Assembly: GCA_964527285.1 (NCBI GenBank)
Contig: CAZGNQ010000105.1
Span: forward strand, 1 to 10,836
Source: an uncultured Hyphomicrobiales bacterium
GTDB lineage: Bacteria > Pseudomonadota > Alphaproteobacteria > Rhizobiales > CAZGNQ01
Reading direction: 5' to 3'
DNA length: 10,836 bases
Shown: positions 1 through 10,836 of the stretch, one piece after another
Position numbering within the stretch: position 1 is the stretch's first letter
How the letters are laid out: every line of letters begins with the position of its first letter
Made by a program: the position numbers and the translations under genes
The notes under the pieces: generated by a model
What the model was told of the DNA's origin: nothing
What the model saw: only the letters and a program-made list of their open reading frames with translations
Databases searched by the model: none

Positions 1-93
1 CGGGGCGACCTCGTGAAGGGCGTCAAGGAGATCCTTGAGCGTTACGCCGGCGAGCAACTCGCGACAGGGGTCGGTGCCGCACCGCGACACTGA
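1..93 (+). CDS. 3' end of an upstream gene (last ~30 codons, ...RGDLVKGVKEILERYAGEQLATGVGAAPRH, stop TGA 91-93); product not identifiable from this fragment
   Basis: Open frame 1 from the window edge to TGA at 91-93, with GC-rich codon usage matching the neighbouring genes. There is no recognisable motif in the fragment. hisS is a common upstream neighbour of hisZ, but the fragment does not resemble a HisRS C-terminus that I can recognise. Confidence 0.35.
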   Translation, partial: RGDLVKGVKEILERYAGEQLATGVGAAPRH

Positions 94-207
94 GCCAAAG
101 CACTCGTGTGGTGATACAGAAGTTCGCTGACACACGCCGCATATTCTCGGGCGAACGTCTGAATCTCAAAAACCACACGACGATCATAAGCTTCGAGTGT
201 CCGCAAA

Positions 208-259
208 GAACCAGAAGCTCGTTCAACGTCGGCTGAGAACTGTGACGAGCTTCTGGTTC
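208..259. repeat. Perfect 15-bp inverted repeat GAACCAGAAGCTCGT (208-222) / ACGAGCTTCTGGTTC (245-259) around a 22-nt spacer, forming a strong RNA hairpin 41 nt upstream of the hisZ start
   Basis: Read directly from the sequence. No U-tract follows on the + strand (AGGACAAGAGG). The surrounding intergenic region (94-299) has lower GC than the flanking genes. Confidence 0.7.
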
Positions 260-299
260 AGGACAAGAGGCGGGCCGCACGCACGCAGGGGCACGGGAT

Positions 300-1583
300 A
301 TGGTGGCTGAAACAACGCGCCGATTTGACCGGCTCGAGGCCCAAGCGGCCCAGATTGTCGACGGTTTCAGGCGGGCCGGCTTTGAATTCGTCGCGCCGGC
401 GATCATTCAGCCCGCGGACGCCTTCCTCGACACGATCGGTGAATCCCTGCGCAACAGGACCTACGTTTTCACAGACCCTGCTGGGCACGAACTGTGCCTG
501 CGGCCGGACGTGACCGTGCCCGCAGCACGGCTCTATCGCGAGCGTCATCCCAAGACCGACCCGCGCCGGAAGTACTGCTACAATGGGCCAGTGTTCCGCT
601 ATCAGGAATGGGCGCGCCTCAGTGCACCATCGGCGATGGATGCCGGCGGCCCTGCGGCGGTCGGGCCGGATGTGGGCTCCGGCTCACCAGGCGATGCGAC
701 GGCAGACACATCGCTTGAGGTGCAGCCGCGCGAGTTCCGCCAGGCGGGCATTGAGGCTTTTGGCGACACCGATCGCGAGCGTGCCGATGCTGAAGTGTTT
801 GCGCTGACGATCTCGGCGTTGCGCGATGCCGGGCTGAAGGCGTTCACCCTGACGCTTGGCGATCTTGGCTTGTTGTTCGCGGTGATCGATGCGCTCGATA
901 TCCCCGAGCGCTGGCGCTTGCGCCTGCGGGCGGCCTGCAGCAATCCGGAGCGCTTCCAGGGTGAACTGGATGCCTTGCGCAATCCGGCGCGGTCACTGGC
1001 AAAGAGCGCACAACCTGAAGGGCTGGGGGCATTAATCTCCGCCCTGTCTCCAAGTCGGCCGCAGGAGGCCGCCGCACGTGTGGAGGACTTCATCCGCGAG
1101 GCCGGAATGACGTTCTTCGGGAACCGCACGCTGGCGGAGGTGACCGAGAGCCTGCTTGAGGCAGCGGCCGACCTGCACGAGAAGCCACTGGCGCCGGAGG
1201 CTGCGCAACTGATCCAGTCATATATGAGCATCCGCGCGTCACCGCGCGCTGCCGGTGCACGCATTGCCGACCTCGCTTCCACCTCCGGTGTCGACATCGC
1301 CGCCGCGCTGGATGCCTACAACCGGCGCATCGATCTGCTGGCACAGGCGGGCATCTCGTGGGATTCGTGTGTGTTCGCGGCGCCCTATGGACGTGACCTC
1401 GCCTATTACACCGGCTTTGTCTTCCAAGTGGAGGTGCCGGAATATGGACGGGGCGGGCACCTCGCCGGCGGCGGGCGCTATGACCAGTTGCTGAACGCGG
1501 CTGGCGGCCACGGGCATGTGCCGGCCGTCGGTGCCGCGATCCACACGGAGCGTTTGCTGCGTGCTGTCGAGGAGGGCGCCTGA
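300..1583 (+). CDS. hisZ: ATP phosphoribosyltransferase regulatory subunit HisZ (HisRS paralog lacking the anticodon-binding domain), 427 aa, with a ~37-aa low-complexity insertion
   Basis: HisRS-like class II core motifs (FRYQEW...REFRQAGIEAFG, GGGRYDQL). It is immediately followed by, and overlaps, a short-form hisG via a TGATG junction at 1581-1585, the classic hisZ-hisG arrangement. The start is ATG 300 with a weak SD (GGGA). Confidence 0.85.
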   Translation: MVAETTRRFDRLEAQAAQIVDGFRRAGFEFVAPAIIQPADAFLDTIGESLRNRTYVFTDPAGHELCLRPDVTVPAARLYRERHPKTDPRRKYCYNGPVFRYQEWARLSAPSAMDAGGPAAVGPDVGSGSPGDATADTSLEVQPREFRQAGIEAFGDTDRERADAEVFALTISALRDAGLKAFTLTLGDLGLLFAVIDALDIPERWRLRLRAACSNPERFQGELDALRNPARSLAKSAQPEGLGALISALSPSRPQEAAARVEDFIREAGMTFFGNRTLAEVTESLLEAAADLHEKPLAPEAAQLIQSYMSIRASPRAAGARIADLASTSGVDIAAALDAYNRRIDLLAQAGISWDSCVFAAPYGRDLAYYTGFVFQVEVPEYGRGGHLAGGGRYDQLLNAAGGHGHVPAVGAAIHTERLLRAVEEGA

Positions 1584-2302
1584 TGGCCGAGCAGTTGACG
1601 ATTGCGGTCCCCTCAAAGGGCCGGCTCATGGACGACACACTGGCCGTGTTCCGCAAAGTGGGTCTGGAAATCACTCGGACCGGGTCGGACCGCGGCTATT
1701 TTGGAACCATCGAGGCGCTGCCCGGCGTCGAAGTTCAGTTTTCCTCAGCATCTGAAATTGCCCGGCATCTGCACCAGGGTCGAGTCCACTATGGCGTGAC
1801 CGGAGCCGATCTGATCGGAGAGAATGTGCCCGATGCGCCGCGCACGGTGGCCTTTGTTACGCCGCTTGGCTTTGGCCATGCCGATGTGATCGTGGCGGTG
1901 CCGGACTGGTGGATCGACGTGCGCCGGTTGGAGCAGCTTGAACGGGCCGCTCTGGCGTTTTTGCGCATCCACGGCCGGCGCGTGCGCGTGGCGACGAAGT
2001 ATCTGAACACCGCGCGGCGCTTCTTCGCCCGCAAGGGCGTTGCGACCTACCGACTGGTTGAAAGCCTTGGCGCCACGGAGGCAACGCCGGCAGCGGGCTC
2101 TGCGGAGATCATCGTGGACATCACGTCCACCGGCTCCACGCTGCGTGCCAACGGCCTGCGGGTACTGGACGATGGGGTCATATTGCGCAGCGAGGCCAAT
2201 CTGATCGAATCGCAGACCGCCGACTGGTCACCCAATGTGAACGCGGCCCGCGCGCTCCTGAAGGAGCGGTTCGCGACGCTGGCGGAGGTGGCTGCGGGCT
2301 GA
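1583..2302 (+). CDS. hisG: ATP phosphoribosyltransferase, short form (HisG-S), 239 aa
   Basis: N-terminus LTIAVPSKGRL and motif DITSTGSTLRANGL are typical of HisG. Its length is short-form, which requires HisZ, and the start ATG overlaps the hisZ stop (TGATG). Confidence 0.9.
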   Translation: MAEQLTIAVPSKGRLMDDTLAVFRKVGLEITRTGSDRGYFGTIEALPGVEVQFSSASEIARHLHQGRVHYGVTGADLIGENVPDAPRTVAFVTPLGFGHADVIVAVPDWWIDVRRLEQLERAALAFLRIHGRRVRVATKYLNTARRFFARKGVATYRLVESLGATEATPAAGSAEIIVDITSTGSTLRANGLRVLDDGVILRSEANLIESQTADWSPNVNAARALLKERFATLAEVAAG

Positions 2303-2425
2303 TGCGATGCGGGCCGTGCCGCAGGGGGCGTGGCCATGGCATCCGGTCCGGAGAAAACCTTTGCAGGTGTGGTCAATTTCGAGCCACGGCTTTACCCATC
2401 GTTTACCGACGTCCCGTTAGCACTC

Positions 2426-2443
2426 TCGTCACTTTTATGACGA
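2426..2443. promoter_or_regulatory. 18-bp palindrome TCGTCA-CTTTTA-TGACGA in a lower-GC intergenic region 25-42 nt upstream of the ParB-like gene start; candidate operator/promoter element
   Basis: Seen directly in the sequence. It lies in the 165-bp hisG-to-downstream spacer, and a GGGAG SD sits at 2454-2458, 9 nt before TTG 2468. Confidence 0.3.
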
Positions 2444-2467
2444 AAAAGCCAACGGGAGTTCAGTATC

Positions 2468-3223
2468 TTGACCGAGGCTTGCAACACTCTTGCCCGCCTG
2501 CCCTTCACCGCATGGGCACCGGCCATGCCGGCTCAGCGACCATATCCGCGTGCCGACCTTCCAGCACTGCGGACCCTGCCGCAACGGTTGCCTGCGCGCA
2601 CCGCCACTGCGCCGGGTCAGATCACGCGTGTGAACGTGGAGACCCTCAAGCCGACACAGATGACGGTCGGCATGCGGTCTGTCGTGCGCAAGCGGATGAA
2701 ATTCGAAAGTCGGGCCTCGTCGCGCAAACGGATGGAGAAGACGCTGGCCGCTCGGCCAATTCCGGCCGTGCAGGGCCCCGCCAATGAGCTGTTCCTCATC
2801 GACAATCACCACTTCGGCCTCGCGCTTTGGCAGGCGCAGGTGAAAGAGGCCTACGTGCGGATCGTCGACGACAAATCGCACCTCGCGCCGCATGAATTCT
2901 GGCGAGCGATGGAAGCGGAGGGCTGTCTGCATCCCTTTGACGAGCACGGCGCGCGCATTCCGCCAGAGCTTCTCCCGTTTTGCCTGCAGGCCATGCGTCA
3001 CGACCCCTACCGGGATCTGGCCTGGGAAGTGCGTGAGGCGGGGGGGTATCGTAAGATGCCGATCCCCTATGCCGAGTTCCGCTGGGCTGGCTATTTCCGG
3101 CGTCATCTGCCCCTGGCACGCGTGCTGAAAGATCACCAAGGGGCCGTTCAGTCAGCCCTGGCATTGTGTCACCGCCCTGAAGCCCGCCACCTGCCCGGCT
3201 ACGTGAACGCGCCGGCTGCATGA
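2468..3223 (+). CDS. ParB-like nuclease domain protein (ParBc_2 / PF08857-like, 'putative ParB-like nuclease'), ~251 aa from TTG 2468; function unknown
   Basis: It carries the L(K/R)PTQ-MTVGM motif, followed by ...IDNHHFGLAL..., AEF(R)WA...FRR and a C-terminal HLPGY, which I recall as characteristic of the ParBc_2 family. The start is TTG with GGGAG 9 nt upstream, and ATG 2525 (in frame) is an alternative. The antisense ORF 2435-3139 lacks any signature and was rejected. Confidence 0.55.
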   Translation: MTEACNTLARLPFTAWAPAMPAQRPYPRADLPALRTLPQRLPARTATAPGQITRVNVETLKPTQMTVGMRSVVRKRMKFESRASSRKRMEKTLAARPIPAVQGPANELFLIDNHHFGLALWQAQVKEAYVRIVDDKSHLAPHEFWRAMEAEGCLHPFDEHGARIPPELLPFCLQAMRHDPYRDLAWEVREAGGYRKMPIPYAEFRWAGYFRRHLPLARVLKDHQGAVQSALALCHRPEARHLPGYVNAPAA

Positions 3224-3352
3224 TGGTGATCCGTAGCAGGGGGCATCGCCCGGGGTGGAACATGGGCTGAGAATGAGAGCACTGGAGGTTGTTCGGCGGA
3301 CCCGTTGAAGCCGGACGATCTCGGAGTGCCACACATCCACCGATCCCAAGCC

Positions 3353-3391
3353 ACGGCCGGCGCTCGCGAGAGTGCCGGCCGTTTTCGTTTC
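3353..3391 (+). terminator. Rho-independent terminator with a 9-bp GC stem ACGGCCGGC/GCCGGCCGT, a 12-nt loop and the T-tract TTTCGTTTC
   Basis: The hairpin followed by a T-rich run is seen directly, about 130 nt downstream of the ParB-like stop and about 65 nt upstream of the next promoter region. Confidence 0.5.
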
Positions 3392-3427
3392 AGCCATCTC
3401 GAAGGGGCTTTGAGAAGACCCTTGCAC

Positions 3428-3445
3428 ATATGGAGTTGACCATAT
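3428..3445. promoter_or_regulatory. Palindrome ATATGG-AGTTGA-CCATAT overlapping the promoter region 13-30 nt upstream of the sahR-like start; candidate autoregulatory operator (ArsR/SahR-type dimers bind inverted repeats). Further ATAT half-sites lie at 3442-3453.
   Basis: The inverted repeat is seen directly, in an AT-rich patch, with an AAGGA SD 8 nt before ATG 3458. Confidence 0.3.
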
Positions 3446-3457
3446 AAGGATATTGTT

Positions 3458-4549
3458 ATGTCAGTATCCACACTCACAGATCGGCCGTCGTCACCTGGTC
3501 AGGGAACACCTGAGCAGCCCTCATCGCGCGCCATCACGCCGACGCTGGACACGCCGCCAGCGGGCTTCCTGTCGACGAGCCGCGTGCTTGAGGCGTTTCG
3601 CGCCGCGGGCGAAGACACCCGATTTCGGATCCTGATGCTGCTGCGTGAAGGCGAGCTGACCATCACGGACCTGTGCCGCATCCTTGGCCAGAGCCAGCCG
3701 CGGGTCAGCCGCCACATCAAGGTGCTGATCGATGCCGGGCTTGTGGAGCGCCAGCGCGAAGGCAACTGGGTTTTCCTGCACCTCGCCGCCAGCCCCGGTG
3801 TGATCGATGCTGTGCGGCCGGGCATGGACGCGGTCTCGCCCGTTGAGCCGCATCGCACGGCCGACCTGGAAGCCTTGGCGGACCTGCGCAATGAGCGTCA
3901 GGAGCGTGCCCAGGCGGTCTTCCGGTCACTTGCGGCGGACTGGAGCCGCGAGCGTGCACTCCATGTCGATGAGAGCCGGATCGAGGCGACGATCTGCCAA
4001 CTCGTGGGCCGTGCACCGATCCGCAGGCTGGTTGATCTGGGCACCGGCACCGCGCGCATTCTTGAACTGCTGGGGGATCGCGCCGCTTCCGGTCTCGGCA
4101 TCGATGCCAATGCCGACATGCTGAATTATGCGCGCTCTCGGTTGGCGCTCACCGGTGCGCGCCACCTTCGGGTGGCACGGGGGGATCTTTATCATCTGAG
4201 CGCGCACCGGGAGACAGCCGATCTGGTTGTCATGCACCAGGTGCTGCATTTTCTCTCCCATCCCGGGCCGGCCATTCGCAGTGCTGCGACTCTGCTTCGC
4301 CCCGGCGGGCGGCTGCTGATCGCGGATTTTGCTCCCCATACCCATGAGGTTTTGCGGGAGACGAACGGGCATGTGCGGCTGGGGTTTTCCGATGAGCAGA
4401 TGCTGCGCTGGTTCGCGGAGTTCGGGCTTGAACCGCTGGAGCGCAGGACGCTGGCGCCGGACGGTGCAGAGCCCGACAAGATACTGACGGTTGCCGTTTG
4501 GCTCGCAAAGCGTCCCGACGCGCCCGTTTCGACGCCTGAACCACATTGA
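3458..4549 (+). CDS. sahR: ArsR-family winged-HTH regulator fused to a SAM-dependent methyltransferase-fold domain (SahR-type SAH-responsive regulator of the methionine/SAM cycle), 363 aa, with a ~40-aa Pro/Ser/Thr-rich N-terminal extension
   Basis: It has an ArsR-type HTH (RFRILMLLREGELTITDLCRILGQSQPRVSRHIKVLIDAGLV) and methyltransferase motif I (VDLGTGTARILELL) in the C-terminal half. It lies directly upstream of metF, the arrangement conserved for SahR in alphaproteobacteria. A strong RBS (AAGGA-N8-ATG) is present. Confidence 0.75.
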   Translation: MSVSTLTDRPSSPGQGTPEQPSSRAITPTLDTPPAGFLSTSRVLEAFRAAGEDTRFRILMLLREGELTITDLCRILGQSQPRVSRHIKVLIDAGLVERQREGNWVFLHLAASPGVIDAVRPGMDAVSPVEPHRTADLEALADLRNERQERAQAVFRSLAADWSRERALHVDESRIEATICQLVGRAPIRRLVDLGTGTARILELLGDRAASGLGIDANADMLNYARSRLALTGARHLRVARGDLYHLSAHRETADLVVMHQVLHFLSHPGPAIRSAATLLRPGGRLLIADFAPHTHEVLRETNGHVRLGFSDEQMLRWFAEFGLEPLERRTLAPDGAEPDKILTVAVWLAKRPDAPVSTPEPH

Positions 4550-4601
4550 ATGAATTTCCAACCGCCCGACGGCAAGGCCGCGGGCACCGAGGAGATGGAC
4601 G

Positions 4602-5606
4602 ATGAGCACGACCTATGATCGGCACGCCGGTGGCGAAGGGAGCGAAAACAAGGTGGCACGCACGAAGGCCGGCCGCCCTGCATTCTCGCTTGAGGTTTTC
4701 CCGCCGCGCTCGGTCGATGCTGAGCGGCAACTGAGCGAGACGCTCGCCAGCCTCATGCCGCTCGGGCCGCTCTTTGTCTCAGTCACATACGGTGCCGGCG
4801 GCGCCGATCGTGAACGCTCAACCGCCACGATCGCGCGGATCAAGCGCATGGCCGGCGTCGTACCGGCCGCGCATCTCACGTGCGCAGGCCAGTCGCGCCA
4901 GCAGGTGCTGCGGGCGCTGCAGGTGTTCGCGAGCCAGGGTGTCCGACACATTGTTGCGCTGCGCGGTGATGCGCCGGCCAATGGCGATGCTGTGAGTGGT
5001 GGCGATGAATCCGCCGACGTCAGCGCGGTGCAGGATTTCAACTCCGCGCTGGATCTGGTGCGCGTTGTCAAGGCTGCCGGCACATTCGAGATCTCCGTCG
5101 CGGCCTATCCCGAGCCCCACCCCAAGAGCGAAAGTGCGGAGGCGTGCCTTGATGCTCTCGTGGCAAAGTTCGATGCCGGTGCTGACCGGGCGATCACGCA
5201 ATTCTTTTTCAACAGCGCCGATTTTCTCCGTCTGCGCGACGCGCTTGCCGCGCGCGGCATCGACAAGCCGCTTGTGCCGGGGATCCTGCCGATACATGAC
5301 ATCGGTCAGGTGCGCCGTTTTGCGCGCCGTTGCGGTGCCCGCGTGCCGTCATGGCTGAGCGAGAGTTTCGACCGCCTGAAGGACGATGCCGATATGGCCC
5401 GGCTCTTTGCGCTGTCGTTCACGGTCGATCAGGTCGACGAGCTTGCCCGCGAAGGCGTCGACCACGTCCATCTCTACACGCTCAACCGGCACGAGCTGGT
5501 CCGCCCGATCCTGGAGCTGTCGGCCCGTGGTCTGGAAGGCCGTGACCTGCGCAATGACAAGGTCGCAGGCGATGTGCTGGCCTTGCGTGAGCGCGCGGCC
5601 GGCTGA
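4602..5606 (+). CDS. metF: 5,10-methylenetetrahydrofolate reductase MetF, 334 aa
   Basis: It shows MetF family features (FSLEVFPPRS near the N-terminus, a TIM-barrel FAD-binding pattern, AAYPEPHP). A GAGGAG SD lies 7 nt before ATG 4602. It is likely co-transcribed with the upstream regulator across a 52-nt gap. Confidence 0.9.
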   Translation: MSTTYDRHAGGEGSENKVARTKAGRPAFSLEVFPPRSVDAERQLSETLASLMPLGPLFVSVTYGAGGADRERSTATIARIKRMAGVVPAAHLTCAGQSRQQVLRALQVFASQGVRHIVALRGDAPANGDAVSGGDESADVSAVQDFNSALDLVRVVKAAGTFEISVAAYPEPHPKSESAEACLDALVAKFDAGADRAITQFFFNSADFLRLRDALAARGIDKPLVPGILPIHDIGQVRRFARRCGARVPSWLSESFDRLKDDADMARLFALSFTVDQVDELAREGVDHVHLYTLNRHELVRPILELSARGLEGRDLRNDKVAGDVLALRERAAG

Positions 5607-5706
5607 TCTGCTGGCTGCCGGTCGGTTGATGGTTGACCCGTCCACGGCCCGCCAAGCGGTGCTGGGACGGGTTACTGGGCCGCGGCCATCATGTCGGTGC
5701 GAACTT

Positions 5707-5740
5707 CACAAAAAACACAAAAGGCGCTGCACGCGTGTTC
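5707..5740 (-). terminator. Weak candidate terminator for the minus-strand SPFH gene: a short GC hairpin (GCGTGCAGCGC, containing the CACGCGTG palindrome) followed on the minus strand by TTTTGTGTTTTTTGTG
   Basis: On the minus strand, a T-rich run follows a short GC-rich hairpin in the convergent metF/SPFH gap. The stem is only about 4 bp, so this is tentative. Confidence 0.25.
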
Positions 5741-5776
5741 CGGTTCTGACATTTGCCTGCCCTCGGCATCACGCCG

Positions 5777-6973
5777 TCAACGCCGTGGCCCATTGCTACC
5801 GCCTGCGCCAGAGTTTCCGCCCCCATCATCGTCCCCCAGGCGATAAAGCCCACGCATCAGTGCCTGCAACGCCCCGCTCGTGCCATCGCCAGCGTGGAGA
5901 TCAATGTTGCCAACCTTCTCCACCAGCTTCTCAAGCGCTTCAAGTTCCTTGAGCCGAAGCAGCAGCGGATTATCCTCCATCAGCTTGGACGTGTTGAGCA
6001 GCGACCGCGTCGCCGCCGTCTCCTCCTGGCGCCGGATGAGATTGGCTTTGGCCGTGCGCTCAGCCTCGACAACCTTGTTCAGCAACTCCCGCACGTCGCC
6101 CGGCAGGATGATGTCCTTCACGCCGATCTCACCGATTGACGCACCAAGGTCTTCGGCACGAGCGCTCACATAATCGCGCACCTGCTGATCGAGCGTATCG
6201 CGTGCGGCCAAGATCTCATCCAGCGTACGGGCGGCCACCGCCTCCCTGATCGCAAACTGAATGAGCCGGTAGAGCGTCGTCGGCACGTCCTGGCTGGCGA
6301 TTGCGGCTTGCCTCACATCCTCGATCTTGAAGAACGCCGTCAGCGTCACGCGGATGCCCACGCGGTCCTTCGTGAGGATCTCCTGCGCTGTCACCTCCAG
6401 CGGGATCGGGCGCATATCCATTTTCTGGATGCGCACCGTGCGTCCCACCGCCCAGTAGGCATGATGACCAGCGGGCAGGATTTCAGCCAATGCGCCATCA
6501 ACGAACAGAAGGCCCGCCTCGTGGGCCTCAACGACACTGTGCACCACCGTATGCGACGATGAGAGATCAAGCCGGGCGAGGTGTTCCGGCGCCACCACCA
6601 TGGTTTCGCGGGTGTTGATCCGTTCGACGCTCACATCGGCCAGCGTTGTCCAGAACGCGCGAATGGCGTTGGGGGGAACGAAATGACGAGCCTGGCCGTC
6701 GATCGACACCAGCGCCACGGTTTCAGAGTCGGTCTGAACGATTTCCAGATGGTCGCGTGCAACATCGGGTTGCGTGCGCGCCAACAGCAGCGCCGTGTCG
6801 GCCGGCAGCGTCGAGCGCATCACGTTGAACACTTCGCAGGTGTACTCCCGGCGTGGATCGAAACGCACAAACCGGCCTGGAGCAAGAAACTGGGCAAAGC
6901 GCCCATCGCGGCGCAGTACGCCACGTTCGTCATCCCTGATGGTGACGCGAAAGAATCCAAGACGGTGCATCAT
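5777..6973 (-). CDS. SPFH/band-7 (stomatin/prohibitin/flotillin-like, slipin-type) domain protein, ~398 aa, with an N-terminal partial duplication of the SPFH beta-segment, a Gly-rich C-terminal tail and no obvious TM helix
   Basis: The SPFH core is AGLLFVDG...YWAVGRTVRIQKMDMRPIPLEVTAQEILTKDRVGIRVTLTAFFKIEDV, followed by a coiled-coil-like region (LIRRQEETAATRSLLNTSKLMEDNPLLLRLKELEALEKL). The preferred start is the ATGATG at 6973/6970, preceded by GGGAGGGG. The ORF-track GTG at 7009 has no SD. Confidence 0.75.
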   Translation of the reverse strand: MMHRLGFFRVTIRDDERGVLRRDGRFAQFLAPGRFVRFDPRREYTCEVFNVMRSTLPADTALLLARTQPDVARDHLEIVQTDSETVALVSIDGQARHFVPPNAIRAFWTTLADVSVERINTRETMVVAPEHLARLDLSSSHTVVHSVVEAHEAGLLFVDGALAEILPAGHHAYWAVGRTVRIQKMDMRPIPLEVTAQEILTKDRVGIRVTLTAFFKIEDVRQAAIASQDVPTTLYRLIQFAIREAVAARTLDEILAARDTLDQQVRDYVSARAEDLGASIGEIGVKDIILPGDVRELLNKVVEAERTAKANLIRRQEETAATRSLLNTSKLMEDNPLLLRLKELEALEKLVEKVGNIDLHAGDGTSGALQALMRGLYRLGDDDGGGNSGAGGSNGPRR

Positions 6974-7426
6974 CCCCTCCCGATCGGCCGTCGGCCGTCG
7001 TTGCGGCACGCGAACAAACTAAGCCACAAGCCTTGCCGCTTGATTGCCGGGCGCCCTGCGAGCGGTGCATCAGTGGAACATTGAGACGCGACGGCGGTGG
7101 CGCGCTGGGCTCGTTGGTGGTTGCCGGGGCGTGGCCGATGGTTTGCCGGATCGCTTCCCCCGCCGTCGAACGGGACGGCGCTTGAGCCCGGGGCGCGGCG
7201 GACCTGCACCGGGGTGCGCCTGCCCCAGGGGACCGCCCGAAAGCGCCCGCCCGAGGGCATCGGTGCCCGGGTTCACTCTGCCCGCCACAGGCGGTATCCG
7301 CACCGGCGCAGGGCCCGGCAGCGGGTGGCGCAACCGGCAAGGCCGAAGCCAAACCCGTCACCCCTGGAAACGATCCGGCGCCCCTTCGTCCGGAAAGCGC
7401 TTTTCAGGCGCGGCACGATCTCAAAT

Positions 7427-7498
7427 CGTGTGAGGTTGGAATCGAACCAACAACAGACACCTTAACAGGGTGTTGCTCTACCTTTGAGCTACTCCAAG
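7427..7498 (-). pseudogene. tRNA-Asn(GUU)-like sequence with an intact D-arm, anticodon arm (ACACC-CTGTTAA-GGTGT) and T-arm (GTTGG-TTCGATT-CCAAC), but a non-pairing acceptor stem (5' CTTGGAG vs 3' CTCACAC); probable tRNA pseudogene or tRNA-derived remnant
   Basis: I folded it by hand on the minus strand: D-arm TA-GCTC-AAAGGTA-GAGC and anticodon GTT. Only 4 of 7 acceptor pairs are possible. Its 5' end abuts the neighbouring tRNA-like gene with a 1-nt gap. Confidence 0.45.
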
Positions 7499-7499
7499 G

Positions 7500-7572
7500 A
7501 GGGCCGAGCAGGTATCGAACCTGCGACCTCCCGCCCAAAAGGGCGGGCGCTCTGCCACTGAGCTATCGGTCC
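7500..7572 (-). tRNA. tRNA-like gene with a canonical D-arm (TAGCTCAGTGGCAGAGC), T-arm (GCAGG-TTCGATA-CCTGC) and a 7-bp acceptor with one A3:C70 mismatch, but an 18-nt anticodon arm (CCCGC-CCTTTTGG-GCGGG; alternatively a 7-bp stem CCCGCCC/GGGCGGG closed by TTTT); identity unassignable; no encoded CCA
   Basis: I folded it by hand on the minus strand. Every element fits a tRNA except the anticodon arm, which is 1 nt longer than canonical (an 8-nt loop or a 4-nt loop). The T-arm and variable loop (AGGTC) resemble Lys/Pro/Ala-type tRNAs. Confidence 0.5.
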
Positions 7573-7769
7573 ATGCGCGCAAACGCGGAACACCAGGACG
7601 GCATGGCCGCCGGCGCCAGGCGGGTCTCAGCGAGCCCGTCCCCATGGCAATCTACACGCAGGCGTCGAGTGTAAGGGCCAGGGGTGAATGCAGCGTGAAA
7701 TCCGCCAGAGGATGCGCCGTTCCCGGCGGGAGCGCGTTGCGCGTCGAGGCGCAATGCGGAAAGGCAGGC

Positions 7770-8939
7770 ATGGAGAGCGAAGCGGAACAAGAGCCGGTTG
7801 CCGACGCACTGGACATTTTTCTCGCCGCGCTACCAGGCCTGGAGGACGTTCTGGCCGCGGAGGCGCGCGCGCTCGGCTTCGATGACGTGTCACCAACCGC
7901 GGGCGGTGTCACGCTGCGAGGCGACTGGGCTGGCGTGTGGCGGGCCAATCTCAGCCTGCGCTGTGCGACGCGGGTGCTCGTGCGGGTGGGCCGCTTCCGT
8001 GTTGTACACCTGGCCCAACTTGACAAGCGGGCGCGGGCGCTCCCGTGGTCTTTTTTCCTCCGTTCGGACGTGCCGGTTCGCGTCGATGCAACGACCCGGC
8101 GCTCACGCATCTACCATGCAGGCGCTGCGACGGAGCGTGTGGCCACGGCGATCACGGCAAGCGTCGGCTGCGAGATCCGGCCTGCTGCGCCGGTGAAGAT
8201 CCTGGTGCGCGTGGAGGATAACATCTGCACCGTCAGCGTTGACACATCCGGCGAGCTTTTGTTCCGCCGCGGCTTCAAGCAGGCGGTCGGCAAGGCGCCC
8301 TTGCGTGAGACCATGGCCGCAGCCTTCCTGCGCGCCTGCGCCCACACGGACGCAGAACCCGTGGTCGATCCCATGTGCGGCTCTGGCACGATTGTCATCG
8401 AGGCAGCGGAAATGGCGGCAGGGCTGTTGCCGGGCCGCGCGCGCGGGTTCGCGTTTGAGCACCTTGCAGGATTTGAGCATCAGGCCTGGGAGAGCCTGCG
8501 TCACGCGGAGGATGAAAAATCGCGAGCGACCGCACACGGTGGGGACCCAATCGCTTTCGGTTCCGACCGTGATGCTGGGGCCGTCGCCATGGCCTTTGCG
8601 AACGCTGAGCGGGCGGGCGTGACGGCACTGACAGACTTTGCCCACCTGCCCGTCAAGGATCTGACGCCACCATCATTGCCCAACGGGTCGACCGATGGCG
8701 GCCTTGTGCTCGTCAACCCGCCTTACGGGGCACGCATTGGCGAAGTCAGCGCGCTGTCCGGGCTCTATCACACTCTTGGCAAGGTGATGCTTGAACGTTT
8801 CGCCGGCTGGCGGGTCGGCCTCATCACCAGTGAGCCGCGTCTGGCGCGTGCCACCCGGTTGCCCTTCGGCCCGCCCGGCCCGCCCGTGCCCCACGGCCCC
8901 CTGCGCGTCCGCCTCTATCAGACGGAGCGACTGGGGTGA
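7770..8939 (+). CDS. THUMP-domain class I SAM-dependent RNA methyltransferase (COG0116, RlmL/m2G-type N-methyltransferase), ~389 aa
   Basis: Motif I is VDPMCGSGTIVIEAA and motif IV is the NPPYG tetrad (LVLVNPPYGARIG). An N-terminal THUMP-like region is present. The start ATG 7770 is preferred over the ORF-track 7644 because GAAAGG lies 7 nt upstream and the protein length matches the family. Confidence 0.75.
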   Translation: MESEAEQEPVADALDIFLAALPGLEDVLAAEARALGFDDVSPTAGGVTLRGDWAGVWRANLSLRCATRVLVRVGRFRVVHLAQLDKRARALPWSFFLRSDVPVRVDATTRRSRIYHAGAATERVATAITASVGCEIRPAAPVKILVRVEDNICTVSVDTSGELLFRRGFKQAVGKAPLRETMAAAFLRACAHTDAEPVVDPMCGSGTIVIEAAEMAAGLLPGRARGFAFEHLAGFEHQAWESLRHAEDEKSRATAHGGDPIAFGSDRDAGAVAMAFANAERAGVTALTDFAHLPVKDLTPPSLPNGSTDGGLVLVNPPYGARIGEVSALSGLYHTLGKVMLERFAGWRVGLITSEPRLARATRLPFGPPGPPVPHGPLRVRLYQTERLG

Positions 8940-8954
8940 AAAAGTGTGCGGCCC

Positions 8955-8964
8955 GGATGCATCC
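8955..8964. promoter_or_regulatory. Perfect 10-bp palindrome GGATGCATCC in the 86-bp region upstream of the DUF2703-like/ECF operon, with CGTC 15 nt downstream (8980-8983); candidate operator or ECF-type promoter element
   Basis: Seen directly in the sequence. A strong AGGAGG SD lies at 9014-9019. Confidence 0.25.
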
Positions 8965-9025
8965 TTTCGCCCACCGCGACGTCAAGGGTGAGGCAAGCAG
9001 GCAGGAAGGACCAGGAGGGACCGCC

Positions 9026-9766
9026 GTGAACACACCGACCGCAAAGACGCCAACGACGAGCGTCAACATCGCCAATGCAGGCCAACACCAACCGGAGGCC
9101 GGGATCGGCACCGCCACACGGGCGGTGGACGCAGCGGACAACAGGGCGGTGTTGGAAATTGATTATCTTTATCTCGACCTTGCTCAATGCACGCGGTGCC
9201 AACGCACGCGCGAGGTCTTGCACCGCGCCGTTGAGGCTTGCCGCCCTGCGCTCGACGCCCTCGGATTGTCCGCCGTGGTGCGCGAGACACACGTGACGTC
9301 GCGGGAGATGGCGCAGGCTCATGCGTTCCGTGTGTCGCCGACGATCCTGATCGACGGGCGCGATGTGCAACCTGAAGCGTCTCACGATCTTTGCGCGGAA
9401 TGCGGGGATCTGTGCCAGTGCGCCGATGGGGTGGAGTGCCGTGTCTGGGTCTGGAACGGCGAGCGTCAACTCTGGCCGCACGCTGCGTTCTTGATCGACG
9501 CCATCGTCACCGCGGCGACGCGGCACCGCGCAGGGGGCAACGGTGATGATCAGGATACGTTGCCGCGTGCCACTGGAACCGGCCGGGAGGTCGTGGAGAA
9601 AAACCCTGGCGGCCCGGCCTTGCCTGCCGCGCCGGCTGAGCGGTACTTTCCCGCATCGTGCGCTCCAGGCGATGGGCCAGCACAGGGCGACGCCCGCGAC
9701 AACGCAACGCGCAGCGGACATGGCAGCGAAGCGAACGCCTGCTGCCCGCCGTCGTGCTGCCCATGA
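9026..9766 (+). CDS. DUF2703-like thioredoxin-fold protein with Cys clusters (CxRC, CAECGDLCQC, VECRVW) plus a disordered Pro/Gly-rich tail ending ACCPPSCCP; ~246 aa; putative metal-binding protein
   Basis: The core LEIDYLYLDLAQCTRCQRT...SPTILIDGRDV...CAECGDLCQCADGVECRVWVWNG matches my recollection of the DUF2703 (PF10865) pattern. GTG 9026 is preceded by AGGAGG-N6, which is far better than the GTG 8936 or ATG 8957 starts. The stop overlaps the next gene's ATG (ATGA at 9763-9766). Confidence 0.6.
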   Translation: MNTPTAKTPTTSVNIANAGQHQPEAGIGTATRAVDAADNRAVLEIDYLYLDLAQCTRCQRTREVLHRAVEACRPALDALGLSAVVRETHVTSREMAQAHAFRVSPTILIDGRDVQPEASHDLCAECGDLCQCADGVECRVWVWNGERQLWPHAAFLIDAIVTAATRHRAGGNGDDQDTLPRATGTGREVVEKNPGGPALPAAPAERYFPASCAPGDGPAQGDARDNATRSGHGSEANACCPPSCCP

Positions 9767-10383
9767 GGCGGGGGCCTGACGATCCATGTCCGCAGGGACG
9801 TGATGACGTGCCCATCACACCGGCGCGGTGGGGCGTTGCTGTGCTGCGCGCGCGCCGGGCCATCATGGCGAGCGGCGTGGCGCCGGCTGACGTTGATGAC
9901 GTCTTGCACGCTGGCGTTGAAAAAGCGCTGCGCGCGCTGCCTGGCTTGCGCGACCACACGCGCTTTGAAGCCTGGGTGGCGCGCATCGCAACGCGGTGTG
10001 CCATCGATCATCTGCGTGCAGCCGGCCGCGCGCAGGCCCGTCTCAGCGATCATGATGTCGAAGCCCTCGCGCACGAGGACAGTCTCACCGAGCGTTCCGA
10101 CGCATCTGGCCTGACGTCCTACAGCCCGTGCGTGGCGCCCTTCCTGGCACGCCTCGCGGCGCCAGACGCTGAGGTCCTGCGCTTGAAGGACGTTGAAGGG
10201 CGGCCGTCCGTTCAGGTGGCGGCACTGCTGGGCATCTCACTGCCGGCCGCAAAGTCGCGCATTCTGCGGGCGCGGCGTCGGCTTGCGCGGGCGCTTGTGG
10301 CCTGCTGCGGTGAGCTGGCAGAGCGTCCCATCGCCTCGCGCGCGGTTGAAGACTGTGGGCCGCGTTGCTGCCTCAACGATTGA
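9763..10383 (+). CDS. ECF (group IV) RNA polymerase sigma factor with a Cys-rich C-terminal extension (..ACCGELAERPIASRAVEDCGPRCCLND), ~206 aa; CorE-like (ECF44-type) metal-sensing candidate
   Basis: Sigma-2 region: DVLHAGVEKALRALPGLRDHTRFEAWVARIATRCAIDHLR. Sigma-4 region: VLRLKDVEGRPSVQVAALLGISLPAAKSRILRARRRLARAL. There are 5 Cys in the last 30 aa. The start ATG 9763 overlaps the upstream stop (ATGA). No anti-sigma gene follows; a convergent gene does. Confidence 0.85.
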   Translation: MRRGPDDPCPQGRDDVPITPARWGVAVLRARRAIMASGVAPADVDDVLHAGVEKALRALPGLRDHTRFEAWVARIATRCAIDHLRAAGRAQARLSDHDVEALAHEDSLTERSDASGLTSYSPCVAPFLARLAAPDAEVLRLKDVEGRPSVQVAALLGISLPAAKSRILRARRRLARALVACCGELAERPIASRAVEDCGPRCCLND

Positions 10384-10836
10384 GAACGCGGCCCGCCACA
10401 GCGTCGAGCTTGGCCACCAGGTCTGGATCCCGCGCATCGGGGCCCGTGATGATCGCATACTCAAGCGCGCGGTCTGAGCCGTTGGGACAAGCCTCATGCA
10501 GGGAGGGGAAATCCCCTGCCAGCCGCGCCACAAGCCGGCGGGCCTTGTCCGCATTGTCTGTCATCACCTTGATGATGGCGGTGATGTCGACATCCTGGTG
10601 GTCGTCGTGCCAGCAGTCATAGTCGGTGACCATGGCGACCGTGGCGTAACAAATCTCCGCCTCGCGGGCGAGTTTGGCCTCGGGCATGTTCGTCATGCCG
10701 ATCACCGCGCAGTCCCACGAGCGGTAGAGATTGCTTTCGGCACGGGTGGAGAATTGCGGTCCCTCCATGGCCAGGTAGGTGCCGCCGACCACATGGTCGA
10801 TGTCCTCCGCCTTGGCCGCGTCGCTCACGCGGGCCA
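10373..10836 (-). CDS. mtnP: S-methyl-5'-thioadenosine phosphorylase (MTAP / PNP family), C-terminal ~155 aa; the gene continues beyond the window end
   Basis: ...GTYLAMEGPQFSTRAESNLYRSWDCAVIGMTNMPEAKLAREAEICYATVAMVTDYDCWH... matches the MTAP core (compare human MTAP [31 protein letters not shown]). The M at 10828 is internal and the reading frame is open to the window edge. Its 3' end overlaps the sigma-factor stop by 11 bp. Confidence 0.85.
   Translation of the reverse strand, partial: ARVSDAAKAEDIDHVVGGTYLAMEGPQFSTRAESNLYRSWDCAVIGMTNMPEAKLAREAEICYATVAMVTDYDCWHDDHQDVDITAIIKVMTDNADKARRLVARLAGDFPSLHEACPNGSDRALEYAIITGPDARDPDLVAKLDAVAGRVLNR

Follow-up and report, generated by a model that had tools for sequence, protein, structure and literature searches.

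What kind of RNA is specified by a tRNA-like gene whose anticodon arm is one nucleotide too long? The question is raised by a contig of 10,836 nucleotides, termed the window below, from the metagenome-assembled genome (MAG) of an uncultured Hyphomicrobiales bacterium. The initial annotation placed a tRNA-like feature at positions 7500-7572, with an 18-nt anticodon arm and an A3:C70 mismatch in the acceptor stem, and left several readings side by side, from a +1 frameshift suppressor to a closed stem that cannot decode. We have analyzed this element, its relatives and the gene that lies beyond it.

Module A is a tRNA-shaped element with a capped anticodon arm

Both Rfam and ARAGORN recognize the tRNA-like feature, which reads on the minus strand from 7572 to 7500. 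The full tRNA model of Rfam (RF00005, positions 1-71) matches 7572..7500 with 53.9 bits (E = 1.5e-09, gathering score 29). ARAGORN places a 'tRNA-???' at 7498-7572, also on the minus strand, and assigns it an anticodon of two bases, which indicates a non-canonical loop. We call this element module A. Its sequence, 5' to 3', is GGACCGA-UA-GCUC-AGUGGCA-GAGC-G-CCCGC-CCUUUUGG-GCGGG-AGGUC-GCAGG-UUCGAUA-CCUGC-UCGGCCC-U, and direct reading confirms both the 18-nt arm and the A3:C70 mismatch. The acceptor stem forms six of its seven pairs. The discriminator U73 is followed by CCU instead of CCA, so the 3' end is N73-CC and then U, which the CCA-adding enzyme could complete.

The arm could be drawn with an 8-nt loop CCUUUUGG, having C at position 33, on a 5-bp stem; it does not have the 7-nt loop of a canonical tRNA, in which position 33 is U and position 37 a purine. 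In both the minimum free energy (MFE) and the centroid structures calculated with ViennaRNA the arm is a stem of 7 bp capped by a UUUU tetraloop. Module A has an MFE of -38.6 kcal/mol (z = -3.3), and none of 200 shuffled sequences was equally stable.

Alignment A1 comprises nine loci, including the window, in which the RNA is 57-76% identical and the flanking genes differ. All nine come from MAGs or metagenomes, and the other eight were found by way of the slipin gene described below, so that linkage to slipin is conditioned on that gene. The loops of module A in the nine loci are CCUUUUGG, GCAA, GAUA, GCAA, CAAUCAGA, CAUGGA, GCGA, ACAUCU and AUGC. They are thus 4, 6 or 8 nt in length, and 7 nt in none; those of the eight homologous loci have 4, 4, 4, 4, 4, 6, 6 and 8 nt, and their sequences are unrelated. 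Given such differences in length and sequence there is no anticodon to conserve, and since no locus has a 7-nt anticodon loop module A cannot decode. The closed-stem reading of a tRNA-shaped RNA unable to decode is therefore the one supported, the element being a module of a larger conserved RNA.

The acceptor, anticodon and T stems of module A covary in the alignment, and the window copy forms 20 of the 21 family pairs. The 3:70 pair is G·U at six loci, A-U at one (L058), U·G at one (L053) and A·C in the window. The base that follows the CC is A in seven of the nine loci, and U in the window.

A second tRNA-like module follows in tandem

The initial annotation overlooked a neighbor. A second tRNA-like element, module B, starts 3 nt downstream (7497..7429, minus strand), and it appears to abut or overlap the CCA of module A. 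Positions 5-66 of RF00005 align to 7494..7432 with 53.5 bits. The anticodon arm of module B has 5 bp and a 7-nt loop, CUGUUAA. Its acceptor stem is weak in the window, with four of six pairs formed, and over the whole module 18 of the 20 family pairs form. All five pairs of the anticodon stem covary. A37 is present in all nine loci and U33 in seven of them, and the triplet is variable. No triplet that covaries with the 'anticodon' of module B, as in a T-box-like specifier or a kissing loop, was found within the RNA. ARAGORN and Rfam return the tandem pair at the homologous loci also, as 'tRNA-???' followed by a low-GC tRNA-like element.

The modules are embedded in a conserved RNA of about 500 nt

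Comparison of the loci shows that module A is part of a conserved structured RNA, spanning 7643..7141 on the minus strand of the window and 455-510 nt in the family. The order is the same in all nine loci: a 5' domain of two hairpins, module A, N73-CC, module B, a linker and a 3' domain, followed by the slipin gene. The features are listed in Table 1.

Table 1. Positions of the RNA elements and of the downstream gene in the window
Feature	Position	Strand	Basis and properties
Probable promoter region of the RNA	7644..7700	minus	-35/-10-like conservation with other loci; boundaries approximate and inferred
P1 hairpin of 5' domain, GGGCUC-GCU-GAG-A-CCCG	7619..7641	minus	A1 columns 3-25
P2/P2a of 5' domain, CUGGCGC...GUGUUCC plus inner hairpin	7589..7617	minus	A1 columns 27-55
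tRNA-like module A	7501..7572	minus	Class I tRNA-like acceptor, D, T and variable regions; anticodon arm a capped hairpin
18-nt 'anticodon' arm of module A, CCCGCCC-UUUU-GGGCGGG	7530..7547	minus	Sequence reading and fold
Discriminator U73 and invariant CC	7498..7500	minus	CC columns unvarying in A1
tRNA-like module B	7429..7497	minus	D, anticodon and T arms; RF00005 53.5 bits
Variable linker; small hairpin CACGAU-UUGAG-AUCGUG in the window	7384..7428	minus	Sequence, fold and A1
3' domain, ~240 nt	7141..7383	minus	A1 columns 287-550
Slipin-family (SPFH/Band_7) gene, 397 aa	5777..6970	minus	Pfam Band_7, E = 2.5e-27

In the 5' domain, 98.8% of the cells of P1 are paired, with one compensatory change (C-G to U-A) in the family. 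P2/P2a is 100% paired with invariant G·U pairs, and its inner hairpin covaries as CCGC/GCGG, CCAC/GUGG and CGGC/GCCG. The 3' domain is closed by a long-range helix, GGnnGCCGG.../...CCGGCnnCC, within which lie a short branch and a rod that is long and irregular. A conserved internal loop of this rod, GCGGAUACCGC, is at 7301..7291 in the window. Upstream of the RNA, a palindromic box is present in six of the nine loci and is not recognizable in the window, where a simple scan returned no sigma-70 site.

The consensus calculated from A1 with RNAalifold contains 130 pairs in 22 helices, and many of the compensatory pairs lie in helices 12-22, which make up the 3' domain. Double (compensatory) changes occur in 69 pairs, compared with 26 in shuffled alignments and 18-27 when the partners were slid. 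Paired cells amount to 93.2%, compared with 81.0% in shuffles (none of 500 reached the observed value) and ~42% on sliding. Variability across the region has no 3-base periodicity and the indels are not multiples of three. The region is therefore not coding, and a 143-aa open reading frame at 6930..7361 looks spurious.

Does the window copy belong to this family? A profile built for nhmmer with the window left out matches 7638..7143 over positions 6-497 of 499 (E = 1.5e-40), while ordinary tRNAs match positions ~70-220 only, with at most 52 bits. The covariance model R1, also built without the window, scores 103.7 bits at 7643..7498 (E = 3e-23), compared with 113-154 bits for the other members of the family and at most 64 bits for ordinary tRNAs. 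Within the R1 match the 5' domain of the window (P1 and P2, 7641..7589) forms 19 of its 20 pairs. In the 3' domain 54 of 69 pairs form. With its A3·C70, its CCU and the 4/6 acceptor pairs of module B, this is the most divergent member. It nonetheless has P1 and P2, a capped arm whose loop is not 7 nt, N73-CC, module B, the GCGGAUACCGC domain and the downstream slipin gene. From the alignment and the two models, the window element is almost certainly a non-decoding member of the conserved slipin-linked RNA.

The RNA of ~500 nt was apparently uncatalogued. Rfam 15 holds no such family. A literature search found nothing that links tRNA-like RNAs to slipin, SPFH proteins or Hyphomicrobium, and these terms are absent from the main text of the ncRNA-discovery papers examined. 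A pattern scan of genomes for 18-nt arms with central TTTT returned no alphaproteobacterial homologue, only an unrelated Bacteroidota family and att-site fragments. A metagenome scan with a pattern independent of the arm gave three ordinary tRNA-Asn genes, and neither a pattern scan of viral contigs nor a BLAST search of plasmids with the RNA gave anything relevant.

The RNA lies upstream of a slipin-family gene

In the window 170 nt separate the RNA from the start of the slipin gene. Across the loci the RNA lies 20-250 nt upstream of the start codon, always on the same strand, and it is found upstream of slipin in all eight other loci retrieved with DNA (alphaproteobacterial genomes). The eight homologues (P0128, P0163, P0125, P0124, P0231, P0214, P0221 and P0216) are 62-68% identical to the window protein (full alignment A2), and in Hyphomicrobium and Hyphomicrobiaceae such proteins carry the name 'slipin family protein'. 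Each is preceded by a gene-free stretch of ~640-1,600 nt that bears the RNA, with outer neighbors that differ. The closest match to the window protein is 70% identical.

On reading its sequence, the slipin protein is found to have no hydrophobic N-terminal anchor segment, and it carries a beta-rich N-terminal extension of 145 aa. An exhaustive search found the extension in 312 protein clusters. A homologue search by word index, with the first 148 aa as the query, gave no match, which looks like a limit of the tool for a short query. No convincing structural match to the extension was obtained, and none to a known RNA-binding fold. A role of the protein in anti-phage defense was considered and rejected, as PADLOC returned no match.

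No consistent terminator is present between the RNA and the slipin gene across the loci. At locus L054 a terminator-like hairpin followed by UUUUU overlaps the 3' end of the RNA and uses the closing helix's 3' strand, a hint that in some lineages the RNA is separate or subject to attenuation. At L050 a U6 run directly follows the closing helix. The divergently adjacent gene encodes an RlmL/Trm14-like methyltransferase, with best homologues 61-62% identical. No tRNA-like element was found at the loci of those homologues, so this neighbor is incidental.

A possible processing pathway and the origin of module A

Module A probably descends from tRNA-Ala, because it has the frame GAGCGCC...GGAGGUC at the anticodon arm, an acceptor stem like that of tRNA-Ala, and G3·U70 in six of nine loci. 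The sole match of module A from locus L052 against E. coli by BLAST is a tRNA-Ala gene. Judged from its sequence, module A appears to retain features by which enzymes handle tRNA, namely the elbow, a 7-bp acceptor stem, a 3:70 pair that is not Watson-Crick, and N73-CC(A).

We propose the following pathway. The RNA would be co-transcribed with the slipin gene, and RNase P would cleave at the 5' ends of modules A and B. Cleavage at module B would generate the ...CC(A) 3' end of module A, much as in the mascRNA of MALAT1. Module A would then be freed as a CCA-ended tRNA mimic of ~75 nt, which in most lineages might be charged by alanyl-tRNA synthetase (AlaRS) and yet be unusable by the ribosome. 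Module B and the 3' domain would remain on the slipin transcript. Taken as a whole, release of module A from the slipin-linked RNA as a tRNA mimic is on balance the explanation that we think probable. For co-transcription with processing of the RNase P type, judged on its own, we would put the chances as about even.

Alanylation is possible in the family, if doubtful, and still less to be expected of the window copy. G3·U70 is the alanine identity pair, and it is absent from the window copy, which has A3·C70. As the G·U pair is not universal, and most loci have U as the discriminator where tRNA-Ala has A73, alanylation cannot be the function common to all members. A pure processing model does not explain why the 5' and 3' domains are so strongly conserved in sequence.

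Several features of this RNA are unusual. Two complete tRNA cloverleaves stand in tandem within it. One of them has lost the ability to decode but retains features that are read by RNase P and by the CCA-adding enzyme, and probably by AlaRS. The RNA is also tied to a single scaffold gene of the SPFH family, whose members are not known to work with RNA. Large structured bacterial RNAs of unknown role are rare, and each solved case has revealed new biochemistry. If the RNA is processed or charged, it would provide a natural system for tRNA mimicry outside translation and for the role of anchor-less SPFH proteins. A bolder possibility, which we hold to be improbable, is a new ribonucleoprotein system of bacteria, in which an oligomeric scaffold of the SPFH type, the anchor-less slipin, works with this RNA as its dedicated partner. 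The module derived from tRNA-Ala would be processed by RNase P, completed by the CCA-adding enzyme and alanylated, yet kept from the ribosome. That would make it the second charged non-decoding tRNA mimic in bacteria, after tmRNA.

Alternative explanations

The RNA might instead act intact, as the dedicated partner of the slipin-family protein in a ribonucleoprotein, with the tRNA-like modules as structural elbows or docking surfaces; the Y RNA-Ro60, OLE-OapA and omega RNA-IscB gene pairs would be parallels. Its constant place beside one non-enzymatic, oligomer-forming protein while the outer neighbors change fits such a partnership. So do the 5' domain and the GCGGAUACCGC loop, which are kept in sequence and not only in pairing, and a slipin that lacks the anchor and carries an extension found in 312 protein clusters. 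However, that N-terminal module matches no known RNA-binding fold, and an invariant N73-CC next to an abutting second module suggests the formation of an end over docking. We regard this alternative as rather unlikely. A cis-regulatory leader of the slipin mRNA (a riboswitch, attenuator or T-box-like element), sensing a ligand, a tRNA-handling enzyme or the charging state, would account for the constant strand and the short distance to the start codon, and the hairpin with UUUUU at L054 and the U6 run at L050 could be taken as its terminators. Yet the spacer and Shine-Dalgarno region are unconserved and lie outside the conserved structure, and a terminator-like element is present in just one or two of the nine loci. 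With 500 nt and 22 helices the RNA is also far larger than known leaders, and the downstream gene encodes a scaffold protein, not a metabolic enzyme or transporter. A leader seems to us quite improbable.

The remaining readings take module A as a tRNA, working or broken. A functional tRNA whose 8-nt anticodon loop reads codons of four bases, the +1 frameshift suppressor of the initial annotation, is suggested by the 18-nt arm, in which a 5-bp stem leaves eight loop bases, and true 8-nt loops (CUUUUUAA) do occur elsewhere, in Lys-like tRNAs at L012 and L035. In module A, however, the ends of the loop, CC and GG, are complementary and fold shut into the 7-bp stem in both predicted structures, and position 33 is C rather than U. 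No single-base deletion yields a canonical loop; the parental 7-nt loop is found in none of the eight relatives, whose loops share no common sequence. In addition the acceptor stem is mismatched, CCA is not encoded, and a larger conserved RNA surrounds the element. We give this reading practically no credence. A decaying pair of tRNA pseudogenes, a relic or target of integration, or a sequencing or assembly indel is hardly better placed, and we consider it very improbable. The contig is from a MAG, is only 10.8 kb long and has no close relative (best matches 62% for the RlmL-like protein and 70% for slipin), and A3:C70, the absent A of CCA and the weak acceptor of module B do look degenerate. 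But both modules covary in every arm over nine loci, which contradicts decay, and the window copy forms all but one of the 21 pairs of A and all but two of the 20 of B. Integration is contradicted by the window, which has no integrase, no direct repeat and no second copy of the 3' part of a tRNA. If a base had been gained by error, relatives would be expected to have the canonical arm of 17 nt, and none with such an arm was found; the arms of the relatives are non-canonical and of several lengths. Since this is usual in the family, an indel need not be assumed. Calls of 'tRNA-???', pseudo or otherwise odd that tRNA finders make on modules of this kind should be taken neither for frameshift suppressors nor for sequencing errors.

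Comparison with known RNAs

A close parallel to the proposed tRNA mimic is tmRNA (SsrA), likewise a non-decoding mimic derived from tRNA-Ala within a larger structured RNA. The two share a T arm, an acceptor with G3·U70 (in six of nine slipin-linked members) and a CCA end. The tRNA-like domain of tmRNA is assembled from both ends of the RNA, lacks an anticodon arm and has only a reduced D arm; tmRNA also has a tag reading frame and pseudoknots. Module A, by contrast, is a contiguous full cloverleaf with a capped anticodon stem, followed by module B and without a reading frame. The discriminator is A in tmRNA and mostly U in the slipin-linked RNA. Neither ARAGORN nor Rfam, even at E <= 5, finds tmRNA in the window.

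For module B and the A/B junction the working analogy is with the mascRNA and MEN-beta elements of MALAT1 and NEAT1, where a tRNA shape is the RNase P site that sets the upstream 3' end, and the released, non-decoding piece gains CCA. These elements differ in being eukaryotic, single, placed at the 3' end of a lncRNA and unrelated in sequence, and for the slipin-linked RNA we infer the processing. The bacterial Y RNA-like YrlA (RF02553) also has a tRNA-like module, with T and D arms, and is encoded beside its protein partner. It has one module, in which a Ro-binding stem replaces the anticodon arm. RF02553 gives a partial match in the window that spans the A/B junction, below threshold at 24.8 bits (gathering score 69), and no Ro60/Rsr (TROVE) gene is present among the ten largest open reading frames of the window.

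An arm one nucleotide too long is shared with the 8-nt-loop suppressors (sufD, sufA6/SufB2 and sufJ) and with yeast mitochondrial tRNA-Thr(UAG). In the suf suppressor tRNAs the loop is open, with U33 present and a purine on the 3' side of the anticodon; each is a canonical tRNA with one insertion. The same description holds for yeast mitochondrial tRNA-Thr(UAG) (PMC3113583). Module A differs from both in that the ends of its loop pair and in that the loops of its homologues range from 4 to 8 nt. The 3' tRNA-like structures of viruses (TYMV-Val, BMV-Tyr and TMV-His) resemble it as aminoacylatable, CCA-ended, non-decoding mimics within a larger RNA, but they are 3'-terminal, have a pseudoknotted acceptor and other amino-acid identities, and show no homology in sequence or structure. 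In size (~500 nt), number of covarying helices, narrow range and unknown function the RNA is of the class of OLE, ROOL, GOLLD and raiA, and OLE too is linked to particular partner proteins. None of these has two complete tRNA cloverleaves or linkage to slipin, and none is matched in Rfam searches.

A separate group of tRNA-Lys paralogues in Bacteroidota, for which we know of no name, has an 18-nt arm that forms 7 bp and UUUU, with covariation of the extra pairs. They have a tRNA-Lys body and their own terminator, and stand alone beside tRNA-Lys(UUU), with neither 5' and 3' domains nor slipin. These closed-arm paralogues are convergent with module A, and not homologous to it.

The tRNA-like element has a closed anticodon arm

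The window, a whole MAG contig of 10,836 nt, has a G+C content of ~65%. The tRNA-like element (module A) lies at the position given in the initial annotation, on the minus strand. Direct reading of the sequence bears out its textbook D, variable and T regions, and both the 18-nt anticodon arm and the A3:C70 mismatch, the only one in the acceptor stem, are present. After the discriminator, U, comes CCU. The ARAGORN and Rfam RF00005 checks that had been proposed gave an undefined tRNA and a full-length match respectively. The arm, CCCGCCC-UUUU-GGGCGGG, folds into seven base pairs capped by a UUUU tetraloop in the minimum-energy and centroid structures alike (−38.6 kcal/mol, z = −3.3). No one-base deletion within it creates a canonical loop; the nearest product, CUUUUGG, would place G37 after U36 and join C32 to G38 in a Watson-Crick pair. 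The arm is not explained by a simple indel error.

Coordinates of the features described, in the window unless another locus is named (L-numbers denote DNA loci from other genomes)
Feature	Position	Strand	Remarks
~500-nt RNA	7643..7141	−	
Match to RNA profile HMM	7638..7143	−	profile positions 6-497 of 499; E = 1.5e-40
Match to covariance model	7643..7498	−	103.7 bits; E = 3e-23
Module A, Rfam tRNA model	7572..7500	−	full length; 53.9 bits; E = 1.5e-09; threshold 29
ARAGORN "tRNA-???"	7498-7572	−	anticodon of two bases
Module B	7497..7429	−	
Module B, Rfam tRNA model	7494..7432	−	model positions 5-66; 53.5 bits
Spacer, RNA to slipin start	6971-7140		170 nt; very GC-rich
ORF across spacer	6930-7361	−	143 aa
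Slipin gene	6970..5777	−	SPFH/Band_7 protein, 397 aa
RlmL/Trm14-like ORF	7644-8939	+	431 aa annotated
Probable divergent promoter region	7644-~7800		
DUF2703 / 'DF family (seleno)protein'-like ORF	8936-9766	+	
Sigma-70 (ECF-type) ORF	9658-10383	+	
ArsR-type HTH fused to SAM-dependent methyltransferase	3458-4549	+	
metF (MTHFR)	4602-5606	+	
L054 hairpin	2929-2948		GGCGACC-CGUUGC-GGUUGCC, then UUUUU
tRNA-Lys-like gene, L033	59-133		
tRNA-Lys-like gene, L037	2016-2090		
Open-loop Lys-like tRNA, L012	3430-3504		Puia sp. P3 chromosome
Open-loop Lys-like tRNA, L035	1618-1691		Saccharibacteria MAG

The element is linked to a slipin gene

Neither a pattern scan across genomes for 18-nt arms with central TTTT nor an arm-independent one across metagenomes found homologues of the element. 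No homologue of the divergently adjacent methyltransferase exceeds 62% identity, and there is no synteny at the loci of its homologues. Downstream of the element on the same strand is a slipin gene, whose homologues align fully with 62-68% identity, some of them annotated as "slipin family protein" in MAGs of Hyphomicrobium and Hyphomicrobiaceae. Nine homologues were looked up, and eight gave DNA; upstream of slipin in all eight lie ~640-1,600 nt with called genes of at most 64 aa (two small calls in locus L058). In these stretches ARAGORN and Rfam find a tandem pair, a "tRNA-???" whose anticodon loop is abnormal and then, directly after it, a low-GC tRNA-like element called as Lys, Gly, Arg, Val or Asn depending on the locus. 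The outer neighbours vary, and the RNA is linked to slipin in every locus examined.

The spacer to slipin is ~20-100 nt in most other loci. The ORF across it in the window is rich in Ala, Pro, Gly and Arg with no family match, and so is likely to be spurious. Locus L053 encodes a 456-aa slipin variant with two RNB-domain (RNase II/R family) genes downstream; an ADP-ribosylglycohydrolase gene lies upstream of this variant there and at the locus of protein P0207. The slipin N-terminal beta module has no Pfam model. It recurs as 7-8 tandem repeats in the much larger proteins P0257 (894 aa), P0293 (2656 aa) and P0319 (787 aa), and is thus a mobile repeat domain.

A conserved structured RNA of ~500 nt

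Alignment of the upstream regions shows that conservation reaches beyond both tRNA-like elements, over 455-510 nt that begin with a GUGUCCGGGCUC hairpin and end, shortly ahead of the slipin gene, with a CCGGCGACC motif; slipin starts 20-250 nt 3′ of the RNA. All the family sequences are metagenome-derived. The nine are only 57-76% identical, with the window copy an outlier at 57-62%. The structure predicted by RNAalifold has 22 helices and 130 base pairs, of which 69 show compensatory double changes, compared with 26 on shuffling and 18-27 when the partners are slid by 1-3 columns. Likewise 93.2% of cells are paired, compared with 81.0% on shuffling (0/500 shuffles reach the observed value) and ~42% on sliding. 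Variability has no three-base periodicity across the aligned region, which is therefore not coding. The order is fixed: P1 hairpin, P2/P2a, linker, module A, N73-CC, module B, variable linker and a 3′ domain of ~240 nt, closed by a long-range helix and containing an invariant internal loop GCGGAUACCGC. The evidence for the family and for its structure is solid.

A profile HMM of the eight non-window sequences matches the window copy along almost the whole profile; in ~400 kb of other loci it matched ordinary tRNAs by its tRNA part alone, with at most 52 bits. A covariance model of the 5′ domain and module A, also built without the window, scores the other members at 113-154 bits and ordinary tRNAs at no more than 64. 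Of the predicted pairs, those that form in the window are 19/20 in the 5′ domain, 20/21 in module A, 18/20 in module B and 54/69 in the 3′ domain. The window copy is a full member of the family. The tRNA-like feature is only the most conspicuous part of a longer conserved RNA that apparently has not been described before.

A palindromic box AATTYCGCCGRAATT lies 42-51 nt upstream of P1 in L049, L050, L052, L058, L059 and L060 (e.g. AATTCCGCCGGAATT in L050), overlapping the promoter-like region of the RNA in these 6/9 loci; it is unrecognisable in the window. It is probably the binding site of a regulator.

Modules A and B

In 8/9 loci module A retains the D stem and the D-loop GG. It also has a UUCGAUU-type T loop, a variable loop of 5 nt and a 7-bp acceptor stem, and all stems covary. 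The "anticodon" loops are CCUUUUGG, GCAA, GAUA, GCAA, CAAUCAGA, CAUGGA, GCGA, ACAUCU and AUGC. Their lengths are 4, 6 or 8 nt but never 7, and they have no sequence in common. This loop is a cap rather than an anticodon loop, and module A cannot decode. Of the possibilities raised initially, a tRNA-shaped RNA that cannot decode is thus the one upheld. A +1 frameshift suppressor with an 8-nt loop conflicts with the closed arm and the variable loops of the family, and a pseudogene with the covariation and the membership of the window copy. The loops of the relatives also argue against sequencing error; the canonical 17-nt arm that might have been found at homologous loci occurs in none. Neither an integrase nor a repeat of a tRNA segment was found in the window, contrary to an integration target.

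At 3:70, six loci have G·U, one has U·G, one has A-U and the window has A·C, so that the pair is non-Watson-Crick in 8/9. G3·U70 is the major identity element for AlaRS. The frame GAGCGCC...GGAGGUC around the module A arm and the acceptor stem GAGGCUA/UAGCUUC of L052 are very similar to E. coli tRNA-Ala; the sole BLAST match of L052 module A in E. coli is a tRNA-Ala gene, albeit weak (E = 0.1). Two C's 3′ of the discriminator are invariant, followed by A in 7/9 loci. The oddities of the window (18-nt arm, A3·C70, CCU) represent lineage variants at positions where the whole family departs from the canonical tRNA.

Module B, absent from the initial annotation, begins three bases downstream of module A in the window, and across the family at, or within 1-2 bases of, the module A CCA. 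In the window copy the D, anticodon (loop CUGUUAA) and T arms are perfect, the acceptor stem is weak and the G+C content is only 48%. The anticodon stem-loop of module B stays canonical (5 bp/7 nt) in the family, with covariation in 5/5 stem pairs, A37 in 9/9 loci and U33 in 7/9. The triplet is GUU in three loci and elsewhere UCU, UUU, UCC, CAC, AAU or AUG; no triplet covarying with it was found within the ~500-nt RNA. CCA follows module B in 4/9 loci.

Comparison with known RNAs

Rfam 15 returns only RF00005 at these loci, with chance-level extras in the window region at E ≤ 5, including a partial YrlA (24.8 bits, threshold 69). ARAGORN finds no tmRNA. A full-text search of partial coverage gave no literature tying tRNA-like RNAs to slipin, SPFH or Hyphomicrobium, and the main text of the recent bacterial ncRNA-discovery papers examined uses none of these terms. 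The tRNA-like domain of tmRNA (Ala-type and non-decoding), mascRNA-type processing elements, YrlA and viral tRNA-like structures are near in principle, but the RNA is a member of none. Given the lack of an Rfam family, literature record or membership, we regard it, from metagenome sequences and that partial coverage, as a new RNA class.

Possible function

We infer that module A keeps exactly those features read by RNase P, the CCA-adding enzyme and AlaRS. These, and the abutment of module B on CC(A), lead us to propose a scheme of processing and release. The RNA and slipin would be transcribed together, since no consistent terminator separates them across loci. RNase P would cut at the 5′ ends of both modules, the cut at module B creating the 3′ end of module A, as RNase P acts at mascRNA in MALAT1. 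Module A would be freed as a CCA-ended tRNA mimic, chargeable by AlaRS in most lineages and unusable by the ribosome.

Processing does not account for how strongly the 5′ and 3′ domains are conserved. For this reason the leading alternative is an RNA that remains intact and serves as the RNA partner of the slipin protein. The RNA might alternatively be a cis-regulatory leader. A terminator-like hairpin overlaps its 3′ end in L054 and there is a U-run in L050, but such signs are confined to these. The L054 hairpin shares the 3′ strand of the closing helix and is a possible alternative-pairing switch, clear in that locus only.

Other genes in the window

The housekeeping genes are hisZ, hisG, an ArsR-methyltransferase fusion directly 5′ of metF, metF, an RlmL/Trm14-like THUMP methyltransferase, a DUF2703 protein and a sigma factor. 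Homologues of the RlmL/Trm14-like protein, at ~370 aa, align to just 87% of it. Its true start is probably ~40-56 codons downstream of that annotated, which would leave a divergent promoter region common to this gene and the RNA. The DUF2703-like ORF runs ~100 nt into the start of the sigma-70 ORF; probably the start of one or the other is wrongly placed.

Unusual anticodon arms in unrelated tRNA-like genes

Bacteroidota tRNA-Lys-like genes, unrelated to module A, occur in L006, L008, L015, L019, L021, L022 and L028, and further in L029, L030, L033, L037, L041 and L043. Their 18-nt arm UCCCGAU-UUUU-AUCGGGA forms 7 bp and a UUUU loop, with pairs 6 and 7 covarying. A normal tRNA-Lys(UUU) gene is usually present 100-350 nt upstream of them, and they carry a terminator of their own. 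In some copies the 5′ half is missing, and these resemble att-site duplicates (L025/L026, L010/L040, L038); a GIY-YIG-like ORF follows the copy in L019, L021 and L025. The Lys-like tRNAs of L012 and L035 have a truly open 8-nt loop CUUUUUAA with ARAGORN anticodon 'tttt', the L012 copy scoring 64 bits in Rfam. They may read a quadruplet (AAAA) naturally or else reflect homopolymer errors.

Follow-up and report, generated by a model that had tools for sequence, protein, structure and literature searches.

The stretch of DNA analysed here by computation (10,836 nucleotides from an uncultured Hyphomicrobiales bacterium; hereafter, the window) contains two overlapping genes, one for a Cys-rich DUF2703 protein and the other for an ECF sigma factor that ends with a Cys-rich extension. 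This raises the question of which signal the sigma factor detects, and of whether the DUF2703 protein is its regulatory partner or one of its targets. We lean towards a self-activated, anti-sigma-free sigma factor that would sense a thiol-binding metalloid, probably As(III), the thiol protein DUF2703 being the effector. The arsenic context of both gene families suggests a sigma-factor-based mode of arsenic sensing that has not been described so far, a link that is drawn from gene neighbourhood.

As an earlier note on this DNA had supposed, the first gene encodes a DUF2703-type protein. In the frame of the open reading frame 8936-9766, the Pfam family PF10865 is matched from end to end (profile positions 1-120 of 120; E = 7.1e-23; 81.4 bits for a cut-off of 23.6). 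The GTG at 9026, already proposed as the start codon, is the best one and is preceded, 7 nt upstream, by an AGGAGG Shine-Dalgarno motif (Table 1); AGGAG is also found ahead of the start codon in six other DUF2703-sigma operons. The longer public gene call (276 aa from 8936) contains the predicted ECF-type promoter within its limits. With the 246-aa numbering, the cysteines are C55xxC58, C123xxC126xxxC130xC132, C138, C212 and C239-C240-PPS-C244-C245-P. Among 111 aligned DUF2703 members, C55, C58, C126 and C138 never vary, C123 and C130 are kept in at least 90%, and all the conserved family cysteines (CxxC; CxxCxxxC; C-R-V-W) are present in the window protein. The CCPPSCCP ending reported earlier is indeed there, but the tail can no longer be called unusual, a C-terminal CC..CC..CC..CGC tail being found in 68 of the 120 best relatives and an N-terminal CCSCGSGCCG in 39 of them. 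The tail of the window protein is far shorter than those of its relatives; that of the partner protein in locus L093 begins with CCPPAEQAVCC. If the start codon adjoining the Shine-Dalgarno motif is used, a lipoprotein export signal is predicted on the DUF2703 protein in five of the seven tail-type pairs.

The DUF2703 domain has the beta-alpha-beta core of the thioredoxin fold, and helix 1 opens with its CxxC, the canonical position of a thioredoxin active site. Weak thioredoxin and glutaredoxin matches were the best ones in a PDB profile search, and NCBIfam ties DUF2703 to selenoprotein-containing 'DF family' proteins. DUF2703 resembles ArsD in its thioredoxin-type fold, its vicinal cysteine pairs and its place in ars operons beside transport genes. 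Its identification as ArsD was considered and rejected, with no match to PF06953 and the ArsD structure 3ktb_A appearing only at Foldseek rank 40 (E = 1.0).

Table 1. Features of the DUF2703-sigma pair and its flanks (window coordinates; residue numbers refer to the 246-aa and 206-aa proteins unless another reading frame is given)
Feature	Position	Strand	Remarks
THUMP/RlmL-like methyltransferase	7644-8939		upstream flank of the pair
Predicted ECF-type operon promoter	8958-8985	+	-35 TGCATCCTTTC (8958-8968); -10 CGTCAA (8980-8985)
Shine-Dalgarno motif AGGAGG	9013-9018	+	read from sequence
DUF2703 protein gene	9026-9766	+	246 aa; disordered N-terminal 42 aa, thioredoxin-like core, disordered linker, C-terminal CC-PPS-CC-P
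DUF2703 domain	9152-9505	+	aa 43-160 (Pfam limits)
CxxC, C55/C58	9188-9199	+	start of helix 1 of the DUF2703 domain
Second Cys cluster CxxCxxxCxC..C, C123-C138	9392-9439	+	inside the DUF2703 domain
Vicinal-cysteine tail CCPPSCCP	9740-9763	+	DUF2703 C-terminus; shortened version of the CC..CC..CC..CGC tail of the family
ATGA overlap of DUF2703 stop and sigma start	9763-9766	+	TGA 9764-9766, ATG 9763-9765
ECF sigma factor gene	9763-10383	+	SigZ-like, in the sense of ECF238; 206 aa; Sigma70_r2 and Sigma70_r4_2
Sigma region 2	9883-10029	+	Pfam PF04542, aa 76-124 of the 241-aa ORF
Linker cysteine C123 (SPCVAPF)	10129-10131	+	between sigma2 and sigma4
Sigma region 4.2	10144-10284	+	Pfam PF08281, aa 163-209 of the 241-aa ORF
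Cys-rich C-terminal extension CCGELAERPIASRAVEDCGPRCCLND	10303-10380	+	C181, C182, C198, C202, C203; candidate on-board sensor
mtnP (MTA phosphorylase)	10373-10828		convergent, downstream; shares 11 nt with the 3' end of the sigma gene

The second gene encodes, again in agreement with the earlier note, an ECF sigma factor with a Cys-rich C-terminus. Both sigma regions are recognised in Pfam (Sigma70_r2, E = 1.2e-8; Sigma70_r4_2, E = 2.2e-9), the TIGR02937 sigma70-ECF model gives 51.5 bits for a cut-off of 42.9, and regions 3 and 1.1 are absent. ATG 9763 is favoured over GTG 9808 or 9838 as the probable start codon, because the junction is tight in six other loci. The extension, C181-D206, carries five cysteines in 26 residues, with the pattern CC..DC..CC. 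SigZ is the best specific family, but the window sigma differs from SigZ in staying below the equivalog cut-offs (TIGR02959, 83.2 versus 168.65 bits; NF007215, 78.4 versus 212 bits). The extension aligns to the SigZ-like motif CC.FE.D..G..D...C.C, of which the window sigma lacks the FE.D..G core; it also has a 3-residue insertion. Among 82 unique relatives, the CC pair is kept in 98-99%, the further C-terminal Cys columns in 54-61%, and the linker column is a cysteine in 41%; a linker cysteine is present in every Phycisphaerae-type DUF2703-linked sigma (ELARCMEPML). The window sigma is divergent, with at most 38% identity to any relative. Its nearest relatives (36-38% identity) form a clade linked to arsM, arsH and arsC, with the same CC..DC..C.C pattern. 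In an AF2 model of low confidence, built from nine sequences (mean pLDDT 58), the extension is modelled as disordered.

Group ECF238 corresponds to the merged ECF24 and ECF44, and its SigZ-like part includes B. subtilis SigZ (subgroup 9); members have a minimal sigma2-sigma4 architecture followed by a short C-terminal extension that is rich in Cys and some 20-25 aa long, a linker cysteine is present in some of them, and an anti-sigma gene is absent (PMC7826278). The window sigma likewise has a short Cys-rich extension after sigma4, a linker cysteine and no neighbouring anti-sigma gene. Judged by this group description, by SigZ as the best match and by the C-terminal alignment, it is probably a member of the SigZ-like part of ECF238. 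In the literature consulted, we found these sigma factors connected neither with arsenic nor with a DUF2703 partner or a promoter motif.

The earlier note had likened the sigma to the CorE type. This likeness holds for the Cys-rich extension, whose 26 residues and five cysteines lie within the 21-50 residues of a CorE-like C-terminal Cys-rich domain, and for the missing anti-sigma. It does not extend to the CorE type proper, SigZ being the best match and the linker, TSYSPCVAPFL, having one cysteine only, whereas CorE-like (ECF44) sigmas have a strictly conserved CxC between sigma2 and sigma4 (PMC6851896, PMC4937300). Because this CxC motif is missing, the window sigma is, by its sequence, not a strict CorE-type (ECF44) factor. 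CorE and CorE2 of Myxococcus xanthus, which belong to ECF238, involve no anti-sigma and become active when their C-terminal Cys domain binds metal (PMC7826278, PMC6851896, PMC4937300). Single Cys changes switch the metal specificity of CorE2, and an adjacent lipoprotein gene affects its signalling without being an anti-sigma (PMC4937300). The window system probably shares with CorE and CorE2 the direct binding of a thiophilic ion to the C-terminal Cys-rich domain and the anti-sigma-free activation, and may also share the participation of a neighbouring (lipo)protein gene in the pathway. It differs from them in its gene context, which suggests arsenic and not Cu, Cd or Zn; moreover, CorE-like genes are reported to be only partly autoregulated, whereas here the promoter stands ahead of the whole operon.

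How widely the two genes occur together was then considered. A word-index search gave few close homologues (three for DUF2703 and about seven SigZ-like ones for the sigma), so that both families were surveyed by pattern scans and a profile search, the sigma scan being seeded with a five-sequence alignment. In all seven loci examined in which DUF2703 has a C-terminal tail, the sigma gene is directly downstream (window, L005, L044, L169/L170, L171, L173 and L174). The stop and start codons overlap as ATGA in the window, as had been seen before, and also in L005; they are separated by 3 nt in L169, L171, L173 and L174. The reverse order, sigma then DUF2703, is found in four more loci (L010, L093, L095 and L131). 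The pair is shared by unrelated lineages (Tepidisphaeraceae, Phycisphaerae-type and Caloramator MAGs and metagenome contigs). Thus, DUF2703 and Cys-tailed ECF genes do co-occur, as the earlier note required, and nothing that it had named beforehand as refuting was encountered: DUF2703 similarity is present and the genes are found together in unrelated lineages. Its statement that the pairing had not been characterised agrees with the searchable literature, in which no description of a DUF2703-ECF pair was found. Pfam and NCBIfam also bear out that no transmembrane anti-sigma gene adjoins the pair, the neighbours being a THUMP methyltransferase gene upstream and a convergent mtnP downstream.

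The surroundings of both families are rich in arsenic genes. In 46 of the 73 unique loci of window-sigma relatives, ars or DUF2703 genes are present at a distance of at most 3 kb. Such proportions are rough, because the selection of the 80 sigma loci relied on a single peptide pattern together with similarity to the window sigma, and the metagenome contigs on which they lie are of uneven length. Of the 73 loci, arsM was counted in 34, arsH in 14, LMW-PTPase-type arsC in 12, an ArsP-family permease in 7, and arsD and grx-type arsC in 6 each. NCBIfam confirms such neighbours (ArsM, 328-383 bits for a cut-off of 263; ArsH, 385 versus 292; ArsC, 121 versus 106). Most sigmas of the clade have no DUF2703 gene nearby and adjoin arsM, arsH or arsP, while DUF2703 genes are, for the most part, located in ars operons that have ArsR and no sigma. 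Among the 144 immediate neighbours of DUF2703 in 80 genomes, about half are ars-type genes (SBF/Acr3 23, ArsR-type HTH 17, ArsA 15, ArsP_1 15). The gene order is arsD-arsA-arsC-acr3-DUF2703 in L006 and arsR-arsC/D-arsA-acr3-DUF2703-sigma in L174, the latter being the only one of the seven DUF2703-then-sigma loci to adjoin an ars operon. A Rhodococcus DUF2703 gene is induced by arsenate (PMC6514093). Using the same ArsR seed, ArsR-like ORFs were found in 57 of 80 DUF2703 genome loci versus 2-8 of the 80 sigma loci, a rarity near the sigmas that fits a sigma replacing ArsR. Those arsenic-responsive transcription factors that have been characterised in ars operons are, to our knowledge, repressors of the ArsR/SmtB type, and no paper tying an ECF or SigZ-like sigma to an arsenite methyltransferase or to ars genes was found in the searchable literature. 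Genes for Cu, Zn or Cd handling (P-type ATPases, CDF transporters, multicopper oxidases) are not among the frequent families in any of the neighbour surveys. The earlier proposal of Cu, Cd or Zn as the signal is therefore not retained, the gene context favouring arsenic.

The predicted promoter links the two genes further. It is located on the correct strand, 43 nt upstream of the DUF2703 start, in an 86-nt intergenic gap, with 15 nt from GCATCC to CGTC. GCRTCC-N15-CGTC has a single match in the window, on either strand, for a chance expectation of 0.23 (21.7 kb, both strands). A chance origin was rejected because of this low expectation and because the sole match falls in the 86-nt upstream gap. 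The window promoter deviates from those of other loci by an A for G in the -35 element: in L005, L044, L169, L171, L173 and L174, TGCGTCC-N15-CGTC(TC) is found 25-82 nt ahead of the DUF2703 coding sequence. More generally, TGCGTCC(TTTT)-N-CGTC stands before DUF2703 in 8 unique cases, before arsM in 8, before the sigma gene in 5 and before the gene of an ArsP-family permease in 1. In sigma-side metagenome loci, the motif occurs 30 times on the sigma strand versus 2 times on the opposite one, while shuffles give an expectation of 5.1 ± 2.0. Sister sigma loci have the same promoter ahead of arsM, of ArsP-family permeases or of a free 67-aa Cys-rich peptide (L166). In sigma-then-DUF2703 loci, it sits between both genes, so that DUF2703 can be considered a target. 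No sigma-70-type promoter was found in the region 8800-10836. As judged from these arrangements, DUF2703 behaves as one of several seemingly interchangeable effectors placed behind the common promoter of the sister sigmas.

A mechanism can be sketched from these data. We infer that the sigma would read the promoter ahead of the operon and thereby drive both its own gene and the preceding DUF2703 gene. It would be a one-component regulator without anti-sigma, its activity being set by its own cysteines on the precedent of CorE2. The sensing residues would be the invariant C181-C182 together with C198, C202-C203 and probably the linker C123. The most likely signal would be a metalloid that binds to thiols; As(III) or methyl-As(III) is the leading candidate, and Sb(III) or soft metals are possible ones. 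Binding on three thiolates (CC and one more Cys) may lock the extension and permit the binding of RNA polymerase or of the promoter. The DUF2703 effector would be a cytoplasmic thioredoxin-fold protein, with its CxxC site, second Cys cluster and vicinal-Cys tail, that may bind, buffer or reduce the metalloid or the adducts of the latter with thiols, a role presumably shared by its relatives in ars operons.

In AfArsR, the C-terminal arsenic site consists of Cys95-Cys96-Cys102. The proposed binding of As(III) on three thiolates, including a vicinal CC near the C-terminus, would be a feature common to the window sigma and ArsR/SmtB proteins, and the two also share neighbourhoods containing arsM, arsH, arsC, acr3 and arsP. 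They differ, however, in that the window protein is an activating subunit of RNA polymerase and not a winged-helix repressor that is released, and in the rarity of ArsR-like genes in sigma-containing clusters.

Alternatively, DUF2703 may be the direct regulatory partner of the sigma, either as a soluble thiol-based anti-sigma or as a metallochaperone (as in CopZ-CopY or ArsD-ArsA), the two proteins then forming the sensor. The adjacency is strict in the seven tail-type loci (ATGA or 3-nt gap), as is typical of sigma/anti-sigma pairs; such one-to-one coupling is equally expected of a sigma and its regulator and, as such, speaks against the effector reading. A bound metalloid could pass between the vicinal cysteines of the two proteins, the neighbourhood contains no further regulator gene, and the lipoprotein gene beside CorE2 affects signalling though it is no anti-sigma (PMC4937300). 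RsrA-type ZAS proteins also are small, soluble, Cys-rich and encoded beside an ECF sigma, and thiol-based control is possible in principle. It should, however, be noted that DUF2703 has a thioredoxin-like alpha/beta fold and not a helical anti-sigma domain, that HxxxCxxC (ZAS) is absent from it (D51, not His, stands four residues before C55) and that it matched no anti-sigma family in the Pfam scan. Many DUF2703 orthologues are predicted exported lipoproteins, and the signal peptide in five of the seven tail-type pairs implies that the protein would be outside the cytoplasm in those pairs. Added to this are the many clade sigmas without DUF2703, the many DUF2703 genes in sigma-free operons and the promoter position in reverse-order loci, which marks DUF2703 as a target. 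Hence, a direct partnership appears rather unlikely to us. The earlier note had DUF2703 as the only candidate partner, in the role of an anti-sigma, a chaperone or a relay; it may be a partner, but the effector reading is better supported because the sister sigmas and their promoter couple to arsM and arsP and because of the lipoprotein signals.

That the sigma senses Cu, Zn or Cd in the manner of CorE or CorE2, with DUF2703 as a metal-binding accessory and arsenic not being the signal here, seems quite unlikely. The sole characterised ECF238 members do respond to Cu or to Cd/Zn via their Cys-rich extension (PMC7826278, PMC6851896), specificity changes with single cysteines in CorE2 (PMC4937300) while the Cys spacing of the window sigma is divergent, and the ArsP_1-family permeases near some relatives have their highest scores with models for Cu/Zn efflux (SO_0444 family), albeit well below cut-off. 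On the other hand, the CxC linker motif, strictly conserved and essential in CorE-like sigmas, is absent, and frequent neighbours include ArsM, ArsH and ArsC above curated cut-offs and no Cu, Zn or Cd genes. The arsenic reading itself has points against it at the window: scans with Pfam and NCBIfam recognised no ars gene in its 10.8 kb, the sigma is divergent and lacks the motif core, and the -35 element has its A for G. We regard as very unlikely a thiol-redox switch, in which the sigma cysteines would be oxidised or alkylated and DUF2703 would be the thioredoxin-like reductase by which they are reset or damage is repaired. Cys-based redox control of a sigma is well established for RsrA-SigR, and the position of the CxxC and the selenoprotein-containing 'DF family', typical of redox-active sites, would agree with it. 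Yet it leaves unexplained why both families are embedded in clusters for arsenic methylation, efflux and reduction, and vicinal CC pairs and metallothionein-like tails would rather be expected in proteins that bind soft metals or metalloids. Finally, the divergence of the window sigma, its degenerate C-terminal motif and the much shortened DUF2703 tail could be taken as signs of a decaying gene or of a functionally meaningless adjacency. This is scarcely credible in view of the conservation of pair, junction and promoter across distant lineages, of two intact ORFs that keep all conserved core residues, and of a 99%-identical sigma in a second sample (P0005).

With the self-activated sigma and its DUF2703 effector as the preferred reading, a broader proposal can be made, which we hold with somewhat less than even confidence. 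ECF sigmas that sense As(III) or methyl-As(III) via a vicinal CC and further C-terminal cysteines may represent an unrecognised class of arsenic regulators, replacing ArsR in many arsM, arsH, arsC and arsP clusters and reading a promoter of their own, TGCGTCCTTTT-N11-CGTC. In one branch, including the window, the sigma would have become fixed with a Cys-tailed DUF2703 as a unit of two genes, DUF2703 being an arsenic-binding effector or a chaperone feeding the sensor. If this is true, the arsenic cycle gains a new regulatory principle, activation by a sensor built into a subunit of RNA polymerase, the large uncharacterised SigZ-like part of ECF238 gains a function, and DUF2703 is given a functional frame for the first time. 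Biosensors could also make use of an orthogonal pair of sigma and promoter that takes a small molecule as input. Since the sigma, the promoter and the five or six cysteines that are candidate ligands have all been defined, the idea lends itself to a direct test.

Elsewhere in the window, an ArsR-HTH/methyltransferase fusion (3458-4549) was considered as an arsenic link and rejected, as it scores 26 bits for an arsenite methyltransferase cut-off of 263 and adjoins metF. At 90% identity, all the window proteins that were compared are singletons. As would suit a proteobacterium, the window has 65% GC and contains, besides this ArsR-methyltransferase gene and metF, hisZ-hisG.

The DUF2703 gene and the ECF sigma gene of the window form a real pair. 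Their co-occurrence across genomes, which the earlier note proposed to test, is borne out by a neighbourhood survey, in which the order DUF2703 then sigma was found in 7/7 examined loci, window included, where the DUF2703 protein carries a C-terminal Cys tail (tail-type loci). A genome scan with a DUF2703 alignment gave 80 loci, mostly Firmicutes with an N-terminal Cys motif; with an HMM of SigZ-like sigmas, a sigma of this type was detected beside DUF2703 in two MAGs, L010 (Caloramator) and L044 (Tepidisphaeraceae), and in L005, the contig that carries the closest tail-bearing homologue and on which the public gene call overlooks the sigma. Four additional C-terminal-tail DUF2703 proteins on long contigs were looked up, and in each case an ECF sigma gene begins downstream after a gap of 3 nt; its product has 187-188 aa, carries the motif CC.I.RD..G.P.D...R.DRPCPCDGC and reads ELARCMEPML in the linker. 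The reverse order, with DUF2703 directly downstream of the sigma, occurs in 3/80 metagenome loci collected from the sigma side (L093, L095, L131). At 4728-5378 of L005, the public call is an antisense ORF without family match, and the SigZ-like sigma lies on the opposite strand (161 bits, HMM); SigZ-like sigma genes may be under-annotated in high-GC contigs.

Gene content of the window (complete public contig, 10.8 kb, ~65% G+C), drawn from ORF lists and family scans
Feature	Position	Strand	Basis
hisZ	300-1583	+	ORF list/family scan
hisG	1583-2302	+	ORF list/family scan
ParB-like nuclease	2468-3223	+	ORF list/family scan
ArsR-HTH/SAM-methyltransferase fusion	3458-4549	+	ORF list/family scan
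metF	4602-5606	+	ORF list/family scan
SPFH protein	5777-7009	-	ORF list/family scan
Two tRNA-like genes	7432-7572	-	family scan
THUMP/RlmL-like methyltransferase	7644-8939	+	ORF list/family scan
DUF2703 gene	9026-9766	+	Pfam DUF2703
ECF sigma gene	9763-10383	+	sigma regions 2 and 4.2
mtnP, convergent, truncated at contig end	10373-10828	-	ORF list/family scan

Each member falls in a known class, one being a DUF2703 protein with a thioredoxin fold and the other a probable ECF238-type sigma with a proposed on-board Cys sensor. For the first gene, the Pfam DUF2703 profile is matched along its full length (E=7.1e-23). The stop codon of this gene shares ATGA with the start of the second gene, as previously described. 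Its GTG start at 9026, with AGGAGG 7 nt upstream, is upheld over GTG 8936 of the public record (276 aa), which probably starts 30 codons too early, since the conserved promoter and the SD fall inside the extension 8936-9025. Modelled with AlphaFold from 111 family members, the protein has a confident core (pLDDT ~90-98 at residues 40-170) and is disordered in its first 40 residues and in most of the final 80. C55xxC58 occupies the position of the thioredoxin active site. Four cysteines (C55, C58, C126, C138) never vary within the family, and two more (C123, C130) almost never do. The earlier note called the disordered tail ending in CCPPSCCP unusual. A Cys tail is, however, a family trait: the C-terminal form CCDRTxCC..SEK..CCG....CGC is present in 68/120 best relatives, the N-terminal CCSCGSGCCG in 39/120 and both together in 8/120. 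CCPPSCCP is a shortened form of this family tail. From the SD-proximal start, a lipoprotein signal peptide (MRSLILPALLAL.GC) is read in 5/7 tail-type pairs (L005, L169, L171, L173, L174), and in about a third to a half of tail-type relatives, an indication that these thioredoxin-like, Cys-rich proteins are exported as lipoproteins.

Sigma regions 2 and 4.2 are both present in the second gene, which scores above the cut-off for the ECF superfamily. Its C-terminus, ACCGELAERPIASRAVEDCGPRCCLND, is Cys-rich as reported (Cys 181, 182, 198, 202 and 203), and its linker has a single Cys at position 123. The best specific NCBIfam model is SigZ, with a score under the equivalog cut-off. In the ECF reclassification, SigZ and CorE2 are grouped in ECF238, whose members are described as lacking an anti-sigma factor and carrying a Cys-rich extension of ~20 aa (PMC7826278). 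[quoted passage not shown] The suggested resemblance to CorE stands for the Cys-rich C-terminus; the window sigma probably works like CorE2, but it should not be classed as CorE-like. As also noted earlier, no membrane anti-sigma gene flanks the pair in the window. The motif CC(H)FE.D..G..(I)D(Y/C)...C.C is present in all closest relatives; conservation over 82 unique relatives is 98-99% for the CC pair, 54-61% for further C-terminal Cys columns and 41% for the linker Cys. The window sigma is divergent, with a degenerate C-terminal motif, and an AlphaFold-type model was uninformative. Its nearest relatives (36-38% identity) belong to an arsM/arsH/arsC-linked clade, with which it shares the CC..DC..C.C spacing.

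On the sigma side, 80 metagenome loci (73 unique) were retrieved with one peptide pattern and similarity to the window sigma. Among their 91 immediate neighbours, a 275-aa methyltransferase is the commonest (19/91), along with FMN reductase (6), ArsP_1 permease (3), DUF2703 (3) and ArsC (2). By NCBIfam, the methyltransferase is the arsenite methyltransferase ArsM (328-383 bits vs cut-off 263), the reductase is ArsH (385 vs 292) and the ArsC is of the glutaredoxin type (121 vs 106). At least one ars or DUF2703 gene lies within 3 kb in 46/73 unique loci, though contigs in this set are often short: arsM in 34, arsH in 14, LMW-PTPase-type arsC in 12, an ArsP-family permease in 7, arsD and grx-type arsC in 6 each, DUF2703 in 3 and acr3 in 2. 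Overlap of arsM with the sigma gene is frequent. With the same seed, ArsR-like ORFs were found in 2-8/80 sigma loci versus 57/80 DUF2703 genome loci. A recurrent soil cluster (e.g. L090, L104, L121) has the order arsD - arsC (LMW-PTPase type) - arsM - sigma - (arsC grx), with arsM overlapping the sigma gene, arsH convergent and no ArsR-like gene detected.

Among the 144 immediate neighbours of DUF2703 in the 80 genome loci are SBF/Acr3 (23), ArsR-type HTH (17), ArsA (15), ArsP_1 (15) and Thioredoxin_3 (6), as in the orders arsD-arsA-arsC-acr3-DUF2703 (locus L006) and arsR-arsC/D-arsA-acr3-DUF2703-sigma (locus L174). A Rhodococcus DUF2703 gene beside arsO is arsenate-induced (PMC6514093), the sole experimental note found. 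The window has no other ars genes, and an ars operon stands beside the DUF2703-then-sigma unit in only 1/7 loci.

All seven operons of this order share TGCGTCC - 15 nt - CGTC(TC) upstream, then AGGAG and the start codon. The window version, TGCATCCTTTCGCCCACCGCGACGTCAA at 8958-8985, lies 43 nt before GTG 9026 and has a degenerate -35 element; GCRTCC-N15-CGTC has a single match in the window, both strands considered (0.23 expected by chance), and a search of 8800-10836 detected no promoter of sigma-70 type. The sigma-side loci contain the motif, usually as GCGTCCTTTT-N11-CGTC, 30 times on the sigma strand and 2 times on the opposite one, against 5.1+-2.0 from shuffles for both strands combined. 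Taking all loci together, the gene that the motif immediately precedes is DUF2703 in 8 unique cases, arsM in 8, the sigma gene in 5 and an ArsP-family permease gene in 1; in the other 12, the motif stands at a contig end or in front of a gene without family assignment. Such genes include one for a further ArsP-like permease and one for a free-standing Cys-rich peptide of 67 aa. This is the pattern that the cognate promoter of this sigma clade would show, and we infer that the sigma reads it. The peptide, at 3560-3763 (+) of comparison locus L166 (..GCCGG..ACCV..GCGCG..SSCC), directly follows the motif and has a SigZ-like sigma upstream; it resembles a DUF2703 tail that stands alone and is possibly metallothionein-like. 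The conserved unit, the motif, the arsenic context of the SigZ-like clade and the rarity of ArsR in its ars clusters appear undescribed in the searchable literature; ECF238 supplementary descriptions may note part of this.

Most likely, the window operon would be transcribed from the 8958-8985 promoter by its own sigma, giving positive autoregulation, and this sigma would act without an anti-sigma factor under the control of its own cysteines, as shown for CorE2. Arsenite sites made of three thiolates are known from ArsR proteins. The ligand is likely As(III) or a related thiophilic metalloid, because both families have an arsenic gene context, ArsR is rare in sigma-containing ars clusters, and the vicinal CC pair with a third Cys fits such sites. 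The evidence throughout the analysis is computational.

For DUF2703, the best reading is that of a regulated effector, a thiol protein which would bind, buffer or reduce the metalloid. Three points favour this: sister sigmas appear to use such a promoter for arsM, arsP or a Cys-rich peptide, most DUF2703 genes sit in ArsR-type ars operons without a sigma, and the lipoprotein signal in 5/7 tail-type pairs would place the protein outside the cytoplasm. The same three points weigh against the role of metallochaperone or soluble anti-sigma offered in the earlier note. Because the window protein has no signal peptide, a direct partnership with the sigma, as chaperone or thiol-based anti-sigma, is still a candidate role in this organism, though an unlikely one.

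Elsewhere in the window, the 3' ends of the sigma gene and mtnP overlap by 11 nt (10373-10383), with no terminator-like hairpin between them; the nearest predicted hairpins are within mtnP. The ArsR-HTH/methyltransferase fusion, directly 5' of metF, is probably a methionine- or SAM-related regulator; an arsenite methyltransferase was ruled out (26 bits vs cut-off 263). At 7498-7572 (-), a tRNA gene (Rfam, 53.9 bits) has an abnormal anticodon arm, CCCGCC-CUUUUG-GGCGGG, with a 6-nt loop, or an 8-nt loop on a 5-bp stem, and is UUU (Lys)-like; ARAGORN labels it 'tRNA-???' with an anticodon of two bases. Directly after it, a tRNA-Asn(GUU)-like piece (7432-7494, -), not called by ARAGORN, covers model positions 5-66 only, with an unpaired acceptor stem and 48% G+C versus 67% in the neighbouring tRNA; it may be a tRNA remnant, e.g. 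of an old integration site.
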